A stretch of DNA of 64,000 bases, taken from sequence record OR896157.1. The stretch is one strand, 5' to 3'. Source of the DNA: a phage. Under the pieces are notes generated by a model, which saw nothing but the letters and a program-made list of their open reading frames with translations, did no database searches and was not told the DNA's origin. This document shows positions 1 through 64,000 of the stretch, piece after piece. Numbering within the stretch: the first letter of the stretch is position 1; each line of letters starts with the position of its first letter. The translations under genes and the position numbers were made by a program.

Positions 1-1926
<1,926 letters not shown>

Positions 1927-1956
1927 TACTAAAGCACACATGTAGAGGAATTCTTA

Positions 1957-3939
1957 ATGGCTTTATTATCTCCGGGCGTTGAGCTCAAAGAAACTAGTGT
2001 ACAAAGCACTATTGTTAATAATGCTACTGGGCGTGCGGCCCTGGCTGGTAAATTCCAGTGGGGTCCGGTTGGTCAAGTTGTTCAAGTGACTAACGAAGTC
2101 GAATTAGTCGATATTTTCGGCACTCCAGATAGCGAAACTGCTGATTACTTTATGTCAGCAATGAACTTCCTGCAATATGGCAATGATCTTCGTATTTCTC
2201 GTGCAGTAAATCGCGAAGTAGCTAAAAACTCATCTCCAATTGCTGGGAACGTTGAAATTACCATTTCTGCTGCGGGTTCAAACTATGCTGTAGGCGATAC
2301 CGTTCGAGTTAAATACAACGTAAACGTTATTGAATCAGCTGGTAAAGTTACTGCGGTTGATGGTAACGGTGGTATTGTTTCAGTTTCAGTACCAAGCGCA
2401 AAAATTATTGCATACGCAAAATCAATTAATCAATACCCTGGCCTTGGAGCAAACTGGACTGCTGAAGTTACTTCTGCATCTTCTGGCGTAGCTGCAACTC
2501 TGACTGTTGGAAAAATTGTAACTGATTCTGGTGTTCTTTTAACTGAGCCAGAAACTGCTACTGAGCAAATGACTTCGGTCGAATTCCAAGCTGCTTTGAA
2601 AACTTATGGCATGCCAGGTGTCGCTGCTCTTTATCCGGGTGAACTTGGTTCTCAATTAGAACTTGAAATTGTCTCTAAAGCTGGATTTGAACAGGGCGCT
2701 GCTACACAGCTTCCAATTTACCCTGCTGGCGGAACTCGTGTTTCTACTGCTCGTGCAGTATTTGGATACGGTCCTCAGTCAGATGACCAATATTGCATTA
2801 TCGTTCGTCGTGACGGAGCAATTGTAGAAAGCTTTGTTCTTTCAACTAAACGCGGTTCTAAGGACGTTTACGGAAATAACATCTTCATTGATGATTTCTT
2901 CTCTAAGGGTTCAAGCAATTATATCTTCGCTACTGCTGAAGGCTGGCCAACTGGATTCTCCGGTATTGTTCAGTTGTCCGGTGGTGTATCTGCAAACGAA
3001 TCAGTTACAGCTGGTGATGTAATGCAGGCATGGGATTTATTTGCTGACCGTGAAGCTCTGCATGTTAATCTCTTGATTGCAGGTGCATGTGCTGGTGAAG
3101 ATGACGAATTTGCATCTACTGTTCAAAAACACGTAGTATCAATTGCTGATGAACGGCAAGACTGTCTGGCTCTTATTTCTCCTCCACGTAGTGTGTTGGT
3201 AAATATTCCTCTGACTCGTGCAATTGATAACTTAGTCGATTGGCGTACAGGTACTGGAACTTATGCAGATGCAAATATGAACATCAGTTCTACTTACGCA
3301 TCTATTGACGGTAACTACAAATATCAGTATGACAAATACAATGATGTTAACCGTTGGGTTCCGTTAGCTGCTGATATGGCTGGTCTGTGTGCTCGTACTG
3401 ATAATGTCAGTCAACCTTGGATGTCTCCAGCTGGTTATAACCGTGGACAGATTCTGAACGTCATTAAATTGGCAATCGAACCTCGTCAGAGCCAACGTGA
3501 CCGTCTGTATCAGGAAGCAATTAACCCTGTTACTGGCACCGGTGGTGACGGATTCGTTCTGTTCGGCGATAAGACTGCAACCAAAGTTCCTACTCCGTTT
3601 GACCGCATCAACGTACGTCGTCTGTTCAACATGCTGAAAACGAATATTGGAAACGCTTCTAAATATCGTCTGTTCGAGATGAACGACAACTTCACTCGTT
3701 CAAGCTTCCGTATGGAAACTTCTCAGTACCTGTCTGGAATTAAATCTCTGGGTGGTGTATATGAATTCCGTGTGGTATGTGATACTACGAACAACACGCC
3801 TGCTGTAATCGACCGCAATGAGTTTGTTGCGTCGTTCTACATCAAGCCAGCTCGTTCTATCAACTACATCACTCTGAACTTCGTTGCTACTGCTACGGGT
3901 GCTGATTTCGATGAACTGATTGGACCACAAGCTCAATAA
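1957..3939 (+). CDS. 18: tail sheath protein gp18
   Basis: 660 aa (T4 gp18 659 aa); N-terminus LLSPGVELKETSVQST... matches T4 gp18 as recalled; GAGGAA Shine-Dalgarno. Confidence 0.97.
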   Translation: MALLSPGVELKETSVQSTIVNNATGRAALAGKFQWGPVGQVVQVTNEVELVDIFGTPDSETADYFMSAMNFLQYGNDLRISRAVNREVAKNSSPIAGNVEITISAAGSNYAVGDTVRVKYNVNVIESAGKVTAVDGNGGIVSVSVPSAKIIAYAKSINQYPGLGANWTAEVTSASSGVAATLTVGKIVTDSGVLLTEPETATEQMTSVEFQAALKTYGMPGVAALYPGELGSQLELEIVSKAGFEQGAATQLPIYPAGGTRVSTARAVFGYGPQSDDQYCIIVRRDGAIVESFVLSTKRGSKDVYGNNIFIDDFFSKGSSNYIFATAEGWPTGFSGIVQLSGGVSANESVTAGDVMQAWDLFADREALHVNLLIAGACAGEDDEFASTVQKHVVSIADERQDCLALISPPRSVLVNIPLTRAIDNLVDWRTGTGTYADANMNISSTYASIDGNYKYQYDKYNDVNRWVPLAADMAGLCARTDNVSQPWMSPAGYNRGQILNVIKLAIEPRQSQRDRLYQEAINPVTGTGGDGFVLFGDKTATKVPTPFDRINVRRLFNMLKTNIGNASKYRLFEMNDNFTRSSFRMETSQYLSGIKSLGGVYEFRVVCDTTNNTPAVIDRNEFVASFYIKPARSINYITLNFVATATGADFDELIGPQAQ

Positions 3940-4034
3940 TTCTAAGACACTTAGGGACCTTCGAGAGGAGGTCCATAAATACAATCATCTTAGGAAAACT
4001 AATTCATCTCGGCCGTTCTGGTGAATCAGAACGG

Positions 4035-4042
4035 TATAAATA
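4035..4042 (+). promoter_or_regulatory. T4-type late promoter TATAAATA upstream of gene 19
   Basis: Exact TATAAATA 16 nt upstream of gene 19 ATG, preceded by a short hairpin. Confidence 0.6.
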
Positions 4043-4057
4043 TAACAGGAACTCACA

Positions 4058-4549
4058 ATGGAATTAACAGATCTCACGAGAGCATTCGAATCCGGTGATT
4101 TCGCGCGTCCTAACTTGTTTGAGGTAGAAATTCCTTATCTCGGTAAGAACTTCAGCTTCAAATGTAAAGCAGCTCCACTGCCTGCTGGTATCGTTGAAAA
4201 AATTCCGGTCGGTTATATGAACCGTAAACTTAACGTTGCCGGTGACCGTACATTCGACGATTGGACCGTGACTATCTATAACGATGATGCTCATAATACT
4301 CGTCAAGCTATTGTTGAATGGCAGGGTATCGCAGCAGGTCAGGGTAATGAAATTACTGGTGGCTCGCCTGCAGAGTATAAGAAAAAAGCAATTGTCCGTC
4401 AATTCGCACGTGATAGTAAAACAATTACTCGTGAAATTGAAATTACGGGCGTTTGGCCAACTAACGTTGGTGAAGTCCAGCTCGACTGGGATTCAAACAA
4501 CGAAGTTGAGACCTTTGAAGTAACATTCTGTCTCGACTGGTGGTTGTAA
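4058..4549 (+). CDS. 19: tail tube protein gp19
   Basis: 163 aa, same length as T4 gp19; position between sheath and portal. Confidence 0.95.
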   Translation: MELTDLTRAFESGDFARPNLFEVEIPYLGKNFSFKCKAAPLPAGIVEKIPVGYMNRKLNVAGDRTFDDWTVTIYNDDAHNTRQAIVEWQGIAAGQGNEITGGSPAEYKKKAIVRQFARDSKTITREIEITGVWPTNVGEVQLDWDSNNEVETFEVTFCLDWWL

Positions 4550-4554
4550 AATGT

Positions 4555-4568
4555 GGGCCTTCGGGCCC
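4555..4568 (+). terminator. C(UUCG)G tetraloop hairpin after gene 19 (stability element or attenuator)
   Basis: GGGCC-TTCG-GGCCC directly after gene 19 stop; no U-run, so probably not a full terminator. Confidence 0.4.
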
Positions 4569-4569
4569 A

Positions 4570-4577
4570 TATAAATA
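4570..4577 (+). promoter_or_regulatory. T4-type late promoter TATAAATA upstream of gene 20
   Basis: Exact TATAAATA about 30 nt upstream of gene 20 ATG. Confidence 0.55.
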
Positions 4578-4609
4578 TTAGTATGCTTTAACCCTTATTG
4601 GAGACTCTA

Positions 4610-6178
4610 ATGAAATTTGACGTCTTAAGTTTGTTCGCGCCGTGGGCCAAAGTCGACGAACAGGAATACGACCAGCAGCTAAATAATAATTTAGAGTCTA
4701 TCACGGCCCCTAAATTTGATGACGGCGCGACAGAGATTGAATCGGAACGTGGAGACATTGCAGGCGCTGGATTATTCCAGAGAATGTACGGTCAAAATGA
4801 ACCGGGAATGAAAAACACCAGGGAGCTTATCGATACTTACCGTCAGTTAATGAATAACTACGAAGTAGATAACGCTGTCCAAGAAATCGTCTTAGATGCA
4901 ATTGTATACGAAGATGATCATCCAGTTGTTTCATTGGATTTAGATAACACTGATTTTAGCCAGGCGATTAAAGACCGTTTACAAGAAGAATTTAACGAAG
5001 TTCTTACTTGTCTGAATTTTGAAAGAAAGGGTCTTGACCATTTCCGTCGCTGGTATGTCGATTCTCGTATCTTCTTCCATAAAATTATTAACCCTAAAAA
5101 ACCGAAAGAAGGTATTCAAGAGCTTCGTCGTTTAGACCCTCGCAATATTCAGTTCGTTCGTGAAGTTATCACTGACACTGAAGCGGGCGTGAAAATTGTT
5201 AAAGGCTACAAAGAATATTTCGTTTATAACACCGGTCACGAGTCTTATCAATGTGACGGTCGAATTTACGACGCTGGAACGAAAATTAAAATTCCAAAGG
5301 CTGCAGTTGTTTATGCACACTCTGGATTAGTTGATTGTTCAGGAAGAAACATCATCGGTTATTTGCACCGAGCTGTTAAACCTGCTAACCAGCTTAAACT
5401 GCTTGAAGACGCAATGGTGATTTATCGTATTACACGTGCGCCAGACCGTCGAGTATTTTACATTGACACAGGGAACATGCCTTCCCGTAAAGCTGCTGCT
5501 CATATGCAACACATCATGAACACCATGAAAAACCGTGTGGTATATGATGCGTCTACTGGTAAAATTAAAAACCAGCAGCACAATATGTCAATGACAGAAG
5601 ATTATTGGTTACAGCGCCGCGATGGTAAAGCTGTTACTGAAATTGATAATATGCCTGGTGCTTCAGGCATGAACGAAATGGACGATGTCCGTTGGTTCAA
5701 GAACAACCTTTACCAAGCATTACGTGTTCCACTGTCTCGTATCCCGAATGACCAACAAAGTGGAGTTCAGTTTGATGCTGGAACTGGAATTACACGTGAC
5801 GAGTTACAATTTGCTAAATTCATTCGTGAACTGCAGCATAAGTTTGAAGAAATTTTCCTCGACCCTCTTAAAACAAACCTTATTTTGAAAGGCGTAATGA
5901 GCGAAGATGATTGGAAAGATGAAATAAATAACATTAAGATAGTATTTCATCGTGACAGTTACTTCACTGAACTTAAAGATGCTGAAGTCACTGAACGCAG
6001 ATTCAATATGCTTCAAATGGCCGAACCGTTTATCGGTAAGTATATTTCTCATCAGACTGCAATGAAGACTATTCTTCAAATGACTGATGAACAAATTGAC
6101 CAAGAGGCTAAGCAAATTGAGCTAGAGTCTAAAGAGGCTCGTTTCCAAGACCCAGACCAAGAACAAGAGGATTTCTAA
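4610..6178 (+). CDS. 20: portal vertex protein gp20
   Basis: 522 aa from first ATG (track start 4598 is TTG); GGAG Shine-Dalgarno 6 nt upstream; T4 gp20 is 524 aa; synteny 19-20-67. Confidence 0.95.
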
Positions 6179-6426
6179 TGGAAGATTTCATCTCCGCACT
6201 CAAATCCAACGACCTCGTTAAAGCTAAGAAAGCCTTTGGTGCTATTATGCTTGAACAGACCGCTGATTTGATTAGCCAACGTCGTGTTGAGATTGCCCAA
6301 TCTATTATGATTGAAGGCGAAGAAAAAGAAGACGACGAAGACGAGAATGATGATTCTGAAGATGAAGGTAAAGAAAAACCTGAATCTAAAGATGAAAAAG
6401 ATTCTGAAGACGAAGACGAAGAATAA
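6178..6426 (+). CDS. 67: prohead core protein gp67
   Basis: 82 aa with strongly acidic E/D-rich C-terminal half, as in T4 gp67; ATG overlaps gene 20 stop. Confidence 0.85.
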   Translation: MEDFISALKSNDLVKAKKAFGAIMLEQTADLISQRRVEIAQSIMIEGEEKEDDEDENDDSEDEGKEKPESKDEKDSEDEDEE

Positions 6427-6435
6427 GGAGTCGCA

Positions 6436-6861
6436 ATGCTGATTGTTCCTGATGAGTACGAAGTCGTACTTGAAAACATCGAAGCAGCTATTCCTGAAGC
6501 CGAATCTCGTTTTAAGCAGTTGTCAGAAGCTCTCGATAAAGCAGACATAAATACAATTGTAGAAAACATGTTGCCAATTGAACCTGAAGTAGCAATTGCT
6601 ATGGGTTCACTGAATGAAGAAATGCAGCTCAATGAATTTATCGTTAAGCATGTTTCTTCTCGTGGAGAAATTACGCGTACTAAAGACCGTAAAACCCGCG
6701 AGCGCCAAGCATTCCAAACAACTGGTTTATCTAAAGCTAAACGTCGCGCTATCGCTCGAAAAGTCGTTAAGTCCAAACGCGCTAATCCGTCTGGTACTGT
6801 ACGAGGCAACCGCAAACGTAAGAAAGCTATGAAACGTCGTCAGGCGTTAGGATTAAGCTAA
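6436..6861 (+). CDS. 68: prohead core protein gp68
   Basis: 141 aa, basic C-terminus; T4 position between 67 and 21. Confidence 0.8.
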
Positions 6862-7502
6862 TGAATGAACCCCAATTACTCATTGAGCATTGGGGTCAAC
6901 CCGGCGAAATTTTGAATGGCGTACCGATGCTTGAGTCATACGATGGCTCAGATGCAGGGCTAAAACCTGGATTATACATCGAAGGCGTGTTCATGCAAGC
7001 CGAAGTAGTTAACCGAAACAAGCGTCTTTATCCAAAGAGAGTATTGGAAAAAGCCGTAGCTAATTATATTAAAGAGCAGGTTTCTACTAAACAAGCACTT
7101 GGAGAATTAAATCACCCACCACGTGCTAACGTTGACCCGATGCAAGCCGCAATCATCATCGAAGATATGTGGTGGAAAGGAAACGATGTTTATGGACGAG
7201 CTCGTATTATTGAAGGTGACCATGGTCCTGGAGATAAACTCGCTGCAAACATTCGTGCTGGCTGGATTCCTGGAGTATCTAGTCGTGGACTAGGCTCATT
7301 AACGGAAACCAATAAAGGCTACCGTATCGTAAACGAAGGATTTAAACTCACCGTTGGCGTTGATGCTGTGTGGGGACCTTCTGCACCAGATGCTTGGGTA
7401 ACTCCGAAGCAGATTTCGGAATCCGCTGAGGCGCAAGTCGCCAAAAAGAATGACGATGAGTCATTTAAAGCTCTCGTAGAGAGTCTCGAAAAAGCATTAT
7501 AA
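6861..7502 (+). CDS. 21: prohead core protease gp21
   Basis: 213 aa (T4 gp21 212 aa); T4 order 68-21-22. Confidence 0.9.
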   Translation: MNEPQLLIEHWGQPGEILNGVPMLESYDGSDAGLKPGLYIEGVFMQAEVVNRNKRLYPKRVLEKAVANYIKEQVSTKQALGELNHPPRANVDPMQAAIIIEDMWWKGNDVYGRARIIEGDHGPGDKLAANIRAGWIPGVSSRGLGSLTETNKGYRIVNEGFKLTVGVDAVWGPSAPDAWVTPKQISESAEAQVAKKNDDESFKALVESLEKAL

Positions 7503-7535
7503 ATAATAATGTAACTTAACAACAGGACTAACAAA

Positions 7536-8351
7536 ATGCTGAAAGACATCCTGCTCCAGGAAGCTCAGAATATTGAAGCTACCGTAGCTGTGGACAGTAT
7601 TTTCGAATCGGTCGAGCTTTCTCCGGAAGTAAAAGCGAAGTTCGAAACTGTATTCGAAGCAACTGTAAAGAAACATGCCGTTGAATTGGCTGAATCCCAC
7701 ATTACCAAAATTGCTGAAATGGCTGACGAAAAGCTGAAAGACGCTAAAGAAGAAGCCGAAGAAAAAGCTGAAAAGAAACTGACCGAACATGCTTCACGTT
7801 TCTTCAATCACATCGCTCAAGAATGGATGAACGAAAACAAACTGGCTGTTGATAAAGGCATCAAAGCTGAACTGTTTGAATCCATGTTCGCTGGTATGAA
7901 AGAACTGTTCGTTGAACACAACGTTGTTCTGCCAGAAGAATCAGTTGATGTAGTTGCTGAAATGGAAGAAGAACTGGCTGAAGCTCGTGAAGAAATCAGC
8001 AATCTGTTCGAAGGTATTTCTGCTCGCGACGAAAAAATTAATACCATGCTGCGTGAAAGCGCTGTAATGGAATCAACTAAAGACTTGACCGACGTTCAGA
8101 AAGAGAAAGTAGCTTCTCTGACCGAAGGTATGGAATATTCCGACGAATTCTCAAGTAAGCTGTCTGCCATCGTCGAAATGGTTAAAGGCTCCGTCGAGAA
8201 AGAGGTAGTAAATGAAAGCATAAATACTACCGACAATGATGCTGACGGTCTCAACTTCATTACTGAAGAACACATTGAGCCAGAAGAAAAAGTATCAAAA
8301 CAGCCATCGATGATGGACGCATACGTAGCCTCTGCGGCACGTCTTTCTTAA
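7536..8351 (+). CDS. 22: prohead core scaffold protein gp22
   Basis: 271 aa, highly acidic, predicted coiled coil (T4 gp22 269 aa). Confidence 0.9.
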   Translation: MLKDILLQEAQNIEATVAVDSIFESVELSPEVKAKFETVFEATVKKHAVELAESHITKIAEMADEKLKDAKEEAEEKAEKKLTEHASRFFNHIAQEWMNENKLAVDKGIKAELFESMFAGMKELFVEHNVVLPEESVDVVAEMEEELAEAREEISNLFEGISARDEKINTMLRESAVMESTKDLTDVQKEKVASLTEGMEYSDEFSSKLSAIVEMVKGSVEKEVVNESINTTDNDADGLNFITEEHIEPEEKVSKQPSMMDAYVASAARLS

Positions 8352-8373
8352 TTTTTAAAAGGTTATAAAACAC

Positions 8374-9936
8374 ATGAAAAAGATTAATCCGTTAGTAGAA
8401 AAATGGACTCCGCTGCTTGAGAACGAAGCACTGCCTGAAATCGTTGGTGCTGGTAAAAAAGCTCTGATTGCAAAAATCATGGAAAACCAGGAATCAGCTA
8501 TTAAAACTGAACCTGCATTCCGTGATGAAAAAATCGCTGAAGCATTTGGTTCGTTCCTGACTGAAGCAGAAATTGGTGGTGACCACGGTTATGATGCTCA
8601 AAACATCGCTGCTGGCCAGACATCAGGCGCAGTAACTCAGATTGGACCAGCTGTTATGGGCATGGTACGTCGTGCAATTCCTAACCTGATTGCTTTCGAC
8701 ATCTGCGGTGTTCAGCCAATGAGTTCTCCAACCGGACAGGTATTCGCTCTGCGTGCTGTTTACGGTAAAGACCCTCTGGCCGCTGGTGCTAAAGAAGCAT
8801 TCCACCCAATGTACGCTCCAGATGCAATGTTCTCTGGTCAGGGTGCTGCTCAGAAATTCGCTCCTGTAAAAGCTGCTGACGTTCTGACTGTTGGTACTAT
8901 CGTAGTTCACGATTTCGCTGACGTTGGTCGCGCTTACTTCCAGGTTGCTGAAGGTTTCACCGTAGACGCTGGTGCTACCGATGCTGAAAAACTGGATAAA
9001 GCAGTTAAAGCTGCTGAAGAAGCTGGTCAGCTGGTAGAAATCGCTGAAGGTATGGCTACCTCCGTAGCTGAACTGCAGGAAAACTTCAACGGTTCTACTG
9101 ATAACCCATGGAATGAAATGGGCTTCCGTATCGATAAGCAAGTTATCGAAGCTAAATCTCGTCAGCTGAAAGCTCAGTACTCTATTGAACTGGCTCAAGA
9201 CTTACGTGCTGTTCATGGTATGGACGCGGATGCTGAACTGTCTGGTATTCTGGCTACCGAAATCATGCTGGAAATCAACCGTGAAGTTGTAGACTGGATT
9301 AACTACTCTGCGCAACTGGGTAAAACCGGTATGACTCAGACCGTTGGTTCTAAAGCTGGTGTATTTGACTTCCAGGACCCAGTAGATATTCGTGGCGCTC
9401 GTTGGGCAGGTGAAAGCTTCAAAGCTCTTCTGTTCCAAATCGATAAAGAAGCTGCTGAAATCGCACGTCAGACTGGTCGTGGTGCTGGTAACTTCATCAT
9501 CGCTTCTCGTAACGTAGTTAACGCTCTGGCAGCTGTTGACACTGGCGTTACTCCTGCTGCTCAGGGTCTGGGTCAAGGCTTCAATGCTGATACCACTAAG
9601 ACTGTGTTCGCAGGTATTCTGGGCGGTCGTTATAAAGTATACATCGACCAGTACGCTCGTCAGGACTACTTCACCATTGGTTACAAAGGTGCTAACGAGA
9701 TGGATGCTGGTATCTACTACGCTCCATACGTTGCTCTGACTCCACTGCGTGGTTCCGACCCGAAAAACTTCCAGCCGGTCATGGGGTTCAAAACCCGTTA
9801 CGGTATTGGTATCAACCCGTTTGCTGATAGTGCATCACAGCAGCCGAATGCTCGCATTCAGTCTGGTATGCCTTCTATCGTCAACTCCGTTGGTAAGAAC
9901 GCGTACTTCCGTCGCATCTGGGTTAAAGGTCTGTAA
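8374..9936 (+). CDS. 23: major capsid protein gp23
   Basis: 520 aa (T4 gp23 521 aa); T4 order 22-23-24. Confidence 0.97.
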   Translation: MKKINPLVEKWTPLLENEALPEIVGAGKKALIAKIMENQESAIKTEPAFRDEKIAEAFGSFLTEAEIGGDHGYDAQNIAAGQTSGAVTQIGPAVMGMVRRAIPNLIAFDICGVQPMSSPTGQVFALRAVYGKDPLAAGAKEAFHPMYAPDAMFSGQGAAQKFAPVKAADVLTVGTIVVHDFADVGRAYFQVAEGFTVDAGATDAEKLDKAVKAAEEAGQLVEIAEGMATSVAELQENFNGSTDNPWNEMGFRIDKQVIEAKSRQLKAQYSIELAQDLRAVHGMDADAELSGILATEIMLEINREVVDWINYSAQLGKTGMTQTVGSKAGVFDFQDPVDIRGARWAGESFKALLFQIDKEAAEIARQTGRGAGNFIIASRNVVNALAAVDTGVTPAAQGLGQGFNADTTKTVFAGILGGRYKVYIDQYARQDYFTIGYKGANEMDAGIYYAPYVALTPLRGSDPKNFQPVMGFKTRYGIGINPFADSASQQPNARIQSGMPSIVNSVGKNAYFRRIWVKGL

Positions 9937-9945
9937 TCCAATTAA

Positions 9946-9976
9946 ATGGGAGCCGCAAGGCTCCCATTGTTGTTTC
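9946..9976 (+). terminator. intrinsic terminator after gene 23
   Basis: GGGAGCC-GCAA-GGCTCCC hairpin followed by TTGTTGTTTCT. Confidence 0.6.
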
Positions 9977-10021
9977 TACGGATGATAAATAAAAGTATAA
10001 TCCACTAGAGGAAAAGCGACG

Positions 10022-11305
10022 ATGGCTAACATCCATGACCTTCTGCGCGAATCAACTACAACGACGAGTTCAATTTCTGCCCGTCCTAGCCTCGTTGCAT
10101 TGACTCGCGCTACTACTAAATTAATTTACTCTGATATTGTAGCTACTCAGCGTACTACTCAACCTACTGCTGCTTTCTATGGTATCAAATACTTGAACCC
10201 TAACAAAGAATTAACGTTCCTTACTGGTGCTACCTACGCAGGTCAAACTGGTACTGAGGACCGTAAGTCTATTGAAACATTAACTGCTTCAAATAAAGAT
10301 TCATTTGGCAAGGGCGATTTATTCAAATACAATGACATTGTTTACAAAGTACTTGTAGATAATCCATTTGACCAGATTACTGAAACTGATTTAGAAGTTG
10401 TAATTCAGATTTCTCTGGTTAAACTCACTACTCGTTTAATGTCTGATGCTGCTATCACTTCCAAGTTTGAAACTGCTGGAGCTGATATCGCTGAAGCTAA
10501 ATTCCAAATTGATAAATGGCAGACTCAGGTTAAATCTCGTAAACTTAAAACGAGTTTGACTGTTGAATTGGCCCAGGACCTTGAAGCTAACGGCTTTGAT
10601 GCTTCTAATTTTATCGATGATTTACTGGCTACTGAAATGGCCGATGAAATTAACAAAGACATTTTACAAAGTCTTGTGACAGTTTCAAAACGATATAAAG
10701 TTGAAGGTATCACAGATACTGGATTCATCGATTTATCTTATGCATCTGCTCCAGAAGCTGGTCGTTCTCTGTATCGCATGGTATGCGAAATGGTTTCTCA
10801 TATTCAGCGTTCAACATCCTTTACTGCAACGTTTGCTGTAGCATCTACTCGTGCTGCTGCTGTTCTTGCTGCATCAGGTTGGTTGAAGCACCAAGCTGGT
10901 GACGATGAATATCTGTCAGAGAATGCCTATGGTTTCCTGGCGAATGGTTTGCCTCTGTATTGCGATACTAACACTCCACTTGATTATGTAATTGTCGGTG
11001 TAGTAGAAGATATTGGTGATAAAGAAGTTGTATCGAGTATTTTCTATGCTCCATACACTGAAGGTATCGACCTTGATGACCCGGAACATGTTGGTGCATT
11101 TAAAGTAATTGTTGACCCAGAAAGCTTACAGCCTTCTGTAGCTTTACTCGTTCGTTATGCACTGTCTGCTAACCCGTATACTGTAGCTAAAGATGAAAAG
11201 GAAGCTCGAATCATTGATGGCGGGGATATGGATAAGATGGCAGGACGTTCTGATTTATCAGTTCTTCTTGGTGTTAAGTTACCAAAAATCATCATTGAAG
11301 ACTAA
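10022..11305 (+). CDS. 24: capsid vertex protein gp24
   Basis: 427 aa, same length as T4 gp24; gp23-like paralog downstream of 23. Confidence 0.95.
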   Translation: MANIHDLLRESTTTTSSISARPSLVALTRATTKLIYSDIVATQRTTQPTAAFYGIKYLNPNKELTFLTGATYAGQTGTEDRKSIETLTASNKDSFGKGDLFKYNDIVYKVLVDNPFDQITETDLEVVIQISLVKLTTRLMSDAAITSKFETAGADIAEAKFQIDKWQTQVKSRKLKTSLTVELAQDLEANGFDASNFIDDLLATEMADEINKDILQSLVTVSKRYKVEGITDTGFIDLSYASAPEAGRSLYRMVCEMVSHIQRSTSFTATFAVASTRAAAVLAASGWLKHQAGDDEYLSENAYGFLANGLPLYCDTNTPLDYVIVGVVEDIGDKEVVSSIFYAPYTEGIDLDDPEHVGAFKVIVDPESLQPSVALLVRYALSANPYTVAKDEKEARIIDGGDMDKMAGRSDLSVLLGVKLPKIIIED

Positions 11306-11308
11306 AAG

Positions 11309-11334
11309 AAAGGGAACCTCACGGTTCCCTTTTG
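11309..11334. terminator. bidirectional hairpin terminator between gene 24 (+) and the convergent minus-strand operon
   Basis: AGGGAACC-TCAC-GGTTCCCT flanked by A-run upstream and T-run downstream. Confidence 0.6.
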
Positions 11335-11337
11335 TAG

Positions 11338-11883
11338 TTATAAAGCAAATATATCGAATGTTGGCGCGTACTTGTCTTTGAATCTCTGATAGATTTCCTT
11401 TTCATACAGATTGTAGCAAGGTATCCCATGACGCTTAGCTATATCAACGGCCACTCGTGTCCCTCCAGTAACGCTAGAGAGTTTTATTGGAGCATAGAAT
11501 AGTACCATATCCACGGGTGACTGGCAGTCCTCTCCGAGCACCTGAAGTGCATTGCGGGCAAATAAAGTCTTCACTATATCCCGGCACTCATCCCAGTAAC
11601 TTGTCACTTCTCTTACTTTAATTACACTCCTGATTCTCACTTCATTTGGAAAATCTTTCCACACCTTTACTCCAACTCCGGTTTTAAGACCATTGAAGCC
11701 TTCGTATGGTATGATACGTAATGAACGCTCACGGTCGTATCTACTGAGCCATGATTCATCTGCACCAGGAGCTCCTCCCGAATACGAAAAATGGCCCGAC
11801 TCCGAAAGAGCCTGACCAGTTAATGACATGACATCTAAAACACGACGTGGCGTCTCTCGAGAACCGATTAACGCCAAACGCAT
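11338..11883 (-). CDS. DprA/SLOG-like Rossmann-fold protein (nucleotide- or nucleic-acid-binding), function unknown
   Basis: 181 aa; N-terminal LALIGSRETP...FSYSGGAPGADESW resembles the DprA/Smf GSR and SGxAxGxD motifs; start codon overlaps rnlB stop (TAATG). Confidence 0.5.
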   Translation of the reverse strand: MRLALIGSRETPRRVLDVMSLTGQALSESGHFSYSGGAPGADESWLSRYDRERSLRIIPYEGFNGLKTGVGVKVWKDFPNEVRIRSVIKVREVTSYWDECRDIVKTLFARNALQVLGEDCQSPVDMVLFYAPIKLSSVTGGTRVAVDIAKRHGIPCYNLYEKEIYQRFKDKYAPTFDIFAL

Positions 11884-12887
11884 TAGTTACTTACCAGTTC
11901 AATCCAAACTGGACGAATTACGCCTTGCACGTAATTGACAAGTTCTTTCTTGACTACATCAGGATTGTCTGCATCGGTAATGAAGATTTCTTCACGACCA
12001 GCTTCTTCCAGAATGTCCTGGACAGTAAGACCCATAACTTTGCCAAAGTCTTTTGGACCAACTTGACCAATCTTACTGATAACGTTATTGACTCGGTTCA
12101 GAGTAGCATAAGCTGCCAGGGTGGAGAAAGTTACCTTATCAACATCAGTCAGTTCAACCTTAGCTTTAATAGGCTTATCGGATTTAGCTTTCTCAGAGAA
12201 CTTGGAGTTCTTGCATTTAATAGCTACACGAGAACCGTTAGGGAAGAATTTAGGGTAGCATGGTTTCAGAACGTAGCCTTCGGCAACATTTTCATTTGAT
12301 ACTACAGCATCGTATGTTGCGGTATTAGCAATTTCCAAACCTGCATCTCTTACAATATCATTATAATAATTTACAACTACGGATAAATCGTTTGGAATTT
12401 TAGCAAGGTCATCGAATTTACCACGACCCAGTAATGGAGCCATTTTAAACCCAAAAACATTACACATGCGTTCCATCATGAAATCATCGACATAAGACGA
12501 TTCACCGGATTCGGTAGTCACTTTAATATCAAAGACATAGAAGTCTTTTTCACCGTAATCAACACCTTTCTGAATTCCGCCACCAGCAAATTCACCAAAG
12601 ATTTGATAAGCTACAGTAGCACCAGTCAGTGCAGCTTGAACAGCTTTAAATGACTCGTTATAGCGACCCATGATAACCATATAGCCAAAGAAGTCTTCTG
12701 CTGGCAGAATAGGACCAGTACGCTTGGCAGGCTGAATTGAATCTTTAGTTACGATAACAGAGAAGTTAGTGCCGTGAATTTTCTCACGCGCTACCCAAGT
12801 TTCAGAGACATCAAAACCAGCATTACGAATACGCTCAATGAATTTACCGTTGTAGTGGTTCTCGAGCGTTGAATATTTCTCAAACAT
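11883..12887 (-). CDS. rnlB: RNA ligase 2 (Rnl2)
   Basis: 334 aa, same length as T4 Rnl2; nucleotidyltransferase lysine motif KIHGTN; T4 position downstream of 24. Confidence 0.93.
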
Positions 12888-12895
12888 ATTTCACC

Positions 12896-13144
12896 TTAGA
12901 ATTTAATTTTGAAAGACTGACCTTGATAGTCAGCATTGAACTCATATGAGAAGCCATTTTTAGAAAAGAATACTTTCATAGCTTCTACATTATTGCTCCA
13001 TTTTTCTGGAACAATATAAAACGTTTCAAACTTACCACGTTGTGCTGCGTTCCGCAGGTTATCTTTAATATGAGCTTTAATATCTTCTGGTAGTTCATCA
13101 CGCACACCCTGTGCCAATGCTCTGTATTCTTGAGCTAGACTCAT
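12896..13144 (-). CDS. hypothetical protein
   Basis: 82 aa from first ATG with GGTGA Shine-Dalgarno (track start 13153 is GTG); precedes rnlB on the same strand. Confidence 0.55.
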   Translation of the reverse strand: MSLAQEYRALAQGVRDELPEDIKAHIKDNLRNAAQRGKFETFYIVPEKWSNNVEAMKVFFSKNGFSYEFNADYQGQSFKIKF

Positions 13145-13258
13145 TATAATCACCGTATAAATATCAATAATTAGGGAGGGTTCTATCCTTCTATGGTCAA
13201 GCGTATGTACTAGAAAGAATCCGTGAAACCATTATACCACGCGGATTCTTTAAGCATA

Positions 13259-13612
13259 TTATAGAGGGATTACTTTATACTTCTTATTGCCACGAGCATC
13301 ACGCTTACAAACTAATTTGCACTTCGTACCGCTTGCGATAGTGTAGTCTTCATCAACCTTCATCCGCATCCAGTCTAATACCATTCCAGATGGGTTAAAA
13401 GATTTTTCAACTTCAACCATAATCTTCGTTCCAGATTTATAGAACTTCGATTCTTGTTGTACATGGTCAGCCAATGCTCGAGAAAATGCAGACGGACTCA
13501 GGAATTTGTTATAACCATGAGCTGCAGCTACAAATGTGTTATCTAATGCATGCTGAATGTTTTTGATAACTACCTTAGAATATCCAAGGTGTTTTTCAGG
13601 ATACTGATTCAT
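13259..13612 (-). CDS. hypothetical protein
   Basis: 117 aa, ATG with GAGGGG Shine-Dalgarno. Confidence 0.6.
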   Translation of the reverse strand: MNQYPEKHLGYSKVVIKNIQHALDNTFVAAAHGYNKFLSPSAFSRALADHVQQESKFYKSGTKIMVEVEKSFNPSGMVLDWMRMKVDEDYTIASGTKCKLVCKRDARGNKKYKVIPL

Positions 13613-13838
13613 TAAATCCCCTCATATGTTTTACGAGTTGTTGATGACGAGATTCTACATCAGTATTAGATAAGCGTTTACGATAGACGATGATTTCTCT
13701 TCGTTTAACTCGTGACCGAGCGGCTTCAACCTTTGCGTAATGCAGTGCAGCTTCTTCTGGCTTAATGCCAGCTTCTCGAGCGATTTCAATAAAGCTCATG
13801 CCGTTTTCATGCTTAAAATGAATCTCAATCGGTGTCAT
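13596..13838 (-). CDS. hypothetical small protein with helix-turn-helix-like segment
   Basis: 80 aa; segment MSFIEIAREAGIKPEEAALHYAK resembles an HTH; overlaps the next ORF by 17 nt. Confidence 0.5.
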   Translation of the reverse strand: MTPIEIHFKHENGMSFIEIAREAGIKPEEAALHYAKVEAARSRVKRREIIVYRKRLSNTDVESRHQQLVKHMRGFNESVS

Positions 13839-13893
13839 TACTTTATCCTACAGTGAAAGTTGTTGGTATAATACCACTCTCTAGAAAAAGCAA

Positions 13894-13913
13894 AAGGAGC
13901 CCGAAGGCTCCTT
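13894..13913 (-). terminator. C(UUCG)G hairpin terminator downstream of hoc
   Basis: Plus-strand AAGGAGCC-CGAA-GGCTCCTT, i.e. UUCG loop in minus-strand RNA; followed on the minus strand by TTGCTTTTT. Confidence 0.6.
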
Positions 13914-15317
13914 TTAATAGATGATGCCAGCTTCTAAAGCTGAACGATGAACAATACGTCCATTCCGTGATTCTTGCACATCAACTTCTGGATAATCATC
14001 TAGCATTTTAGCTAGTGTATATCGGTGCAAGTAATAATCGCTGTCGGTGTCATCAAGTTTCCAATCTTTTCCTGCGACAGTCATTTCTTGGATTTCATCC
14101 ATGACCCACCAACCACACCAGATATAGGCTGTTCCTCGGAATGGCAGAGGATGAATATACGGAAGTTCTCCATCAGGGGCAGGAGCTACCCTTTTAGTAA
14201 TAGTTACATCACCAGTTGTAGTGACTGTAACAGGAGTGTAATCTTCTGCGGAAACATCAACAGAAACACCAATCACTTGGGACCCTATATCAGACGTGTC
14301 AATCACTAAAGTGCTAGTAGAACCTTCTACAGGAGAACCATCTTTAGTCCAAGAATAAACCCCAGTTGCACCTTCAGGAGCACCGATAACATTGGCTTTA
14401 AAAGACGCCTCAGACCCCTGCTCGGTCGTAATAGACTCAGGAGTCAAAGTAACTGAAACCCCGCTCATGGTCTTTTTGGTAATCGTTACATTACCGGTTT
14501 TAGTAACTGTAACGGGTTTATAATCTGGAGCAGAAACAACAGCAGAAACCTCAATTGCCTGCGACCCGATAGTGGATGTATCAATTTCTAGCGTACTTGT
14601 TGAGCCTTCTATAGGAGAACCGTCTTTGGCCCATGAGTAAGCTACAGATGCTCCCGCCGGCGCTCCAGTAACATCGGCTTTAAAAGATGCTTCTGCTCCC
14701 TTTTCAGCGGTAATTGAACTAGGCGTCAGAGTAACAGAAACACCACTCATGGTCTTTTTAGTGATGGTTACGCTAGCACCTTTGCTTACAGTCACTGGAT
14801 TGTAATCTGGTGCAGAAACTGTTGCTTCACAATTCAGAGTATAATTAGCCTCTGCTGACTCAGTTATGGTAATCGTTTTAGCAGTCTGACCTTCAATAAC
14901 GACAGTACCACGCTTCCAAACATAAGCAATGCTTGCACCTTCTGGAGCACCAACAACGTTAGCCGTAACTACCTGAGACTGGCCAATTTCTTTAGAAACA
15001 GAAGTCGGGCTCAAAGTTAAAGTAATCGCAGGCATAGTTTTGTTCTGAACTGTAAGAGTGGTTTCTGCCTCAGCAGTTTCTGCCTCACCCTCTGCTGGGG
15101 TAACAGTAGCAACTACTTTAACAGTCTTACTGCCGGCAGGTCCTGCAGCAACATAATTCATAGCTGCGGTGACAGAAGATTGTTTTACGCCATTTACTGT
15201 CCATACAAACGTTTCTGTGCCTTCAGCTGCGGCTCCAGAAGTTGTTGCAGTAAAATTGGTTGTTGCTCCAATGACTGCCGAAGCAGCCAAAGGAGCAATA
15301 GATACGCTATAAGCCAT
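13914..15317 (-). CDS. hoc: Hoc, highly immunogenic outer capsid protein (decoration protein with Ig-like domains)
   Basis: 467 aa; C-terminal domain ...APAPDGELPYIHPLPFRGTAYIWCGWWVMDEIQ... matches T4 Hoc capsid-binding domain as recalled; repeated Ig-like modules. Confidence 0.9.
   Translation of the reverse strand: MAYSVSIAPLAASAVIGATTNFTATTSGAAAEGTETFVWTVNGVKQSSVTAAMNYVAAGPAGSKTVKVVATVTPAEGEAETAEAETTLTVQNKTMPAITLTLSPTSVSKEIGQSQVVTANVVGAPEGASIAYVWKRGTVVIEGQTAKTITITESAEANYTLNCEATVSAPDYNPVTVSKGASVTITKKTMSGVSVTLTPSSITAEKGAEASFKADVTGAPAGASVAYSWAKDGSPIEGSTSTLEIDTSTIGSQAIEVSAVVSAPDYKPVTVTKTGNVTITKKTMSGVSVTLTPESITTEQGSEASFKANVIGAPEGATGVYSWTKDGSPVEGSTSTLVIDTSDIGSQVIGVSVDVSAEDYTPVTVTTTGDVTITKRVAPAPDGELPYIHPLPFRGTAYIWCGWWVMDEIQEMTVAGKDWKLDDTDSDYYLHRYTLAKMLDDYPEVDVQESRNGRIVHRSALEAGIIY
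14205..14768 (-). repeat. in-frame tandem duplication (2 x 282 nt) encoding two about 80 percent identical 94-aa Ig-like modules within hoc
   Basis: Protein residues 184-277 and 278-371 both begin TITKKTMSGVSVTLTP and align over their full length. Confidence 0.8.
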
Positions 15318-15326
15318 AGGTGTTCC

Positions 15327-16082
15327 TTATTTTAAAGTTACAAATGAAGAATTACGTGTTTCACGAATCATAACAGACCCGTTTCTTTTGATGTAATAAA
15401 TTAAACTGAACAGTGTCTGGTGTGCTGATGGGTGTCCAAACGATGTTGGACGAGATTTCCAATCAGGATTGTCTTTAATCCATTGGTAAATCCACCAAGG
15501 AAGAGTAACATATCCTGGATTCTTACCTAACAATTGGGTGTTTGGACTAAAGTTTTCAGGAAGTTCAACAATTTCTTCATTGTTAATAATTTTAACAGCC
15601 TTATCCATTTCTTCATTAAACTTTTCTTGGGTGATTGCAGTCACTGGAATAGTATGAACTTTATCATCTGCAACTGTAATCACGGAATCACCGATTGGGG
15701 CTTCAAGAATAACGCCTTTAACCGGGTCCATTGGCTTACCAAAATGAGGGTCGATATCAGTTACTTTCACTTGTGGCGCATCAGAAGATACAGAATCAAT
15801 CAATAGACGAGCTTCTTCTTTAGCCTCATCTTTAAAAATAGCAGTGCCTTTGGCCTCGTCGTCAGCTTGAATAAGGTCATAGATTGAAAGACCGTCATTC
15901 TGCTCTGGCATGGGTTCATTAGCAAGTTTGGCCAATTCGACTTCAAGGTCAGCGACCATATTGTCAAAGGCTTTAGTTTTCTTCAGCTTGATGCCGAAGG
16001 TTTCAGCGTACTCGGCAAGCTTTTCTTTGGCTTCTTTTTTCTCAAGTGCACCGATTTCAGCAATATAATCTTTATCTAACAT
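15327..16082 (-). CDS. inh: Inh, inhibitor of prohead protease (head protein)
   Basis: 251 aa from first ATG (track ORF extends 22 codons upstream); T4 position between hoc and uvsW. Confidence 0.75.
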   Translation of the reverse strand: MLDKDYIAEIGALEKKEAKEKLAEYAETFGIKLKKTKAFDNMVADLEVELAKLANEPMPEQNDGLSIYDLIQADDEAKGTAIFKDEAKEEARLLIDSVSSDAPQVKVTDIDPHFGKPMDPVKGVILEAPIGDSVITVADDKVHTIPVTAITQEKFNEEMDKAVKIINNEEIVELPENFSPNTQLLGKNPGYVTLPWWIYQWIKDNPDWKSRPTSFGHPSAHQTLFSLIYYIKRNGSVMIRETRNSSFVTLK

Positions 16083-16097
16083 AGTAGCCTCGTTGTG

Positions 16098-16105
16098 TAT
16101 AAATA
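16098..16105 (+). promoter_or_regulatory. T4-type late promoter TATAAATA for uvsW
   Basis: Exact TATAAATA 30 nt upstream of uvsW ATG. Confidence 0.55.
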
Positions 16106-16111
16106 TAAATG

Positions 16112-16119
16112 TATTTATA
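16112..16119 (-). promoter_or_regulatory. T4-type late promoter TATAAATA for inh/hoc (divergent from the uvsW promoter)
   Basis: Plus strand reads TATTTATA, i.e. TATAAATA on the minus strand, about 30 nt upstream of inh ATG. Confidence 0.55.
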
Positions 16120-16134
16120 ACTAAGGAATCGGCA

Positions 16135-17637
16135 ATGCACGATATCAATGTAAAATTTCATGATTTTAGTCATGTGTTTATTGAGTGTGATGAATCCACA
16201 TTCCATGAACTAAGAGACTATTTTAGTTTTGAAGCTGATGGCTACAAATTCAATCCAAAGTATCGTTATGGACATTGGGATGGACGTATTCGTCTTCTGA
16301 ACTATGACCGTCTGTTACCGTTCGGCCTAGTCGGACAAATCCGTAAATTCGCAAATAGCATGGGTTATTCAGTTTACTTCGAACCGAAGATTTTTGAGAC
16401 TGAAGAAATAACTCGCAAAGATTTTGATGACTGGCTTGGTAATCTCAATATTTACTCTGGGAGTAAAAAGATTGAGCCTCACTGGTATCAGAAAGATGCT
16501 GTGTTTGAAGGGTTAGTGAATCGTCGTCGAATTTTGAACCTTCCAACATCTGCTGGTAAATCTTTAATCCAATGCTTACTTGCGCGTTATTATGTTGAGA
16601 ACTATGAAGGTAAAATTTTAATCATCGTTCCAACAACAGCATTAGTTGACCAGATGATTAATGACTTCTGTGATTATCGTCTGTTTGGCAAACAACATTG
16701 TCTTGGTATTCGCTCAGGTACAAAGCGCGATTCAGATGCAATGATTTATGTTGCCACCTGGCAGACAGCCGTTAAACAACCAAAAGAATGGTTTCACCAA
16801 TTCGGCATGATGATGAATGACGAATGTCATCTGGCTACTGGCAAATCTATTTCAACTATCGTTGCTGGTTTAAATAATTGCATGTTTAAGTTCGGCTTGT
16901 CTGGTTCATTAAAAGACGGCAAAGCTAACGTGATGCAGTATGTTGGAATGTTCGGTGAAATTTTCCGTCCAGTTTCAACATCTCAGCTCATGGAAGATGG
17001 TCAAGTAACTGACTTAAAAATTAACTCAATCTTCCTTCGTTACCCAGACGAATTCACCACTAAAATGAAAGGTAAAACTTACCAAGAAGAAATCAAGGTA
17101 ATTACCAGCGCAAAACGTCGTAACAAATGGGTAGCTAATTTAGCTGTAAAACTGGCCAAAAGAAATGAAAACGCGTTCTTGATGTTCAAACATGTTGCTC
17201 ATGGTAAAGAGCTGTTTGAAATGATTAAAGAACTTGGACATGAGAAGGTGTATTACGTTTCAGGCGAAGTATCAACTGAAGTTCGTAACGCATTGAAGGT
17301 AATGGCTGAAAACGGTACGGGGATTATTGTAGTTGCATCTTACGGTGTATTCTCTACTGGTATTTCCGTTAAGAATCTTCACCATGTTATTTTAGCTCAT
17401 CCAGTTAAGTCTAAAATTATCGTTCTGCAGACTATCGGTCGTGTACTTCGTAAGCATGATTCTAAATCAATTGCTACAGTATGGGATATCATCGATGATA
17501 TGGGTGTTAAACCAAAATCAGCAAATGCCAAGAAGAAATACGTTCATTTGAACTATGCTTTAAAGCACGCGCTGGAGCGCATTCAGAGATATGCAGACGA
17601 AAAATTCAATTACGTAATGAAACAAATCGATATTTGA
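16135..17637 (+). CDS. uvsW: UvsW DNA/RNA helicase (recombination and repair)
   Basis: 500 aa from ATG at 16135 (AAGGAA Shine-Dalgarno); near-identical to T4 UvsW as recalled (...HWYQKDAVFEGLVNRRRILNLPTSAGKSLIQ...). Confidence 0.95.
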   Translation: MHDINVKFHDFSHVFIECDESTFHELRDYFSFEADGYKFNPKYRYGHWDGRIRLLNYDRLLPFGLVGQIRKFANSMGYSVYFEPKIFETEEITRKDFDDWLGNLNIYSGSKKIEPHWYQKDAVFEGLVNRRRILNLPTSAGKSLIQCLLARYYVENYEGKILIIVPTTALVDQMINDFCDYRLFGKQHCLGIRSGTKRDSDAMIYVATWQTAVKQPKEWFHQFGMMMNDECHLATGKSISTIVAGLNNCMFKFGLSGSLKDGKANVMQYVGMFGEIFRPVSTSQLMEDGQVTDLKINSIFLRYPDEFTTKMKGKTYQEEIKVITSAKRRNKWVANLAVKLAKRNENAFLMFKHVAHGKELFEMIKELGHEKVYYVSGEVSTEVRNALKVMAENGTGIIVVASYGVFSTGISVKNLHHVILAHPVKSKIIVLQTIGRVLRKHDSKSIATVWDIIDDMGVKPKSANAKKKYVHLNYALKHALERIQRYADEKFNYVMKQIDI

Positions 17638-17644
17638 GGAAGCT

Positions 17645-17884
17645 ATGAGCAATCTTAAAACTTTTGAACAAATCATTTACGAGGCATCGATTGATAACTT
17701 CATGAGCAAAATTAATTCTTGTCAGACTTTAGATGGTTTGAAAGAGCTTGAGAAGTATTATGAGAAGCGCTCAAAAGAAGCTGAGCTGGCTGATTCTGAT
17801 GACATCAGTGTACGGGATGCTTTGGCGGGGCGTCGAGCTGAACTCGAAGCTGCAGATGATTCTGAGTCGGAAGAAGACTTCTAA
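17645..17884 (+). CDS. uvsW.1: UvsW.1 small acidic protein
   Basis: 79 aa, acidic C-terminus, directly downstream of uvsW as in T4. Confidence 0.8.
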   Translation: MSNLKTFEQIIYEASIDNFMSKINSCQTLDGLKELEKYYEKRSKEAELADSDDISVRDALAGRRAELEAADDSESEEDF

Positions 17885-17889
17885 TAAAA

Positions 17890-17916
17890 AGGCCCCTCGA
17901 AAGAGGGGCAAACCAC
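17890..17916 (-). terminator. hairpin terminator at end of the minus-strand uvsY operon
   Basis: GCCCCTC-GAAA-GAGGGGC with T-run on the minus strand (A-run on plus). Confidence 0.5.
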
Positions 17917-17936
17917 AAGTGGCATAAAACACTAGG

Positions 17937-18104
17937 CTACATTAAAAGTTGCGTTTCATTTAATTGCTCTTCTGCGCTTTCGCTTACCGGCAATTCAATC
18001 GCATAATTATAACAAGCACCTGGATGAACAGGGCCTTTATCTGTTTCAACAACCAACGCCGAATCAATCGGTTGCTTACAGACAGCACAAATCTTTTCAG
18101 ACAT
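17937..18104 (-). CDS. small CxxC protein (uvsY-downstream ORF, uvsY.-2-like)
   Basis: 55 aa from ATG with GAGGAG Shine-Dalgarno; Cys pair CAVC plus a later Cys. Confidence 0.55.
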   Translation of the reverse strand: MSEKICAVCKQPIDSALVVETDKGPVHPGACYNYAIELPVSESAEEQLNETQLLM

Positions 18105-18137
18105 GATTGTCTCCTCAGTTATTAACAATTCTATTTA

Positions 18138-18551
18138 TTAGTCACCTGCTTCAAACCTACGCATATCAATAATATGCTTGATTGAGAATCCACGAGATTT
18201 GATAGCATCCATCGCATCACGACAGAACTCCAACAAAATACCCCAATATTGCAAACTTGTATCAATACGAAGAACTTCTTTATCAGCAGACAGAACAGTC
18301 TTCATTTCGGACTTTTCATAACGGTCCATGCTGAACTCGTCACCATCGCCTCTGCCTGTGTAATAATCCAACTTCTGCTTTAACGCGGACTTCTTCGAAG
18401 CCTCGATGCGAAGCATTTCTTTACGAATAGCAGACAATTTTGTCAACCATTTACCATAAAGAACTGGATTATTAGCTGCTTCATACTGCAATTTAGTTGA
18501 ATCAATAATCAAATCTTGTTTCAACTCTTCCTGTAAATCTTCAAGCTTCAT
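18138..18551 (-). CDS. uvsY: UvsY recombination mediator protein
   Basis: 137 aa from first ATG (track start is GTG), same length as T4 UvsY and about 85 percent identical as recalled. Confidence 0.95.
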   Translation of the reverse strand: MKLEDLQEELKQDLIIDSTKLQYEAANNPVLYGKWLTKLSAIRKEMLRIEASKKSALKQKLDYYTGRGDGDEFSMDRYEKSEMKTVLSADKEVLRIDTSLQYWGILLEFCRDAMDAIKSRGFSIKHIIDMRRFEAGD

Positions 18552-18627
18552 AATCACCTTTCTTTGTTCAATTTGTTACTCTAGCAAGGAACTCAAAACC
18601 ATTATAACCATCTTGAAATGAAAGCGA

Positions 18628-19026
18628 TTAGTTACGGCTTGAGCTTGCCAACTGAAGCTTAATCTGCTCAAGGTCGTCCGGGTTGTCAACTACAGAGAAC
18701 CGAACTTCAACGATAAGCGTATGGTCATCGTAAACCGGAGTAACATTCACTTGTAGACGACGGACTCGCGGTTCATAGTTTCTTATAGCAGATATGATAT
18801 TTCGTTCTACTGTATCAGCTGTCAGAGGAGTCATGTTCTCGAAAAGCTGGTCTTGTAAATCACACCCAAAGTTAGGGTCGAATGGACGGCTTCCCTTTCT
18901 TGTTGTTATAATACCTAAAAGAGAGTTTTTAATTGCTCGTAACCCACGAGCACGTGCCACGTCTTTGGACCAATCCATTTTAAGTTCAGGGTCCAAATCC
19001 GAATAAAGGTCATTTATATTTGCCAT
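18628..19026 (-). CDS. 25: baseplate wedge protein gp25
   Basis: 132 aa, same length as T4 gp25; MANIN.LYSD...TRKGSRPFDP.FGCDL matches T4 as recalled. Confidence 0.96.
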   Translation of the reverse strand: MANINDLYSDLDPELKMDWSKDVARARGLRAIKNSLLGIITTRKGSRPFDPNFGCDLQDQLFENMTPLTADTVERNIISAIRNYEPRVRRLQVNVTPVYDDHTLIVEVRFSVVDNPDDLEQIKLQLASSSRN

Positions 19027-19655
19027 TACAGATACCTGAAGAATTCTTTAAGGCCTTTAATCACTTCAACGTGAGTTGCTCCGCATTTCTGACATTTCAC
19101 AGGAACTGCTAGATAAACGGTAGGCTTTAAAAGCATATTTTTGATGCGGATAATATCCTCTTCAGTGATAGCTGAGTAAAGGTCATCGATTTCTTTGTCA
19201 TTCAAATCTTCGATTGAAATGGTTTCACCATTCACATAGATGTACTCGATGCACGTAGCAATCATCTGTGCGATGTTCTTATCATCGAATAATTTTGGAT
19301 AACGAAGCTTAAGTTTAAAATTCGCTAGAGGATACCAGAGTTCCTCTGGTTCATCGATTTGTGCAGATGTAAAGTTAATCGGTGTTAATGTTTCGTGACC
19401 TTCTGGACATATCCAGATGTTCTCATGATTAACCTCACCTAATGAGTGAGACCATAACTGAATCAGCAGAAGTTCTGATTCTTGCTTGTTAAGGTTTTTC
19501 GCTGATGTACAATTATTAATCAGCCGTTTTACTACTTCATCAATGTTTCCATTGATTTTGCCATCGATGAGCTCTTTGTATTCTTCTAACGTAAAAGCTC
19601 TGCATTGAATATCAGAGCCATTAATCTGGACTTCAAATTTGTAATCGTAGTTCAT
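19026..19655 (-). CDS. 26: baseplate hub protein gp26
   Basis: 209 aa (T4 gp26 208 aa); start overlaps gene 25. Confidence 0.9.
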   Translation of the reverse strand: MNYDYKFEVQINGSDIQCRAFTLEEYKELIDGKINGNIDEVVKRLINNCTSAKNLNKQESELLLIQLWSHSLGEVNHENIWICPEGHETLTPINFTSAQIDEPEELWYPLANFKLKLRYPKLFDDKNIAQMIATCIEYIYVNGETISIEDLNDKEIDDLYSAITEEDIIRIKNMLLKPTVYLAVPVKCQKCGATHVEVIKGLKEFFRYL

Positions 19656-19662
19656 ATTAGCT

Positions 19663-19670
19663 CCTTACGG
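19663..19670 (-). promoter_or_regulatory. T4-type late promoter TATAAATA for gene 26
   Basis: Plus strand TATTTATA; overlaps the divergent gene 51 promoter within the motif TATTTATAAATA. Confidence 0.5.
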
Positions 19671-19674
19671 ACTA
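19667..19674 (+). promoter_or_regulatory. T4-type late promoter TATAAATA for gene 51
   Basis: Exact TATAAATA about 30 nt upstream of gene 51 ATG. Confidence 0.55.
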
Positions 19675-19704
19675 TTTATAAATATTTCAATAAAGGAGAC
19701 CTCT

Positions 19705-20457
19705 ATGGCCAATATAATTCGTTGTGTACTACCGGACGGGGTCCATCGTTTTAAACCCTTCACGGTAGCTGATTACAGAGATTTTCTTCTGGTTCGTAAC
19801 GACATGCAACACAAAACTTACGAAGAGCAGAAGGTGATTATAAAAGAACTTTTAGCTGATTACTTTGGTGAATATCCAGAGACTTTACGTCCATACATGT
19901 TCATGAAGGTATTCACTGGCTCAATCGGTAAAACAAAAATTCCGGTGGCTTTCACTTGTCCGACTTGCGAAAAACAAAAGCAAGTTCTGTTTGATATCAG
20001 TCAAGAGGATTTGGTTGAACCGACAATCGAAGTAGCTGGAATCACAATAGCTTTTAAATTTCCTGAGAGGGAATATGAAGATAAAGCTGCAATGATTTAC
20101 GATTGCATTAAAGCAATTAAATACAACAATCAATGGTATCCTTGGAAAGAGATGTCAGAAGACAACCAAATCCAAGTAATAGAAGCAATTGACTTCACAA
20201 CGTTTGAAAAGATTTACACTCAATTAACTCCGATGAGATTTGAGCTTAAGATGAAATGTTGTGAGTTGAGAACAAACGTGTATGAAGACATTTTATCAGT
20301 CTTTAAGCTTCTGATAAACCCGGATGAAATTTTTAGCTTCTACCAAATCAATCACACTCTTGTTAAAAGTTCATACGATTTGAATAGTATAATGGGTATG
20401 ATTCCAATCGAGCGAAGCATCGCCCTTTCGTTAGTAGAGAAGGACAATAAGAAATGA
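19705..20457 (+). CDS. 51: baseplate hub assembly protein gp51
   Basis: 250 aa (T4 gp51 249 aa); divergent from 26 as in T4. Confidence 0.9.
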
Positions 20458-21638
20458 CAGTACTACAACGTCCAGGTTTTCCTAACTTAAGCATAAAGCT
20501 CTATGAAAATTACGATGCTTGGTTAGATAACCGTTTCCTTGAATTAGCAGCAACTGTAACGACACTCACTATGCGCGATGGTCTTTATGGAAGAAATGAA
20601 GGAATGCTGCAATTCTATGATAACAAAAATATGCATACCAAAATGAATGGTGACCAAATCATTCAAATTTCTGTGGCCAATGCAAATAGTAAAAGAACAT
20701 TGAACCGCATTTATGGATGCAAACACTTTTCGGTTTCGGTTGACTCTAAAGGCGATAACATCATCGCAATTCAACTTGGATTGGTGCATGAGATTATCAA
20801 CCTCAAATTTAGTCGTTGTTTCTTCAACGACGCTGGAGAGTCAATTAAAGAGATGATTGGTGTAATTTACCAAGACACTCCTCATATTGCTCCAGCTATA
20901 AACTCAATTAACACTTACGTTCCACGAGTTCCATGGACGAGTACGTTAAAAGACTATTTAGCTTGGGTTAGAGAAATATCTCTTGCTGTTGAAAGTGACC
21001 AGTTCGTGTTTGTGTGGGAAGATATCTATGGCATCAACATGATGGACTACGCGTTTATGATTGCCCAAGAGCCTATCCCGGTTGTTGTTGGTGAACCTCG
21101 CCAAATTGGCCAAATGATTAATGAACTGAACACCGACCTTGCTTATAATTTCGAGTGGCTTACTAAAGCTAATCAATTCACGCGTAACCCAATGGCTAAT
21201 GCTACATTTTATGCCCACAGCTTCTTGGATAACCAATTCCCTCGAATTATTACTGGCGATGGTTATAACTCGGTTTTGGTATCTCGCTCAGGTTCATATT
21301 CTGAAATGACTTATCGTAATGCATATGAAGAAGCTTTACGATTAGGAACAATGGCGCAATATGACGGTTATGCTAAGTGCACTATGGTTGGTAACTTTGA
21401 ATATACTCCAGGAAAAAAGATAAACTTCTTTGACCCTAAAAACCAATTCCGCACAAACTTTTACGTAGATGAAGTTATTCATGAAGTTTCTAACAACCAG
21501 TCAATAACTACATTATACATGTTTACTAACGGACAGAACTTAAGTCCAGTAGAACCAATTAAGGTGAAAAATGAATTTAAACCTAATACTTCCAATGAAA
21601 ACAATTCAAGTGAACCAGAAGGAAATAAAAATTCCTAA
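20454..21638 (+). CDS. 27: baseplate hub protein gp27
   Basis: 394 aa (T4 gp27 391 aa); highly similar to T4 gp27 as recalled. Confidence 0.95.
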
Positions 21639-22098
21639 GCTTGGATTGAAGCATCACAACATGCTGAAAGAAGTTAAATCTCCGGAAGAGAATTTATCGC
21701 TGCTGATTAATTCAATTCATCCAGGTTTAACACCAGCCGAAATCGATTACGTTTCAATTCATTTACTTGAGTTCAACGGTAAGATTAAAAGTAAGGTAGT
21801 CAAAGATGATTTTGAATATGACCTTTCAACTTTAAGAATTGTTCAACGATTAGAATTTCAATTCGCTGGTCATACTTTCAAATTCAGAGCTCCTAAGCAG
21901 TTTGAAGGATTTGGCGGTGTTGATAAGATGCTTTCAAAATGCCTTGAAACGGTAGACGGTAAAAAAGAAGATGTCGACTTCATGAAGATGCCAGCATTTG
22001 TAACTAAATGGGCAGACGACATTTCAAGTACCGTAGCAGTAAGCGGCCCTAATGGCGACATCAGAGGAGTTGCCAAAATCATAGGAATTTTTGAATGA
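21571..22098 (+). CDS. 28: baseplate hub distal protein gp28
   Basis: 175 aa (T4 gp28 177 aa); overlaps gene 27 3' end, so start may be the internal ATG near 21595. Confidence 0.85.
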
Positions 22099-23855
22099 AA
22101 ACCGAAAACATGAAGACGATGCGTCGGAAGGTTATTGAAGAGGGTCGTAGTGAAAGAGATGCAGCGAAAGCTGCATCAACTCAAGCCGAATCTTTATCAG
22201 TTCTTTCTTCCCAGCTTGATGATTTACAAACTCAAGCTGAGCTTACGTCTGAAGTAATTGAGGATAAAGGTAATCAAGTTATTGATGCCTTGAATCGCGT
22301 TGACCAAAGCATAATTGATACTACAGCCGGAGCTGAATTAACAGCCGAAGCATCTGAAAGAACTACAGAAGCTGTTAAGCAGCAGACTGAAGTATCAAAC
22401 AAGATTTCAGATAAGCTCAGTAAGCTAACAGAACTTTTAAATGAACGTCTTTCAGCTATCACTCCGAATCTTCCACAGATATCTGTTCCAGATACATCAC
22501 TGTCTGTAGTTGAAGATGCAGTACCTGTTGATATAGTGACACCAGGGTTACCAGAATTACTTCAGGAGTTAATTCCGGACCCGGTCAATAATACCAATAA
22601 CCCTAATGATGCGTTCTTCCCTACCGTTCCAGAGAACCCAGAGAGTGATTCTAAAAAGGGAGCTGATGAGGAACGTAAGAAGAAAGACTCTGACACTCTG
22701 AGCAATCTGCTTAAAGCGACAAAAAGCGGATTCAAAGCTTCAATGAGCATTACAGACAGAATAGCTGGAATGCTTTTCAAGTACACTGTAACTGCTGTGA
22801 TTGAAGCTGCTAAAACAGCTGCACTGCTGTTCTCTATCGTGCTCGGTATAGATGTTATAATGAAGCACTTCAAGTATTGGTCAGATAAATTCACTTCTGA
22901 TTTTGATAAGTTCTCCGAAGAAGCTGGAGCGTGGGGAAGCACATTATCATCTATATTTGGAACACTTGAAAATATTCAGAAGTTCTGGGAAGCTGGAGAT
23001 TGGTCTGGATTAACTGTGGCTATTGTAAAAGGCGTAACTGAAATCATTTACAACCTCGGCGAACTCATTTCTTTGGGAATGTCAAAAGTGGCTGCTGCTA
23101 TTCTTTCACTTATTCCTGGTTTAGGAGATGCTGCATTATCTGTTGAAGGAGCTGCATTGGAAGGTTTCCAAGAAAGAACGGGTAACTCTCTTTCAAAAGA
23201 AGACCAAGACACATTAGCTAAGTATCAATCATCTAAGATTGAAAAAGGCGAAAACTTCTTCGATAAAGTATCTCAAGGTAAAACTTGGATTGTTAACAAA
23301 ATAACTGGAGATGCTAACATTTCTGATTTTGTTACAGATGAAGAAAGAGAATCCCAGAATGAAAAACTTCGTCAGATGAAACCTGAAGAAAGGGAACAAG
23401 TTCTGAAGAAAGGGAATGAAGCTCGTGCTGCTATTGTTAGATTTGAAAAATACATGGAACAAATCAACCCTGATGATAAACGCTCAGTTGAATCAGCTGA
23501 TAAAGCATATGCTAATCTTCAAACGCAGTTAAACGACACTGACCTGAATAATTCTCCTGTAACTAAAAAAGAATTAAGTGCTCGTATGAATATTGTTACT
23601 GCTAAGTATGATAAGCTCAAAGGTAAAGAACCTCAGCCTGCTCCATCGTCTCAATCTGAGGATGTTAAAAAAGTCGAAAGCATTGAGAAGAATAAAGCGG
23701 CTAAAGAGGCTTCATTAGGTACTAGTGCTGGAGCTGCTGCGGCTAACTTGTTCAATACAAATAACGTCATTAACAACAGTAGAACTATAAATACTGTTAG
23801 TCCTGTAACGAGCACTAATGCTCCAGGCGTATTTGGTGCAACTGGTGTTAACTAA
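22095..23855 (+). CDS. 29: baseplate hub / tail-length determinator gp29
   Basis: 586 aa (T4 gp29 590 aa); order 28-29-48. Confidence 0.9.
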   Translation: MKTENMKTMRRKVIEEGRSERDAAKAASTQAESLSVLSSQLDDLQTQAELTSEVIEDKGNQVIDALNRVDQSIIDTTAGAELTAEASERTTEAVKQQTEVSNKISDKLSKLTELLNERLSAITPNLPQISVPDTSLSVVEDAVPVDIVTPGLPELLQELIPDPVNNTNNPNDAFFPTVPENPESDSKKGADEERKKKDSDTLSNLLKATKSGFKASMSITDRIAGMLFKYTVTAVIEAAKTAALLFSIVLGIDVIMKHFKYWSDKFTSDFDKFSEEAGAWGSTLSSIFGTLENIQKFWEAGDWSGLTVAIVKGVTEIIYNLGELISLGMSKVAAAILSLIPGLGDAALSVEGAALEGFQERTGNSLSKEDQDTLAKYQSSKIEKGENFFDKVSQGKTWIVNKITGDANISDFVTDEERESQNEKLRQMKPEEREQVLKKGNEARAAIVRFEKYMEQINPDDKRSVESADKAYANLQTQLNDTDLNNSPVTKKELSARMNIVTAKYDKLKGKEPQPAPSSQSEDVKKVESIEKNKAAKEASLGTSAGAAAANLFNTNNVINNSRTINTVSPVTSTNAPGVFGATGVN

Positions 23856-23864
23856 GGAATAATC

Positions 23865-24914
23865 ATGGCTATAAGAGCTACAGAAATTCTAGATAAAGAT
23901 TTCGGCAGTGGAGAAAAGACCTCTGCCGGTCAAAGTTCTATTTCGTCAACTCGAAGAAGTACTATAGTAGCTCAATACCCGGCACAACGTGCCGCCGGTA
24001 ACGATGCTGCAGGAGACCTTCGTGTTCATGACCTTTATAAAAATGGATTGCTTTTTACCGCATATGATATGAGTTCAAGAACATCTCCGGACCTTCGTAA
24101 TATGCGTCAATCCCAATTGAGTAAATCAGCGAGTTCTATTCTTAATAGCCTCGGAATTAAAAATAACGGCCAAGTTGATAAATCTCCGATTGCGAATATT
24201 TTACTTCCACGTTCTAAATCTGACGTTGAATCAACTTCTCACAAGTTCAATGACGTTGGTGAATCATTAATTACTCGTGGAAATAATTCAGCTACTGGAG
24301 TATTGAGTAACGTTGCATCCACAGCAGTATTTGGTGCATTAGATTCAGTCACTCAAGGTCTGATGGCCGACAATAACGAGCAAATCTATAATACTGCGCG
24401 AAGCATGTATGCGGGAGCAGATAACAGAACAAAAGTATTCACTTGGGATTTGACTCCTCGTTCAGTAGCTGATTTAGTTTCAATTATTCAGATATACGAG
24501 TGCTTTAATTATTTCAGCTATGGCGAAACTGGCAATTCAAGTTACGCTAAAGAATTAAAAGGCCAATTAGATGAGTGGTACAAAACAACTCTGCTGTCTC
24601 CATTAACTCCAGATGGAGCTGATTTGAACAACACGATGTTTGAAAATATCACTTCATTCTTAAGTAACGTTATTGTTGTAACTAACCCAACGGTGTGGTT
24701 CATCAGAAACTTTGGTAAGACATCTAAATTTGATGGAAGAACCGAGTTGTTTGGTCCATGCCAGATTCAGAGTATTCGCTTTGATAAAACTCCGAATGGT
24801 CAATTCAATGGTTTAGCAATTGCTCCTAATATGCCAAGCACTTTTACTCTGGAAATTACTTTCCGTGAAATCTTGACATTAAGCAGGGCATCACTTTATG
24901 CAGAAGGTTTCTAA
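23865..24914 (+). CDS. 48: baseplate tail-tube cap gp48
   Basis: 349 aa; order 29-48-54. Confidence 0.9.
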   Translation: MAIRATEILDKDFGSGEKTSAGQSSISSTRRSTIVAQYPAQRAAGNDAAGDLRVHDLYKNGLLFTAYDMSSRTSPDLRNMRQSQLSKSASSILNSLGIKNNGQVDKSPIANILLPRSKSDVESTSHKFNDVGESLITRGNNSATGVLSNVASTAVFGALDSVTQGLMADNNEQIYNTARSMYAGADNRTKVFTWDLTPRSVADLVSIIQIYECFNYFSYGETGNSSYAKELKGQLDEWYKTTLLSPLTPDGADLNNTMFENITSFLSNVIVVTNPTVWFIRNFGKTSKFDGRTELFGPCQIQSIRFDKTPNGQFNGLAIAPNMPSTFTLEITFREILTLSRASLYAEGF

Positions 24915-25876
24915 TGCTTAATTTAGATGAATTCAACAACCAAGTAATGAACGTTGATTTTCAACGTACAAATATGTTTAGTTGTGTATTCGCAACGACT
25001 CCATCTGCAAAGTCTCAATTATTGTTGGACCAATTCGGTGGAATGCTTTATAATAACTTGCCAGTCTCAGGAGACTGGCTTGGATTATCTCAAGGCGAAT
25101 TTACACAAGGAATTACATCAATTATCACTGCAGGTACTCAAGAACTAGTTCGTAAATCGGGTGTATCTAAGTACCTTATCGGTGCAATGACAAACCGTGT
25201 TGTTCAATCTTTATTGGGAGAATTTGAAGTTGGTACTTATTTACTTGACTTCTTCAATATGGCTTTCCCAACATCAGGATTGATGATTTATTCAGCTAAA
25301 ATTCCTGATAACAGACTGTCACACGAAACAGATTGGCTTCATAACTCTCCGAATATTCGTATCACCGGAAGAGAATTGGAACCACTTACATTAAGTTTCC
25401 GAATGGATTCTGAAGCAAGCAACTGGAGAGCAATGCAAGACTGGGTTAACTCTGTACAAGACCCAGTCACTGGATTAAGAGCTCTTCCTGTTGACGTTGA
25501 AGCCGATATTCAAGTTAACTTACATGCACGTAATGGATTACCTCATACCGTGTGTATGTTTACCGGGTGTGTTCCAGTTTCATGCGGTTCACCTGAATTT
25601 ACTTGGGATGGTGACAACCAAATTGCTGTATTTGACGTTCAGTTTGCTTATCGCGTTATGCAGGTGGGTGCTGTTGGTCGTCAAGCTGCTGCTGATTGGG
25701 TTGAAGATAGGCTTGTTCATGCTATTGGAAATATTTCTGATGACATGGGTCTTGACCCATCATTGTCAAGACTTAGTAGATTAGGGGGCGCTGGCGGTGG
25801 CATTACTCAGATGGGTAATGCAATAGGGCGTAAGACTGGAATGTGGAATAGTACTTCCAAGATACTTGGACTATAG
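24914..25876 (+). CDS. 54: baseplate tail-tube initiator gp54
   Basis: 320 aa, same length as T4 gp54. Confidence 0.9.
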   Translation: MLNLDEFNNQVMNVDFQRTNMFSCVFATTPSAKSQLLLDQFGGMLYNNLPVSGDWLGLSQGEFTQGITSIITAGTQELVRKSGVSKYLIGAMTNRVVQSLLGEFEVGTYLLDFFNMAFPTSGLMIYSAKIPDNRLSHETDWLHNSPNIRITGRELEPLTLSFRMDSEASNWRAMQDWVNSVQDPVTGLRALPVDVEADIQVNLHARNGLPHTVCMFTGCVPVSCGSPEFTWDGDNQIAVFDVQFAYRVMQVGAVGRQAAADWVEDRLVHAIGNISDDMGLDPSLSRLSRLGGAGGGITQMGNAIGRKTGMWNSTSKILGL

Positions 25877-25877
25877 A

Positions 25878-25905
25878 AAAAGGGAGCCGAAAGGCTCCCT
25901 TTGTT
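25878..25905. terminator. bidirectional intrinsic terminator after gene 54
   Basis: GGGAGCC-GAAA-GGCTCCC followed by TTTGTTTTATTT; A-run on the 5' side. Confidence 0.65.
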
Positions 25906-26196
25906 TTATTTACGGAACACCACGAAAGCATTAATAACAACTTCCGAAGACTGCTCAACGTTAGTTACAGTGATTTTAAACGGAACTTCACCATCGAATT
26001 TACCATTCAGAGTATAAGCGATATACCCTTCACATTTATCTTCTGGAATTCCGAACGGTGCCAGTGGAACCATTTCAACCATTCCTTTAGCAATCTTTTG
26101 AATCTCATTAAAGACCATGTTGTTGAATTCGTCAGATACTGGAACTACGCCTTCAACTACAGTTTCTTGGCCATTCATACGCAGAATCGATTTCAT
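25906..26196 (-). CDS. hypothetical protein (alt-proximal small ORF)
   Basis: 96 aa from ATG with GAGGAG Shine-Dalgarno; early-promoter-like motif just upstream. Confidence 0.6.
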   Translation of the reverse strand: MKSILRMNGQETVVEGVVPVSDEFNNMVFNEIQKIAKGMVEMVPLAPFGIPEDKCEGYIAYTLNGKFDGEVPFKITVTNVEQSSEVVINAFVVFRK

Positions 26197-26223
26197 GATG
26201 TTCTCCTCAGTTAGTGTAAGTCT

Positions 26224-26253
26224 ATAGTAACACACTTCCATGTGCGTGTAAAC
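26224..26253 (-). promoter_or_regulatory. early-promoter-like motif TTTACA-N17-TACTAT (copy 1 of 7)
   Basis: Minus-strand ccGTTTACA, 17-nt spacer, TGtTACTAT extended -10; upstream of the 96-aa ORF. Confidence 0.5.
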
Positions 26254-26255
26254 GG

Positions 26256-28391
26256 TTAAAGAACGAACTTCTCTGGAGTGTCTTCAACATCAATCATTGA
26301 AGCCAGCAGAGCAAGAATCTTGTTACTTTCCGACGTCTTTGTGGACTTCACAAATCCTTCAAAATCAAATGGACCTGATTCAGGCTGAGGTTCGTCACTG
26401 TATTCTACTACTTCACCAGTTTCCATCAGAACATCACCGTCATAAACAACAGCTTCGTCTAATTGGTCAGCAGTCATTACTTCGCCTTGGATGAATTTCT
26501 GATTGTCATGCACGAGACCATCACTATAAGAAGCATCTACAATGTTGTTGACTTTCAGCATGGTACCACGAGGCAGAATAACTTCCATTTCACCTGACAT
26601 ATTACTTAAGTCGCCAGGATAAACCACGTTAACTTTCTCGCCGCCAGTAATAGCCCAACCAATCATGACTCTTGTGCTTTCAGCTTGCTGAACATCTTTA
26701 GCTGCATGAACCTCATCAGTAAGACCTAATTCAGCATAAGTCATAGAAGCTAACTTGACAGTTTCTGCACTGTTATCTGGCTGATTCAATACTGCACGAG
26801 TATTATCAGAAGCCATTGCAACCGCTTGGTTACCTTTCCAACCGCCAAAGATAATTGGAGATAAAGATGTTGAAACATAGTTTCTGAAATAGAATACTCT
26901 GTTCTTAACCATAGCTTCAAAAATTGGTTTACGAACTGACTGTGAACGCCATAAGGTAAGTCCTTCTGGAATTCTGTCGCCGCGTTTAAATGCATCGTCC
27001 AAATTTTTGATAGCAGTAGTAACTTCTTTATAAGACAGTGTATCGTAATTGTCAGCTCTATAACGACCTAAAAGCATATTGTTGATGTCTGAATAACCGG
27101 AACCAACATACTCTTTAATGCCACGTTTTTCTGCATTTGTATATTGAAGAGGCGTACGAGTACGAGTAATATCTTCAATAGTAGCAGAAACGTTTTTAGC
27201 ATAACCTTGAAGAGCTGCTTTAATCATTTTGGTACGTTCAATGTTCCAAAGATTGTTAGCCATTTGCTCTTTATCTTTTGGCTCAAGGTATTGTGGAACT
27301 TTAGTCATGATATGTTCCATTGCTTCATGTTTACGTTCTTCTAAAGAGTCCAAAAGAGTTTGAGTATATGCCTGCATACTCTTAACAGAAGTTAATGGAG
27401 CATTGCCAATTCTTGATTCAAGTTCTTTTACGAATCTTTGTTCAAATTTCTCAGATTGGCTCAATTTAATCGTAGTCAACGATTTTAAATGGAAAATAGC
27501 ACCAGTAGCTGCTAATTGAGCAGAACGAGCTTTAGCCGCTTTAGATTCTACTGCATCCTTCAATTGCTGAGCTTCTGGAATAGGATTTGCCGTTGCGGGT
27601 TTACTGAATTCGGCAGCAGTAGCTTCGTATTTTTCAAATTCTTCTGGGTCATGAATAATGTCAGAAGTTAAAGATTGACTTGCTGCTACTTGACGACGAG
27701 ATACCTTAGCACGAGCAATAACAGATTGGTCGGTACGTTTGTCGTTCTCTTGAGCAATAGTAGCTGCTAACGCTTCTGATTTAGAAACCTGTTTACCTGA
27801 CTTATTGTTGATGTAAACATCGCCAACATCAGTATCAACCTTGGTGAACTCTTCTGTTGATATCTCTGGGATGCCAGGGACGGTTGAGAGGTCAACATTC
27901 TTACGATGAATAAGAACATACACGTACTTCTTATCGTAATCATAGAGTTCTTTCAGGATAACAAAACGACCGCCCAAACGACTCATCACCAAACGGTTGA
28001 TAATCATCTGAACTGCTCGAGCTTGTCCACCCATTTTGCTTTTAGCAATACGGAACATAACTGCATCCATTTTGTATTTCTTCACAGTTTGAGATACTAA
28101 GTCAAACATGGTAGAAATAACACCCAATGGATTACCACCAAGATTTTTCAGCTTAACCAAAGTACCTTTTTCAGATACACCAAGCACAATAGCATGCATC
28201 ATTTTATCGCCAGGTTTAACGTTCTTGTTAACGTCGCCACCGCCGGTGTAAGAACACATACGAAGAGCTACTGAACCTTCTGGAGCAGCAATTGCAAAAA
28301 TCTGTGGAATTTTAGTTTTCGGATAAAGATTAGTGACCGGAAGCATTTCTGAATCCGCGTCAAAAATCTCATTTAATTGAAATTCGGTCAT
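26256..28391 (-). CDS. alt: Alt, ADP-ribosyltransferase
   Basis: 711 aa from ATG at 28391; N-terminal half closely matches T4 Alt as recalled (...LPVTNLYPK.KIPQIF..., LKELYDYDKKYVYVLIHRKNV). Confidence 0.92.
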   Translation of the reverse strand: MTEFQLNEIFDADSEMLPVTNLYPKTKIPQIFAIAAPEGSVALRMCSYTGGGDVNKNVKPGDKMMHAIVLGVSEKGTLVKLKNLGGNPLGVISTMFDLVSQTVKKYKMDAVMFRIAKSKMGGQARAVQMIINRLVMSRLGGRFVILKELYDYDKKYVYVLIHRKNVDLSTVPGIPEISTEEFTKVDTDVGDVYINNKSGKQVSKSEALAATIAQENDKRTDQSVIARAKVSRRQVAASQSLTSDIIHDPEEFEKYEATAAEFSKPATANPIPEAQQLKDAVESKAAKARSAQLAATGAIFHLKSLTTIKLSQSEKFEQRFVKELESRIGNAPLTSVKSMQAYTQTLLDSLEERKHEAMEHIMTKVPQYLEPKDKEQMANNLWNIERTKMIKAALQGYAKNVSATIEDITRTRTPLQYTNAEKRGIKEYVGSGYSDINNMLLGRYRADNYDTLSYKEVTTAIKNLDDAFKRGDRIPEGLTLWRSQSVRKPIFEAMVKNRVFYFRNYVSTSLSPIIFGGWKGNQAVAMASDNTRAVLNQPDNSAETVKLASMTYAELGLTDEVHAAKDVQQAESTRVMIGWAITGGEKVNVVYPGDLSNMSGEMEVILPRGTMLKVNNIVDASYSDGLVHDNQKFIQGEVMTADQLDEAVVYDGDVLMETGEVVEYSDEPQPESGPFDFEGFVKSTKTSESNKILALLASMIDVEDTPEKFVL

Positions 28392-28431
28392 TATGAGTCC
28401 TCTATTGTTTCTTATATTTATAGACAATTAA

Positions 28432-28445
28432 AGCCCCGAAGGGCT
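28432..28445 (-). terminator. C(UUCG)G hairpin between gene 30 operon and alt
   Basis: Plus AGCCC-CGAA-GGGCT, UUCG loop in minus-strand RNA. Confidence 0.4.
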
Positions 28446-28663
28446 TAGACTGCAATAATATTCCTGAAGATTTCAACTTTTCCACCGCCACGAGTAGCAA
28501 TGACCTCGTGTTTGTTGATTCCTGAAACTCGACCATCTGTAAATGATTCTACTTCACCTTGTGGGCGGAATGGTAATTCGACCAAGCTCTGTGTTACATT
28601 AGCGGCTCGTCCTGAGCCTTCACCTGGGTGAGCAATTGTGATAATCTCTAAATAGAATTTCAT
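28445..28663 (-). CDS. hypothetical protein
   Basis: 72 aa; start overlaps the ligase stop. Confidence 0.5.
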   Translation of the reverse strand: MKFYLEIITIAHPGEGSGRAANVTQSLVELPFRPQGEVESFTDGRVSGINKHEVIATRGGGKVEIFRNIIAV

Positions 28664-30105
28664 AGACCAGTAACCTCATGGAAATCGCCCCAGATATCAG
28701 CAAACGTATTTGCTACATCTTTGTCACGACGCATTTTAATTGCAATAGGCAAGAACAGTTTGACATAATCTGTCCGGCCTTCAGCAGCTAACCAACCATT
28801 ACATTCGGATTCAAGAATACCACCGATGTATTCATTTTTATTCAGCCAAATACGAGTACGGTCTAACTCGTGCCAATCTGAAATTTTGTCTTTAAGACCT
28901 GAACCAGCTTTAACTTTAATCAGACCACATTCTGATTCAAGATAAAAACCACCGGCTTTGCCTGGTTGTTTACTATGCTCATATATATCAACAATGCGAA
29001 GGTCAATCGTAATAACTTCTTTGAACTTATAAAGGTTTTTAGAACGAGTGTTTTCCCAGAAAGCACCAATGTTCTTCAGGATAATACCTTCAAGGCCTTC
29101 ATCAACATATTTGCGATAAATGACCTTGGCTTCATCAAGATTATGAACGATGTGGTTCTCAATCAGAATCATCTGAGAGTAACCTTTAACCATCAGTTCT
29201 AATGCACGGAAGCGAACATCATACGCAAATCCAGATTCTTTACCTTCGGAATAAACAACATCCAACGGAACGTAATCCCATACCTGGAATTTCATACCAG
29301 CAGCTTCTTTAGCTGAGATAGTTCCTTTCAGAGATTTATTGGCCAACCCGTTTGACATTGTACGGGATTCTTCTTTGAATTCCTTAGCTTCACTTAACTC
29401 AGGTAAATCGCCAAAGATATCGTCCAACGGACCAGCAGGTTCAACGATAGCATGATAAACGAGTTCACCGTCAATCATTACACCGCCAGGATGGCGTTCA
29501 CGAGCTTCTTTAGTCATTTCGATGAGCTGTTGTTTCAGCAAATCTAAACCAAGATACTCGTTACCAGCACGAGACAGAATTTTTACATCGTCTAATTCAT
29601 CACCACGGATTTCAGCAAATGCTCGTGCGCCATCAGCCTTCAGCTGCGCAAATGCAGGGAACTTAATGTTCTTTTTAATGCCTTTTTCATCGTAAGATGA
29701 AGCAAGCATTTGAGGTTGTTCAGGAATTAGATTTTTCCATACTTTATTCGCAATACTACGGGATGCGCCACAGCGCAAATCACGAAGCAGAACTTTCTTA
29801 ATAACTTCTGCATCCGCATCAGATGTTTGAGATAAAGCAATTTCAAGTTTTTCCTTTGCGGCATTACCGGTCACAACTCGCTTAGCTAATTTTTCTTCTA
29901 GCAAATAAAGCATGTCTTCAAGAGTAAGATGAATATCACCTTTAGGTCTCGTATCCCACTTCTTGATGTAATACTGGAGCTTACCATCATAAGTCATTCT
30001 GAATACTCGCTTCAAAAGCTCATTATCTTTATGACGACGAATGATAGCTTCTTTTTCTTTTGTAGAGCCAATTGAAGCAATTTCATTGATAATATCTAAA
30101 ATCAT
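28660..30105 (-). CDS. 30: ATP-dependent DNA ligase gp30
   Basis: 481 aa from ATG at 30105; near-identical to T4 DNA ligase over long stretches as recalled (...NIKFPAFAQLKADGAR..., ...DYVKLFLPIAI...). Confidence 0.96.
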   Translation of the reverse strand: MILDIINEIASIGSTKEKEAIIRRHKDNELLKRVFRMTYDGKLQYYIKKWDTRPKGDIHLTLEDMLYLLEEKLAKRVVTGNAAKEKLEIALSQTSDADAEVIKKVLLRDLRCGASRSIANKVWKNLIPEQPQMLASSYDEKGIKKNIKFPAFAQLKADGARAFAEIRGDELDDVKILSRAGNEYLGLDLLKQQLIEMTKEARERHPGGVMIDGELVYHAIVEPAGPLDDIFGDLPELSEAKEFKEESRTMSNGLANKSLKGTISAKEAAGMKFQVWDYVPLDVVYSEGKESGFAYDVRFRALELMVKGYSQMILIENHIVHNLDEAKVIYRKYVDEGLEGIILKNIGAFWENTRSKNLYKFKEVITIDLRIVDIYEHSKQPGKAGGFYLESECGLIKVKAGSGLKDKISDWHELDRTRIWLNKNEYIGGILESECNGWLAAEGRTDYVKLFLPIAIKMRRDKDVANTFADIWGDFHEVTGL

Positions 30106-30163
30106 ATTCACCTCGTTTATTGTCCCGAGCGGGTATGACAATTATATCATACCCTTTGTAAAG

Positions 30164-30394
30164 CTATTGACCGCGATACTCACGAATGAGTTCAGCCAAA
30201 GTTCGGTGGTAAAGTACTCCACCATTTTTACGAGTAATGTAGATTGCGCCATTGAACATTGCATCAATCATTTCACGTTGCTTTTGATTATCAGCATGAA
30301 TGTTGCGCGCCTTGAAGAACTCTTCTTTGTTTGCGAAACTTTCAATACGCTTGGTTGCGTCTGTTTGAGGGAACCATTCAATTACGTTAATCAT
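30164..30394 (-). CDS. hypothetical protein
   Basis: 76 aa; start overlaps stop of the HAD-like gene (ATGA). Confidence 0.55.
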   Translation of the reverse strand: MINVIEWFPQTDATKRIESFANKEEFFKARNIHADNQKQREMIDAMFNGAIYITRKNGGVLYHRTLAELIREYRGQ

Positions 30395-31254
30395 ACTTTA
30401 CCTATAGTAGTTTTAGCTGTAGGCTGACGATTCAGATATTCGATACCTGTCCCGATTCCAAAGTTTGGACGATGCACAGGAAGATTTCCTGGATGCTCAT
30501 ACCACGGCTTATAATCAGAAGGACCTGGATTTACCCATTTCTTTGGAAATTCTGGAAACTTATCAAATGGCCAATTCGGAGTAGTCTTTTCAACCTTTTT
30601 GAATAAGTCGCTCAGCTTATCACCAAGGCTTTCCTGGAATTCGCGCTGATTCATCAGACGCTGAACATGTTCCCAGTTATGCACCTTTTCTCCATATTTA
30701 GAGGAGGTGTCTCGCTGACCACGAGGCATAAACATGCAATTGACTTCGCCGCCAAAGACTTCATAAGCTGAATCTACGTGATGAGGAAGGTCATCAATAT
30801 AAGCAACAACTCTGTCGCCATATTTTTCTTTTATTTTCTCGAAGAGCTTGGTTTTTGGCTCAGAGTGGTCGCAGATGAAAGTTTCAAGAAAAGCACCTGG
30901 GAACAAAGCGTTCAAGTTGAATTGACGATTCAGTTTAGCATCAACAGAAGTACCAAGCGCAGTAACCGCAACGAAGTCATACTTATCTTTCAGAGCATTG
31001 ACAACTTTCAGAGCATCGTCGTATGCTGCCAGATAGCGAATGAAATCTGAGCAATTATATTTGACCATCAGCTGTTGAGCAAATTCTTCGTCTACACCAA
31101 ACAGATCTTTTGGCGCAACGAATTGGTCATCAATAATCATTTCAAGAATGTGGTGAACAGGCAGATTGTACTTCTGAGCGAAGTAAGGCAAGCCTGATTG
31201 CCACTTTACTAATACACCGTCTACATCAGTAGAGATAATTGGTTTATTTGACAT
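30391..31254 (-). CDS. HAD-superfamily phosphatase-like protein with about 90-aa C-terminal extension
   Basis: 287 aa; HAD motif I DVDGVL near N-terminus, Thr in VAVTALGT, DD in AYIDDLPHH. Confidence 0.65.
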   Translation of the reverse strand: MSNKPIISTDVDGVLVKWQSGLPYFAQKYNLPVHHILEMIIDDQFVAPKDLFGVDEEFAQQLMVKYNCSDFIRYLAAYDDALKVVNALKDKYDFVAVTALGTSVDAKLNRQFNLNALFPGAFLETFICDHSEPKTKLFEKIKEKYGDRVVAYIDDLPHHVDSAYEVFGGEVNCMFMPRGQRDTSSKYGEKVHNWEHVQRLMNQREFQESLGDKLSDLFKKVEKTTPNWPFDKFPEFPKKWVNPGPSDYKPWYEHPGNLPVHRPNFGIGTGIEYLNRQPTAKTTIGKV

Positions 31255-31420
31255 TTTTAGCCTTCATTTTAGCAATCATGTAAGCCGCGATACAAGATTT
31301 ACCCGGCAGTGATGGTTGTCCAACTCCACTTAATAGAGTAGTTAACTCTCCTACTTTAATACCGCCTTGATTTAAGCGTTTTAAAACATCAAGACCTTTC
31401 ATATCATATTTGACTTGCAT
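31244..31420 (-). CDS. unannotated small ORF (58 aa)
   Basis: ATG-initiated frame MQVKYDMKGLDVLKRL... below the 60-aa track cutoff; ends 11 nt inside the HAD-like gene. Confidence 0.35.
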   Translation of the reverse strand: MQVKYDMKGLDVLKRLNQGGIKVGELTTLLSGVGQPSLPGKSCIAAYMIAKMKAKNVK

Positions 31421-31567
31421 AACATTTTCTCAAAGGTTGTGATACTGTTAGCTGGGCCACTTAGAGTTATCTCTATGAACCCAGGCTGACTTGAAGGACC
31501 AATTCTGTATATACATATGGCTAATGTTCTTGCGTATTCCAGAAGGTCCTTCGTTAACCCTCTTACA

Positions 31568-31771
31568 TTAAACTGTTTCATAAACTTCGTCATTAGCAGC
31601 TTTAAGAGGCTCGATTTCACATTCTAAACGAATATCAGTATTCCCGTCAACCCATTGTACTTCATAAGCAGGTTGAACACCATATTCTGGAATTGATTCA
31701 GCAGTATCACAGATGACTCCCGGAATACCGCCTTTGCGCAGCTGTACTGGTTGTAAAATGTGGTATTTCAT
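31568..31771 (-). CDS. hypothetical protein
   Basis: 67 aa; start forms ATGA overlap with the upstream 55-aa ORF. Confidence 0.5.
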   Translation of the reverse strand: MKYHILQPVQLRKGGIPGVICDTAESIPEYGVQPAYEVQWVDGNTDIRLECEIEPLKAANDEVYETV

Positions 31772-31935
31772 TCTGCCACCGCATAAGTTAGAATTTGATG
31801 AAAGAAATCAGGGCATTCAAGCTGATACTTGACTTCTGTATCAGAGACAGTTACGCCCAGCACTTCAATCATCGGATTGCTCAACATGCCGCGTTCAAAT
31901 TCAGGTGCTTTATTAAGAGGAATAGTGATAATCAT
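31768..31935 (-). CDS. unannotated small ORF (55 aa)
   Basis: Frame MIITIPLNKAPEFERG... coupled at both ends: TAATG with the upstream gene and ATGA with the downstream gene. Confidence 0.5.
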   Translation of the reverse strand: MIITIPLNKAPEFERGMLSNPMIEVLGVTVSDTEVKYQLECPDFFHQILTYAVAE

Positions 31936-32405
31936 TACAGAGTCTCCAATACAGTTTTAACTTTAGCTTCAGCAACTTGTTTAACAACCAGAACACGAAC
32001 ACCTTCAACTGCATTACGAATTTGCTTTTGAGCTGCTTGGTTGGCTTCCTCTTCAGTGTAAGGACCAACGCAGAAAGGCTGTTGAGAGCGATTAGTTGGA
32101 ATAGTCATCATCCAGAAATCTTTTGCATCAGACTCTGTTGGTTTAACTTCTTCAAGGTACTTGTGAACATCAGTAGCCAAGAAGAAGCACCATACTATAT
32201 TGAATACACCAACATTAGCATGATGAAGTTTACCATCAACATCGATTGCAATGATATTTCCACCACTATCAACCTTTTTGACTGTGAATGGAGTTAGTCC
32301 ATTATTCAACAGCTTAAGAAGTTCTTCAGAATAAGAACTTCCGCGATTTTTAAGACTACCAATACCAGTTTCAGTCAACTTAAACTCTTTATCAACAATA
32401 CACAT
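31935..32405 (-). CDS. hypothetical protein
   Basis: 156 aa from ATG with GAGGAAA Shine-Dalgarno (track ORF runs upstream through a hairpin). Confidence 0.6.
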   Translation of the reverse strand: MCIVDKEFKLTETGIGSLKNRGSSYSEELLKLLNNGLTPFTVKKVDSGGNIIAIDVDGKLHHANVGVFNIVWCFFLATDVHKYLEEVKPTESDAKDFWMMTIPTNRSQQPFCVGPYTEEEANQAAQKQIRNAVEGVRVLVVKQVAEAKVKTVLETL

Positions 32406-32423
32406 AACTATTTCCTCAAGTAG

Positions 32424-32439
32424 AGGGCCCGAAGGCCCT
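32424..32439 (-). terminator. C(UUCG)G hairpin (intercistronic)
   Basis: Plus AGGGCC-CGAA-GGCCCT; no U-run. Confidence 0.4.
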
Positions 32440-32443
32440 AAAT

Positions 32444-32806
32444 TTAGATTACGAATTCGTTTGAAACGATATCCCAAATTGCTTCACGCTGTTCTTCAGT
32501 TGTTTTCTGACCAAGAACGTGACGCAGATAAAGTTTAACCAGAAGTTTGCGATTGTCTCCGTTCCAAGAAGGATGAGTTCCTAAATCGCGTTTACGGTGG
32601 TCATCATGAAAACCAACAGAAATGACTGAACCTTTGAGTTTAACATCTAAAGTTGGGCCATTTTCAAAACTGATGAAGACGTAGTTATCTTCCCAGTACA
32701 TATCGATTTGAGCAACTGTGCCATTTTTATGTTCCCAGAGTAAAGTTGTTGAAACGTCCCATGCATTATCTTGAACGTATTTCTTTTTGAAGTTAGTGTA
32801 ATCCAT
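32444..32806 (-). CDS. hypothetical protein
   Basis: 120 aa from ATG with GGAG Shine-Dalgarno; early-promoter-like motif upstream. Confidence 0.6.
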   Translation of the reverse strand: MDYTNFKKKYVQDNAWDVSTTLLWEHKNGTVAQIDMYWEDNYVFISFENGPTLDVKLKGSVISVGFHDDHRKRDLGTHPSWNGDNRKLLVKLYLRHVLGQKTTEEQREAIWDIVSNEFVI

Positions 32807-32844
32807 TTTGTTCTCCGTTGTATCTGTTTGTTTATTGAGTTTAT

Positions 32845-32874
32845 ATACTAACACATACAACGGAGGATGTAAAC
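32845..32874 (-). promoter_or_regulatory. early-promoter-like motif TTTACA-N17-TAGTAT (copy 2)
   Basis: Same 45-nt motif family as at 26224. Confidence 0.5.
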
Positions 32875-32877
32875 GGT

Positions 32878-33405
32878 TTAGTTCACTTCTGTGAAAATTG
32901 TTTGAGGAACGTACTCGGTTTTGGCAGTTGCAATCATCTTCATAATGATAGCTTTACCTTCAATGTTTTTACGCAAGAACGACTTGCACGCATCATGAGC
33001 TTCTTCAGATGTCATAAGAATAGCTATGGAACGCTCGTCCCCTACTTGGTCCAGATTCAACCAAACGTTTTCTTTCTTAGTCTGGCCTAAAGCTACATAC
33101 ATCACTTCAACGGTCTTTTCTTCAACCTCAACCTCAACCAGGAAATTTCTGACTTCAGTGCCGGTGAACCAAGGACATGAATCACCATTCATACCGTCAA
33201 TTTCAGCACCTTTTGGGCTTATCCAGCTTTCATTTTCAAATCGGATAAGACCTACAGAACCACTTGCAATAGCTTCGCCTTTTGCAATGTAAAAAGACTT
33301 ATCACCGATATACTCAGCAATAAGCTGATTCACTCTCTGATTACAGCCTTCGGTGGATTTTAAAAAGCCTTCTTTTTCTAAGCGGTACAGAACATCACTT
33401 TTCAT
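32878..33405 (-). CDS. hypothetical protein
   Basis: 175 aa; contains CPWFTGTEV segment shared at DNA level with the neighbouring ORF. Confidence 0.6.
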   Translation of the reverse strand: MKSDVLYRLEKEGFLKSTEGCNQRVNQLIAEYIGDKSFYIAKGEAIASGSVGLIRFENESWISPKGAEIDGMNGDSCPWFTGTEVRNFLVEVEVEEKTVEVMYVALGQTKKENVWLNLDQVGDERSIAILMTSEEAHDACKSFLRKNIEGKAIIMKMIATAKTEYVPQTIFTEVN

Positions 33406-33417
33406 AGTTTCCTCATA

Positions 33418-33431
33418 AGGCCCGAAGGCCT
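33418..33431 (-). terminator. C(UUCG)G hairpin (intercistronic)
   Basis: Plus AGGCC-CGAA-GGCCT. Confidence 0.4.
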
Positions 33432-33804
33432 AGAACATTTTACGTTCGGTCCAGTTATCAAGATTAACTGTACCAGTTTTCTTCATTTTTTCAATCAAGT
33501 TATCTGCACGAGTGCGTCCATTTTCATACCACACTACATCTTCAGAATAACCATCTTCGTCTTCATAAGTTTCAGAACGAATATGACCATGAATGCTTGT
33601 TTTCAAAACGTATTCAGTGCCGGTGAACCAATTAGTCAGAATAATGTACCAGCAGAAATCAGTAGATGGACCTTCAGGAGTCATGCAGTGAACTACATCT
33701 CCTTGCCACGAAGACAGATGCCACATTGGCTCTTCTACTTCGATTGCTTTGTATCCATCGTGGTCTTTCGTTTTGATAGTAGCATTCAGATTAATTGTGT
33801 TCAT
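33430..33804 (-). CDS. hypothetical protein
   Basis: 124 aa from ATG with GGAG Shine-Dalgarno; contains NWFTGTEYV. Confidence 0.6.
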   Translation of the reverse strand: MNTINLNATIKTKDHDGYKAIEVEEPMWHLSSWQGDVVHCMTPEGPSTDFCWYIILTNWFTGTEYVLKTSIHGHIRSETYEDEDGYSEDVVWYENGRTRADNLIEKMKKTGTVNLDNWTERKMF

Positions 33805-33840
33805 TTTATTCTCCGTTACCATATTGGTTATTGAGATTCT

Positions 33841-33869
33841 ATCATAACACAACTTTTGGCAGATGTAAA
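33841..33869 (-). promoter_or_regulatory. early-promoter-like motif TTTACA-N17-TATGAT (copy 3)
   Basis: Same motif family. Confidence 0.5.
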
Positions 33870-33872
33870 CGG

Positions 33873-34076
33873 TTAGAGTTTTTCGCAACTATGGTATTCA
33901 GCATCTGCCCAAATGCCGAATGCTGGCAATGATTCTAGCATTGAGTTTCCAACTTCAATTGGGTCTTCCCACGGCCAAAGTGTAGCAATCTTTTCATAGA
34001 AAAAGACTGAATCCATATGTGAATATTCTGCAGGGTATTCTGATATAACTTTGAAAATAAATTTACGTTTAAACAT
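33873..34076 (-). CDS. hypothetical protein
   Basis: 67 aa from ATG with AGAGG Shine-Dalgarno (track start is TTG). Confidence 0.5.
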   Translation of the reverse strand: MFKRKFIFKVISEYPAEYSHMDSVFFYEKIATLWPWEDPIEVGNSMLESLPAFGIWADAEYHSCEKL

Positions 34077-34098
34077 ATGAACCTCTGGATGCAAAAAA

Positions 34099-34118
34099 GG
34101 GACTCCCGAAGGAGTCCC
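34099..34118 (-). terminator. intrinsic terminator with C(UUCG)G loop
   Basis: Plus GGGACTCC-CGAA-GGAGTCCC; minus-strand RNA has the hairpin followed by UUUUUU. Confidence 0.7.
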
Positions 34119-34129
34119 GAACTTATGCT

Positions 34130-34309
34130 TTATGCTTTCTTACGTGGATTACCAAATGCAGCATCATGAGCAATAACTTTGCGAGCGCGAGATGCTAGCT
34201 GGTCAGCCAATGGATTAATACGAGAGTTAGACCCACGCTTGTAGCCAGCGCGTTTAGAGGTACCAACAACTTCTTTTACTGCAGTTTTTGCTTTAGCTTG
34301 TTTAGCCAT
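34130..34309 (-). CDS. small highly basic protein (59 aa)
   Basis: MAKQAKAKTAVKEVVGTSKRAGYKRG...NPRKKA, about one third K/R; followed by a canonical terminator. Confidence 0.5.
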   Translation of the reverse strand: MAKQAKAKTAVKEVVGTSKRAGYKRGSNSRINPLADQLASRARKVIAHDAAFGNPRKKA

Positions 34310-34626
34310 TTTTAGTCTTCCATTTTGGAGAAATACATGGGAGCACGTTCTTCCGAGTTTCAACTTCTTTCGACAGTTCTTTCGGTTGTAGCTCCCGCAA
34401 GCCCTCAAAGGGTACTTTGTGAGTTTTGTATATTTAACGTTCCGGTTCTCACAACCTTAACTTCATACGCTCTTATCTGTTGCACACCGTTAGCTTAAAG
34501 GTTCCGGGTCCGATTTCTCGAGGATAAGATATACACTGATGGATGCATAGGCCTTGAGGCGTACTCCCGATTGGCCATCACCTCGGGGTAGCATGCACTT
34601 GCCGCGTAACTTGCCTTACAGCAACA
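34310..34626 (-). other. ORF-free G+C-elevated segment; candidate structured RNA or gene remnant
   Basis: About 317 nt with no ORF of 60 aa or more in any frame in an otherwise tightly packed genome; contains GGGAGC...GCUCCC long-range complement. Confidence 0.3.
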
Positions 34627-34875
34627 TTACTTCAGAGTCACTACGAAATGACGAACCGCTTTACGAGCTGCTGAACACAGAGGTTTAGCAAACTTCAGCT
34701 CATCTTTCAGAGCAAGTACATCGCGGAGGTCTGCCTGAACAGGATTCAGATGTTTGAAACCTTTCAGAACTTCCAGTGCTTCGGCGTAAACGTCGATTGA
34801 TGCACCGTAGTTATCGTGACCTGCGTTCCAGGAGTTGCGCTGCAGATGCAGAGCGTGTTCAAGTTGTTTGTTCAT
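34627..34875 (-). CDS. rIII: rIII lysis-inhibition accessory protein (probable)
   Basis: 82 aa from internal ATG, same length as T4 rIII; immediately downstream of gene 31 as in T4. Confidence 0.7.
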   Translation of the reverse strand: MNKQLEHALHLQRNSWNAGHDNYGASIDVYAEALEVLKGFKHLNPVQADLRDVLALKDELKFAKPLCSAARKAVRHFVVTLK

Positions 34876-35006
34876 TGACATTATGTCATTCCTCAATACG
34901 AGGTTAATAAAAGGTAGACGGTACCAGAATTTAAGCTGCGCGTCTACCACCTTGTAATTTCTCCGGTTAACTTTTGTCCGGCAGCCAAATTACAATAATA
35001 TTTATA

Positions 35007-35330
35007 TCACCCGTAGATGCACGGAATTGACTTCCAATGACAAGTAACAAATTTCTGTGCAATTTCTTTTGGTTTTTTCATACCAGCAGCGACAAGCGGA
35101 TGAGGTACATTACGAATCTGACCAGTTGGCAGCGGCACTAACATACCGACTTCGAAAATACCTTCAGGAACATCCGCGCCGATTGAATAGATTTCACACA
35201 TATCAGGGATTTGTCCGGTTTCTTGTTTGCCGATAACAATACCGCCAGAAGAAACGATTTCATCACCTTGCTGAGGAGGTTCAGAAACCAAGATAACATG
35301 TTCGCCGATAGCTTTAATTGGTAAATCCAT
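35007..35330 (-). CDS. 31: gp31 co-chaperonin (GroES-like) for capsid folding
   Basis: 107 aa from ATG at 35330; ...[29 protein letters not shown] matches T4 gp31 as recalled. Confidence 0.92.
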
Positions 35331-35386
35331 TGTTACACCTTGTTGTTTGAGCATGAAATAATATTATCATGCTCATATTTAAGCAA

Positions 35387-35743
35387 TTAACCTTTAACCT
35401 GAACCAGTTTCAGCAGATGCTCTACTTTAACACCATTTACTGAAACGATAGAATCTAGTTTGAATGAACGCCATGCGTGTTTTTCAGTGTCCCACACTGG
35501 AATAGCTTCAGTAGATTCTTTACGAGACACCTGAGAGCCAACGCTTTCAACCAAGTCGCTTGGAATGATGTCATGGTCACGAGTACAACGCAGAGAACGG
35601 ATAGTACCGTCTACTTTCTCAAATACTACTTGAGATTCGCCACGAGCCAGAATTGGTTTCAGAGTATCACGAATTTGTACTTTTTCAGCTTCAGTCAGTT
35701 TAGTTTTCTTAGTCATTTTCAACACCACAGTAGTTTTCAACAT
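35387..35743 (-). CDS. hypothetical protein
   Basis: 118 aa per track; overlaps cd 3' end, alternative start at 35716. Confidence 0.55.
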   Translation of the reverse strand: MLKTTVVLKMTKKTKLTEAEKVQIRDTLKPILARGESQVVFEKVDGTIRSLRCTRDHDIIPSDLVESVGSQVSRKESTEAIPVWDTEKHAWRSFKLDSIVSVNGVKVEHLLKLVQVKG

Positions 35744-36275
35744 TATACCAATTGAGTTTATTCAAGTTCGTCTTAGGAACATGATGAATCTCAATACCAG
35801 CATCGCGGAGGATGTTATCCCAACCGTCGGCATTTTTATCGTATGTTTCACAATATACGAGTTTCTTAATTCCAGATTGAGCAATAGCTTTGGCGCAGTC
35901 TGGGCATGGTGAAAGTGTAACGTACATCGTAGCGCCTTCAATTGAAGAACCATTACGTGCTGCGAACAGAATAGCATTCAATTCAGCATGTATTTCGTTA
36001 ATTTTCGACCACTTAGAATGTTCAGCTCGGAATTTAGTGTCTAATCCATATTTTGGAATTGGTCCATCTTGACGAAGACCACTTCCAGGTTTCTTAACTA
36101 ACCACCCTTTATCTTCGGCATGGTCACAGCAGTTAACTCCACCGGCAGGAGAACCATTATAGCCGGTAGAAATGATACGACCATTTTTCTCAATAACTGC
36201 ACCGACTTTCCAGGAGCAGCATTTCGATTCTTGGGAAATCAGATAAGCGATTTGTAAGACGGTGCTAGCTTTCAT
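35709..36275 (-). CDS. cd: dCMP deaminase
   Basis: 188 aa; zinc-binding deaminase motifs HAELNA and PCPDC; T4 position between pseT and 31. Confidence 0.93.
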   Translation of the reverse strand: MKASTVLQIAYLISQESKCCSWKVGAVIEKNGRIISTGYNGSPAGGVNCCDHAEDKGWLVKKPGSGLRQDGPIPKYGLDTKFRAEHSKWSKINEIHAELNAILFAARNGSSIEGATMYVTLSPCPDCAKAIAQSGIKKLVYCETYDKNADGWDNILRDAGIEIHHVPKTNLNKLNWYNVENYCGVEND

Positions 36276-36622
36276 TATTGAATCACCAAATAGTTTGAAC
36301 GGTCAGTTTTAATCAGTGTAATTTCAGTATGAAGAGGAATAATCTCTTGTACCGTACCAGTGATTATAAACACCCCATCTTTAAAGCGTTTCTTTCCGTC
36401 GAAGAAAACATCACCGTAAAAACGTTCACCTACGATAGGAGAAGTCTGGTCTTTAGAAGTGATAAGGATTCCATCATACCCGTCGCAAGAATTCACCAGA
36501 CGGTCACACGCTAATACAGAACGAACGAATCCAACACCATCTTCAGTGAATTGAGATTTATCACCACAAGCATTGTAATGTTCTTTTCGGACACCATCGA
36601 AGATGTCAGTTAAATTCATCAA
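36275..36622 (-). CDS. hypothetical protein (cd-upstream small ORF)
   Basis: 115 aa; start/stop coupled with neighbours. Confidence 0.55.
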   Translation of the reverse strand: MMNLTDIFDGVRKEHYNACGDKSQFTEDGVGFVRSVLACDRLVNSCDGYDGILITSKDQTSPIVGERFYGDVFFDGKKRFKDGVFIITGTVQEIIPLHTEITLIKTDRSNYLVIQ

Positions 36623-36849
36623 ATTATATCACCTAAAACGTTAGTCATTGTAACATGTCCATAACGGTCAAGAGTTAACAAAGCTGTTTGGTCCTTTCCA
36701 TTATGAGTGATTGTAATTAAAGCTCCATTAGAAACGCGGTCAGGACGGAGCTGAACCTCAGCTCCTGGTACTTTATTTGCTAAAGCCTGCGCGAATTCTT
36801 TAAGCTTTTCCAGAAATTCAATCCGGCTAAAAGTTTTATCAGAAGTCAC
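36619..36849 (-). CDS. hypothetical protein
   Basis: 76 aa; coupled overlap. Confidence 0.55.
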   Translation of the reverse strand: MTSDKTFSRIEFLEKLKEFAQALANKVPGAEVQLRPDRVSNGALITITHNGKDQTALLTLDRYGHVTMTNVLGDII

Positions 36850-37132
36850 TGTTGTCCCAGCTGTAAATTACAGAGAAGAAAATAGGGTCATCTTTATCAA
36901 TGTCTAAACGGAAATCAAAAGTCATTGAATAGCTATTGAAAGATGGCGTAACTTTAAATTTAATGCCTTTCCACAGAATTTGTAAAGCACCTACAATATC
37001 CGCATGAATTTGCGCATGAGTTGGTGCTGTTGACGGAACAAACAGAAAGTTATCTGCAACCTGAGCTACAACAACTTCAGCTACTTTACGAAAACTTGAA
37101 AGACCTGGACGTACTTCAGTATGAATTCCCAT
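36839..37132 (-). CDS. hypothetical protein
   Basis: 97 aa. Confidence 0.5.
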   Translation of the reverse strand: MGIHTEVRPGLSSFRKVAEVVVAQVADNFLFVPSTAPTHAQIHADIVGALQILWKGIKFKVTPSFNSYSMTFDFRLDIDKDDPIFFSVIYSWDNSDF

Positions 37133-37350
37133 TAGTGCACCGTATGTACTTTAACGTTAACGACAAAGTGAGTAACAACCTCACCAATTGGAACGAACTC
37201 TACATAATACTCATCTTTGTATCTAGAGTTCATATCGGTGCGAATTTGAGCAAGCTTATTGATGAGCTCAGGTGTCATATTCATACCGACGATTTCACGA
37301 AGAAGCTTGTAAGCTTCCTCTTTGACCTGTTCGTGTTTATTATACATCAT
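37132..37350 (-). CDS. hypothetical protein
   Basis: 72 aa. Confidence 0.5.
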   Translation of the reverse strand: MMYNKHEQVKEEAYKLLREIVGMNMTPELINKLAQIRTDMNSRYKDEYYVEFVPIGEVVTHFVVNVKVHTVH

Positions 37351-37363
37351 TTCACCTTATGCA

Positions 37364-37555
37364 TTATTGACGATACCATGGAAGCATGAGCTTAGTTTTC
37401 TTTACAGTAAAATTTAGCTCTGGATTGGTTTTACGAGCTTTCAAACATACTTCCCAAGCCGAACCTTCATCCATATACGCGCAATACTGTTTTTCAAATA
37501 CAACTACACAGCCTGTGCTACTATTAATGATAACCCAACATTCATGCTTACCCAT
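37364..37555 (-). CDS. hypothetical Cys-rich small protein
   Basis: 63 aa from ATG forming TAATG coupling with pseT stop (track ORF begins 10 codons upstream). Confidence 0.5.
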   Translation of the reverse strand: MGKHECWVIINSSTGCVVVFEKQYCAYMDEGSAWEVCLKARKTNPELNFTVKKTKLMLPWYRQ

Positions 37556-38442
37556 TAGAAATCTCCATGAGCAACTTGCCAACATTCAACGCCGATACGA
37601 CGCCACATTTCAACTACTTGCGCTCGGTCATCTACTGCAAGCTTAATGTTATAATGAGGAGCAATATCGCGCCAGAAGATTTCTTCTTTTACGATATCAT
37701 CTTTACGAGAATCGCCCTGCTGACGCTGCCAATGCCCATGAGTTTCACCGACATGGTCTAATACCCATTTCTGAGTCATGCGACGATAAACAGTTTCATC
37801 TTCTTTTGTACCAGATTCGCGCCCAGATACAGTAAGAATTTTAAACCCTTTCTGCCGAAGCATTTTCAGGAGTTCAATAACCATTTCTTTTGGAGCATCT
37901 TCAGCACATTTATCAAGGTCAAATGGTGAACGATGATGGTTATCTGCAAGAGTTCCATCAAGGTCAAAGATAACCGCTTTTGGTTTAGACAAATCAGGAA
38001 CGTAAACTTTCTCAACTTCCATCAGCGCATAAAAATGGCGCAGAACATCAATCGGAACTGCTTTATCACCACGATATTGGTTGCGCTTAACCAGTTCAGT
38101 CCAAGGAACATGGAAGTCCTGGAAAGACATTTCATACAGACCTTTGAAACGAAGTTCCCACTTCTCGACGGTTTTAGGGTTCAAGTTAGTGTCGCAGACG
38201 ATAACACCTTTGGTGTGTTCAAGGTCAAGCAGAGACACTGCAGCAGAAATTTGAGCAGCTGTTACTGCACGCTCTTTATGCTTAGAATATTTGTAAGCAT
38301 TGCGAGCATCAAGGCCAAACAGCTTTTCACGGAAATCATCACGAGACAGAATGTACCAACCAGGATTTTTAGCGACATATTCATTTGCCCAAGTTGACTT
38401 TCCACAACCCGGCGCACCACGAGTCAAAATAATCTTTTTCAT
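37555..38442 (-). CDS. pseT: polynucleotide 5'-kinase / 3'-phosphatase
   Basis: 295 aa; P-loop GAPGCGKST near N-terminus and HAD phosphatase motif DLDGTL; T4 Pnk is 301 aa. Confidence 0.95.
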   Translation of the reverse strand: MKKIILTRGAPGCGKSTWANEYVAKNPGWYILSRDDFREKLFGLDARNAYKYSKHKERAVTAAQISAAVSLLDLEHTKGVIVCDTNLNPKTVEKWELRFKGLYEMSFQDFHVPWTELVKRNQYRGDKAVPIDVLRHFYALMEVEKVYVPDLSKPKAVIFDLDGTLADNHHRSPFDLDKCAEDAPKEMVIELLKMLRQKGFKILTVSGRESGTKEDETVYRRMTQKWVLDHVGETHGHWQRQQGDSRKDDIVKEEIFWRDIAPHYNIKLAVDDRAQVVEMWRRIGVECWQVAHGDF

Positions 38443-38780
38443 TCAAGTTCCTTTACAAAATCATTAAGGTCGGATTTAGACTTATTATAATCTTCCAGAG
38501 TTTTAGCTAACCATTCTTCTTTGCGGCTGTTTAGTAGAGCAGATATATACGAGCCTTGAGCAAACACATGATTACACATTAAACTCGTCATGCGATTAGA
38601 TAAAGAAATTGACCCACGGGATTCAATAGCTCTACGTAAATTTGCTCCAGCTTCGTCTAAGTCTCGAGCAATGCTTTCAAGTTCTTGATCTGCGCGAACT
38701 GAACCATCATCTACACGAAGCCCATACGAATAAGCATATGAAGCTTTGCGATATTTTTCGAGTAGAATTTTAATGGGCAT
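38439..38780 (-). CDS. hypothetical protein (pseT.1 position)
   Basis: 113 aa from ATG with AGGA Shine-Dalgarno (track start is TTG); ATGA overlap with pseT. Confidence 0.55.
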   Translation of the reverse strand: MPIKILLEKYRKASYAYSYGLRVDDGSVRADQELESIARDLDEAGANLRRAIESRGSISLSNRMTSLMCNHVFAQGSYISALLNSRKEEWLAKTLEDYNKSKSDLNDFVKELE

Positions 38781-38811
38781 TAGCAATTTCCTCAAAGTTT
38801 ATTATCCCGAT

Positions 38812-38827
38812 GAGGCCCGAAGGCCTC
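38812..38827 (-). terminator. C(UUCG)G hairpin (intercistronic)
   Basis: Plus GAGGCC-CGAA-GGCCTC. Confidence 0.4.
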
Positions 38828-38909
38828 AATTAAAACGTAACGACAATTACGAGAACTGCGGAGCATACAATTGCAGCGATGAACAGACCAAAACAAAACA
38901 GCTTTGCAC

Positions 38910-39212
38910 CTAACGTGAATTTACGCATTTTGGTTCCTTTAATTCGGAGCGATAGTAACATATCATACCATTAGCATCTTTGGTATAACGAAGAACATCA
39001 TTCAACCAAATTCTAAACTCCTGAGAATCAGAATAGGGCATTCCTACAAACGGACGACCATCAACTTCAACGATAGTCCAATGTCCATTCCAAGTCTTAA
39101 TTTGGTCAGGCCAAGATGGATGCACTGCCGTTGGCTGGGGTAACTCTGGTGTCTTCTGGGAACATCCAGCCAATAGTCCAATTGATAATACAGCGGCTAC
39201 TAAGAGTTTCAC
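38910..39212 (-). CDS. pseT.2: outer-membrane spanin (o-spanin lipoprotein)
   Basis: 100 aa; signal peptide with lipobox LLAGC; 4-nt overlap with upstream i-spanin gene. Confidence 0.7.
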   Translation of the reverse strand: MKLLVAAVLSIGLLAGCSQKTPELPQPTAVHPSWPDQIKTWNGHWTIVEVDGRPFVGMPYSDSQEFRIWLNDVLRYTKDANGMICYYRSELKEPKCVNSR

Positions 39213-39565
39213 TTGGTGGCCTCCTGGAACTCTAGAGTCAATTTGTTGAAAGACTCATTTAACTGTTTTTCAACCAGCTTAGGCTTAGCTTTGACCACGT
39301 GCTCGCGTTTAGCATCTTTAGCCATTTTAGCGTCAGACTTATCAGCCTCCGCTCTGTTTTCTTTACGTACTTCATCGTACGTATTCAAATTTTTGATATC
39401 TAGCTTCAGCTTATCAATAGCTTTATCTTGAGCTTCTGCTACCTCTTGAACTTCTTTTAGTCCAAGTTTTAAGTTATCGATTCGCATTGACTGGAATTGG
39501 ATGAATCCATAAGCTGCCAGTCCTAGTGCTACTACAATAACATGTGTGTTTGTTATTTTGAACAT
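39209..39565 (-). CDS. pseT.3: inner-membrane spanin (i-spanin)
   Basis: 118 aa; N-terminal transmembrane helix VIVVALGLAAYGFIQF followed by charged coiled-coil-like region. Confidence 0.7.
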   Translation of the reverse strand: MFKITNTHVIVVALGLAAYGFIQFQSMRIDNLKLGLKEVQEVAEAQDKAIDKLKLDIKNLNTYDEVRKENRAEADKSDAKMAKDAKREHVVKAKPKLVEKQLNESFNKLTLEFQEATK

Positions 39566-40059
39566 AATTTGATGATTGCCTGTACAATATCGTCCTGAGA
39601 AAGACCATTGATAAGAATATGGTGTTCAGCAGGAGAGTTTTGAATTTTGAAGCAGGGATCCACCATCTCTGCCATTTCAGAAGCAGACAGACGAGGATTT
39701 GAAACACCCAGACGATGCTTTCCATAGATTGGGTCTACAATGATGTAGCACTTACAACCATTTACATGAACGTTTGGTTGGGAAATGTTAATCATCACTT
39801 CTGCACCGTACTTGGTCAGATGATTATCTAAGAAGCTGCGCATTTCTTCTACTGCTTCAGGCATCTTCTCAGCGCGTTCTTCATTTACGCGGTTGCTATA
39901 TTCTTTACGAGCCTTTTGACGCTTTTGGTCGCGAGAGTAAGCTACACGTAAATCTGTGATGTAACCCAGAGGACGAGAATTTTTGAAAATACGAATCCCG
40001 TCATGATGAGTGCCACCGTAAATTTCTATTAGTTCTTCAGCAGTGATTAAGTTCAGCAT
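39553..40059 (-). CDS. alc: Alc (host transcription inhibitor), by position
   Basis: 168 aa (T4 Alc 167 aa); sits between spanins and rnlA as in T4; sequence identity not recalled. Confidence 0.6.
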   Translation of the reverse strand: MLNLITAEELIEIYGGTHHDGIRIFKNSRPLGYITDLRVAYSRDQKRQKARKEYSNRVNEERAEKMPEAVEEMRSFLDNHLTKYGAEVMINISQPNVHVNGCKCYIIVDPIYGKHRLGVSNPRLSASEMAEMVDPCFKIQNSPAEHHILINGLSQDDIVQAIIKLCSK

Positions 40060-40090
40060 TTCGTTTTCTCCATTTGGTTAGTGTAGAGAC

Positions 40091-40119
40091 ATAGTAACAC
40101 AACCAAATGGAGATGTAAA
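40091..40119 (-). promoter_or_regulatory. early-promoter-like motif TTTACA-N17-TACTAT (copy 4)
   Basis: Same motif family; upstream of alc. Confidence 0.5.
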
Positions 40120-40122
40120 CGG

Positions 40123-41253
40123 TTAGATGTACTTAGCCGGAATGAACGGCTTAGAGTTCTTCAAGAACGCAGCGTTCAGCTTCGTGATGAGCTGGTCGTC
40201 ATCAAGGTCTCCTGCATACATTTTCATGATGATACCGAAAATCTGAGGTAGACCCGCTGCGGCAGTAGCCGCTTGAGCATTTGCTGCATAAGTCTTACGA
40301 TCTTTACCACGATGAGTAGAGTAGAAGTCTTGGCACAGTTTAAGAGCTGAACGAAGATAGTCTAAGTACTGGGTTTCAAAGGCATTAATCTTATCGATAG
40401 CTACTTTATCATTATCAAACATGCCACGAAGGTCATCAGCAGCATTGTTCACGATGCATTCAAACAGACGTTGGTTGTTGATAATAGAATCCTTTGTGTG
40501 GTGTAGAGCACAATACCATTCTGTTTTCAGTTTGAAACGAAGACCATCTTCCATTACGCAAACATAACCTTCAATTTGTTCTTCAGCACGAATCTTGGAA
40601 ACGAAATCTCCATTAGGAACTTCAAATGCTTCTACCAGATACTTACGAAGAACTGGATGTGCCAAAAGGTCTTCGTAATCAATGTACTCACCTGTGTCAT
40701 TTTCGCGAACGTTCAGAAGAATAAGCATCTTTTCATGGTAGTTCAGAACAATTCGGTTTTGTGGAGAACAGTATTCAAAGTTAGCAGTGAAACCATCTTT
40801 TGCTAAATCAATCAGAGCTTCAGCCAAATCCAGATGATCGATACTTGCCAGCATTGCAGAAGCTTCAACAGCCTGCTCAGATTTGATAGAAGTCTTAGAC
40901 TTAAAGCGAATACGATTTTCACCGTCCAAATAAGTAGAAACCAAGGAGCCATCTTCTTTGGCTAACATATACTTAATCTTAGAAAGGTCCAGATTCATAG
41001 TGAATGGAGTTTCATTAAGATTGAAGAACTTTTCCATTGGACGAGATGCGATACGCACCGGGGCATCGTCTGAATCAAGTTCAAACATAATGCCACGACA
41101 CTCTAATGCAGACGGCAGGAGCCAGTCAGAGTAAGATGCGTAATGGTAAGAAAACGTGCGATATTTGTACCCCATTGGAGATACATCATCACAGTAGAAG
41201 AAACGAGTTTCATCGTTACATAGAGTCATGAGCTCATTGAATAATTTTTTCAC
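40123..41253 (-). CDS. rnlA: RNA ligase 1
   Basis: 376 aa (T4 Rnl1 374 aa); ...YASYSDWLLP.ALECRGIMFE... and lysine motif region match T4 as recalled. Confidence 0.94.
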   Translation of the reverse strand: MKKLFNELMTLCNDETRFFYCDDVSPMGYKYRTFSYHYASYSDWLLPSALECRGIMFELDSDDAPVRIASRPMEKFFNLNETPFTMNLDLSKIKYMLAKEDGSLVSTYLDGENRIRFKSKTSIKSEQAVEASAMLASIDHLDLAEALIDLAKDGFTANFEYCSPQNRIVLNYHEKMLILLNVRENDTGEYIDYEDLLAHPVLRKYLVEAFEVPNGDFVSKIRAEEQIEGYVCVMEDGLRFKLKTEWYCALHHTKDSIINNQRLFECIVNNAADDLRGMFDNDKVAIDKINAFETQYLDYLRSALKLCQDFYSTHRGKDRKTYAANAQAATAAAGLPQIFGIIMKMYAGDLDDDQLITKLNAAFLKNSKPFIPAKYI

Positions 41254-41663
41254 TTTTTACCCTTATGTTGAGTATTCCACGGAGGATTGAATTTTTTGAT
41301 GAACATCGGTTCTTCAAGGTCCATCGTTGAGATTGACATTTCACCGAGTTCATTGTTTATCAGGAGATTAAAGCATTGTCGAGCATAGAAGCTAACAGTC
41401 TTTCCTGACATCAGAGCATCGTAAATCTTTGCTGATTTAGTTGAATCTGATGTCTGGTCTTTGCGATTAATCGCTGTCCTGTAATAATTTATTCTCTTTC
41501 TGAGATTCTTGGTCTTACCGATGTAGACCAACTCATTATCAACTGCTATTGCATAAACCACATTCAACTTGTTTGGAACTTGGACGTGGTCTATCGTACA
41601 ATCCGGTAGCAGCTTCAGTTGAGTGTATTCTATAAAAGAAAACTCGTTAGCAATATCTTTCAT
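41250..41663 (-). CDS. denA: endonuclease II (GIY-YIG family)
   Basis: 137 aa; VYIGKTKNLRKRINYYRTAINRKD..SDSTKSA matches T4 EndoII as recalled. Confidence 0.94.
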   Translation of the reverse strand: MKDIANEFSFIEYTQLKLLPDCTIDHVQVPNKLNVVYAIAVDNELVYIGKTKNLRKRINYYRTAINRKDQTSDSTKSAKIYDALMSGKTVSFYARQCFNLLINNELGEMSISTMDLEEPMFIKKFNPPWNTQHKGKK

Positions 41664-41669
41664 AACAGA

Positions 41670-41685
41670 AGGGCCCGAAGGCCCT
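41670..41685 (-). terminator. C(UUCG)G hairpin between nrdB and denA
   Basis: Plus AGGGCC-CGAA-GGCCCT. Confidence 0.4.
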
Positions 41686-41689
41686 CTCC

Positions 41690-42865
41690 TTACAAATACT
41701 TTCTGAATTTCAACAGCACATCAGCATCTACATCGTTATCAATCTGTGCTACAAGGTAACTTGAGATTTCAACTTCTTGTGGAGCAGATTGTACCGCATC
41801 TGAGTTTAAGTATTCACGAATCCATGGGATTGGGTGACGAACAGGAGCGTCAGTAATCGGGCATGGAAGACCACAGCTACGCATACGTGAAACAGTCAGA
41901 TAGTCGATGAAGTCATGAAGGATTTTCACTGAAAGACCAGGAACTCCACCATCACGCCACAGATGAACTGCCCATTCTTTTTCTTGGCGGTTGATTTCCA
42001 TGAAGATATCAACGGCTTCTTGTTCGCATTCACGAGCAATCTGAACCCATTCTTCGCCATCAGTGCCAAGTTGAAGCTGACGAATAATGTACTGCGTGCC
42101 TTTCAGATGAAGCTGTTCATCGCGTGCAATGAACTTCATAATCTTGGAGTTACCTTCCATGATTTCCATGTTCTTATGGAAATTGAAGGTACATGCGAAA
42201 GATACGTAAAAACGAATTGCTTCAAGACCATTGATGACATGCAGACACAGATAAAGTGCTTTCATTAGTTCACGTTTAGCATCAATGACATATCCTTCAT
42301 ACATTTCAATGTCATTTTGTTGGCATGAACCAAGAGATTCTTCATACCGCTCTTTAGCGTTTTCCCACAGACGAGTCTTCAGAATTACATCGTCATAATA
42401 ATGACCAATTGTCTCAGCTCGTTTCATAATTGCTTCATCGAGAACAATCTCATCAAACACCTTTGCCGGGTCATTCAGCAGGTTACGCATGATGTGAGTA
42501 TATGAACGAGAGTGAATCGTTTCAGAGAACGTCCAGGTCTGGTTCCATGTATCGAGTGATGGGTCAGAAATCAGAGCAGAAAGAACAGCAGCTGGAGCTC
42601 GGCCTTGGATTGAATCCAGAAGGCTTTGATATTTCAAATTATCAAGGAATACGTTTTGCTGGCCAACTGGAAGCTTTTCAAATTGAGCTCGGTCAGTCAT
42701 CAGGTTAACTTCTTCAGGACGCCAGAAGAACGAGAGTTGTTTCTCAATCAATTCTTCAAATGTACGGTGACGCTGAATATCATATCGTGCAATACCAAGC
42801 CCACTTCCGAAGAACATCGGCTCGGTCATCAAATCTACTTGTTGCGTATTAAAAACTGTGCTCAT
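41690..42865 (-). CDS. nrdB: ribonucleotide reductase small subunit (uninterrupted)
   Basis: 391 aa continuous ORF; position downstream of nrdA; similarity to T4 NrdB recalled, no intron evident. Confidence 0.93.
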   Translation of the reverse strand: MSTVFNTQQVDLMTEPMFFGSGLGIARYDIQRHRTFEELIEKQLSFFWRPEEVNLMTDRAQFEKLPVGQQNVFLDNLKYQSLLDSIQGRAPAAVLSALISDPSLDTWNQTWTFSETIHSRSYTHIMRNLLNDPAKVFDEIVLDEAIMKRAETIGHYYDDVILKTRLWENAKERYEESLGSCQQNDIEMYEGYVIDAKRELMKALYLCLHVINGLEAIRFYVSFACTFNFHKNMEIMEGNSKIMKFIARDEQLHLKGTQYIIRQLQLGTDGEEWVQIARECEQEAVDIFMEINRQEKEWAVHLWRDGGVPGLSVKILHDFIDYLTVSRMRSCGLPCPITDAPVRHPIPWIREYLNSDAVQSAPQEVEISSYLVAQIDNDVDADVLLKFRKYL

Positions 42866-43083
42866 TTAACTTCCTCAAATTCAAATTCAACATTCACCTG
42901 AGCAATAGCTTCAGCTGCGCAACGATAACCTTCAAGAAACATTGCAAGACTGTGATCGTCGTCGTTTACCATTAAAGGTGGAACTTCGTTTAATGCAGAA
43001 CGAATGATGAATGTTTTCATTTGTTCGCCATTATTATAAACGGCATAAATGTCGTACCATTTTGCTTCTGTTCTGTGGCTCAT
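42862..43083 (-). CDS. hypothetical protein
   Basis: 73 aa; coupled between nrdA-side ORF and nrdB. Confidence 0.5.
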   Translation of the reverse strand: MSHRTEAKWYDIYAVYNNGEQMKTFIIRSALNEVPPLMVNDDDHSLAMFLEGYRCAAEAIAQVNVEFEFEEVK

Positions 43084-43256
43084 AAATTGTATGTCCTATT
43101 AAGTAATTCTGACGTAACTTTAGTTGATTCTGAATAAATTCTAAACTCTTCGTCTAGCTTTTTAAGACGTTTTCTTAATTTTTCAATAAATTCAGGCGTC
43201 AACTCTATTGTTTTAACTATTTCCAAAAGTTCTTGAATACTCATAGTTTGCTTCAT
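43080..43256 (-). CDS. hypothetical protein
   Basis: 58 aa from ATG with AGGAGG Shine-Dalgarno. Confidence 0.5.
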   Translation of the reverse strand: MKQTMSIQELLEIVKTIELTPEFIEKLRKRLKKLDEEFRIYSESTKVTSELLNRTYNL

Positions 43257-43302
43257 AAATCCTCCTAAGGACCATCCGTGGTCCAATTATAAACTGAAAG
43301 AA

Positions 43303-45558
43303 TTAAAGCTTACATGCAGAACAATCTTCGGCTTTTGGTTTTTCGATTTCGAAATCATCGTTACCGGAACCATCACGAGTGTTATGATAGTACAATGTCT
43401 TACCACCAAAGTACCAGAAGTAAAGCAAGTCGTCCATCATAACAGACATTGGCACTTTACCTTTCTCATAATTCTGAGGGTCATAGTAAGTATTAGCTGA
43501 TGCAGATTGGCATACCCACTTCAACATAATAGCTACTTGAGTCAGATAAGGCTTGTTACCCTGCTTAGCAAGTTTCCATGCATAATCATAGAGGTCAGCA
43601 TTCAGTTCAACATTCGGAACTACTTGGTTGAAGCTTCCTTCTTTAGACTCTTTAATAGAGACTGGACCTCGTGGCGGCTCAATACCGTTTGTGCTGTTGG
43701 AAACCTGGGAGGAGGACTCACATGGCATGAGTGCGGACAATGTACTGTTACGGATGCCATATTGCTTGAGTTCTGCACGGAGTGCTTCCCAGTCACAAAC
43801 GTAATTCGGGGCCGCGAGCTGGTCAATTCTTTTATTGTACCAGTCGATAGGTAATTCGCCTCGAGACCAACGAGTGTCTTTATAATACTCGCAAGGTCCT
43901 TTTTCTTTTGCAAGTTTAATTGATGCTTTGATAAGTGCATATTGCAGCCTTTCAAACAGTTCGTGAGTCAAGTCATTTGCATCAGCATATGTAGCAAAGT
44001 TATCTGCTAACCAAGCAGCGTAGTTTGTTACACCAACACCCAATGCTCGACGTTTAAGAGCTTTCAAAGCTTCTTTAACCGGATAACCTTGATAACTCAA
44101 GAGGTTGTCGAGTGCTCGGACTTGGACTTCTGCGAGCTCGTTAATAGTTTCTTGGTCTTGCCAATCGAAGTTGCCGAGCACGAACGCAGACAACGTACAC
44201 AGCGCAATTTCTGCGTCTTCTGAGTAGACGTCTTTAGTAGGTAACGCAATTTCTGCGCAGAGGTTCGATTGCTTAATCGTAGCCACATCACGAATAAAAG
44301 GACCATAATTACCAACGTTATCTACGAAGTAAGGGTAAATTCGAGCAGTGCCTGAACGCTCAGTTAAGAATAACTCAATCAGTTCACGAGCTTTGACACG
44401 CTTCTTACGAACATCTGGATTCTTTTCAAGAGCTTCATATTGTTCACGGAACGCAGCAGCATCTTTGAAATAGTTCTCATAAAGGCGACCAGCATCAATG
44501 TCCGGAGAGAACAGAGTGATGTAATCATCTTTAATCAGACGTTCAAACATCAGGTCGTTGATTTGAACACCGTAGTCCAAGTGACGAATTCGGTTTTCAT
44601 CTACGCCTTTGTTGTTCTTGAGTACGAGGAGGTTTTCAACTTCCAAGTGCCAGATTGGATAGTACAATGTCGCCGCGCCACCACGAACTCCGCCTTGGGA
44701 ACAAGATTTAACTGCTGTTTGGATGTGTTTCCAGAAAGGAATAACTCCAGTATGCTTGACTTCTCCGAAGCCGATTTTTGAACCTTCTGCACGAATCATA
44801 CCTGCGTTAATGCCGATACCAGCACGTTTAGAGATGTACTCTACAATTGATTCAGCAGATTTGTTAATTGATTTCAGTGAATCACCAGCTTCAATAACAA
44901 CGCAAGAGCTGAATTGACGAGTAGGAGTACGAGCACCTGCCATAATAGGAGTAGGCAGAGAAATTTTCTTAGTTGACACGGCATCATAAAAACGAATAGT
45001 GTTCACCAAACGATTTTCACCATCGTCCTGATGCAGAGTCATACCGATGAGCATGAATGCAAACTGAGGAGTTTCGATGATTTGACCGGTGCTACGGTCT
45101 TTGACCAGGTATTTTTCAATGAGCTGCATTGTGCCAGCATACGTCATTTCAAAATCGCGATCATGAACAATTTTACTTTCAAGCAGAGCAATTTCTTCAG
45201 CAGACCATTTGGCAAGAATTTCTTTGTCATATTTGTTGTGATTAACACCAAATGAAATCTGGTCAATAAACGAACGAGGTTCAAACTGCCCATAAACTTG
45301 CTTACGGAGATTGAACATCGCCAGATTACTTGCTACATATTGATAATCTGGTTCTTCAATTGAAATCATTGAAGCTGCAACTTTAGTAGCTGCGCGTTGA
45401 ATGTCATAAGTTGTCATTCCATCTTGTAGATGCGGAACGATAGCTTGATATAGCTCATATGGGTCAACTCGGGTGTTTTCACAACCCCATTCCAGAACTT
45501 TGATAAGTTTTTCTGGAGTAAATTCCTGAGAGGTACCACTGGACTTAATTACTTTCAT
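43303..45558 (-). CDS. nrdA: ribonucleotide reductase large subunit
   Basis: 751 aa (T4 NrdA 754 aa); class Ia RNR features including C-terminal Cys pair. Confidence 0.96.
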   Translation of the reverse strand: MKVIKSSGTSQEFTPEKLIKVLEWGCENTRVDPYELYQAIVPHLQDGMTTYDIQRAATKVAASMISIEEPDYQYVASNLAMFNLRKQVYGQFEPRSFIDQISFGVNHNKYDKEILAKWSAEEIALLESKIVHDRDFEMTYAGTMQLIEKYLVKDRSTGQIIETPQFAFMLIGMTLHQDDGENRLVNTIRFYDAVSTKKISLPTPIMAGARTPTRQFSSCVVIEAGDSLKSINKSAESIVEYISKRAGIGINAGMIRAEGSKIGFGEVKHTGVIPFWKHIQTAVKSCSQGGVRGGAATLYYPIWHLEVENLLVLKNNKGVDENRIRHLDYGVQINDLMFERLIKDDYITLFSPDIDAGRLYENYFKDAAAFREQYEALEKNPDVRKKRVKARELIELFLTERSGTARIYPYFVDNVGNYGPFIRDVATIKQSNLCAEIALPTKDVYSEDAEIALCTLSAFVLGNFDWQDQETINELAEVQVRALDNLLSYQGYPVKEALKALKRRALGVGVTNYAAWLADNFATYADANDLTHELFERLQYALIKASIKLAKEKGPCEYYKDTRWSRGELPIDWYNKRIDQLAAPNYVCDWEALRAELKQYGIRNSTLSALMPCESSSQVSNSTNGIEPPRGPVSIKESKEGSFNQVVPNVELNADLYDYAWKLAKQGNKPYLTQVAIMLKWVCQSASANTYYDPQNYEKGKVPMSVMMDDLLYFWYFGGKTLYYHNTRDGSGNDDFEIEKPKAEDCSACKL

Positions 45559-45856
45559 GCAAATCCTCTAGCGTAAATGTGTCTTTGAATAGTCTGTTTA
45601 CTATATGAGCTATTATATCACCATGGCAAGCTTTAGGTTTACAAGTGCATCCTAATCTCATTCCACGGAGGGTCTCCAAGTGCTCACGTTTTATTTCACC
45701 ACTCCTAATACGCTTAATGAAGTCCTCTTTAAAGGCTTCAATGGCAGCCTCCCGGCTGCCAGCATTTTTACCAACGTCATTACCCCACATTGTACCTCGT
45801 TGGATATTAACGTCGAAATCGGAATGGTATTTATTAACCACTCGACAAGCTCTCAT
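45545..45856 (-). CDS. DUF4326-like Cys-rich protein
   Basis: 103 aa; RGTMWGN and LGCTCKPKACHGD resemble DUF4326 signature motifs as recalled; overlaps nrdA start. Confidence 0.5.
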   Translation of the reverse strand: MRACRVVNKYHSDFDVNIQRGTMWGNDVGKNAGSREAAIEAFKEDFIKRIRSGEIKREHLETLRGMRLGCTCKPKACHGDIIAHIVNRLFKDTFTLEDLHESN

Positions 45857-46086
45857 TTAACTTCCACAATAAACCATGTATCATGAATTAATTGATTAGA
45901 TTCAAGTCCGAATTCTTCAAAACCGTGCGCTTTTTCGTATGCATGGACAACGTTACGAACATAGAGACGCGCTCCACGAACTTGAATAATTGAACCGACC
46001 TTTGGAATTTCAGAATCACGGATGTTATAAACTTCTGCGATAGGGTCTTCTTCATTATTTTGAATTACAATTCTAAGATGTGGCAT
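45853..46086 (-). CDS. hypothetical protein
   Basis: 77 aa. Confidence 0.5.
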   Translation of the reverse strand: MPHLRIVIQNNEEDPIAEVYNIRDSEIPKVGSIIQVRGARLYVRNVVHAYEKAHGFEEFGLESNQLIHDTWFIVEVK

Positions 46087-46274
46087 TATGCTTTACTCAC
46101 AATAACAACGCGTTCAGTAGATTCACCAACAATTTCAATGTGATGAGCCAGAACTATATGAAAATAGCCATTAATCATAATAGAAGAGTTTAATTTGAAG
46201 TCAGCATCGCACAGTTGCTCATCAGTTTGAGCATAAACGATACTTCCCAAAGCATTTGTAAATTTAGTAATCAT
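46086..46274 (-). CDS. hypothetical protein
   Basis: 62 aa. Confidence 0.45.
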   Translation of the reverse strand: MITKFTNALGSIVYAQTDEQLCDADFKLNSSIMINGYFHIVLAHHIEIVGESTERVVIVSKA

Positions 46275-47131
46275 ACAGCCATTTTTCCTTTGATTGTTGG
46301 GTGACTTTCATAGTTAACTAACTTGAAGTCTTCGATAACAGCAAATCGGTTTATCCACTTAAGCTGAGATGAAGTTTGCCAGCGCTCAAACTCAATTGGA
46401 AAATCAATTTCAAGCTCACAGAGTTCTTTTGGCTCTCGACGAAGAATTTCTTCGCACTGCTCAATATGATTTGAGTAGATGTGAGTGTTGCCCCCAGTAA
46501 ATATCAAATGACCAGGTTTTAAGCCAGTCATTTTAGCTACGATATGAATCAAAGCAGCATATGATGCAATATTGAATGGTAGACCAAGGAATACATCTAC
46601 CGACCTCTGGTACCACTGGAGGTCCAGAAACCCATTGCGTACGTTAAACTGATATATCATATGGCATGGTGGAAGCGCCATCTTAGGGATGTCTAGAGGG
46701 TTCCAGGCAGTCACAATTTGACGACGGTCATTAGGCAGTTCTTTAATTCGGTCAATAACCAAAGTCAATTGGTCAACACCCATAAAGTCTCGCCATTGCT
46801 TACCGTAGACAGGACCAAGCTCACCATCAACGTATCCCATTGAACGAGCTTGATTTTCGTAATTGTCGTCCCAGACAGTTTTACCATTTGTCGGAGAACC
46901 ATGCTGACGAAGACGTAAATCGTTTACATTTGTTGAACCAGATAGGAACCACAAAAGTTCTGCAATACATGCTTTCCAGGCAAGCTTCTTAGTAGTTACT
47001 GCTGGAAAACCTTGTTGCAAATCAAAACGAAGCTGAGTGCCAAACACAGCACAAGTGCCAGTTCCTGTGCGGTCATCAGTCACGTAACCTTCATCAAAGA
47101 TATGCTGAATTAGCTGTTGATATTGTTTCAT
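46271..47131 (-). CDS. td: thymidylate synthase (uninterrupted)
   Basis: 286 aa, same length as the spliced T4 Td product; continuous ORF. Confidence 0.95.
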   Translation of the reverse strand: MKQYQQLIQHIFDEGYVTDDRTGTGTCAVFGTQLRFDLQQGFPAVTTKKLAWKACIAELLWFLSGSTNVNDLRLRQHGSPTNGKTVWDDNYENQARSMGYVDGELGPVYGKQWRDFMGVDQLTLVIDRIKELPNDRRQIVTAWNPLDIPKMALPPCHMIYQFNVRNGFLDLQWYQRSVDVFLGLPFNIASYAALIHIVAKMTGLKPGHLIFTGGNTHIYSNHIEQCEEILRREPKELCELEIDFPIEFERWQTSSQLKWINRFAVIEDFKLVNYESHPTIKGKMAV

Positions 47132-47478
47132 TATTTTCCTGGGCGAAAGAAGATTTCACGGCCTTGTTTATCAAACCGACCAAAAACAGTCATCGTATTA
47201 CCAGTGATGACTACATTACCTTTAGCAATATGATGAATTGTTTGACGAGTGTTCATCATAATTTTAACACCTAAGCCACGAGCAATTCTGATGCCTTCAT
47301 CAGCTGCCCAAGTGTCATTGATTTCAACATCAATGCGATACAATCCATGTGGAATTGTTTTGTATAACTCAGGCTTTCGCTTATATTGCTCAATAGTAGG
47401 AGCATTACCCTCGATTACTAAAGCCCAGTTTTTCTGGGTCTCTTCTTGTAACAGAGTCAAATGATTATTGATTTTCAT
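47131..47478 (-). CDS. hypothetical protein, paralog A of tandem pair
   Basis: 115 aa from internal ATG; shares L.LL...TQK.W and GNV.ITGN...FG.F....G...FF.P with the adjacent ORF. Confidence 0.55.
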   Translation of the reverse strand: MKINNHLTLLQEETQKNWALVIEGNAPTIEQYKRKPELYKTIPHGLYRIDVEINDTWAADEGIRIARGLGVKIMMNTRQTIHHIAKGNVVITGNTMTVFGRFDKQGREIFFRPGK

Positions 47479-47785
47479 ATTGTTCTTCCAACGGATTGAA
47501 GAATACTTGACTTCCGCTTTTAAAGAAGTCTCCAATCATTGTAACATAGCCATTTGAAAAGCTAACATTACCATTCATTGAAGCAAGTAGCACTGATTTC
47601 ATTGAACGACAAAGTTCAATTGGGTTATTTCCATTGCTATCATAGATAGTGTACTCTGCATTACGATACTCTCTGATATCTTCAATCGCAAAGGATAACT
47701 CATACACACCGTGAACTTTATTCCAGTTCTTCCATTTCTTTTGAGTTTTATAGGTCTCTAACAGACGAAGATTATACCCTTTCAT
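47465..47785 (-). CDS. hypothetical protein, paralog B of tandem pair
   Basis: 106 aa; see paralog A. Confidence 0.55.
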   Translation of the reverse strand: MKGYNLRLLETYKTQKKWKNWNKVHGVYELSFAIEDIREYRNAEYTIYDSNGNNPIELCRSMKSVLLASMNGNVSFSNGYVTMIGDFFKSGSQVFFNPLEEQYENQ

Positions 47786-48380
47786 AGACAGTCTCCGTTA
47801 ATGAAGTTAGTTCATCACAACGAACCCAAGACGTTTCTACCATTTGAAACGCATTTTCCCATGCCGGATATGAAATAAAGCTCATGTCCAGAGTGACATC
47901 AGAGTTAACCCGATGTTTCTTCTGTATTGACGTTTGGATAATACGGTCTGCGTATGGCTGAGCCGTCTCTAGAATCCTCTTGCCACCAATAACAGAATAG
48001 TTATCATTCGGAAGAAGACGAATACGAATGCCACCGTGATTTGTGTAGTAGTTATTGGTTTTGTCAAGGAAAGCTTTAAATTCTTCTGGACTCATGTAGC
48101 CGTCGGGAAATAAACCATCTTTTGCTTGAGCAAATGGACGATTCATATCTTGTACAACAATGCACTTGCGGCCTTTAAGGGCAGTAGGCATGCTCATCCA
48201 AGTTTTTGCACCCATGATAACGACAGTGTCTTTGGTACGTTTTGCAAAGTTCTGCATATCACGCTTGATATGACCCCACGGCAATCCGTCTTTAAGACCA
48301 AAAGCATATTCGTTTTGACCATTAACTGTCTTGGTTCCACAATAAGCATATACAAGTTGTAGCATTATGATTTCCTGCAT
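47772..48380 (-). CDS. frd: dihydrofolate reductase
   Basis: 202 aa; DHFR-like LPW motif region and nucleotide-binding Gly-rich segment; position upstream of td. Confidence 0.9.
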   Translation of the reverse strand: MQEIIMLQLVYAYCGTKTVNGQNEYAFGLKDGLPWGHIKRDMQNFAKRTKDTVVIMGAKTWMSMPTALKGRKCIVVQDMNRPFAQAKDGLFPDGYMSPEEFKAFLDKTNNYYTNHGGIRIRLLPNDNYSVIGGKRILETAQPYADRIIQTSIQKKHRVNSDVTLDMSFISYPAWENAFQMVETSWVRCDELTSLTETVYERV

Positions 48381-48577
48381 TTAATGAGAGCATTGTAAAG
48401 ACGGCGCGTAAATTCAATATTAGCTTCACGACCAATGCGAGATAAAAAGTTTTTAGTCATATCATCATATGACTGTTTTAGCCCAGTCGTAATATTATCA
48501 ACGGCTTCATTATAACCGTCTTTACGAGCTTTGGCTTTAGCTTCTTCAAACTCTTCAAGAGTCATTGTGATTTGCAT
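48365..48577 (-). CDS. hypothetical protein
   Basis: 70 aa from ATG that forms TAATG coupling with the upstream mini-ORF (track ORF 48365..48607). Confidence 0.5.
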   Translation of the reverse strand: MQITMTLEEFEEAKAKARKDGYNEAVDNITTGLKQSYDDMTKNFLSRIGREANIEFTRRLYNALIKCRKS

Positions 48578-48675
48578 TAACCTTGCCTCATTCCGCATTT
48601 GATACAACGACCACCAGCAAACATCAGATTAGTCCCGCAATACTTGCATTCCCAATCAGAAAGAATTCGAATCAT
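48577..48675 (-). CDS. unannotated 32-aa zinc-ribbon-like mini-ORF
   Basis: MIRILSDWECKYCGTNLMFAGGRCIKCGMRQG, CxxC-N11-CxxC; coupled to downstream ORF. Confidence 0.35.
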   Translation of the reverse strand: MIRILSDWECKYCGTNLMFAGGRCIKCGMRQG

Positions 48676-48979
48676 AACCAGCAGCCCTTACAAGACGACG
48701 CATCATTTCCATTCCATCTTCAACAGCACCAGCGAGTTCTTCAAATGCAGTTTTAGTGAAGATGAAAGCCGCACCTACTTTCTGACGCTGAAGATAACCG
48801 TTGATGATTTGGTCATCCAGCGGGAAGGTGCCATATCCAGTTTCAATTATGCCTGACACTCGGTTACCACGGGAGTGTGGGTCATACTCCATAGTAATCC
48901 AAGATACACCTGGAAAATTCTCAAACTGACAACGTACTTTAACTTTAGGATATGCAATTGAGTGAATATCGTTAGACAT
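48656..48979 (-). CDS. hypothetical protein
   Basis: 107 aa. Confidence 0.55.
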   Translation of the reverse strand: MSNDIHSIAYPKVKVRCQFENFPGVSWITMEYDPHSRGNRVSGIIETGYGTFPLDDQIINGYLQRQKVGAAFIFTKTAFEELAGAVEDGMEMMRRLVRAAGYDSNSF

Positions 48980-49263
48980 TATTTTGGCTCCTTTTTAGCA
49001 ATTTTCCAGGCAGCTTTGAAAGCTTCGACTTCAGAAATTTCAATCCAAAAACCGCTACCAAAGCCATCGTTATAGCAGGGACAGCCATCGCAGTAATGGT
49101 CCCAAGTAAGTACCAGACCATCACCACGAACAGCACCAGTTTCCATTTCGCGAAGGCGGTCTTCAGCAGCTTCAATAGCTTCCGGGTCATTCCCTTCGAT
49201 GATAAAGTACCACTTGCCATTGTATTCACTTCCGAGTTTAATTGATTGACGTTGAAGTTTCAT
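48979..49263 (-). CDS. hypothetical Cys-rich protein
   Basis: 94 aa from ATG with AGGAG Shine-Dalgarno; HYCDGCPCY motif. Confidence 0.55.
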   Translation of the reverse strand: MKLQRQSIKLGSEYNGKWYFIIEGNDPEAIEAAEDRLREMETGAVRGDGLVLTWDHYCDGCPCYNDGFGSGFWIEISEVEAFKAAWKIAKKEPK

Positions 49264-49290
49264 TTTATTCTCCTTTGTTTTGATAGGGCT

Positions 49291-49319
49291 ATAGTAACAC
49301 ACCATAGCCCTGATGTAAA
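49291..49319 (-). promoter_or_regulatory. early-promoter-like motif TTTACA-N17-TACTAT (copy 5)
   Basis: Same motif family; the -10 lies within a short palindrome GGGCTATAG...CTATAGCCC. Confidence 0.5.
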
Positions 49320-49322
49320 CGG

Positions 49323-49571
49323 TTAGTCGTCTACTTTTAGCAACTTTTTGAAAGCATCAAATGATTTCATGTGCTTTGGTTCAAGATACACATGCTTAAC
49401 CATCTTGCCTTCAAGGGAGAAGACTTCAACTACCATGTCATAACACTCGTCTTCAACGAGATGCATGCATTTTGGAGTACAAGCTTTGTCAAACAACTGA
49501 ACCAAGTTGTTGCCAGCCCAGATGTTTTTGCTGCCGTCATAGCTATAATCTTCAGAAAGAACATAAAACAT
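49323..49571 (-). CDS. hypothetical protein
   Basis: 82 aa from ATG with GGAG Shine-Dalgarno (track start is TTG). Confidence 0.55.
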   Translation of the reverse strand: MFYVLSEDYSYDGSKNIWAGNNLVQLFDKACTPKCMHLVEDECYDMVVEVFSLEGKMVKHVYLEPKHMKSFDAFKKLLKVDD

Positions 49572-49583
49572 TTTAATCTCCAA

Positions 49584-49599
49584 AGGGCCCGAAGGCCCT
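49584..49599 (-). terminator. C(UUCG)G hairpin (intercistronic)
   Basis: Plus AGGGCC-CGAA-GGCCCT. Confidence 0.4.
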
Positions 49600-49603
49600 A
49601 TTA

Positions 49604-49876
49604 TTAAGCGGTGTAATCTTCCACCATTTCCATGATGTATTCATAATCTTCTTCGTCTTGGGCATAAAAATCTTTAACCCAAAGACCAATGTCTACTTGA
49701 TGACCAATTAATTTAATTTCTGGCCAGCCGCCGCCTTGACCACTTTCATTTACAACTTCAAATTTCAAACCACTAAATGGACTATTGAAACGAGAGCCGT
49801 CATCAAACTCTAAATCAACTACTTTACCGTTTTCTTTAACGAGATCGCATACAATGTCAATTACAAGTTGTTTCAT
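49604..49876 (-). CDS. hypothetical acidic protein
   Basis: 90 aa. Confidence 0.55.
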   Translation of the reverse strand: MKQLVIDIVCDLVKENGKVVDLEFDDGSRFNSPFSGLKFEVVNESGQGGGWPEIKLIGHQVDIGLWVKDFYAQDEEDYEYIMEMVEDYTA

Positions 49877-49908
49877 TTTGATTTACTCTCTGTTGTTTTG
49901 ATAGTGCT

Positions 49909-49937
49909 ATAATACCACATCCATGCGGTGATGTAAA
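49909..49937 (-). promoter_or_regulatory. early-promoter-like motif TTTACA-N17-TATTAT (copy 6)
   Basis: Same motif family. Confidence 0.5.
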
Positions 49938-49940
49938 CGG

Positions 49941-50165
49941 TTAGTTGCAAATTTCAGAAATAGTGTCAGCCAAGAATTCGCCAGTTTCGTCAGCGCCTAC
50001 GCAGTAAGATTCAGTTAAGAATTTTACAATTTTCTCACGAGGACCGAATACTTTGTATTCATATCCCCATTCTACATCGCCTGCTAATTCACAGTTTAGA
50101 CCGAATTTTTCAACTTCAGCTTCAAAATGTTCTTCATCTGCAACGCCGAGATAGATATGTGCCAT
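49941..50165 (-). CDS. hypothetical protein
   Basis: 74 aa. Confidence 0.55.
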   Translation of the reverse strand: MAHIYLGVADEEHFEAEVEKFGLNCELAGDVEWGYEYKVFGPREKIVKFLTESYCVGADETGEFLADTISEICN

Positions 50166-50196
50166 TTTGTTTTACTCCGTTTGGTTGGTGTAAGAG

Positions 50197-50225
50197 TATA
50201 GTAACACAGCTTAAAGCGGATGTAA
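50197..50225 (-). promoter_or_regulatory. early-promoter-like motif TTTACA-N17-TACTAT (copy 7)
   Basis: Same motif family. Confidence 0.5.
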
Positions 50226-50233
50226 ACGGCAGA

Positions 50234-50297
50234 ATTAACGTAACGTAAAAGTTACTTTAGGTGGGACTTGGGAGGTTAATGTAACGTAAACGTTACT
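50234..50297. repeat. pair of 23-bp palindrome-containing direct repeats (TTAAyGTAACGTAAAmGTTACTT)
   Basis: Copies at about 50234-50256 and 50275-50297, each with GTAACG...CGTTAC dyad; located between the gene 32 terminator and the next promoter. Confidence 0.6.
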
Positions 50298-50315
50298 TAG
50301 TTCAAAAACAACAAA

Positions 50316-50339
50316 AGGAGCCCGAAGGCTCCTTCTTTT
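50316..50339. terminator. bidirectional intrinsic terminator with C(UUCG)G loop downstream of gene 32
   Basis: GGAGCC-CGAA-GGCTCC flanked by A-run and TTCTTTTTATT. Confidence 0.65.
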
Positions 50340-50341
50340 TA

Positions 50342-51262
50342 TTACAGACCGTTCAGCAGTTCGTCGAGGTCTTCATCACCGCTGGAGGCAGAACCGCCAG
50401 TTTCCATGAAGTCTTCAGCCGGTGCTGATTTCTGAGAACCTGCGTTAAAGTTCGCGAGGTCATCTTCAAAGTTGTCCAGGTCTTCACCAACCTTATCAGC
50501 CTGGGCAGAAGCGCGAGACGCGGCAGTACCCATAGCAGATGTACCCATAACCTGAAGGAATTTCTTCTGGTTATCTTCGAAAGATTTGAACTGGTCTTTC
50601 GCAGTCAGAGTAGACAGGTCAACCATTTGTTCCTGCAGCTGTGCTTGATAAGCTTCATCTTCGATGTTAGGAATCTCAGATTGGCCAAGGAACTTGGATT
50701 CATCGTAGTTGCTGAAACCAGATACTTTCTTAACTTTCAGAACGAAGTTAGCACCTTCAAACGCACAAGTTACGTCGATTGGTGTTTCGCCCATTTCAAC
50801 GTCAACGGCAACCATTGCATTGATTTTGTCCCAAATTTTCTTACCGAAACGATATTTGAAGACTTTACCTTCGTTTTCTGGAGCAGCCGGGTCTTTAACA
50901 ACCAGGATGTTCGCGTAGTAAGAAGTTTTGCGTTTCAACAGCTTGTATTCTTCGTTGTTGGTGTTATATGAATCATTCTTGGACAGATATTGACATACTG
51001 GGCAAGAATCATAATCACCGTGGGTAGAAGTACAGTTTTCAATGTACCATTTACCACCTTTCTTGAAGCCGTGATTCACTAGAACAGCGAATGGTACGCC
51101 TTCATCACCTTTACCTGGCAGGAAACGGATGACCGCTTGACCGTTACCAGCATTATCCAACTTCAGTTTCCATTCACCTTTATCTTCGGAGTTAAAACCT
51201 TTAGAACCAGACAGGGAAGCCAGTTGGGAAGCCAGGGCAGCAGGATTTTTACGCTTAAACAT
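50342..51262 (-). CDS. 32: single-stranded DNA-binding protein gp32
   Basis: 306 aa (T4 gp32 301 aa); zinc-site residues in ...[15 protein letters not shown]...; acidic C-terminal tail. Confidence 0.96.
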
Positions 51263-51337
51263 AGATTTTTACCTTTTTAATATTGACAGTTGGTGCTGCA
51301 ACGTTTGTCCTTGCAGCTGGACGACGAGATAATTATA
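51263..51337 (-). promoter_or_regulatory. gene 32 mRNA leader (candidate translational operator)
   Basis: Leader has hairpin CUGCAA-GGACAAACG-UUGCAG followed by AU-rich AAUAUUAAAAAGGUAAAAAUCU before the AUG; T4 gene 32 is autoregulated at such a leader. Confidence 0.4.
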
Positions 51338-51976
51338 TCAATGTATAATTAAAGCGTTCTTGAATATCTGAAAATCTTTATCTAACTTAGGATTCCATCC
51401 ATTCTTAAACATATTTATTATGCAATTTCCGGTTGTAGAAGTGCAATATTTACCAGTTTCTTTACTCATTAAAACCGGGCCTAAACGAGAATGTCGATGA
51501 GGACCGAAATACCAATCATAATAAATTTCAGAATTCAGCCAGTATAAATGAGCATTCCTTTTTATAGTATGTGGATGCTCCCATGGTTTAAGTCCCTTTA
51601 AATGAGAAGATTCTTTCATTTTAGACTTATGTTTTTCGGTCTTTGGAACTCCCTTTAAGCACGATTTAAAAGTTCCTTTTGCTTGAGATTTATTGAAAAA
51701 CATTTCTGATTTAACAACATTCCACTTAATGTGGAGCTCTTCTTCAATATCTAATGAAGAATCACCTTCATATAAAATATGAACTTTTGGTTTTTCCAAT
51801 TCAATAGCATCTAAAAATCTTTGTTGATAGCAAGAGCTCCAATATTCTTTACCAGATGAATCATATATTACATTGTTTTCAATATAGCATTCTTGTTTTG
51901 AACCGATATAAAAATATGGAGGAGTTCTTGCATTTAATCTTGATTCAAAGGTGAACCAATAAGTTACTCCTTTCAA
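51338..51976 (-). CDS. putative homing-endonuclease-like protein at the T4 segG (32.1) position
   Basis: 212 aa, visibly A+T-richer than flanking genes; inserted between genes 32 and 59; N-terminal GVTYWF...YFYIGS is only loosely GIY-YIG-like. Confidence 0.45.
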   Translation of the reverse strand: MKGVTYWFTFESRLNARTPPYFYIGSKQECYIENNVIYDSSGKEYWSSCYQQRFLDAIELEKPKVHILYEGDSSLDIEEELHIKWNVVKSEMFFNKSQAKGTFKSCLKGVPKTEKHKSKMKESSHLKGLKPWEHPHTIKRNAHLYWLNSEIYYDWYFGPHRHSRLGPVLMSKETGKYCTSTTGNCIINMFKNGWNPKLDKDFQIFKNALIIH

Positions 51977-52626
51977 TACTTACAATCCTTAACAGTTTTA
52001 ATAAATAACTGCTTTGCTTCTTCTCTATCTACATTCAATATCTTTCGATACGCATGCAACTTCGTAGAGTAGTTTGACCAAACTAAGTTATTGGTTGCAG
52101 TGTCATGTTTATCTATCAAATCCAGAAACGAGTCCAGAATTATAAAAGTCTCGAAAGAGATGATATTACTTTGAAGTAATTTGAATATGTATGACGAGTT
52201 AACCTTATCATTATAATCAAATAATTCATTAAGCGATTTAACTTCAACTTTCTTGCTGAAATAGTAAATATTGCGAACATCTTCTTCGAAGTTCGACTTG
52301 ATTAATTTCAGCTTACCAATATATTCACGATAAAACACTAACGCATCTGCATCGGAAATTTCACCAATCCAGGCGTCCTGGTTAGCTACCAGGTTACTGA
52401 TGAATATCAAGGTCAATTCTTTTAATGTGTACTTCTCAGATAACTTCTTGAAGAAGTATTTGTCACGACGTTTATCGTAAGCCTTATCTGATACTCGCAT
52501 GCACCAGTTGTACTTGACAACATCATATCGACCGTTGAAGTGATTCTTCAACATCAAGTACAACTTGTACACAGACTTACCGTCGATATATCGTCCACCA
52601 TTTGGTGGCATGCGCAATTTAATCAT
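51973..52626 (-). CDS. 59: gp59 helicase loader
   Basis: 217 aa, same length as T4 gp59 and near-identical N-terminus as recalled (MIKLRMP..G.RYIDGKSVYKLYLM...). Confidence 0.95.
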   Translation of the reverse strand: MIKLRMPPNGGRYIDGKSVYKLYLMLKNHFNGRYDVVKYNWCMRVSDKAYDKRRDKYFFKKLSEKYTLKELTLIFISNLVANQDAWIGEISDADALVFYREYIGKLKLIKSNFEEDVRNIYYFSKKVEVKSLNELFDYNDKVNSSYIFKLLQSNIISFETFIILDSFLDLIDKHDTATNNLVWSNYSTKLHAYRKILNVDREEAKQLFIKTVKDCKY

Positions 52627-52922
52627 AACAGGAAATCGAGTGTATTTGTCTTTTGCTGTTTACTAAAGGATGGACGCAATAAATTATCGTCTAATGCTTC
52701 GCTCATAATCTTTTCAATTATATTACCAGGAATATATTTAGCGAATGCAGTTTCAGGGAAAGAATTTTCTTCTAACCAGTGTGTAGCAGCTTCAAGATAA
52801 CTCATTCCATGTTCATTAACTAAAGCTTCGATAGCGAAGCCATTGTTCTGTTTATCTACCAATGTAGTAACAGAATCCGGCTTTTCAGCCGGAGTTTCAT
52901 CATTTAGGGAAAACAGTGTCAT
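52623..52922 (-). CDS. 33: gp33 late transcription co-activator
   Basis: 99 aa from internal ATG; C-terminus ...LLRPS...KTNTLDFLL matches T4 gp33 as recalled. Confidence 0.85.
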   Translation of the reverse strand: MTLFSLNDETPAEKPDSVTTLVDKQNNGFAIEALVNEHGMSYLEAATHWLEENSFPETAFAKYIPGNIIEKIMSEALDDNLLRPSFSKQQKTNTLDFLL

Positions 52923-53175
52923 ACAGCTCAATCGCCTCTTCAGTTTCGGCTTCAAATTCATCACGAGCAGATTTGAAGTACAGAGTCAGCAGTCGGTTAA
53001 ACATCTTACCGTCAACGCCAAGTTCATCTTTAGCGCGGTCACGAATGTCTTTGATTAGAACCTGGAAACCAGAGATTTTCAGTTTATGGTCAGCAGCTTC
53101 AACAATTAGTTTCTTGAGGTCAGCACCATGTACTGCTTCGTCAAATTCAACTGGTTCTTTCTTTTCTTTAGCCAT
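52900..53175 (-). CDS. dsbA: DsbA double-stranded DNA-binding protein (late transcription)
   Basis: 91 aa; ...HKLKISG...LIKDIR.RAKDELGVDGKMFNRLL... matches T4 DsbA as recalled. Confidence 0.88.
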   Translation of the reverse strand: MAKEKKEPVEFDEAVHGADLKKLIVEAADHKLKISGFQVLIKDIRDRAKDELGVDGKMFNRLLTLYFKSARDEFEAETEEAIELYDTVFPK

Positions 53176-53182
53176 AATTTCC

Positions 53183-54121
53183 TCAGAAATCGTTAACGTT
53201 TTTGGTTAATTTTGAAAGTCCTGATTTCACGAAGTAAGGATAGATTTTACCACGTGGAGGTACTTTATAAGAGTTATAATAATCCAGAATTTGATTAGCA
53301 ATATCTTCTGGAATATAATCGAAGTCGATAAGCACTCGGTTTTCATAGAAACGTTTGAGCTGCTCACCTTCAAGAACAGTTGTGATATCTTCAGCGTCAC
53401 AACATTGTTCAACAAATGCAGTTTTAGTTGGTGGAGTGCGCTCACCTTCTACACGAGTGTACCAGAAATCAGAACGCACAGTAATTGCTGCTACGTTATC
53501 TTTCTTATCGCCCTTCACTACTTTCATCATGCAATCAAGTGCAGGAGAACCTGTCTTCGCTTTAACAAATTTCTTCTGCATTGGAGACCACTGAGTTACA
53601 TTCGGATATTTGTGCAACTGAGTAAAGTCACCATCCGATGAAACGATAAGTACTTTATTACCTTCTAGCGAAAGCTTTTTAGTAAGGACCGCAATATGGT
53701 CATCCGCTTCCATTTTATCAATATTCATCATATGATAAGGCATGTACTTTTCAAATTCTTCGATTACGGTACGAATACCTTCGAAATAACCTTCCCAGTC
53801 CCATTCAGATTCTTCACGGCCATCAGCACGGTTCTTTTTGTAGTAATAAGCTTTATCGCGACGCCAATAGCCGGACTTGGCATTATCACAACAAATAATT
53901 ACCTTGTTGTAGCCATCCTTACGGAATTTGAAAGCATTAAATTTCAGAGTGCTCAATACCAGATGACGAAGCATCGGAGTAGTGATTTTCTCTTTATCTT
54001 TGAAGGTGTGCATCGCTGTCGCCAATGCGATTTGAGACAAGTCGACTAGAATGTAACCATCTTTTACTTGGTCTTCTTCGTCGAACAGACAGTTTAAATT
54101 AGACATTAGAACCTCGTTCAT
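53183..54121 (-). CDS. rnh: RNase H (5'-3' exonuclease / flap endonuclease)
   Basis: 312 aa (T4 RNase H 305 aa); ...GYWRRD.AYYYKKNR...EADDHIAVL...SSDGDFTQLHKYPNV.QWSPM.KK... matches T4 as recalled. Confidence 0.93.
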   Translation of the reverse strand: MNEVLMSNLNCLFDEEDQVKDGYILVDLSQIALATAMHTFKDKEKITTPMLRHLVLSTLKFNAFKFRKDGYNKVIICCDNAKSGYWRRDKAYYYKKNRADGREESEWDWEGYFEGIRTVIEEFEKYMPYHMMNIDKMEADDHIAVLTKKLSLEGNKVLIVSSDGDFTQLHKYPNVTQWSPMQKKFVKAKTGSPALDCMMKVVKGDKKDNVAAITVRSDFWYTRVEGERTPPTKTAFVEQCCDAEDITTVLEGEQLKRFYENRVLIDFDYIPEDIANQILDYYNSYKVPPRGKIYPYFVKSGLSKLTKNVNDF

Positions 54122-54137
54122 TTAGTAACAGAGTCAT

Positions 54138-54145
54138 TATAAATA
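54138..54145 (+). promoter_or_regulatory. T4-type late promoter TATAAATA for gene 34
   Basis: Exact TATAAATA about 30 nt upstream of gene 34 ATG. Confidence 0.6.
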
Positions 54146-54175
54146 AGTTCTATAATAGCAAATAGGAGCACCATT

Positions 54176-57100
54176 ATGGCAGATTCAATCAAACGCAAGT
54201 TTCGTGGCGCTGACGGCTTCGATGCTGCGGGTGAAAAAATAGTCAACGTTGCTACTGCTGACCGCACGGTGTTATCCGATGGCGTCAACGTTGAATTCCT
54301 TATCCAAGAAAACACATTACAACAGTATGATTCTACTCGTGGCTACACTTCCGGTTTCGCAGTAATTTACGACAACCGCATTTGGGTTTCAAATCGTGAT
54401 ATTGCAAAACCTGCTGGCAATTTTAATGAGCTTTATTGGACTTCGGTTCGTACCGACGCAAAATGGCGTGTAGTTTCAAGCGGAACAACAATTTTAAAAT
54501 CAGGTGAATTTATTTCTGTCGATACTGCAAAAGGTAATGACATGATTTTCACTTTACCAAATAATCCGCAAGATGGTGATACAATTATGCTGAAGGATAT
54601 CGGTAATAAAACCGGTACCGTTGGTGTAACTATCAACGCATCTATTCAAGACATTGTGTTGCGTGGCCCTACGAATAAAGTTCGCTCAGTCAAAATGACT
54701 CATCCACTGTCTCAATATGTGTTTGTGTTCAGCAATAGATTGTGGAATCTTTACGTTTCTGATTACGAACGAGTTGCTCGTATTGTAACACCAAGCGCAG
54801 TTGTTCAAGCTCAATCTAACGACTTTATAGTTCGCAGATATACTTCTCCAGACCCAATCCGTGTTACTTTGCCTAAACATGCAAACACTGGAGATATCAT
54901 CAACTTTACTGACCTTGATGGAAAGAACCCTCAATTCCATATGATTGTTAGTACATTCGATGATAACACCAATATCGGTACTGTTGGTCAAAAATCTATA
55001 GAGGTTCGTACTTCTGGTGACGGATTCATTGTATATGATGAATCAGAGTCAATCTGGAGAATCTGGGAAGGCGACTTACGTCCGCGCATGCGTGTGATCA
55101 CCGACAACGTAACTTTAATTCCAAACGAGGTTGTTACTGTTTTTGGTGTAAATAACAGCACTCAGAAAACTATTGATATAACTTTACCTACTGATATTGC
55201 TATTGGCGATACTGTCACTATTGCAATGAATTATATGCGCAAAGGACAGAAAGTAAATATCAGAGCAGCTACTGGAGATAAAATTGCTTCAAGTCTTCAA
55301 TTACTGCAATTCCCTAAACGCTCAGAGTATCCGCCTGATACCACTTGGGTAATGAATGATGTTCTTACTTTTGATGGTACTACTTCTTATGTTCCAGTAT
55401 TGCAATTATCTTATATTGAACATGCTGGAAGTAAATACTGGATTGTTGCTGATAATGATCCGACCGTAGAGCGTGTTGACTCTAAAGATAACGAAACTCG
55501 TAAACGCTTAGGTGTTATTGCATTAGCAAGTCAAGACCAAGCAAACGTTGACCACGAAAATAATCCAGAAAAAGAGTTAGCAATTACTCCTCAAACTCTG
55601 GCAAACCGTGTTGCTACTAAAGTTCGTCGCGGTATTGCTCGTTTAGTTACTTTAACTGAAATCCAAGCTCTAACTCCTGGACCGCATTTGGATGATGTTA
55701 TTGTCACTCCTGCGATGCTGAATGAAAAAACAGCAACAGAAACTCGTCGTGGTGTTGCTGAAACTGCTACTCAAGCTGAAGCAAATGGTTCAACAGACGA
55801 TGAACGTATCATCACTCCGAAGAAGCTGCATAACCGTATTGCTTCTGAGATTTTGACTGGTATTCTTAAATTAGTCAGAACGACTGGAACTCTTGCGGGT
55901 ATTGGGCGTGATACAAAAGGTACTAACGTTTATGACTATGATAACAACATTGATGCGGTAACTCCAAAATCATTGTTCCAATTCAAGTCTACTGAGCAAG
56001 CTCAGGGCGGTGTTTATCTTGCAACTCAAAACGAAGTAATTGCTGGTGGTCCAGCTCAACCTGGTTTCCCAGTGGTGGTTACTCCTGAAACTCTTCATGG
56101 TAAAACAACTACTGATGGAAGAATTGGTCTTATTCAGATTGCTAAACAAACTGAAGTAGATGCTGGTACTAATTACAATAAAGCTGTTACTCCTAAAACT
56201 CTTAATGACCGTAAGGCTCGTGAAGATTTAAGTGGTATTGCTGAAATTGCAACTCAAGTTGAATTTGATACCGGAACGGACGATACGCGTATCGTAACTC
56301 CATTAAAGGTTAAAACTCGTTTCAATTCAACCGACAGAACATCTGTTGTTGCTCTGTCTGGATTAGTTGAGCAAGGAACCTTGTGGGACCATTATACATT
56401 AGATATCAAAGAAGCATCTGAGACTCAGCGTGGTACTGCTGCTCTGGCCACTCAGGTACAAGTTGATGCTGGTACTGATGATAAGACGATTGTTACGCCT
56501 AAGAAATTGCATGCTAAGAAAGCTACTGAAACTACCGAAGGTATTATTCAAGTTGCTAACCAAGCTGAAACGGTAGCCGGTACTATTGCTAATAAAGCAG
56601 TTTCTCCTAAGAACTTTAAGTATGTTGTCCAAGAAGAAAAAACTTGGGAATCTACTATAGCTCAGCGTGGTTTCGTTAAATTATCAGAAAAAGCACTCAC
56701 CTTTAAGGGTGATACTTTAAATGGTTCTGGTCGTCTGCTTCTAGGTGATTTAATTAACGAACCCGCTTTAACAGATTTGCCTAAAGAAGGTTATGCAGTA
56801 TCTCCATACGAGATGAACCGTGCTCTGCAATACTTCTTGCCGGCTAAAGCAAAAGCTGTTGATTCGGATTTACTGGATGGAATTGATTCAACTCAGTTTG
56901 TTCGCCGCGATATCGACCAAGTAGTTAATGGCAAAATTACATTCAAAAAGGATGTTACTCTAGAAGCTCCTCTGGTGTCCTCTAGTACGGCCAAATTCAC
57001 TACCGTGAATGCTACTATATCTGTTGATATTGGTGACACCCTGGGTAATTCTAGAATCAATTTGAATACTCTGGCGAATGGCTGGAACATTGAAACTCTG

Positions 57101-57970
57101 GCGAATGGTTCAACTCTTGATTTTACTGCTACAGATAAAGTTCTGACGCTTAATCGTAATGGAAACGTAACGGTTGCTCAGACTCTGACGGCAATGAACA
57201 AAGTTGATGCTAGTAAGGGCTTTTCAGTCGAAGGTGGTACAATGGTTATCAATCCTTCCTCTACTGAAATTGTCATTGGTACTCAATCTAAGCAAGTAAC
57301 ATTGCAGAACAAAGATGCTAAGACATTCTCAGTTGTAGACCCTTCTGGCACTTACACCATTCTGAATACCAAGAATGCTTTTGAAATAACGGCTCAGGGG
57401 TTCGTTAAGAAAGCAGGTGATTCAATGACTGGGCCACTTCAAATTCAAGCTCCATTGACTGTTCAGATTCCTGAAGGACGAGTTGCTCCTGATGTTAAAC
57501 CATCAGATGATAACCCAGCTTCATGGTCTGCATCAATTACCTCAGCAGCAATTTACAACAAATTGCCTGGCTATGGTGTTCCAGTTATGGAAAAAGATGC
57601 TGAAGGACAAGACACCGGTTTCGTAGACCATTACGAATATGTTAAAGGTCCTGGTGTATTAACTCAACATGGTATTGGTAAGACTGCGGTCTATCAAATT
57701 TGGGCGCCTCGCCCAACTGTGCAAGAGTTAAACCATAATGCTCAGACTTTCTGGATTCGTAACTTCAACATCGTCACTGGCGAGTGGGACGAATTTGGTA
57801 AGATGTACACCTCAGTTCAGAGACCTACTGCAGGGGAAATTGGTGCTGTATCAACTTCTGGTTCAGCTTTCAATAACTTGACAATTCGCGATTGGTTACA
57901 GATTAAGAACGTTCGTATTGTTCCTAATGAAACTACTCGCACTGTTGACTTCATATGGGTTGATGAATAA
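54176..57970 (+). CDS. 34: long tail fibre proximal subunit gp34
   Basis: 1264 aa (T4 gp34 1289 aa); conserved N- and C-terminal regions as recalled; divergent from rnh as in T4. Confidence 0.95.
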   Translation: MADSIKRKFRGADGFDAAGEKIVNVATADRTVLSDGVNVEFLIQENTLQQYDSTRGYTSGFAVIYDNRIWVSNRDIAKPAGNFNELYWTSVRTDAKWRVVSSGTTILKSGEFISVDTAKGNDMIFTLPNNPQDGDTIMLKDIGNKTGTVGVTINASIQDIVLRGPTNKVRSVKMTHPLSQYVFVFSNRLWNLYVSDYERVARIVTPSAVVQAQSNDFIVRRYTSPDPIRVTLPKHANTGDIINFTDLDGKNPQFHMIVSTFDDNTNIGTVGQKSIEVRTSGDGFIVYDESESIWRIWEGDLRPRMRVITDNVTLIPNEVVTVFGVNNSTQKTIDITLPTDIAIGDTVTIAMNYMRKGQKVNIRAATGDKIASSLQLLQFPKRSEYPPDTTWVMNDVLTFDGTTSYVPVLQLSYIEHAGSKYWIVADNDPTVERVDSKDNETRKRLGVIALASQDQANVDHENNPEKELAITPQTLANRVATKVRRGIARLVTLTEIQALTPGPHLDDVIVTPAMLNEKTATETRRGVAETATQAEANGSTDDERIITPKKLHNRIASEILTGILKLVRTTGTLAGIGRDTKGTNVYDYDNNIDAVTPKSLFQFKSTEQAQGGVYLATQNEVIAGGPAQPGFPVVVTPETLHGKTTTDGRIGLIQIAKQTEVDAGTNYNKAVTPKTLNDRKAREDLSGIAEIATQVEFDTGTDDTRIVTPLKVKTRFNSTDRTSVVALSGLVEQGTLWDHYTLDIKEASETQRGTAALATQVQVDAGTDDKTIVTPKKLHAKKATETTEGIIQVANQAETVAGTIANKAVSPKNFKYVVQEEKTWESTIAQRGFVKLSEKALTFKGDTLNGSGRLLLGDLINEPALTDLPKEGYAVSPYEMNRALQYFLPAKAKAVDSDLLDGIDSTQFVRRDIDQVVNGKITFKKDVTLEAPLVSSSTAKFTTVNATISVDIGDTLGNSRINLNTLANGWNIETLANGSTLDFTATDKVLTLNRNGNVTVAQTLTAMNKVDASKGFSVEGGTMVINPSSTEIVIGTQSKQVTLQNKDAKTFSVVDPSGTYTILNTKNAFEITAQGFVKKAGDSMTGPLQIQAPLTVQIPEGRVAPDVKPSDDNPASWSASITSAAIYNKLPGYGVPVMEKDAEGQDTGFVDHYEYVKGPGVLTQHGIGKTAVYQIWAPRPTVQELNHNAQTFWIRNFNIVTGEWDEFGKMYTSVQRPTAGEIGAVSTSGSAFNNLTIRDWLQIKNVRIVPNETTRTVDFIWVDE

Positions 57971-59118
57971 TGGCTAAAATGATGGCGAGCTTTGGACAAG
58001 GATTTGTCCAAACTCAAGTTCTCTCTGAGAACAATTCCGTCAAGTATAAGCTAGCATTCGCTGCAGGGGTAGCTCAGTCTACCCCTTCTGAAGCTTATTA
58101 TACTTTCCAGGATGAACCTGCTGGTGTTCAATATGACGGTCCCGGCATAAATTTGAGAGAGTTTAATCCAACTAACAACCAAATGATTAACTTCAAGACT
58201 TTTAATATAAAGCCTGAAGATACAAATGCTGGAACAAAAGCGTTTGTCGATCATATGAAAACGTTAGTATCTTCTGACAATTTGCTTATAATTACTTCAT
58301 ATGATAGATTATATTCAAGCCCGTCTGTTGAAGCATTAATGAAATCAATTGGCTCAGTTTTATGGCCAAGCGTATTCTTAACGACCAATTATAGTTGCAA
58401 TTATTGTGCATTGTATTCTATAAATCGTAAAAAGATAATTGCTGAAAATGCTACTTACTCTGATTTCAAAAAAGAAGACAGAGACATTAGGCCAGCACTT
58501 GAATTCATTTATGATAAGCCAAGCGACATAGGAGCTACTGGGTATTCTCAAAAAGCAATTGATGACCCTGAAACTTATATCATCGATAAAGATAATACAA
58601 GTAAAAGATTTCCACAGCAATTTGAACGAATATCTCCAATAAGTGAATATGGAATTTCTCCTGGAGATAAAATGCAATGGAACTTTGAAGTTAAAGGTGA
58701 TGCTTCTTTAAATGCTCCTGGGCAAAATATTAGAGTTAACTTAAGATGGTTTAAAGGAAGCTCTTATTTATCTGGAGCTGTAGTCGAAACAAATCCTTTA
58801 GATGCAGACAAATGGGCTTGGCATCAAAGATATGTCACTGTACCAGACACTGCTGATGGATTTACTATCATAGCTTCTCGTTATCCAGAAGTAGCTGGTT
58901 CTGAAGGAAGCGGAGCCATTAGAGAAATGATGCTTACTCAAGTGTCAAGATTGGTTGAACCTCTTATGGACCCAGCCGGATTCGGTGTCAATGGTATTCG
59001 TATGAATAATATGATTTCTGATGGAGTAAATGAAAATACTCTATTAGTCCTTCCTGATACTGAAGATGATAAGTCTGGTAATATCTACTCATCTGACTTC
59101 AGAGAGTATAATGACTAA
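57970..59118 (+). CDS. 35: long tail fibre hinge protein gp35
   Basis: 382 aa (T4 gp35 372 aa); order 34-35-36-37. Confidence 0.88.
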   Translation: MAKMMASFGQGFVQTQVLSENNSVKYKLAFAAGVAQSTPSEAYYTFQDEPAGVQYDGPGINLREFNPTNNQMINFKTFNIKPEDTNAGTKAFVDHMKTLVSSDNLLIITSYDRLYSSPSVEALMKSIGSVLWPSVFLTTNYSCNYCALYSINRKKIIAENATYSDFKKEDRDIRPALEFIYDKPSDIGATGYSQKAIDDPETYIIDKDNTSKRFPQQFERISPISEYGISPGDKMQWNFEVKGDASLNAPGQNIRVNLRWFKGSSYLSGAVVETNPLDADKWAWHQRYVTVPDTADGFTIIASRYPEVAGSEGSGAIREMMLTQVSRLVEPLMDPAGFGVNGIRMNNMISDGVNENTLLVLPDTEDDKSGNIYSSDFREYND

Positions 59119-59144
59119 AGCCCTTCGGGGCTTTTGTTGTTTCT
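59119..59144 (+). terminator. intrinsic terminator with C(UUCG)G loop after gene 35
   Basis: AGCCC-TTCG-GGGCT followed by TTTGTTGTTTCT. Confidence 0.65.
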
Positions 59145-59177
59145 GAATAAATACAACAAACACATAAGGGGAAGGCC

Positions 59178-59831
59178 ATGGCTGATTTAAAAGCTAACAG
59201 TACAATTGGCGGATTACCGATTTGGCACCAGGGGAATTTCCCTCTTTTTCCAATAAACGATACTCTGCTTTACAAGACTTATAAAGTCTATACCGAATAC
59301 GACAAGCCTCAAGCTGTAGATAACGACTTTGTTTCTAAAGCTAATGGCGGAACATATCTGCAGTCAGTTAACTTTAATCAAGGAATGACTTTCCTTGATA
59401 GCGCTGGTGGCGAAGTTACAATAGGAAAAGCAACTGGAACATTAGGAGCAACCTATACTGCTTCAATTAAAGTACCTGCTCAATTTGCGTTTGAAACTGG
59501 TGAAGGCAAGCCGTTTGTAATTTTTGACCCAGTTACTGATATGACTAAGCCTCGTCTTATTGTGATGGGAGATGTCTTAGGTAAGTTTTTATATGATGAA
59601 TCTGGACGAGTTTATTCACCTGGAAATAAACCTACAAATGCTGACGTTGGTTTAGGTAATGTTACCAATGACACTCAGGTGAAAATAAATACAACCGAAT
59701 TACAAACAATGACAGGTTCATTAGCTGCCCCGAACTTAAGTTCTTTGAATGCAGCTTCTGCGCCACAACACGTTCCTCGTTTTGATCAGATTGTCGTAAG
59801 AGATTCTATTCAAGATTTTGGAACTTATTGA
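59178..59831 (+). CDS. 36: long tail fibre distal connector gp36
   Basis: 217 aa (T4 gp36 221 aa). Confidence 0.88.
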   Translation: MADLKANSTIGGLPIWHQGNFPLFPINDTLLYKTYKVYTEYDKPQAVDNDFVSKANGGTYLQSVNFNQGMTFLDSAGGEVTIGKATGTLGATYTASIKVPAQFAFETGEGKPFVIFDPVTDMTKPRLIVMGDVLGKFLYDESGRVYSPGNKPTNADVGLGNVTNDTQVKINTTELQTMTGSLAAPNLSSLNAASAPQHVPRFDQIVVRDSIQDFGTY

Positions 59832-62379
59832 GGAATTTATGGCAACTATCAAACAAATTCAATTTAAGCGTTCTAATGTTGCTGGTAAAAGACCGCTTCC
59901 TGCTGATATCGCAGAAGGCGAATTAGCAATTAACATCAAAGATTCCACGTTATTTACAAAGAACGCTGATGGACAAATTATTGACCTCGGTTTTGCTAAA
60001 GGCGGTAAAATCGATGGTGACGTTACTCAAGTAGGTAATTACACTCAAACCGGTAATTTTAGTACTACTGGTGATGTCAGTGCTAAAACTATTTTAGCCT
60101 CAGCAGGTGTTTCAGCAAATGGTGATATTGTTGCTGAAAGAGGTGTAATTAAAACTCGTGCTGCCGCTTCAGGCAACGCTCATTTATGGTTTGAAGGCGA
60201 AGAAATAACTGGCGAAAACCGTAATAAAGAACGAGGTGTTTTATATGCTACCCAACAAACAGATACAGATGGGCGAGTAAACCTTCGAGTTTACAATGGT
60301 AAAGCCCACGCGGCTAATACAAACAACGCACTGTTTGTGTTTAACGGTGCCGGGGATTTCGCCGCTCCTAAAGATTTGTATGGTCAACGCTCTCGTCTGA
60401 GCATCGAATCCGTTGCTCCTACTATGAATACGAACCGTCTTTTTACGGCATATAAACCTTTTGGTGCACAGCAATATAGTTGGGACGACTCAGTAACTTA
60501 CACAAAGGCATCAGGTGCTTTAAACTACGTGTATAAAGGTCGTGCAAATATAGAAGGAACTATTTGGCATAACATTATTGATGAAAGAACTGGCGCTGAA
60601 AACGTTTGGTATACAGGTTCTGGTCCCGAAAATAAACTGTATTCTTTAGCAAGTCGTGGTGCCAAAGGACACGGTTTTTATACCGGTTCTTTAATGATCG
60701 GTGCTAATAATCTTGGAGAATACTCTGGAATGGGAGATTCTTCTATTGCCCTTGGTGATAACGATACTGGGTTTAAATGGACCGGTGATGGTGCTTTTAG
60801 TATTATGTCAAATGCCCAGAAAATAGTTGACATATATAACTCTGCCACAAAACCGTTTTATATTAAAAAATGTACTAAAATAGCACATAGTGATAATAAC
60901 TCAGATAATTTGTTCCCATCAAATAATAATGCTTTATTAGAAATTGACACTTCATTAGACGGAAATAATGCTGGTGGTAATGGCGTAACTCTTATTGGGT
61001 ACAACTCTGGAAGTAGGTATTATCATTATTTCCGAGGCCGTGGAAGTGCAAATTTTGACATGGATAGTGGTGTCTATATTAGTAAAGGTGGATTGTCAGT
61101 TGGTGGCAACATATCATCTACTGGTCAAGTTCAGCCTTCTAACTATAGTAACTTCGATTCACGTTATCAGAATTTGTTACAACTCGGCGCCAACGTGAAC
61201 TTAGATACTCTAATTAATGATAGCCACCTTGGTGAGTGGGCTCAACACTCTAATTCTAATACGTCTTTAGCTTTGAACTATCCTGAAGCACAAGCAGGTC
61301 ATTTAACAGTTACTTCTGGTGCGGGTGTTCAACAGCGATATCACGTTTATAACAGTACTCGTGTATACTTACGTGCGAAATATAGTTCTGAAGCATGGAA
61401 ACCGTGGGACCGGGTTGTAACAGAAGATTATTTGAAAACTGGAATTCCTTCTCAATTCGTATCTAAAAACTCTGATGGTTTCCGTATTGCATATGGTAGC
61501 TACGGGTTCTTTATCCGTAATGATGGTGGCAATACTTATTTCATGCTGACCAACTCTGGCGACCAAATGGGGACTTGGAACGGCCTTCGTCCGTTAACAA
61601 TAAGTAACACAACCGGCCAAGTTACTATAGGTACTCCATTAGTTGTGACTCATGCTTCAGGTCTTACAGTAAATAGTACAGCAGGTGATGCTATTTCTTG
61701 GGGTAGCTTAGGTGCATGTTTAGCAAACGATGGTAACTTAAAAGGTTCGCGTTGGAAATCCTTTGGCGGGTCAGAATGGGTTGGTGATGCTTTAAGCTGG
61801 GTTCACGGTCAAAACGTTTCTAAGTCTGGCGATACTATGACCGGCGCATTAAGAGTTACTAACTGGATTAGTGCCGATAACGTTAGGACTTATAATGATA
61901 TAGAATTAAGTAAAAACGCTCGTCGACATATAAGATTTCAGGATTCTAGGGGTGCAGATGCCTTTATTTACAAAGATGCTGGTGCTAATCCTTTAAGAAT
62001 CAACTTAGGTGTTGATGGTGGAGATTGGCAATTCCAAGTAGGCGGTACTTTTTATGCTAGCGGTAATGGTGATTTTAACGATGTTAGAATTCGTTCTGAT
62101 ATAAGATTGAAAACTAATTTAGTTAAAATAGAAAGTGCTACTGATAAAGTAGAAAAGCTAAATGGCTACGTCTATGATAAAAAACAATCTTTAAATGATT
62201 CAGAGTACAACTCTCATGAAGCTGGATTGATTGCGCAAGAATTAGAAAAAGTACTTCCTGAAGCAGTTTCAGAACTTTCTGATGGAACTAAAACTATCTC
62301 TAGTTCCGCAACCATAGCACTTTTAGTAGAAAGTATCAAAGAGCTTAATTCTAGAATTAAAGAACTTGAATCTAAATAA
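59818..62379 (+). CDS. 37: long tail fibre distal subunit gp37 with C-terminal intramolecular-chaperone-like domain
   Basis: 853 aa; C-terminal ...SDIRLKTNL...GLIAQELEKVLPEAV... resembles the autoproteolytic chaperone domain of fibre and endosialidase proteins. Confidence 0.88.
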   Translation: MELIEEFMATIKQIQFKRSNVAGKRPLPADIAEGELAINIKDSTLFTKNADGQIIDLGFAKGGKIDGDVTQVGNYTQTGNFSTTGDVSAKTILASAGVSANGDIVAERGVIKTRAAASGNAHLWFEGEEITGENRNKERGVLYATQQTDTDGRVNLRVYNGKAHAANTNNALFVFNGAGDFAAPKDLYGQRSRLSIESVAPTMNTNRLFTAYKPFGAQQYSWDDSVTYTKASGALNYVYKGRANIEGTIWHNIIDERTGAENVWYTGSGPENKLYSLASRGAKGHGFYTGSLMIGANNLGEYSGMGDSSIALGDNDTGFKWTGDGAFSIMSNAQKIVDIYNSATKPFYIKKCTKIAHSDNNSDNLFPSNNNALLEIDTSLDGNNAGGNGVTLIGYNSGSRYYHYFRGRGSANFDMDSGVYISKGGLSVGGNISSTGQVQPSNYSNFDSRYQNLLQLGANVNLDTLINDSHLGEWAQHSNSNTSLALNYPEAQAGHLTVTSGAGVQQRYHVYNSTRVYLRAKYSSEAWKPWDRVVTEDYLKTGIPSQFVSKNSDGFRIAYGSYGFFIRNDGGNTYFMLTNSGDQMGTWNGLRPLTISNTTGQVTIGTPLVVTHASGLTVNSTAGDAISWGSLGACLANDGNLKGSRWKSFGGSEWVGDALSWVHGQNVSKSGDTMTGALRVTNWISADNVRTYNDIELSKNARRHIRFQDSRGADAFIYKDAGANPLRINLGVDGGDWQFQVGGTFYASGNGDFNDVRIRSDIRLKTNLVKIESATDKVEKLNGYVYDKKQSLNDSEYNSHEAGLIAQELEKVLPEAVSELSDGTKTISSSATIALLVESIKELNSRIKELESK

Positions 62380-62385
62380 ATTAAG

Positions 62386-62403
62386 AGGGGCTTTACGCCC
62401 CTG
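62386..62403 (+). terminator. weak hairpin after gene 37
   Basis: AGGGGC-TTTAC-GCCCCT; no strong U-run. Confidence 0.3.
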
Positions 62404-62413
62404 AGGATTTAAT

Positions 62414-63190
62414 ATGGCAGTAACAGGCCCTATGGTTGGCAGTTCAGCTAAAAACGAGACAGGCAAAGAATGGATGTCCCAAGCAGGAACTGTCTTAAGA
62501 ATGAGTGTTCCATTTATGATGTCTTCTATGATTGGACGCTCTAAAGAAATAACTATAACTTTAGGCGCTAACCACAACTATGACCGAAACGACCTGATTA
62601 ATAAACTTCGTGCATTGGGTTCAACTCCTGCTGTAGTCGTTATTTCAGGTGATTTGGTTGCTCAAAATACTGGTGTTCCTTGTTTAGAATTTCCATCTAA
62701 CTTACCAAATGAATATGTTCATTTACGAGTTAATGCTAACGTATATGGTAGGGGTGGTGCAGGTTGTAGTAATGGGCAAACATCAGGTCAACCTGGTGGT
62801 CCCGCAATTTTAAACAGTTTCGGAACACGTCTTCGTATTGAAAATAACGCTGCTATTTGTGGTGGTGGCGGTGGCGGCGGCGGTGTAAAATTAACAAGTG
62901 TAGTTTCTGGTGGTTCAGGTGGTAGGCCATTCGGGGCTGCTGGTATAGCATCCGGTCGAGATTCACATGATGGTATAGCGGCAACCTTAACCGCACCGGG
63001 TCCAACTCCTCCGCAAACTCGTTATAAGACTACTGGTGGTGCTGGAGGTGATGTTGGACGTCCAGGTGCATCTGGTACTAATGGTGGTGGTAAGGTTACT
63101 AACCTTCCAGGTGGTGCAGCCGGAGCAGCAGTATATGGAAATGCTCCAACTTGGATTAAAGTTGGTAGCGTCTATGGCTCAAGAGTTTAA
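62414..63190 (+). CDS. 38: gp38 receptor-recognising adhesin (T2/T6 type, glycine-rich motifs)
   Basis: 258 aa; N-terminus MAV.G...GSSA.NETG..WMSQA and poly-Gly run GGGGGGGG match T2-type gp38 as recalled; unlike T4 gp38. Confidence 0.85.
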   Translation: MAVTGPMVGSSAKNETGKEWMSQAGTVLRMSVPFMMSSMIGRSKEITITLGANHNYDRNDLINKLRALGSTPAVVVISGDLVAQNTGVPCLEFPSNLPNEYVHLRVNANVYGRGGAGCSNGQTSGQPGGPAILNSFGTRLRIENNAAICGGGGGGGGVKLTSVVSGGSGGRPFGAAGIASGRDSHDGIAATLTAPGPTPPQTRYKTTGGAGGDVGRPGASGTNGGGKVTNLPGGAAGAAVYGNAPTWIKVGSVYGSRV

Positions 63191-63219
63191 AGCATAAATA
63201 CCCTTGAAAAGGAGGGTAT

Positions 63220-63876
63220 ATGACCCAGAGAACACCACTACCAGGAATATCTGACATTTTATTTGGTGTTCTAGACAGACTCTTCAAAGATAACGCAACC
63301 GGGAGGGTACTTGCTTCCCGGGTTGTTGCGCTTGTAGTTGTTTTCATTCTTTCACTTACATGGTATCGTTTAGATTCTATTATGCAAGTGTGGAAAGAGT
63401 CTCGTTACGAGACGTACACTAAAGTCCTGCAACAAGATAAAGAGGCTAAATTTGAAGCATCAGCTCTAGAACAACTACAGATAGCTCACGTTTCGAGCAA
63501 TGCAGATTTTTCCGCAATTTACTCATTTAGACCACGCAACTTAAATTACTTTGTGGATTTAATTGCATATGAAGGGCGCCTGCCTAGCGCAGTCAATGAA
63601 AAAAATTTGGGAGGATTTCCAGTTGATAAGACTTCAAACGAATATTCTGCTCATTTGAGAGGTGCATATTTCTCTTCTGAGAATGAATTTGTTTTCTTGC
63701 CAACTAAGAAAAAGGATGGGGAGTTGAAGTACATGTACTCGTGCCCGTATTTCAACCTGGACAACGTTTATGCCGGAACAGTTTCCATGTACTGGTATAG
63801 CAAACCACTCTTAAATGAAAATAGATTGGCTGCAATTTGTAGTCAAGCTGCTAGAACTTTAGGAAGAGCCAAGTAA
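63220..63876 (+). CDS. t: holin T
   Basis: 218 aa, same length as T4 holin; ...SDILFGVLDRLFKDNATG.VLASRV... and C-terminus ...AARTLGRAK match T4 as recalled. Confidence 0.95.
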   Translation: MTQRTPLPGISDILFGVLDRLFKDNATGRVLASRVVALVVVFILSLTWYRLDSIMQVWKESRYETYTKVLQQDKEAKFEASALEQLQIAHVSSNADFSAIYSFRPRNLNYFVDLIAYEGRLPSAVNEKNLGGFPVDKTSNEYSAHLRGAYFSSENEFVFLPTKKKDGELKYMYSCPYFNLDNVYAGTVSMYWYSKPLLNENRLAAICSQAARTLGRAK

Positions 63877-63884
63877 CAAGGATG

Positions 63885-64000
63885 TTACGGCTTGCTGTAC
63901 ATCATCATATAACGATATACCGATTCAAAACCTTCATTAAACTCTTCAACTAGCTGTTGTTTTTCTTCAGCTGTCATTTCTTCAATCATTTTACGGAAGT
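63885..64000 (-). CDS. asiA: AsiA anti-sigma-70 factor, C-terminal fragment (5' end outside window)
   Basis: Minus-strand frame ...EEKQQLVEEFNEGFESVYRYMMMYSKP* resembles T4 AsiA C-terminus as recalled; convergent with t. Confidence 0.7.
   Translation of the reverse strand, partial: FRKMIEEMTAEEKQQLVEEFNEGFESVYRYMMMYSKP

Follow-up and report, generated by a model that had tools for sequence, protein, structure and literature searches.

The closest described systems

The interval between gene 30 and rIII of the Tevenvirinae is a hyperplastic region, which in T4 holds the genes 30.1-30.9. T4 30.3 is AdfN, which counters DarTG1 (bioRxiv 10.1101/2024.07.11.602962), and T4 30.5 has been reported to bind the host Ppk and to trigger bNACHT11 (bioRxiv 10.1101/2024.12.17.629029). 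In the concept of PeSL (promoter-early stem-loops) cassettes (Arbiol et al. 2010; Comeau et al. 2014; PMC2839356, PMC4122927), repeated sigma-70-type early promoters and GC-rich stem-loops stand amid the small accessory ORFs of such hyperplastic regions, and indels among close relatives are located at these promoter/stem-loop motifs.

The window analysed here is a stretch of 64,000 nucleotides (OR896157.1) from a T4-like Enterobacter phage, and its positions 30164-34626 carry the 30.x accessory-gene block. By its sequence this region corresponds to the hyperplastic block between gene 30 and rIII of T4 in its Karamvirus (PG7-type) form, of an already sequenced type; at the DNA level, its identity to published Karamvirus GenBank genomes of the PG7 type is 98.5%, and the same 11 ORFs are annotated in closely related genomes. 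The T4 30.x position recognised in the earlier note is borne out by the synteny from ligase to cd (ligase, 30.x, rIII, 31, 31.1, cd), with identical flanks and orientation. The one part of the region that is not already described is the spacer 34310-34626 between rIII and 30.9.

Gene content of the block

The minus-strand reading order is rIII, 30.9, J, 30.8, H, 30.7, F, E, 30.5, (X), C, 30.2, A, ligase, with the following features.

34627..34881, minus strand: rIII (flank), 84 aa, 76% identity to T4 RIII, phrog_1457
34130..34309, minus strand: gp30.9 orthologue, 59 aa, 62% identity to T4 30.9, phrog_1427
33873..34076, minus strand: ORF J, 67 aa, weakly 30.4-like (blastp to T4 30.4, E 0.001), phrog_22802 and phrog_2042
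33430..33804, minus strand: gp30.8 orthologue, 124 aa, PF06019 (E 2.9e-48), 42% identity to T4 30.8
32878..33405, minus strand: ORF H, 175 aa, narrow lineage-specific family, phrog_18504
32444..32806, minus strand: gp30.7 orthologue, 120 aa, PF06919 (E 1.6e-58), 50% identity to T4 30.7
31935..32405, minus strand: ORF F, 156 aa, in the T4 30.6 slot but unrelated to T4 30.6, phrog_8920
31768..31935, minus strand: ORF E, 55 aa, DUF7428 (PF24204, E 1.4e-15)
31568..31771, minus strand: gp30.5 orthologue, 67 aa, 38% identity to T4 30.5 (E 3e-13), phrog_1690
31399..31581, minus strand: putative ORF X, 60 aa, overlapping C and 30.5, phrog_27351 (E 5e-5)
31244..31420, minus strand: ORF C, 58 aa, lineage-specific, no T4 match, phrog_23929
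30391..31254, minus strand: gp30.2, 287 aa, HAD-fold with a C-terminal helix and a disordered tail, 50% identity to T4 30.2 over 282 aa
30164..30394, minus strand: ORF A, 76 aa, in the 30.1 slot, weak reciprocal matches to T4 30.1 (E 0.038 and E 0.0065), phrog_13133
28660..30105, minus strand: gp30 DNA ligase (flank), 481 aa, ATG at 30105, from the ORF list and the DNA ligase annotation in relatives

The earlier count of at least 11 ORFs of 55-287 aa between ligase and rIII is confirmed in the ORF list by 11 minus-strand ORFs, with X (60 aa) as a possible twelfth, which takes up the larger part of the 147 nt separating C from 30.5, is uninterrupted in every Karamvirus relative examined (95-98% conserved in seven) and is annotated in three of them, KaAlpha, VPA32 and PS49. 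The statement that no homologue could be placed does not hold, as a PHROG family already exists for every one of the 11 ORFs, five of them are clear T4 orthologues (30.2, 30.5, 30.7, 30.8, 30.9) and two are weakly related (30.1, 30.4). The T4 alignment that the earlier note proposed leaves C, E, F and H without a T4 counterpart, and the profile and structure searches, proposed likewise, detected the HAD fold of gp30.2 but no assignable function for these four, nor for the remaining products other than gp30.5.

ORF A is a probable distant homologue of 30.1, as judged from its weak reciprocal matches. The homologues of F are Karamvirus-like only. Its upstream stem-loop and SD context is shared with T4 30.6, and F and H are weak C-terminal paralogues (E 3e-5); H has 13 close homologues and 6 cluster representatives among 1.84 billion, with a predicted model of pLDDT 61. 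ORF J is flanked by the terminator of 30.9 and the promoter of 30.8 and is missing from fGh-Ecl04 and T4. The 59-aa protein described as very basic, gp30.9, is so because it has 15 Lys/Arg against 3 Asp/Glu. Unlike T4, the region lacks 30.3 (AdfN), 30.3', 30.6 and, at its usual place, 30.4, with C, E, F, H and J in place of these. Of the host-takeover or anti-defence type of variable genes expected here, the variability is real and T4 30.3 and 30.5 offer precedents, but 30.3/AdfN, the only gene of the T4 block with a known anti-defence role, is missing in the comparison with T4 proteins. The gp30.5 orthologue would bind the host polyphosphate kinase, as has been shown for its counterpart in T4.

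The model of gp30.2 (pLDDT 80.9) shows the Rossmannoid HAD core with a cap that is found in the 5'(3')-deoxyribonucleotidases of the HAD superfamily, with Foldseek matches to 3bwv, 2jao, 6g2l and 2i7d, the closest structures being 3bwv, cdN and mdN. The DxD, Thr, Lys and DD motifs of the deoxyribonucleotidases are kept (D10/D12, T98, K134, D154-D155), and gp30.2 may be described as a HAD-fold, deoxyribonucleotidase-like phosphatase, the fold being shown in the model and the activity predicted from it; it probably acts on nucleotide pools. It differs from these enzymes by an identity of just 14-20% and by one long C-terminal helix followed by a disordered Pro/Trp-rich tail. The HAD-like phosphatase proposed earlier is therefore retained without its extra C-terminal domain, the helix and tail being found likewise in T4 gp30.2.

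Promoters, hairpins and expected expression

The signals found in the block are listed below.

34099..34118, minus strand: intrinsic terminator GGGACUCC-UUCG-GGAGUCCC with U6, after 30.9, conserved in T4
33841..33869, minus strand: early promoter TTTACA-17-TATGAT, before 30.8
33419..33430, minus strand: hairpin GGCC-UUCG-GGCC after 30.8, no T-run
32873..32845, minus strand: early promoter TTTACA-17-TAGTAT of 30.7, inside a strong hairpin (element 32800..32876)
32425..32438, minus strand: hairpin GGGCC-UUCG-GGCCC after 30.7, no T-run, of a repeat family
30141..30164, minus strand: MotA-type middle-promoter-like site of gene 30 (GCTTTA, 12 nt, TATAAT), overlapping the stop of ORF A

The motif TTTACA-N17-TAnnAT, which the earlier note had seen several times, is present exactly twice, before 30.8 and before 30.7, and both occurrences are inside a 51-nt repeated cassette, the copies of which are 75% identical; promoter-like matches in the entire region number 14 against 12.0 +/- 3.7 expected, which is not above chance. 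The C(UUCG)G hairpins are three, and the one after 30.9 looks like a terminator because it alone has a T-run. This terminator and the stem-loop after 30.7 are shared with T4. The site of gene 30, read from the sequence, is a candidate by the MotA-type consensus of T4.

From this anatomy, transcripts would come in from upstream, transcription would restart at the two sigma-70-type early promoters and the UUCG hairpins would trim or attenuate the transcripts; the use of the promoters, the read-through and the ends of the RNAs are predictions from the DNA. The hairpin 32800..32876 (-27.2 kcal/mol, z -6.7) pairs the SD and AUG of 30.7 and contains its promoter, and therefore read-through RNA should translate 30.7 poorly, while RNA starting at this promoter, without the 5' arm, should translate it well. 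The coupling overlaps claimed earlier are present, TAATG at F/E and ATGA at E/30.5 and 30.2/A, together with an 11-nt overlap at C/30.2, and such overlapping stop and start codons would couple the translation of several genes of the block, which as a whole would be a series of small non-essential early genes on the minus strand.

Evolution of the block

The recurrence of early promoters and UUCG hairpins agrees with the PeSL picture in the literature, and here too, indels among close relatives coincide with such motifs, although an ORF (J, H) separates the stem-loop from the promoter, unlike in the PeSL composite motif, and the stems are C(UUCG)G hairpins instead of GGGG...CCCC. Karamviruses differ in ORF J, in the RNA modules and in the presence of a 30.8::H fusion. 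The identical 19-nt segment reported in neighbouring ORFs is confirmed.

33613-33631, minus strand: exact 19-nt repeat, copy in 30.8, encoding WFTGTE
33154-33172, minus strand: exact 19-nt repeat, copy in H, encoding WFTGTE

The sister phage vB_VIPECLOM01 has an in-frame 30.8::H fusion, the exact product expected from recombination across this repeat, and the comparison shows, at the sequence level, that a 459-bp deletion between the two copies gave this fusion. On this reading, the block evolves via cassette exchange at the repeated promoter/stem-loop motifs, as in the PeSL model, with short-homology recombination as a second route of change.

RNA modules of the rIII-30.9 spacer

The ORF-free stretch of 317 nt (34310-34626), correctly delimited in the earlier note but listed there merely as a curiosity, is not empty and holds two conserved RNA elements that are in no RNA family database and no genome annotation.

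34467-34606, minus strand: RNA element R, 140 nt, multi-helix, 42 pairs of which 15 covary, model R1 171.5 bits, single copy
34339..34396, minus strand: hairpin RNA module, 58 nt, three stacked helices, GAAA loop, conserved purine-rich internal loops, model R2 89.9 bits, one copy in the window

In the covariation analysis of R, with 19 related sequences, 98.5% of cells are paired against 26-41% with slid partners, and 15 pairs covary against at most 2, the observed values being matched by 0 of 500 shuffles; its G-U pairs are compatible with the gene strand only. Shuffled sequence folds with an energy as good as that of R (z = 0.24), and it is covariation only that supports the structure of R. 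In the 58-nt hairpin, 8 of the 16 pairs covary (5 sequences). In T4 and Dhakavirus, the same core is found upstream of rIII, in the interval that separates it from 31, so that the hairpin occupies two positions, either side of rIII. The spacer is a mosaic of RNA structure modules, and for two of them the structures are backed by compensatory base changes in related sequences.

R has a nucleotide identity of 85-97% where rIII and 30.9 have 68-77%, with the exception of PS49, in which R is less similar to that of the window than the flanks are. That R is so highly conserved may be due to recent horizontal spread instead of selection.

rIII and 30.9 enclose R, always in the same orientation, in 33 of the 33 loci with both flanks, and this constancy, despite its shifting order relative to the other spacer modules, fits a role in cis. 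R is absent from T4, and KaAlpha, fGh-Ecl04 and CC31 have neither R nor the hairpin; these phages are all viable, hence neither element is essential. Most likely, both act in cis on the rIII-30.9 transcript, and they could be a protein- or ligand-binding operator or a processing/stability element setting the expression of rIII, 30.9 and downstream genes. R resembles the structured mRNA leaders, such as riboswitches, r-protein-type operators and processing/stability elements, in being multi-helix, with invariant joining regions, untranslated, on the coding strand and upstream of a gene. Unlike them, it is 85-190 nt from the 30.9 ribosome-binding site, not adjacent, and is dispensable in natural relatives, the leader role being putative.

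Alternative explanations

It seems unlikely that R is excised from the mRNA and acts in trans as a stable small RNA, such as a ribozyme or a decoy or mimic of a host factor or defence sensor. Its joining regions are invariant and its variation is mostly in paired columns (49% of paired against 28% of unpaired columns vary), as in tertiary-core RNAs, it is sharply bounded, with its own closing helix, and it is located in an accessory, anti-defence-prone block. However, no promoter or terminator of its own was found in the sequence reading and the promoter/terminator scan, it is unlike the E. coli genomes and any Rfam family, and its fixed place would be unneeded for action in trans.

Rather improbable is the view that the two RNA modules are selfish elements or relics, such as remnants of introns, spread by T4-type homologous recombination with no benefit to the phage. 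Their presence varies among close relatives, as does their placement among the other spacer modules, R disagrees with its flanks in PS49 and has a GC of 0.53 against about 0.40 nearby, and the hairpin core doubles as the P6 extension in a genuine group I intron in nrdA of an uncultured T4-like phage, with about 85% identity over 45 nt and compensatory changes in all three helices. Here and in 673 phage records, the hairpin is by itself in an intergenic spacer, with no surrounding intron core. Against this view, the Rfam group I model has no match in the window, each genome has one copy only, and the compensatory changes in every helix, even within Karamvirus (CCGA/UCGG versus CUGA/UCAG), show continuing selection for structure.

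The earlier note had looked to the island for an undescribed system, and that it forms a single coherent multi-gene anti-defence or host-takeover system, for example of effector/partner pairs 30.8+H and 30.7+F, is very doubtful. Two cassettes about 995 bp apart are indeed built alike, a promoter and a conserved gene being followed by a UUCG hairpin and a lineage-specific gene; a C-terminal motif is common to F and H, and AdfN and the bNACHT11 trigger are both in the T4 block. But searches of PADLOC, NCBIfam, Pfam and PDB found no coherent protein system, PADLOC, NCBIfam and PDB giving no match to one, the gene content varies piecemeal between close relatives, T4 carries 30.7 and 30.8 without F or H, these two are limited to a narrow lineage, and AdfN is absent.

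A protein-coding spacer is hardly credible, since, although hypothetical proteins are annotated over the homologous stretch in GenBank records, with small ORFs in some genomes such as G4498, and a 34-aa ORF lies at 34490-34594 in the window, this ORF has no PHROG match, stop codons fall in every frame of both strands in nearly all 19 variants (in all six frames of the window's R), and the substitutions are compensatory in stems, not codon-like.

Meaning of the locus

The first reading of the block is thus partly supported, its features being confirmed with corrections. The joint explanation that we consider the best, and quite probable, is that of a Karamvirus 30.x accessory block that evolves by cassettes and carries cis-acting RNA modules in its spacer. 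The protein block consists of known T4-type accessory genes, and what is new in this locus is the pair of RNA elements in the 317-nt spacer.

Block Identity and ORF Inventory

A pair of structured RNAs, lying in the spacer between rIII and 30.9, is the part of the ligase-rIII block that is not described anywhere searched, and the small-ORF island beside it, though genuine, is ordinary and can already be found in databases. Over its full length, the region 30100-34700 shares 98.5% identity with two Enterobacter phages, vB_VIPECLUMC02 and EnA02; the figure is 98.2% for PG7 and about 93% for CC31, and all four belong to the genus Karamvirus (Tevenvirinae). Every block gene is carried by the minus strand, and the order ligase, 30.x, rIII, 31, 31.1, cd is that of T4 on the same strand, with the gp30 ligase and rIII flanks, then 31, 31.1 and cd, which delimit the T4 30.x hyperplastic region. 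The GC content is about 0.40 and increases to 0.45-0.47 across 34200-34800. The main features are as follows:

28660-30105, minus strand, DNA ligase gene (flank)
31399-31581, ORF X (60 aa), filling most of the 147-nt gap between ORF C and 30.5
34339-34396, the hairpin module: three stacked helices, a GAAA loop and conserved purine-rich internal loops
34467-34606, the RNA element R
34627-34881, minus strand, rIII (flank)

The 11 ORFs of 55-287 aa counted by the earlier note do sit from ligase to rIII, and the same 11 are annotated as hypothetical in close relatives; the TAATG and ATGA stop/start overlaps are readable in the sequence, that of C and 30.2 being 11 nt long. The 317-nt ORF-free stretch is also real, although, far from being empty, it holds the two structured RNAs. 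ORF X, which is intact in seven relatives, annotated in three and weakly matched by a PHROG family, is possibly coding as well; it overlaps both neighbours (C and 30.5) out of frame. Karamviruses conserve the C/30.5 gap itself (31421-31567) to a very high degree, and the gap includes a GGACC...GGTCC inverted repeat. Beyond the ligase, the minus strand carries a 723-aa ORF (26256-28427) and a 72-aa ORF (28445-28663), in what is, by position, the place of the alt-type genes in T4.

Proteins of the Block and Their T4 Counterparts

The ORFs had been regarded as lacking any placeable homolog, which does not hold, as five of them are clear orthologues of T4 30.2, 30.5, 30.7, 30.8 and 30.9 (E 1e-87 to 3e-13), with identities of 50% over 282 aa, 38%, 50%, 42% and 62%, respectively; Pfam backs 30.7 and 30.8 (PF06919, PF06019). 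ORF A gives weak reciprocal matches to T4 30.1 in the same slot, while J weakly matches T4 30.4 and its PHROG family from a slot that differs from that of T4 30.4. No T4 counterpart was found for C, E (DUF7428), F and H, and, conversely, the 64 kb contain nothing that corresponds to T4 30.3, 30.3' or 30.6; the NADAR protein is absent, tblastn of T4 30.3 (AdfN) against the whole 64-kb window having returned nothing. Every ORF falls in an existing PHROG family of unknown function. The PADLOC defence models matched none of the 10 proteins tested (a set without 30.9 and ORF X), the NCBIfam and PDB sequence searches of the block proteins gave no matches, and Pfam none for 30.9, rIII or X. F and H, both restricted to Karamvirus-like phages, have in common only a motif at the C terminus, about 40 aa long, and the H profile gathers six cluster representatives in all among 1.84 billion proteins. 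Since the structure model of H is of low confidence (pLDDT 61) and its BFVD matches are uncharacterised T4-like proteins alone, no fold was assigned to it. A homology of 30.7 and 30.8 was unsupported on comparison, and Pfam gives no support to the labels "Putative peptidase inhibitor" (F) and "YorP" (30.5) used in phage VPA32.

The gp30.2 protein is predicted, from its modelled structure, to be a HAD nucleotidase-like enzyme. The model, built with a 56-sequence alignment (mean pLDDT 80.9), has a confident Rossmannoid core and cap (about residues 1-190); a long helix follows (194-223), and then a tail in which the pLDDT drops under 50. Foldseek gave 84 PDB matches at E <= 1e-3, the best listed being HAD-superfamily structures (deoxyribonucleotidase-like 3bwv and other HAD enzymes, among them the cytosolic and mitochondrial 5'(3')-deoxyribonucleotidases). 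The Rossmannoid fold is accompanied by motif I DxD, motif II Thr/Ser, motif III Lys and the motif IV acidic pair, the catalytic residues D10, D12, T98, K134, D154 and D155 being kept in the 56 gp30.2 sequences. Thus, the HAD-like assignment of the earlier note is borne out by fold, but its "extra C-terminal domain" is a helix with a disordered Pro/Trp-rich tail. The helix and tail occur also in T4 gp30.2, and are missing from many shorter homologues (about 200 aa).

T4 30.3 is AdfN, a NADAR enzyme undoing DarT1 ADP-ribosylation (bioRxiv 10.1101/2024.07.11.602962); T4 30.5 binds the host polyphosphate kinase and is among the bNACHT11 triggers (bioRxiv 10.1101/2024.12.17.629029); and RIII binds ribosomal protein S1 and inhibits the activation of the RegB RNase. 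Because of these functions, the idea of a host-interaction block is reasonable, but nothing was seen that would join the genes into a single system; the T4 30.5 orthologue is present in the window and AdfN is missing. An undescribed protein system, for which the earlier note took this to be the likeliest place in the window, was not detected. The protein island adds little to a published but poorly understood accessory block, and its analysis chiefly corrects annotation.

Promoters, Stem-Loops and Short-Homology Recombination

The TTTACA-N17-TAnnAT motif is real, but it exists in exactly two copies, before 30.8 and 30.7, and not before several cassettes. A 51-nt cassette occurs twice, 996 bp apart and with 75% identity, each copy with TTTACA-17-TAnnAT and an extended TG; promoter-like sites region-wide are no commoner than in shuffled sequence. 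The C(UUCG)G hairpins, also as noticed earlier, are three in number, with a U-run on one alone, after 30.9. According to the PeSL model, repeated promoters and stem-loops are found in the hyperplastic regions of T4-type phages (PMC2839356, PMC4122927), and the promoter and stem-loop repeats of the window fit this model: a repeated sigma-70-like early promoter motif lies in the intergenic spacers of a hyperplastic region, and the indel breakpoints among close relatives are located at the motifs. The composite stem-loop and promoter of 30.9/30.8, present in fGh-Ecl04 and T4, where the 30.8 early promoter stands directly behind the 30.9 terminator, is however split in the window by J, which lies exactly between. 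Similarly, H separates the 30.8 hairpin from the 30.7 promoter, and F fills the T4 30.6 slot behind the same kind of stem-loop, with a similar ribosome-binding context.

The 30.7 promoter is enclosed by a hairpin (-27.2 kcal/mol, z = -6.7), in which the Shine-Dalgarno sequence and start codon of 30.7 are paired; in T4 a different hairpin covers the same promoter. Because of this pairing, 30.7 would be poorly translated from read-through RNA and well from promoter-proximal RNA, as is known for other T4 genes. A sigma-70-like site (TTAACC, 16 nt, CATAAT, extended TG) at 34880-34907, directly upstream of rIII, is in line with what has been published on T4, where the promoter nearest rIII is an early one.

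The identical 19-nt segment in two ORFs, H and 30.8, was confirmed, and among the matches of H was a 153-aa protein of the sister phage vB_VIPECLOM01, composed of the first 64 residues of 30.8 and the C-terminal part of H with the junction WFTGTE:

3080-3541 of the vB_VIPECLOM01 locus (L044, OQ721912.1), in-frame 30.8::H fusion of 153 aa, annotated only as hypothetical protein

The DNA of this phage contains one 19-mer, bordered by 30.8 sequence on one side and by H sequence on the other, through a precise 459-bp deletion. As the deletion left a single 19-mer, the repeat is, at the level of sequence, a proven substrate of short-homology recombination, and the natural fusion indicates how short repeats reshape the block genes. 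The repeat is absent from CC31 and Moon-type phages.

Structure, Distribution and Conservation of the Element R

The 317-nt spacer has partial matches in 804 phage records, 189 of which cover at least 80% of the query, and a seven-phage alignment of the spacer delimits a block with sharp boundaries, R, which is about 140 nt long. The element is found in PG7-type Karamvirus, JD18 (Jiaodavirus), EcWhh-1 (Dhakavirus), G4498 (Tequatrovirus) and Serratia phage 4S, and is absent from T4 and CC31 according to both the spacer alignment and the covariance model applied to their loci. RNAalifold on nineteen distinct copies predicted 42 pairs, 15 with compensatory changes; 98.5% of cells are paired versus 26-41% with slid partners, the covarying pairs number 15 versus at most two, none of 500 shuffles was as high as the observed values, and the G-U pairs fit the gene strand only. 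The covariance model recovers a single window copy (34467-34606, 171.5 bits). Folding energy sets apart neither R (z = 0.24) nor the whole spacer (z = -0.58).

In each of the 33 loci with both flanks, R is placed between rIII and 30.9; it has 85-97% nucleotide identity where rIII and 30.9 have 68-77%, the relation being reversed in PS49. The Karamvirus spacers of 121, 148, 203, 262 or 317 nt are mosaics of short modules, and the place of R relative to one such module varies, being upstream or downstream of it according to the phage. Two further short conserved modules, whose order differs by phage, were observed in the window at 34396-34466 and in homologous spacers: a small CCC-loop-GGG hairpin followed by CUUGCG, and a hairpin followed by CGUUAAAUAUCCAAAAC, with a stem showing compensatory changes between T4 and CC31.

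The Rfam 15 models gave no relevant match to the 6-kb region (E <= 1) or to the 341-nt spacer alone (E <= 10), only chance microRNA or lncRNA matches appearing, and the metagenome and genome scans with the conserved core of R returned T4-like phage contigs and one chance GC-rich match (locus L043). A coding reading of R was rejected, the stops occurring in all six frames and the variation being concentrated in the paired columns; the two small "hypothetical protein" CDS over R in vB_EcoM_G4498 (locus L017, 1601-1898) probably reflect a structured RNA mistaken for coding sequence. A reading of R as a mimic of a host RNA was rejected likewise, none of 5,426 complete E. coli genomes containing a match. 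Of the riboswitch traits, R has a conserved multi-helix core and a fixed gene context, and no terminator or Shine-Dalgarno-sequestering alternative could be linked to it.

The Hairpin Module

In the hairpin, 8 of 16 pairs covary among five distinct sequences, and about 30 nt are left from it to the 30.9 start codon. Its core is found in 673 phage records, once per genome and annotated in none, with one copy in the window; it is located between rIII and 30.9 in Karamvirus, Moon-type phages and Jiaodavirus, and between gene 31 and rIII, with a different outer stem, in T4 and Dhakavirus. The T4 locus (L003, MT984581.1) carries the 45-nt core of the window at 4996-5053, upstream of rIII, with the outer stem GGUAGUC/GACUACC; T4-type records do not annotate it. 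After gene 31 (34913-34948), the window has a plain hairpin with the stem GGTAGACG/CGTCTACC, similar to that of T4, followed by a T-run. Such a plain hairpin at the T4-corresponding place suggests that an older terminator hairpin may have received the core in its loop. A match to the hairpin pattern at locus L015 was discarded as due to chance.

In one uncultured T4-like contig (L004, IMGVR_UViG_3300033075_000047), the hairpin forms the P6 extension of a group I intron splitting nrdA after its SNLC motif (577-833, RF00028 58.1 bits), and an HNH-like ORF follows nrdA there. A group I intron in the spacer was rejected, as RF00028 recovers this intron but recognises no catalytic core (P3-P9) in the window.

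Possible Functions and Significance of the Spacer RNAs

The structures and the conservation of R and the hairpin are shown by the comparisons, and no description of the spacer RNAs turned up in the literature searched. The two were clearly inserted or rearranged independently. Since they nevertheless keep their position and orientation beside rIII, a role in cis, in which they would act on the rIII-30.9 transcript, is favoured. A trans-acting role is possible, and so is an existence as selfish modules; natural relatives without both R and the hairpin are viable, and the constant place beside rIII speaks for the action in cis. Tentatively, and with more doubt than confidence, R, perhaps together with the hairpin, may be proposed as an undescribed functional class of structured RNA of T-even-type phages, a sensor or operator whose ligand would be a small molecule or else a protein of the phage or host (RIII, ribosomal protein S1, RegB and the basic gp30.9 being candidates) and which would control early accessory-gene expression or host takeover; it would then have escaped notice because T4 itself lacks R.

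Few viruses are as well studied as the T4-like phages, yet R and the hairpin have stayed unannotated in them or have been mis-annotated as small ORFs. The fixed tie of these RNAs to rIII and the very basic gp30.9 gives a lead into the post-transcriptional control of early phage genes.

What the first reader, a model, noticed from the sequence alone, without database searches (positions are those of the whole stretch)
30391..31254. HAD-like phosphatase with an uncharacterised C-terminal extension
Motif I (DVDGVL) and the downstream Thr and DD motifs fit a HAD-fold phosphatase of about 190 aa, but the protein continues for about 90 more residues rich in Pro, Trp and aromatic residues (PNWPFDKFPEFPKKWVNPGPSDYKPWYEHPGNLP). 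It could be a nucleotidase or phosphatase for nucleotide-pool or signalling-nucleotide manipulation, with an added targeting domain.
Basis: partly seen in the sequence, partly recalled or inferred. Interest (0 to 1): 0.4.

Follow-up and report, generated by a model that had tools for sequence, protein, structure and literature searches.

The report
T4 gene 30.2 phosphatase with floppy tail
This is the Enterobacter-phage copy of T4 gene 30.2, a widely conserved but never tested phage enzyme that looks like a nucleotide-dephosphorylating (HAD-type) phosphatase and carries a floppy, fast-evolving proline/tryptophan-rich tail. It is a reasonable target for experiments but is not a new kind of system.

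Summary
Window 30391-31254 (minus strand) encodes a 287-aa protein with all four HAD phosphatase motifs (D10/D12, T98, K134, D154-D155), followed by a Pro/Trp-rich C-terminus.

It is the ortholog of T4 gene 30.2 (PHROG 420). The window comes from a Karamvirus (PG7/CC31-like). Homologs occur in 1,438 phage records and almost always sit just upstream of the DNA ligase gene.

The most likely function is a Mg2+-dependent (deoxy)nucleoside-monophosphate phosphatase. This is inferred, not shown.

The "extension" is not a domain. Residues 194-223 form a confident helix, and residues 224-287 are predicted disordered.

The tail is specific to certain lineages. About a third of close homologs, and most distant ones, lack it. 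It is under weaker purifying selection than the core (pN/pS 0.30 against 0.01). It ends in a short motif, GTG-I-E-Y-L-x-x-Q-P-T, shared with the T4 clade, which is probably a docking peptide.

Some database records already label this family as HAD or nucleotidase. I found no functional study. Interest is modest.

The parts
30391..31254 (-). Complete CDS (287 aa plus stop). Ortholog of T4/CC31 gene 30.2.
   Evidence: ORF list. PHROG 420 at E 1.6e-76. 94.8% nucleotide identity to the CC31 gene annotated '30.2'.
30676..31254 (-). HAD catalytic core plus C1 cap (residues 1-193).
31213..31227 (-). HAD motif I, D10-V-D12-G-V14 (nucleophile Asp and Asp+2 general acid/base).
   Evidence: D10 and D12 are present in 129/129 family representatives.
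30991..31209 (-). Helical C1-type cap inserted between motifs I and II (residues 16-88). It contains the conserved aromatics W18, F45 and Y66 and the YNxSDFIRYL block.
   Evidence: Helices H22-28 through H79-88 in the model. Position 18 is aromatic in 129/129 and position 66 in 128/129. Alignment to mouse cdN (2jao) puts W18, F45 and Y66 opposite F, F and Y of cdN (that alignment is not significant on its own).
30961..30963 (-). HAD motif II, Thr98.
   Evidence: T in 113 and S in 16 of 129.
30853..30855 (-). HAD motif III, Lys134.
   Evidence: K in 129/129.
30790..30795 (-). HAD motif IV, D154-D155 (Mg2+ ligands).
   Evidence: Position 154 is D (92) or E (37). D155 is present in 128/129.
30586..30675 (-). 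Long C-terminal helix, residues 194-223, starting at conserved W194.
   Evidence: Helix H194-223 with pLDDT about 91. pN/pS 0.052. W194 is conserved in 101/129.
30394..30585 (-). Pro/Trp/aromatic-rich, predicted disordered tail, residues 224-287.
   Evidence: pLDDT about 47-58 and below 50. 21.9% Pro+Trp, the compositional extreme of the window. pN/pS 0.30. Present in only part of the family.
30418..30453 (-). Short conserved motif in the tail, G268-T-G-I-E-Y-L-N-R-Q-P-T279.
   Evidence: The pattern [IVLT]E[YW][LWYFM]xx[QR]P[TKS] occurs 10-20 residues from the C-terminus in 17 of the 105 close cluster representatives, including the T4 clade representative P0032. E272 is invariant and Y273, P278 and T279 are at least 90% conserved in the 19-sequence subset.
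30164..30394 (-). Downstream 76-aa ORF. Its start overlaps the 30.2 stop by 4 nt. It is context, not part of the enzyme.
   Evidence: Conserved at 64-97% identity in Karamvirus and Moonvirus-like loci. No Pfam hit.
28660..30141 (-). ATP-dependent DNA ligase (T4 gene 30), the conserved downstream neighbour.
   Evidence: Pfam DNA_ligase_A_M at E 2.8e-25. A ligase homolog lies downstream on the same strand in 72 of 78 related loci.

Best explanation
The gene is the Karamvirus ortholog of T4 gene 30.2. It belongs to a near-core family of T4-like phages.

The protein is a Mg2+-dependent phosphomonoesterase of the HAD superfamily. It has a helical C1 cap and belongs to a divergent branch related to the NT5C / 5'(3')-deoxyribonucleotidase family.

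The most likely mechanism has four steps:
1. Asp10 attacks the phosphate of a small capped-in substrate, most probably a (deoxy)nucleoside monophosphate whose base stacks on conserved cap aromatics (W18, F45, Y66).
2. Asp12 acts as the general acid/base.
3. Thr98 and Lys134 hold the phosphate.
4. Asp154 and Asp155 hold the Mg2+ ion.
The enzyme would thereby trim or clean the nucleotide pool of the infected cell.

The C-terminal 64 residues are not a domain. They form an intrinsically disordered, fast-evolving Pro/Trp-rich tail whose short conserved motif (GTGIEYLxxQPT) probably docks the enzyme onto a partner protein.

Shown here: orthology, fold, motif conservation, predicted disorder, the distribution of tails, and synteny. 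Inferred: the substrate class, the biological role, and the docking function of the tail.
For: Orthology and distribution:
- PHROG 420 at E 1.6e-76.
- 94.8% nucleotide identity to CC31 '30.2', with the same neighbours.
- 1,438 phage records have a homolog, against 1,649 with a T4-type ligase.
- Only one hit among 185,579 species genomes, and that is a 178-kb T4-like contig.

Fold:
- AlphaFold2 mean pLDDT 82 and pTM 0.70.
- Foldseek PDB top hits are 3bwv_B and 3bwv_A, at 8.7e-7 and 9.9e-7.

Link to NT5C:
- Profile A2 against the PDB gives 3bwv at E 2.9e-7 over the full length, followed by the yeast pyrimidine nucleotidase SSM1/SDT1.
- 27 of 129 extended-family members hit Pfam NT5C at E <= 1e-3, which is the most frequent family.
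- The bridge protein L076:3998-4567 matches the 30.2 profile at hhalign probability 99%, E 5.5e-18, and passes the NT5C gathering score at 29.4 against 24.8 bits.

Catalytic competence:
- All four motifs are 99-100% conserved across 129 representatives that are mostly only 20-30% identical to the query.
- Core pN/pS is 0.012.

Cap aromatics:
- Position 18 is aromatic in 129/129 and position 66 in 128/129.
- Intracellular 5'-nucleotidases are Mg-dependent HAD enzymes whose C1 cap stacks the base between aromatic residues (PMC3946280).

Tail:
- Disordered in two models.
- Variable or absent in relatives.
- Still under purifying selection, pN/pS 0.30.
- Motif conserved across genera.

Precedent: phage T5 Dmp is a dNMP 5'-phosphatase with a proven role (bioRxiv 10.1101/2024.12.20.629578).
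Against: - No biochemical data exist for any member. I found no paper on gp30.2.
- The query itself gets no Pfam HAD or NT5C hit. The nearest solved relative, 3bwv, is a structural-genomics entry whose name is itself only a prediction.
- T4-like phages recycle host dNMPs into their own DNA, so an unselective dNMP phosphatase would be wasteful. The real substrate may be narrower or different.
- The docking role of the tail is pure inference, and no partner is identified.
- The correspondence of W18, F45 and Y66 to the substrate-binding aromatics of cdN rests on an alignment with E about 1 and on my recollection of the cdN/mdN literature.
Confidence: 0.55

Rival explanations
1. It is a small-molecule HAD phosphatase, but its substrate is not a nucleotide. 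Candidates are a sugar phosphate or another phosphorylated metabolite, for example one feeding DNA-modification sugars or general metabolism.
Against: The sequence-based links all point to nucleotidases: 3bwv, SSM1/SDT1 and Pfam NT5C. The family is found in phages with different DNA modifications (T4, RB69-like, Acinetobacter, Aeromonas and Vibrio phages), so a modification-specific sugar pathway is unlikely.
Confidence: 0.2
2. It is a nucleic-acid end-processing phosphatase that works with the adjacent DNA ligase. It would remove 3'-phosphates, or another blocking group, from nicks so that they can be sealed, in the way the HAD phosphatase domain of T4 polynucleotide kinase/phosphatase does.
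For: Linkage to the ligase gene is deeply conserved. A ligase lies downstream on the same strand in 72 of 78 loci. In 25 of these the gap is 70 nt or less, and some overlap, even where the ligase is only 34-40% identical. The same arrangement is seen in L079. Phage polynucleotide kinase/phosphatases appear among the BFVD fold hits (E about 1e-4).
Against: A helical C1 cap of about 70 residues closes over the active site. By established knowledge of HAD enzymes, those acting on macromolecules are typically capless. There is no kinase domain and no P-loop in the sequence. Nucleotidases score better than PNK phosphatases in BFVD. Gene order in T4-like genomes is conserved in general, so synteny is weak evidence of a shared function.
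Confidence: 0.08
3. It is a nucleotidase whose selected role is counter-defence. It would deplete a nucleotide precursor or a phosphomonoester-bearing immune signal, as T5 Dmp does when it blocks the Kongming system by removing dAMP.
For: T5 Dmp is a phage dNMP phosphatase that neutralises Kongming, and Dmp homologs co-occur with phage dNMP kinases (bioRxiv 10.1101/2024.12.20.629578). By established knowledge, T4-like phages encode a dNMP kinase (gp1). In T4 the 30.2 region also holds the counter-defence genes alt and 30.3/AdfN (PMC11825919). Fast-evolving, lineage-specific tails fit an arms-race interface.
Against: The family is not detectably related to T5 Dmp (hhalign probability 3.3%). No defence phenotype has been reported for 30.2. 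The Kongming paper does not mention T4-type phages. The catalytic core is extremely conserved and near-universal in T4-like phages, which fits a housekeeping role better.
Confidence: 0.12
4. The tail has no function of its own. It would be a tolerated, drifting low-complexity extension created by stop-codon or indel turnover in a hyperplastic genome region.
For: 35 of 101 close representatives, and most distant ones, lack it. At least four unrelated tail types exist, and some are replaced by other sequences. Tail-less versions occur even in phages whose ligase is about 80% identical to this one. The tail is predicted disordered. The tail alone is detectable by tblastn in only 55 phage records.
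Against: pN/pS is 0.30, not about 1, among Karamvirus sequences (a small sample of five sequences). The E-Y-x-x-x-Q/R-P-T motif and W240 are retained across clades that are only about 50% identical in the core and otherwise unalignable in the tail.
Confidence: 0.3

Closest known systems
T4 gene 30.2 family (PHROG 420; 'conserved hypothetical protein 30.2' in CC31, Acj9, Acj61)
   Same: Full-length match to the family profile (E 1.6e-76). About 49% amino-acid identity to T4-clade proteins across the core. Same position just upstream of DNA ligase gene 30. Shares the C-terminal GxG-[IV]-E-Y-L-x-x-[QR]-P-T motif with the T4-clade representative P0032.
   Different: Nothing essential, because this is a member. 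The middle of the tail differs from T4's and cannot be aligned with it.
NT5C / 5'(3')-deoxyribonucleotidase family (Pfam PF06941; human cdN and mdN; S. epidermidis 3bwv)
   Same: HAD core with a helical C1 cap. Motifs DxDGV, T, K and DD. Best PDB relative by both profile (E 2.9e-7) and Foldseek. Intermediate family members pass the Pfam NT5C threshold. Aromatic residues lie at the cap positions that align with the F/F/Y of cdN.
   Different: The query itself gets no PF06941 hit and is only 14-20% identical to the solved members. The family has its own invariant R110 and N113, for which the 3bwv alignment shows K and W instead. It also has an extra C-terminal helix and a disordered tail. Activity is untested.
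Phage T5 Dmp, deoxynucleoside-5'-monophosphatase
   Same: A phage-encoded small phosphatase with a DxDGT motif and a later IDD motif (read directly from the sequence). It has proven dNMP phosphatase activity and a role in nucleotide-pool control and anti-Kongming defence (bioRxiv 10.1101/2024.12.20.629578). It is a functional analogue of what is proposed here.
   Different: No detectable homology to the 30.2 family beyond generic HAD motifs (hhalign probability 3.3%). No Pfam hit. It is a pre-early gene in the first-step-transfer DNA of a phage that does not reuse host dNMPs.
HAD phosphatase domain of T4 polynucleotide kinase/3'-phosphatase (PseT)
   Same: The same superfamily and the same DxD chemistry, in the same kind of phage. 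It acts before a ligase. Phage PNK/phosphatases appear among the fold hits.
   Different: PseT's phosphatase is fused to a P-loop kinase and acts on polynucleotide ends. The 30.2 protein has a closed C1 cap and neither a kinase domain nor a P-loop. Its fold hits to PNK/phosphatases are weaker than those to nucleotidases.

Membership tests
HAD superfamily (phosphatase type) | Motif I DxDx[TV], with the nucleophile Asp and the Asp+2 general acid/base | tested here: met
   D10-V-D12-G-V14. D10 and D12 are present in 129/129 representatives.
HAD superfamily (phosphatase type) | Motif II Thr/Ser, motif III Lys, and motif IV acidic pair (DD/ED) | tested here: met
   Position 98 is T (113) or S (16). 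K134 is present in 129/129. Position 154 is D (92) or E (37). D155 is present in 128/129.
HAD superfamily (phosphatase type) | Rossmann-like alpha/beta core fold | tested here: met
HAD superfamily (phosphatase type) | Mg2+-dependent phosphoryl transfer through an aspartyl-phosphate intermediate | not testable with these tools
   Needs an enzyme assay of wild type against D10N.
NT5C / 5'(3')-deoxyribonucleotidase (PF06941) | Score at or above the Pfam gathering threshold for PF06941 | tested here: not met
   The query gets no hit at E <= 1. Eight of the 50 homologs in alignment A1 get only sub-threshold hits, the best at E 0.0053. I therefore do not file it as a PF06941 member, only as a related branch.
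NT5C / 5'(3')-deoxyribonucleotidase (PF06941) | Homology to bona fide members through profiles or intermediates | tested here: met
   Profile A2 against 3bwv gives E 2.9e-7 over the full length. L076:3998-4567 scores 29.4 bits against the 24.8-bit cut-off for NT5C and matches the 30.2 profile at hhalign E 5.5e-18. 27 of 129 members hit NT5C at E <= 1e-3.
NT5C / 5'(3')-deoxyribonucleotidase (PF06941) | Helical C1 cap between motifs I and II, carrying aromatic residues that stack the nucleobase | tested here: inconclusive
   The cap helices 22-88 are present. Positions 18 and 66 are aromatic in at least 128 of 129. They align with F/F/Y of mouse cdN, but that alignment has E 1.1, and the roles of the cdN residues come from memory. 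No ligand docking or inspection of coordinates was possible.
NT5C / 5'(3')-deoxyribonucleotidase (PF06941) | Phosphatase activity on 5'- and 2'(3')-(deoxy)nucleoside monophosphates | not testable with these tools
   Needs biochemistry.
T4 30.2 family (PHROG 420) | Full-length match to the family profile | tested here: met
   E 1.6e-76. Residues 1-280 match profile positions 10-265 of 267.
T4 30.2 family (PHROG 420) | Position upstream of, and co-oriented with, DNA ligase gene 30 in T4-like genomes | tested here: met
   In the window, 30.2 lies at 30391-31254 and the ligase at 28660-30141, both on the minus strand. 72 of 78 related loci have the same arrangement.
T5 Dmp family | Detectable sequence homology to T5 Dmp | tested here: not met
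   hhalign of A2 against T5 Dmp gives probability 3.3%.
T4 PseT-type polynucleotide 3'-phosphatase | Capless HAD domain fused to a P-loop polynucleotide kinase | tested here: not met
   A cap of about 70 residues is present in the model. The 287-aa sequence has no kinase domain and no GxxxxGK[ST] motif.

The most novel reading that the evidence does not exclude
The conserved C-terminal motif (GTGIEYLxxQPT here; other motifs such as LRAYY or PMTPCD...LLNxxVxND in other clades) is a lineage-matched docking peptide. It would tether a nucleotidase to a specific phage or host machine, such as the replisome/ligase, the dNTP-synthesising complex, or a host immune sensor. The enzyme would then act locally, either as a nucleotide proof-cleaning step coupled to DNA synthesis and sealing, or as a counter-defence that removes the precursor of a nucleotide-derived immune signal, analogous to T5 Dmp against Kongming.
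Probability: 0.15. Interest if true: 0.6.

Novelty: new member of a known kind. Interest (0 to 1): 0.3.

Why it matters
Gene 30.2 is one of the few genes in the variable 30-31 region that almost all T4-like phages keep. It occurs in 1,438 records and is always next to the ligase. Even so, it has no assigned function in the best-studied phage there is.

This work shows that it is a catalytically intact, NT5C-related HAD phosphatase. That turns an "unknown" gene into a directly testable enzyme, through a substrate panel, a D10N control and a knockout.

If it is a nucleotidase, it adds a missing catabolic step to the classic T4 nucleotide-metabolism scheme. Given the T5 Dmp precedent, it may also bear on nucleotide-based phage defence.

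The swappable disordered tails would be an example of short linear motifs evolving in phage enzymes.

None of this is a new principle. The fold and the probable chemistry are ordinary, and some database records already carry a HAD or nucleotidase label.

Tried and rejected
- Direct Pfam scan of the query: only a spurious ADH_Fe_C hit at E 0.029.
- phmmer of the query against the PDB: nothing meaningful. The 50-sequence profile was still insignificant, with cdN at E 1.1. Only the 129-sequence profile reached significance.
- NCBIfam gave only weak HAD hits.
- Literature: four searches aimed at gp30.2/30.2 and one for HAD/deoxyribonucleotidase in T4-like phages found no functional study.
- Homology to T5 Dmp was tested and rejected.
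- The afdb50 fold library was unavailable.
- The genome-contig scan with A2 failed for lack of conserved stretches. With A1 it found only one locus, a phage-like contig, so there is no informative cellular context.
- A second AlphaFold2 run on an alignment of only motif-bearing sequences, to see whether the tail motif docks back onto the core: the tail stayed below pLDDT 50 and the whole model got worse.
- The promoter and terminator scan around the gene was at chance level.
- Fusion partners of distant homologs (P0163, P0188, P0108, P0153, P0107) gave no Pfam clue.
- An apparent lack of synonymous changes in codons 224-240 among five Karamvirus sequences was set aside. The same stretch is the most variable part of the tail in relatives 90-94% identical.
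Full report
**1. What is at the coordinates**

Window 30391..31254 on the minus strand is a 287-aa ORF with an ATG start. It sits in a tight run of co-oriented genes:
- Its first codons overlap the end of a 58-aa upstream ORF (31244-31420) by 11 nt.
- Its stop overlaps the start of a 76-aa downstream ORF (30164-30394) by 4 nt.
- Next comes an ATP-dependent DNA ligase (28660-30141; Pfam DNA_ligase_A_M at E 2.8e-25).
- After that comes an Alt-type ADP-ribosyltransferase (26256-28427).

The DNA is 95-98% identical to Enterobacter phages of the genus Karamvirus (PG7, CC31 and relatives). In CC31 the gene is annotated "30.2, conserved hypothetical protein", and it sits in the T4-type order 30.5 - 30.2 - (small ORF) - 30 - alt. 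It matches PHROG 420 ("unknown function") end to end at E 1.6e-76. The finding is therefore the Karamvirus ortholog of T4 gene 30.2.

**2.

The sequence has DVDGVL at residues 10-15, T98 in VTALG, K134, and D154-D155 in YIDDL. I built an alignment of 129 cluster representatives, most only 20-30% identical to the query. They were drawn from 1,007 profile hits in a library of 1.84 billion proteins. Conservation at the motif positions is:
- D10, D12 and K134: 129/129.
- Position 98: T (113) or S (16).
- Position 154: D (92) or E (37).
- D155: 128/129.

This is the complete phosphatase-type HAD motif set, held by selection. The core evolves under very strong purifying selection among Karamvirus sequences, with pN/pS 0.012.

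The quoted Pro/Trp-rich peptide is residues 226-259. The last 64 residues are 21.9% Pro+Trp. That is more than any of 14,692 windows of the same size in the other long ORFs of the 64-kb window.

**3. Fold**

An AlphaFold2 model built on 50 homologs has mean pLDDT 82 and pTM 0.70, with most of residues 1-220 above 86. Its layout is:
- a five-stranded Rossmann-like core (E6-10, E93-99, E122-128, E149-154, E172-175);
- an all-helical insertion (residues 16-88) between motif I and motif II, which is a C1-type cap;
- a long C-terminal helix, 194-223.

**4. Which HAD branch**

Sequence evidence needed depth to become significant.
- The query alone hits no HAD model in Pfam and nothing in the PDB.
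- The 50-sequence profile gives cdN only at E 1.1.
- The 129-sequence profile hits 3bwv at E 2.9e-7 over its full length. Next come the yeast pyrimidine nucleotidase SSM1/SDT1 (about 2e-4) and, more weakly, an XMP phosphatase, mdN and cdN.
- Scanned one by one, 27 of the 129 members match Pfam NT5C at E <= 1e-3 (best 4.2e-10). That is more than match any other family.

One distant homolog from a viral contig, L076:3998-4567, forms a bridge between the two families. It matches the 30.2 profile at hhalign probability 99%, E 5.5e-18. It also passes the NT5C gathering score, at 29.4 against 24.8 bits.

I therefore place the 30.2 family as a divergent sister branch of the NT5C nucleotidases. I do not file the query as a PF06941 member, because it fails that model's threshold.

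Position 18 in the cap is aromatic in all 129 representatives, and position 66 in 128 of them. Position 45 is F, Y, H or W in 110 of 129. In the alignment to mouse cdN, which is weak on its own, these positions fall opposite F, F and Y. From memory of the cdN/mdN structures, those residues line the nucleoside pocket. The general principle is documented in PMC3946280: HAD 5'-nucleotidases hold the base between aromatic residues of a C1 cap.

R110 (129/129) and N113 (124/129) are family-specific invariants of unknown role.

**5. The C-terminal "extension"**

It has two parts.
- Residues 194-223 form a confident helix (pLDDT about 91) that starts at conserved W194. This helix evolves slowly (pN/pS 0.052) and is part of the fold.
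They are also disordered in a second model built only from sequences that share the terminal motif (pLDDT below 50). That second model did not dock the tail onto the core.

Across relatives the tail is the variable part:
- Of 101 close cluster representatives, 35 end within 15 residues of the core, 11 have a short tail and 55 have a tail longer than 50 residues.
- Most of the 150 best-scoring distant representatives are about 190-225 aa.
- In 77 loci from viral contigs, 30 carry a tail and 47 do not. Tail-less versions occur even in phages whose ligase is about 80% identical to this one, so tails have been gained or lost repeatedly.

There are at least four unrelated tail types:
- the type seen here, ending in G-T-G-[IVL]-E-[YW]-[LWY]-x-x-[QR]-P-[TK];
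- a "...L-R-A-Y-Y" type;
- a "PMTPCD...LLNxxVxND" type;
- a "TPLRPF...KWTIK" type.

In addition, Yersinia phage phiR1-RT-like proteins carry an unrelated region of about 110 aa, and one protein carries DUF3045.

The tail of this protein is found by tblastn only at this gene's C-terminus. It appears in 55 records, essentially Karamvirus, with faint matches in Moonvirus-like Citrobacter phages and some Escherichia phages.

The tail is nonetheless not free of constraint. pN/pS is 0.30 (five sequences, so this is rough). The terminal motif sits 10-20 residues from the C-terminus in 17 of 105 representatives, spanning several genera and including the T4-clade cluster P0032, which has 1,386 members. 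Within that subset E272 is invariant, and W240, Y273, P278 and T279 are at least 90% conserved, while everything between them is unalignable.

This is the signature of a disordered linker carrying a short linear motif. I read it as a probable docking peptide. That is an inference, and no partner is known.

**6. Genomic context**

A 30.2 homolog occurs in 1,438 of 50,697 phage records, across Escherichia, Klebsiella, Shigella, Aeromonas, Acinetobacter, Vibrio and other phages. That compares with 1,649 records that have a T4-type ligase.

In 72 of 78 related loci a ligase homolog lies downstream on the same strand. In 25 of these the gap is 70 nt or less, and some overlap, even where the ligase is only 34-40% identical.

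A pattern-based scan of one genome from each of 185,579 bacterial and archaeal species found a single locus. It is a 178-kb contig in a Flagellimonas marina assembly, with a T4-type ligase 11 nt downstream, so it is a T4-like phage contig. Close relatives are thus essentially confined to phages.

The linkage to ligase is striking. However, gene order in T4-like genomes is conserved in general, and the closed C1 cap argues for a small substrate rather than DNA ends. I keep a ligase-coupled end-phosphatase only as a minor rival.

**7. What is known**

Four literature searches aimed at gp30.2/30.2, plus one for HAD/deoxyribonucleotidase in T4-like phages, found no study of its function.

The neighbouring T4 gene 30.3 is AdfN, a NADAR-type anti-DarTG1 factor (PMC11825919). 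No 30.3 is annotated at the corresponding position in CC31.

Several database records already name homologs:
- "HAD-superfamily hydrolase";
- [quoted passage not shown];
- "putative phosphatase";
- "5'-3' deoxyribonucleotidase".

The fold assignment is therefore not new. The systematic evidence and the anatomy of the tail are what this analysis adds.

A functional precedent exists in T5 Dmp, a phage dNMP 5'-phosphatase. It depletes dAMP and thereby blocks the Kongming defence system (bioRxiv 10.1101/2024.12.20.629578). Read by eye, T5 Dmp has its own DxDGT and IDD motifs. It is not detectably related to the 30.2 family (hhalign probability 3.3%).

**8. Verdict**

The most likely mechanism is a Mg2+-dependent (deoxy)nucleoside-monophosphate phosphatase acting on the nucleotide pool of the infected cell. 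My confidence levels are:
- about 0.95 for HAD phosphomonoesterase;
- about 0.85 for relatedness to NT5C;
- about 0.55 for a nucleotide substrate;
- about 0.35 for tail docking.

It is an uncharacterised member of a known kind of enzyme. It is worth a bench test because the gene is near-universal in T4-like phages, but it is not surprising to a specialist. Interest: 0.3.

Noticed in passing
L076:3998-4567 (IMG/VR contig IMGVR_UViG_3300021957_000121): A 189-aa distant homolog (26% identity) that passes the Pfam NT5C threshold. It is flanked by a T4-type RNase H / 5'-3' exonuclease and a PD-(D/E)XK nuclease, so it sits in a replication/recombination module rather than next to a ligase.
   Followed up: partly
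L079 (NZ_JBHSCL010000010.1, Flagellimonas marina assembly, 178,077-bp contig), 5001-7113: The only hit in 185,579 species genomes. It is a 30.2 homolog (47% identity) followed 11 nt later by a T4-type ligase (38% identity), on a contig the size of a T4-like phage genome. It is probably a phage genome or a contaminant inside a bacterial assembly.
   Followed up: partly
window 30164-30394 (-): A 76-aa ORF whose start overlaps the 30.2 stop by 4 nt. It is conserved at 64-97% identity in Karamvirus and Moonvirus-like loci and has no Pfam hit. Its C-terminal YHRTLAELI stretch faintly resembles the DUF3045-bearing C-terminus of the fusion-like homolog P0058 (11 aa, E 0.006), which hints that some 30.2 'tails' are read-through fusions with the downstream gene.
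   Followed up: partly
proteins P0163 (591 aa), P0188 (660 aa), P0108 (430 aa), P0153 (365 aa), P0107 (347 aa): Distant family members fused to large extra regions without Pfam matches. By eye, P0163 has an N-terminal 'GDLDIII' nucleotidyltransferase-like stretch and P0153 a C-terminal 'NGRHR' ParB/Srx-like stretch. These could be functional hints or gene-calling artefacts.
   Followed up: no
proteins P0034, P0047 (Yersinia phage phiR1-RT / TG1 type); loci L021, L071: In these phages the Pro/Trp tail is replaced by an unrelated C-terminal region of about 110 aa, which looks like a folded domain.
   Followed up: no
window 30535-30585 (-), codons 224-240 of the gene: There are no nucleotide differences at all among the five Karamvirus sequences compared, although pS is about 0.2 in the rest of the gene. 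The same stretch is the most variable part of the tail in relatives 90-94% identical. This is probably a shared recombinant segment rather than a constraint.
   Followed up: partly
L080:124-858 (-), phage T5 dmp: T5 Dmp shows HAD-like motifs by eye (IWDLDGTII, ICTAR, MIDD) but hits no Pfam family and is not detectably related to the 30.2 family. Phages thus appear to have recruited dNMP-phosphatase-like HAD enzymes more than once.
   Followed up: partly
window 31244-32477 (-) and L001 (CC31 117313-130182): The T4 neighbour 30.3 (AdfN, a NADAR anti-DarTG1 factor, PMC11825919) is not annotated between 30.2 and 30.5 in CC31. The corresponding stretch of the window holds only small ORFs without Pfam hits. 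I did not check whether a NADAR gene lies elsewhere in the window.
   Followed up: no

Follow-up and report, generated by a model that had tools for sequence, protein, structure and literature searches.

The gap between rIII and 30.9 in a T4-type phage is a mosaic of non-coding RNA modules within a recombination-prone T4-like region. Its principal member represents a strongly supported new family of structured RNA: a 143-nt molecule, hereafter the core RNA, whose six helices and predicted kissing loop are preserved by compensatory changes. Although few genomes have been studied as closely as those of T4-like phages, more than 400 deposited ones carry either no annotation of this RNA or a wrong one.

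The gap between rIII and 30.9

The window, a 64,000-nucleotide stretch of sequence record OR896157.1, belongs to a PG7-like Karamvirus, a T4-type phage of Enterobacter (PG7 match ~98%). The local gene order on the - strand is cd, 31.1, 31, rIII, gap, 30.9, terminator. The features that frame the gap are:

34627..34881, - strand: rIII CDS, lysis-inhibition accessory protein (MSMNKQ...VTLK*; phrog_1457, E=7.6e-41; PG7 annotation)
34130..34309, - strand: 30.9-like gene, small basic protein of 59 aa (phrog_1427, a phrog with no assigned function, E=4e-29; gp30.9 annotated in PG7 and CC31)
34099..34118, - strand: intrinsic-terminator-like hairpin and T-run 3' of 30.9 (terminator scan)

A sequence-only reading of the window had singled out positions 34310-34626 as an ORF-free segment, and these coordinates match exactly the gap from the rIII stop (TAA, 34629-34627) to the 30.9 ATG (34309). 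The terminator that it placed next to the small basic gene is the hairpin at 34099-34118 (- strand). In all Tevenvirinae examined, rIII and 30.9 are separated by a gap of 148-398 nt.

As that reading had also claimed, independent ORFs reaching 60 aa are missing from the gap; the only listed candidate is a mechanical, TTG-started extension of the 30.9 frame. This frame is open upstream to a TTG at 34408 (34130-34408, - strand; 92 aa) and crosses the HP hairpin described below. The 30.9 ATG of relatives is the equivalent of 34309, and the JD18 annotation is slightly longer. The + strand of the gap carries one 57-aa ORF. ARAGORN called no tRNA or tmRNA gene in the 64-kb window, in agreement with the failure to see a tRNA by eye. 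The claimed elevation in G+C holds against the whole window (46.4% versus 40.3%) and against the 30.9 side, but not against rIII (~47%); the G+C content of the core RNA is 51.7%. What the sequence-only reading did not single out is the principal RNA itself, which occupies the rIII-proximal half of the gap (34466-34608).

Architecture and covariation of the core RNA

In the window, the core RNA starts 18 nt 3' of the rIII stop and lies within the 3' untranslated region of rIII. A covariance model, CM R1, has a single match in the 64-kb window (34457-34616, - strand; 183.6 bits, E ~1e-36). The RNA is composed of the following elements:

34466..34608, - strand: core RNA, 143 nt (alignment A1, RNAalifold, pair counts, CM R1)
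34604-34608/34466-34470, - strand: P1, closing helix; its sequence varies freely and its pairing is kept
34601-34603/34550-34552, - strand: P2 (GGC/GCC)
34593-34600 and 34553-34558, - strand: conserved internal loop (AAGKGCAU / CUYAWG), from P2 to P2a/b
34581-34592/34559-34574, - strand: P2a/b
34575..34580, - strand: L2b (UGAUGG), kissing-loop partner of L3 (six variants, covariation)
34543-34549/34530-34536, - strand: P3 hairpin
34537..34542, - strand: L3 (CCAUCA), kissing-loop partner of L2b (six variants, covariation)
34523-34529/34471-34477, - strand: P4, which encloses P5 and P6
34510-34521, - strand: P5 hairpin, mostly with a GNRA tetraloop
34505-34509/34484-34489, - strand: P6
34490-34504, - strand: L6, the conserved 15-nt loop of P6
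34478-34483, - strand: J6/4 (GCAACA)

In the RNAalifold model, P1, P2, P3 and P4 join without linker nucleotides and form a perfect four-way junction, while P4 opens into a three-way junction with P5 and P6. A predicted pseudoknot, the 6-bp kissing interaction between L2b and L3, locks the neighboring arms P2 and P3 together. About 45 of the unpaired nucleotides are nearly invariant.

The evidence for this fold is covariation. Alignment A1 comprises 26 distinct homologous sequences, from which RNAalifold obtained 44 nested pairs; in 23 of these, both partners had changed in compensation. When the pseudoknot was included (49 pairs), 97.8% of 1270 cells paired, as compared with 89.7% in shuffles and 28-40% when partners were slid. 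Both sides had changed in 26 of the 49 pairs; shuffles gave 7.7 +/- 1.7 such pairs (0 of 500 reached 26) and slid partners 6-10. The kissing loop itself shows double changes in 4 of its 6 pairs. It occurs in six sequence versions, each of which keeps a perfect duplex of 6-8 bp (general form YGAUGG x CCAUCR):

Moon/JD18 type: L3 CCAUCG, L2b CGAUGG
T-even/PG7/window type: L3 CCAUCA, L2b UGAUGG
Serratia phage 4S: L3 CCAUAG, L2b CUAUGG
Cronus: L3 UCAUUG, L2b CAAUGA
L020 (a divergent 175-kb IMG/VR genome): L3 AGUCAUUG, L2b CAAUGAUU
Slopek/Pseudoteven type: L3 GAAUGCA, L2b UGCAUUU

Thus, the RNAalifold analysis and the comparison with T-even genomes that the sequence-only reading had proposed found both conservation and covariation in the core, and the first of its three options, a structured non-coding RNA, is strongly supported by covariation among 26 homologues.

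The strand of the molecule can be read from its G-U pairs. With 84 G-U cells in the alignment, the fold as a whole is 99.2% canonical on the gene-sense strand versus 94.1% on the opposite strand, and this asymmetry indicates that the functional molecule is the - strand transcript. The core RNA has the orientation of the gene upstream of it. From strand, G-U pairs and position, we infer that it is transcribed with that gene as its 3' UTR and that it is stable. Folding energy was not better than that of shuffles (z = -0.58 over the whole 317 nt, -0.35 over the 143-nt core; neither strand gave significance); the case for structure therefore rests on covariation and not on energy.

Two small features of the alignment may be mentioned here. 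L6 of L020 (L020:540-575, - strand) contains a 7-nt insertion (…CCCAGCCUAUGGCCAGCUAAC), indicating that the distal part of L6 tolerates expansion whereas GCUAAC is invariant. The core RNA opens with the 7-mer GGCAAGU (P2 and the start of the junction), of which the window and PG7 have a second copy 5 nt upstream (AAGGCAAGUUACGCGGCAAGUGC; 34597-34615, - strand); the duplication may be a recombination scar.

Distribution and genomic contexts

BLAST detected the core in 407 phage records, with one copy in each, all of them T4-like phages of Enterobacterales. All metagenome and IMG/VR matches were to T4-like contigs as well. In the gap alignment, a block of ~140 nt is nearly identical in Karam-, Moon-, Jiaoda-, Tequatro- (ime09-type), Dhaka- and Mosigviruses and in Serratia phage 4S. 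R1 scored relatives at 100-191 bits across Tevenvirinae, Slopekvirus and Pseudotevenvirus. With filters off, R1 had no match in T4, in CC31, in the T4 tRNA/rnaC/rnaD region or in phage P8734. The gap alignment shows that the core is cleanly missing from T4 and CC31, both of which retain 30.9; the empty site of T4 reads GAATGT|GAATGA.

A host or plasmid origin was rejected: the core had no BLAST match in 5,426 E. coli genomes, where no likeness to a host RNA was found, and its matches to plasmids were chance 30-nt matches only. An exact core 19-mer was present in 0 of 185,579 bacterial species genomes. A loose gapped pattern matched at least 120 bacterial loci, for a chance expectation of ~200 matches estimated from database size, and none of the 80 listed (L062-L141) reached E<=1 by CM. 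Eight small viral contigs recovered with the same pattern proved to be chance matches on CM scoring, and a 3'-domain pattern search for remoter viral homologues gave nothing new.

In Tevenvirinae, the order is always rIII, core RNA, 30.9, with 30.9 as the next gene on the same strand. In the gap alignment, the distance from the RNA to 30.9 varies from ~65 to ~175 nt, as do the intervening modules. In JD18-type phages, the RNA stands directly before the 30.9 leader, and the leader hairpins and 30.9 follow within ~90 nt. The stop codon precedes the start of the RNA by 7-18 nt in several lineages and by ~125 nt in T-even-type phages. In the latter, the interval from the rIII stop to the site of RNA insertion holds another conserved non-coding stretch of ~125 nt, rich in hairpins (L003:1097-1216, - strand; equivalents in L004, L007, L008 and L009), which is present in T4 too but not in the window.

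A diverged branch (~100-117 bits with R1) is found in Slopekvirus (K41P2, mtp5) and Pseudotevenvirus (GAP161, Olmo), and nearly every helix in it has been rewritten by compensation. Here the RNA lies between uvsY.-2 and uvsW.1, ~15 nt 3' of the stop of the last small uvsY-operon ORF. It is followed by an unconserved spacer of ~170-190 nt and then by a conserved terminator that faces the convergent uvsW.1/uvsW, so that no gene on the same strand lies downstream of the RNA. When Slopek and Pseudoteven copies were compared as a pair, only the RNA and the terminator were conserved, and not the spacer between them. The presence of the RNA in two unrelated contexts shows that it is not tied to rIII or to 30.9.

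Several database annotations lie on top of the core RNA: a 'rho-independent terminator' in SA21RB and small hypothetical ORFs in G4498 and Olmo (L004:1354-1392, L007:785-1082, L184:556-829). All of these are probably artefacts.

Probable horizontal exchange of the core RNA

We compared the identity of the core and of its flanking genes to the window:

Tequatro-, Jiaoda-, Moon-, Mosig-, Dhaka- and Kanagawavirus: core 92-96%; gp31, rIII and 30.9 64-80%
PG7: core 93.7%; gp31, rIII and 30.9 99-100%
EcL8g: core 86%; gp31, rIII and 30.9 84-97%

Core and flanks are thus discordant. Presence and absence are also cleanly distributed within genera, as between T4 (without the RNA) and ime09-type phages (with it), or between CC31 (without) and PG7 (with). 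Taken together, these sequence comparisons indicate that the module has been exchanged horizontally and would be dispensable. Between genera, the identity of the core could reflect extreme constraint as well as transfer. The sequence-only reading had asked whether the region is absent or unconserved in close relatives: it is missing from T4 and CC31, yet where present the core is conserved far above the flanking genes. Modular shuffling is known for the hyperplastic regions of T4-type genomes (PMC2839356, PMC4122927), and the location of the core RNA fits this pattern.

Comparison with known RNAs

No description of the core RNA was found in Rfam 15 or in the searchable literature. Fremin et al. 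(2023; PMC10690425) predicted 10,006 viral structured RNAs; their text does not mention T4-like rIII, and the predictions may include the core RNA. An Rfam scan, suggested by the sequence-only reading, matched no family in the core even at E<=10, whether the 1.4-kb stretch or a 191-nt slice was searched. The Slopekvirus copy gave only chance-level matches to nos_TCE and sobemo_FSE (E 1.5 and 2.9, far below gathering) and terminator-like matches downstream.

In architecture only, the nearest analogue appears to be the lysine riboswitch (RF00168). That RNA, of ~150-180 nt, has a closing P1, a five-way junction and a 6-bp kissing loop that keeps P2 and P3 parallel. An internal loop in P2 aids the kissing, conservation is concentrated in the junctions, and the riboswitch resides in the 5' leaders of lysine genes. 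The core RNA likewise has a closing P1, a multi-helix junction, a 6-bp kissing loop between P2 and P3 (four covarying pairs), an internal loop in P2 and conservation concentrated in its junctions. However, it has no RF00168 match even at E<=10, its junctions are four-way and three-way instead of five-way, and it lies 3' of rIII or uvsY.-2, with 30.9 or no gene next and no lysine genes.

Phage intergenic regions often contain small ribozymes, which lie on the coding strand and are patchily distributed. The core RNA resembles the hammerhead, twister, twister-sister, pistol and hatchet ribozymes in being intergenic, on the coding strand and patchy and in having junctions with tertiary loop contacts, but it is larger and none of their models match. 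Pseudo-ToxI antitoxin mimics and RNA anti-CRISPRs are non-coding, dispensable and horizontally acquired phage RNAs that bind a host immune protein. These mimic host repeat units, whereas the core RNA has no repeats and no likeness to E. coli genomes or plasmids; its resemblance to RNA-based counter-defence can be put forward only as a hypothesis, by analogy.

Among T4 RNAs, rnaC and rnaD (species 1 and 2 RNAs) are similar in size (119-139 nt) and, like the core RNA, non-coding, dispensable, found in a T4-type phage and still enigmatic (T4 annotation). They differ in that they are located in the tRNA cluster and are unrelated in sequence, and T4 is without the core RNA. Homology to them was rejected on these sequence differences and on the lack of an R1 match, with filters off, in the T4 tRNA region. 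PeSL cassettes are short non-coding modules between accessory genes that have been implicated in shuffling and indels among close T4-like genomes (PMC2839356, PMC4122927). Each consists of a simple stem-loop with a sigma-70-like promoter, repeated many times per genome (PMC2839356, PMC4122927). The core RNA is similar to them in mobility and not in anatomy: it is single-copy, 143 nt long and built of six helices and a pseudoknot, with no promoter called in it, and we rejected an identity with PeSLs.

Possible function of the core RNA

RNAs with several junctions, a pseudoknot and dozens of invariant unpaired nucleotides are usually riboswitches, ribozymes or the specific partners of ribonucleoproteins. 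With a little more than even confidence, we favor the reading that the core RNA is a self-contained accessory RNA, a scaffold that would show invariant loops to a conserved partner. It would be a domain in its own right and not a regulator of neighboring genes. The contact surface would be offered by the rigid fold, through its invariant internal loop, L6 (15 nt) and J6/4, and the partner, whether a protein, a second RNA or a small molecule, would be one conserved among Enterobacterales hosts or among the phages. In this way the RNA might give a dispensable, horizontally traded advantage, for example in host takeover or counter-defence; that it is distributed patchily and exchanged horizontally suggests that its accessory role is adaptive and may belong to the conflict between phage and host. 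We prefer this reading to its rivals for three reasons: the setting of the Slopek/Pseudoteven copies, the variability of the spacers and the extent to which unpaired sequence is invariant. Against it stands the fact that all Tevenvirinae copies are upstream of 30.9, directly before the leader in the JD18 type, and a cis role in these phages is possible.

As a speculative possibility, the core RNA may be an aptamer-like decoy or sponge, passed horizontally among phage genera as a cassette of 150 nt, whose invariant loops would catch either a nucleotide immune signal or some protein conserved among enterobacteria. Conceivable targets are defence sensors or effectors, RNases, and ribosome or RNA-polymerase factors. 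If true, the core RNA would found a class of its own among non-coding determinants of counter-defence or host takeover, and T-even phages would have, beside rnaC/rnaD, a second case of enigmatic stable RNAs.

It is rather unlikely that the core RNA is a cis-regulatory element, such as a riboswitch-like aptamer or a protein-binding leader, that senses a ligand and governs 30.9 and the 30.x genes behind it through transcription read-through or translation. The architecture is aptamer-like in its closing P1, multi-helix junctions, kissing loop and invariant junction nucleotides, and 30.9 is the next same-strand gene in every Tevenvirinae member, within ~90 nt together with its leader hairpins in the JD18 type. 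The 30.9 product, small and very basic, could also bind RNA. However, the Slopekvirus and Pseudotevenvirus copies have no same-strand gene to control, and T4 and CC31 keep 30.9 without the RNA. Moreover, the distance to 30.9 (~65 to ~175 nt) and the modules within it, including a possible promoter, vary, and the gap alignment revealed no conserved alternative pairing, terminator or antiterminator involving the 3' strand of P1 and no alternative that would sequester the Shine-Dalgarno sequence.

A self-cleaving ribozyme, or a processing element that separates or trims polycistronic transcripts, is an unlikely identity. The complex junction fold, the loop-loop contact and the invariant internal loops are typical of ribozymes, and the RNA starts 7-18 nt past a stop codon in several lineages. 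Yet no Rfam ribozyme family matched even at E<=10, no catalytic core is recognizable, the 'CUGA' strings are base-paired and covarying, and in Slopekvirus-type phages nothing lies downstream to be separated.

We regard as very unlikely a purely passive role, in which the RNA would stabilize the 3' UTR by blocking 3'-to-5' exonucleases or RNase E and so prolong the life of the rIII or uvsY.-2 mRNA. The RNA is indeed always close to, or immediately 3' of, a same-strand coding sequence, but a stable hairpin would suffice for this, and neither the invariance of ~45 unpaired nucleotides nor the covariation of the kissing loop would be explained. In addition, the RNA lies ~170-190 nt before the real terminator in Slopekvirus-type phages and ~125 nt past the stop codon in the T-even type.

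Finally, a decayed or unannotated small protein gene (the decayed gene being another option of the sequence-only reading) or a chance ORF-free stretch without function is hardly credible, and we rejected the coding reading: a 34-codon ATG ORF (MLPRGDG...) does overlap the core in the window, and depositors annotated ORFs in G4498 and Olmo, but this recurrent ORF stops after 3-7 codons in 12 of 37 homologues, PG7 included, and is frame-shifted or unrelated in several more, core indels are of 1, 2, 4 and 7 nt, helix variation is compensatory, and conservation is far above that of the flanking genes.

A new RNA class in model-like coliphages is directly testable. JS10, ime09-like phages and the BASEL phages Paracelsus and AlbertHofmann are suitable for this purpose, with T4 and CC31, naturally RNA-minus relatives, as ready controls.

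The HP hairpin and other elements of the gap

The remainder of the gap, between the core RNA and 30.9, contains:

34419..34465, - strand: variable spacer (gap alignment; the JD18 type is without it)
34430-34439, - strand: conserved CGTTAAATAT box in the spacer (window, PG7, Moon, T4-type phages, CC31)
34398..34412, - strand: small hairpin CCCUUUGAGGG followed by CUUG (CCC-loop-GGG(G)CUUG), single copy in the window
34339..34396, - strand: HP module (GGGAGC...GCUCCC), a 58-nt irregular hairpin of three short helices (RNAalifold, CM R2)
34316..34321, - strand: Shine-Dalgarno-like GGAAGA, 6 nt before the 30.9 ATG (read from the sequence)

HP is a second uncatalogued covarying RNA module, in the 5' leader of 30.9. 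The complementary GGGAGC and GCUCCC arms that the sequence-only reading had noticed are present at 34391-34396 and 34339-34344, 46 nt apart. They form this separate and smaller hairpin, so that its option of a regulatory leader is borne out only in part. Compensatory changes affect 8 of the 16 HP pairs, among only six sequences (RNAalifold), and the internal loops are invariant and purine-rich (CUACAA, UGUCGAAAGAAG, GAAGAACGUG). A hammerhead-like reading of 'CUGA...GAAA' in HP was rejected, as these bases are paired and covarying.

CM R2 has one match in the window (88.3 bits). HP occurs in 832 phage records, once per genome, and is never annotated. It lies upstream of 30.9 in Karam-, Moon-, Jiaoda- and Marfaviruses and upstream of rIII in T4, RB69 and Dhaka-, Mosig- and Tequatroviruses. 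Further copies are at L003:1492-1556, L185:501-565 and L186:496-560. The last of these (L186, also L193) is in Klebsiella phage P8734 (PQ133625, about 2078-2142; 78.5 bits), which is not T4-like (146 kb; major capsid protein of 337 aa). There HP stands 10 nt upstream of a tRNA-Leu within a cluster of 14 tRNAs, which hints that HP is a signal for RNA processing or stability, or else a small stable RNA, rather than a translational operator. With covariance models of the core RNA and of HP, spurious ORF and terminator calls would be put right in many phage genomes.

In the spacer, a GTTKW-like -35 region precedes the CGTTAAATAT box, which may, from its sequence, be an early-type promoter for 30.9; a sigma-70 scan did not call the box as a promoter. 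A spacer hairpin, GUGAG/CUCAC, was discarded because T4-type sequences do not support it. The CCCUUUGAGGG-CUUG hairpin is found in T4 and CC31, which are without the core RNA, and it follows the RNA both in Tevenvirinae and in Slopekvirus K41P2 (L031:1044-1070).

Follow-up and report, generated by a model that had tools for sequence, protein, structure and literature searches.

ORF A and ORF B, two small genes lying between the dihydrofolate reductase gene (frd) and the thymidylate synthase gene (td) of a T4-like phage (genus Karamvirus, CC31/PG7 type), are homologous and, by sequence comparison, ancient paralogues. As a whole they are best explained, with a probability that we put at roughly 0.35, as ancient paralogues acting as putative adaptors tied to the Frd/Td module. 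Both are plain members of the phage protein family PHROG 1928, and their sequences and positions give no feature that sets the pair apart from the rest of the family. PHROG 1928 is already catalogued, so the stretch of DNA analyzed here (sequence record OR896157.1, 64,000 nucleotides, hereafter the window) adds one more member rather than a new entity. What the analysis adds is the recognition of two ancient subtypes with a fixed gene order, their constant attachment to the 3' end of frd among the genomes compared (at least 12 genera), strong purifying selection, and a confidently predicted fold without a close solved relative. The family is a reasonable and well-defined target for studies of the T4 dNTP-synthetase complex, or of host-specific accessory genes beyond the E. 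coli model phages. T4 itself lacks PHROG 1928, which may be the reason why the family has never been studied. Should its members prove to bind dihydrofolate reductase (DHFR) and thymidylate synthase physically, a classic metabolic complex would gain a new component.

Two overlapping small genes occupy the frd-td junction

Over the 2.3 kb around the gene pair, identity is 96.8% with Enterobacter phage vB_EclM-UFV01 and 93.3% with CC31. The genes all run on the minus strand, in the order frd, ORF A, ORF B, and td. An earlier note on this DNA had placed a pair of ORFs of about 115 and 106 aa at 47131-47785, and both the coordinates and the lengths are correct. The features of the block are as follows:

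47772-48380, minus strand: frd, dihydrofolate reductase, a 202 aa ORF (Pfam DHFR_1, E = 1.2e-18)
47465-47785, minus strand: ORF A, 106 aa, the 'short' frd-proximal gene at position 1 (phrog_1928, E = 1.6e-30)
47465-47478, minus strand: overlap of 14 nt between the end of ORF A and the start of ORF B, read from the sequence
47131-47478, minus strand: ORF B, 115 aa, the 'long' td-proximal gene at position 2 (phrog_1928, E = 8.9e-39)
46271-47131, minus strand: td, thymidylate synthase, 286 aa, uninterrupted (Pfam Thymidylat_synt, E = 6.5e-98, full length)

ORF A is the orthologue of CC31p239 and ORF B that of CC31p238, and the Frd protein of the window is 98% identical to that of CC31. The 3' end of frd also overlaps the start of ORF A by 14 nt, and the stop codon of ORF B has one base in common with the ATG of td (TAATG). 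A Shine-Dalgarno-like sequence is found at each start of the block; for example, a GGAG lies 8 nt before the ATG of ORF A. The overlap of ORF A and ORF B suggests that the two are translationally coupled. Within the block, promoter-like and terminator-like sites showed no excess over shuffled sequence. Given the gene overlaps and this lack of excess internal signals, frd, ORF A, ORF B, and td look like one coupled translation unit.

The mechanical ORF list had extended ORF B, which stops at 47131, to a TTG at 47535 (134 aa), and this extension falls within ORF A. We place the start at the ATG at 47478 (115 aa) because the N-terminus that it gives is conserved across genera and is preceded by a ribosome-binding site. 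The first ATG of the frd ORF precedes the start annotated for CC31 (MLQLV...) by five codons (48366-48380, MQEII), and either start may be the one used.

ORF A and ORF B are paralogues under purifying selection

The earlier note had proposed a tandem duplication on the basis of shared N- and C-terminal motifs, and pairwise alignment bears out the relationship. BLASTP aligned the two proteins with E = 3e-7 and 26% identity across 74 aa. Their Smith-Waterman score was 71, compared with 25.5 ± 4.4 for shuffled sequences (z = 10.4), and none of 2000 shuffles scored as high. The motifs themselves are present, but their spacing had been given one residue off: L.LL...TQK.W is exact in ORF B and one residue longer in ORF A. 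The C-terminal motif reads GNV.[IF][TS]...F...G...FF.P, and at one spot the two copies differ in residue order (NG versus GN). The profile of phrog_1928 (annotated "unknown function") matched both proteins end to end, covering residues 3-105 of ORF A and residues 4-115 of ORF B. The main structural difference between the two is that ORF B carries about 18 additional residues, LVIEGNAPTIEQYKRKPE (positions 20-37), which are missing from ORF A. A profile search of all six-frame ORFs detected no further paralogue in the window.

The proteins encoded by ORF A and ORF B are 93-95% identical to their CC31 counterparts, and dN/dS against CC31 was 0.069 for ORF A, 0.058 for ORF B, and 0.030 for frd. 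By these measures, both are genuine protein-coding genes under strong purifying selection. It is accordingly extremely improbable that they are spurious ORFs or the remnant of a mobile-element or homing-endonuclease insertion. Homing endonucleases do occur in the td region of related phages, but the purifying selection, together with confident fold predictions and conservation across genera (both described below), argues against such an origin. Scans of family libraries found no nuclease domain (GIY-YIG, HNH, or LAGLIDADG) and no mobile-element domain in either ORF. A homing endonuclease or other mobile cargo was also considered and set aside, as the fixed position of the genes and their divergence in parallel with Frd rule against it.

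PHROG 1928 genes follow frd throughout enterobacterial T4-like phages

Members of PHROG 1928 are labelled 'hypothetical protein' in hundreds of phage genomes; examples are CC31p239/CC31p238, gp155/gp154 of Salmonella phage S16, and g236 of Yersinia phage phiR1-RT. These relatives and the window pair share an identical gene position and order. Searches with tblastn matched ORF B in 126 phage records and ORF A in 272, nearly all of them T4-like phages of Enterobacterales. The hosts are Enterobacter, Klebsiella, Salmonella, Citrobacter, Serratia, Yersinia, Erwinia, Edwardsiella, Pectobacterium, Cronobacter, and Proteus; only 11 of the 272 records with ORF A-like matches are named for Escherichia. 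In a profile search of 1.84 billion representative proteins, only 48 clusters matched. Forty-seven of these are 49-139 aa long and carry no domain fusions. The remaining one, a 2169 aa OTU-helicase protein (P0056), was rejected as a summed-repeat artefact, with each repeat of its helicase-associated domain contributing at most 12 bits. All genomic contexts of PHROG 1928 genes that were examined are T4-like.

We compared the frd-td junction in 14 genomes or contigs, comprising the window, other enterobacterial T4-like phages, and metagenomic contigs. A PHROG 1928 gene lies directly after frd in all 14, which represent at least 12 genera, and in every case the last 1-20 nt of frd are shared with the first such gene. 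The overlap is kept even in the three cases in which unrelated ORFs stand between the PHROG 1928 gene(s) and td. Family genes downstream of frd were found in Karamvirus, Moonvirus, Gelderlandvirus, Kanagawavirus, Winklervirus, Marfavirus, Tegunavirus, Jiaodavirus, Muldoonvirus, Proteus T4-like phages, and one Tequatrovirus (F2). The arrangement is either a short-then-long pair or a lone copy of either type. Pairs occur in the window, CC31, S16, Moon, PEi20, CHI14, Potts1, and three metagenomic T4-like contigs, one of which is of the Proteus-phage type; single copies occur in phiR1-RT, JD18, F2, and PS2. A divergent Proteus-phage-like contig (L008) has three extra ORFs between the family pair and td, one of which (5004-5555, 183 aa) has a faint match to the Pfam family tRNA-synt_2.

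In T4, by comparison, frd and td adjoin with a 4-nt overlap and nothing between them, in agreement with the earlier note, and RB69 has the same 4-nt overlap and an empty junction. Profile searches of six-frame ORFs revealed no hidden paralogue in the T4 region from nrdB to gene 32 or in the corresponding regions of RB69 and RB49. In RB49, the slot (L017, 6075-6436) is occupied by two small ORFs, RB49p236 and RB49p237, neither of which matches the family profile. The frd-td junction seems to have taken up unrelated accessory ORFs repeatedly. The note had regarded the pair as an insertion into the nucleotide-metabolism operon. This is apt insofar as there is an indel relative to T4, but the genes are not peculiar to this phage. 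The event behind this indel is ancient, either an acquisition at the root of the enterobacterial T4-like phages or a loss in the T4 and RB69 lineages.

The pair also stands outside the known frd.x families: neither ORF, and none of 61 aligned family members, matched DUF5417, FRD2, or Phage_FRD3. The T4 genes frd.1, frd.2, and frd.3 (DUF5417, PF03197, and PF05798) resemble ORF A and ORF B in being small early-region ORFs without an assigned function that belong to the same cluster for nucleotide metabolism and replication. However, they have no sequence relation to the pair and lie on the other side of frd, in the gp32-frd interval. The window has its own frd.1 homologue (DUF5417) on that side, at 48979-49305.

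The duplication predates the divergence of several genera

In a neighbor-joining tree of 25 PHROG 1928 members, the short copies next to frd fall into a single clade (bootstrap 100%), apart from the td-proximal copies. This clade holds the short copies of six paired genera and two paired metagenome contigs, together with the single copies of JD18 and F2. The td-proximal long copies cluster separately, along with the single copy of phiR1-RT. The PS2 copy and the two copies of the Proteus-phage type also resemble the long subtype and branch basally. Because the short and long clades are common to several genera, the duplication predates the divergence of those genera. On the same tree, losses of either subtype followed in some lineages. 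We found no published description of this split into two subtypes.

A recent tandem duplication, inserted into the nucleotide-metabolism operon of one phage lineage, would account for the adjacency and homology of the two genes and for the absence of anything between frd and td in T4 and RB69. We nevertheless consider it very unlikely, given that the copies are only 26% identical, that they fall into separate cross-genus clades, a topology that refutes it, and that Moon, S16, PEi20, CHI14, Potts1, and metagenomic contigs likewise have the short gene before the long one. The duplication that the earlier note had proposed is therefore upheld as paralogy, but not as a recent event.

The identity of the window proteins to their counterparts in other genera was as follows:

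Position 1 (short): 31-41%
Position 2 (long): 35-57%
Frd: 45-59%
Td: 74-83%

PHROG 1928 has thus diverged at about the rate of Frd, which fits a long co-inheritance with the module.

Both proteins are predicted to be small OB-like domains

The ORF A and ORF B proteins are soluble and hydrophilic, with a size of about 12-13 kDa. Their pIs are 6.6 (ORF A) and 9.7 (ORF B), a difference between short and long copies that is not consistent across genera. No enzymatic motif or transmembrane segment was detected in either protein. Scans of both against Pfam, NCBIfam, and PADLOC gave nothing above threshold, and a Pfam scan of the 61 aligned members found no Pfam family matched by more than two of them. 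Sequence-profile searches of the PDB with the two proteins likewise gave nothing significant. Weak matches to SepF (E about 1) appeared with a shallow profile and were gone with a deeper one, and SepF was rejected. Across the family, W18, G100, K104, and G106 are invariant, and H44, G45, Y47, F102, and F111 are nearly so (ORF B numbering).

AlphaFold2 modelled ORF A with a pLDDT of 94.4 and a pTM of 0.87 (61-sequence alignment) and ORF B with a pLDDT of 80 (13 sequences). On this basis, each protein is predicted with confidence to be a single beta-rich domain. Both models consist of an N-terminal strand (b0), followed by b1, b2, b3, one helix, a long b4, and b5; the model of the long subtype has an additional short helix after the N-terminal strand. 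This order of elements is that of the OB fold (b1-b2-b3-helix-b4-b5), and the closest structural neighbors of the models are ssDNA- and RNA-binding OB domains. Among known systems, the OB-fold domains that come closest are those of YgiW/BOF, RPA, PriB, SSB, the OB domain of the ExoVII large subunit, and the OB domain of Pol epsilon subunit B. The predicted fold is best described as OB-like with no close solved relative, rather than as a member of a defined OB family.

A Foldseek search of BFVD returned only uncharacterised phage proteins. Among them, the longer proteins A0A2H4YFY2 of Aeromonas phage Ah1 and E1A2K1 of Aeromonas phage phiAS5 (157-161 aa) resemble the ORF A model (Foldseek E 1e-3 to 8e-3, TM about 0.5-0.6); sequence searches had missed both.

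Putative roles of the pair

The part of the preferred reading that concerns function is tentative and, taken by itself, less likely than not. We propose that ORF A and ORF B may be non-catalytic binding or adaptor proteins acting with the phage machinery for thymidylate and dNTP synthesis. Under this proposal, the two proteins would be made in step with DHFR and thymidylate synthase and would act on or with that machinery. They could, for example, hold Frd and Td together, or anchor them to a further partner, for instance an enzyme of the host or DNA coated with gp32. An A:B heterodimer is possible but cannot be obligatory, since either type can occur alone. In favor of the preferred reading are the selection on both genes, the age of the duplication, the strict linkage to frd, the divergence at about the rate of Frd, the lack of excess internal signals, and the restricted distribution. 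Two considerations weigh against it. The conserved position may reflect mere vertical inheritance in a collinear genome, without any functional link to frd and td. Moreover, T4, RB69, and most coliphages lack PHROG 1928 yet have a complete dNTP-synthetase complex, and the family is therefore dispensable for that machinery as such.

A more elaborate version of the adaptor proposal, which we regard as improbable, is that the pair forms a non-covalent 'junction' of thymidylate synthesis. Two diverged OB-like subunits, of an otherwise unseen fold variant and made at a constant ratio to DHFR and thymidylate synthase, would physically connect these enzymes or anchor them to gp32 and the replisome. 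In the bifunctional DHFR-TS of protozoa and plants, a junction or linker polypeptide is encoded between DHFR and TS. The pair would be a functional analogue of this linker that was lost in the T4 and RB69 lineages. The likeness is that of a polypeptide encoded between DHFR and TS and made together with both; the difference is that ORF A and ORF B are separate proteins without sequence relationship to the linker, so the comparison is one of analogy only.

Alternatively, the genes may encode putative host-specific takeover or counter-defence proteins that neutralise a host factor and simply ride on the early/middle frd-td transcript. We rate this as possible, though on the unlikely side. The target, for example a nucleotide-pool-targeting defence or a host enzyme, would be present in Enterobacter, Klebsiella, Salmonella, Serratia, Yersinia, and similar hosts and irrelevant in E. 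coli laboratory hosts. The distribution is consistent with this idea, as PHROG 1928 is common in T4-like phages of Enterobacterales other than E. coli, rare in coliphages, and absent from T4 and RB69. So are the variation in copy number (pair or single), the unrelated accessory ORFs housed at the frd-td junction of RB49, and the GC content of ORF A, which is below that of its surroundings (0.343 vs 0.403). The proteins are, in addition, small and non-enzymatic and, judging from the phiR1-RT homologue described below, absent from virions, as is typical of such effectors. However, PHROG 1928 does not evolve unusually fast compared with Frd and has a low within-genus dN/dS, and hence carries no arms-race signature. 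A position fixed to frd across very divergent genera would also be unusual for shuffled accessory genes. The lack of a PADLOC match weighs weakly against the idea, since that library covers defence rather than anti-defence.

We found no study of the ORF A and ORF B genes in the literature, and the sole experimental data point for the family comes from a toxicity screen of phiR1-RT proteins in E. coli. The long-type single copy of that phage, g236, was among the 94 hypothetical proteins screened, a set from which proteins of the virion proteome had been removed beforehand and in which g236 was left (PMC6893735). An HHpred search of g236 by the authors gave no match (PMC6893735). Its relative CFU was 0.401, at a toxicity cut-off of 0.4, and it was not among the four proteins confirmed as toxic (PMC6893735). 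With its score right at the cut-off, g236 may be mildly toxic.

The predicted fold raises a further alternative, namely that the pair are putative nucleic-acid-binding regulators. As OB-like proteins, they would bind mRNA or ssDNA, for example to tune the translation of frd, td, and nrd messages or to act at replication forks beside gp32. In favor of this are the best structural neighbors of the models, the conserved aromatic and basic residues (W18, K104, Y47, and F102), the basic character of ORF B, and the location of the genes in a gp32-frd-td-nrd cluster for replication and nucleotide metabolism. We judge this reading unlikely. The reading of the pair as ancient paralogues and putative adaptors of the Frd/Td module remains the one that we prefer.

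Neighboring genes and annotations

Several features of the flanking genes came to light during the comparison. In CC31, td is annotated as a 348 aa gene (L001, 2887-3933), which corresponds to td fused in frame to a 62 aa ORF. In the window, the 62 aa ORF is separate (46086-46274) and overlaps the td stop codon as ATGA. The difference between CC31 and the window lies near this junction, just after an A-run (GGAAAAATGGCTGTATGA), and the 348 aa td of CC31 may be the product of a frameshift or a sequencing error.

The td gene of T4 carries the I-TevI intron. In the close relatives EnC07 and EcL8g, the td region was matched in two or three pieces and contains about 1 kb more DNA than the query. 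In EnC07, this region is annotated with a homing endonuclease and two thymidylate synthase features; EcL8g has no annotation.

In Klebsiella phage Potts1, gp175 (L015, 605-1210) is labelled 'putative single stranded DNA-binding protein' and is a homologue of Frd (47% identity to the window Frd). The label is probably a misannotation, given the Frd homology of the protein and its location in the frd slot. Farther from the pair, other small ORFs of the window likewise fall into families of unknown function, with a DUF7247 protein at 48656-48979, directly beside the frd.1-family gene, and a DUF4326 protein at 45545-45856, which occupies the nrdA.1 slot of CC31 and belongs to the T4 nrdA.1 family.
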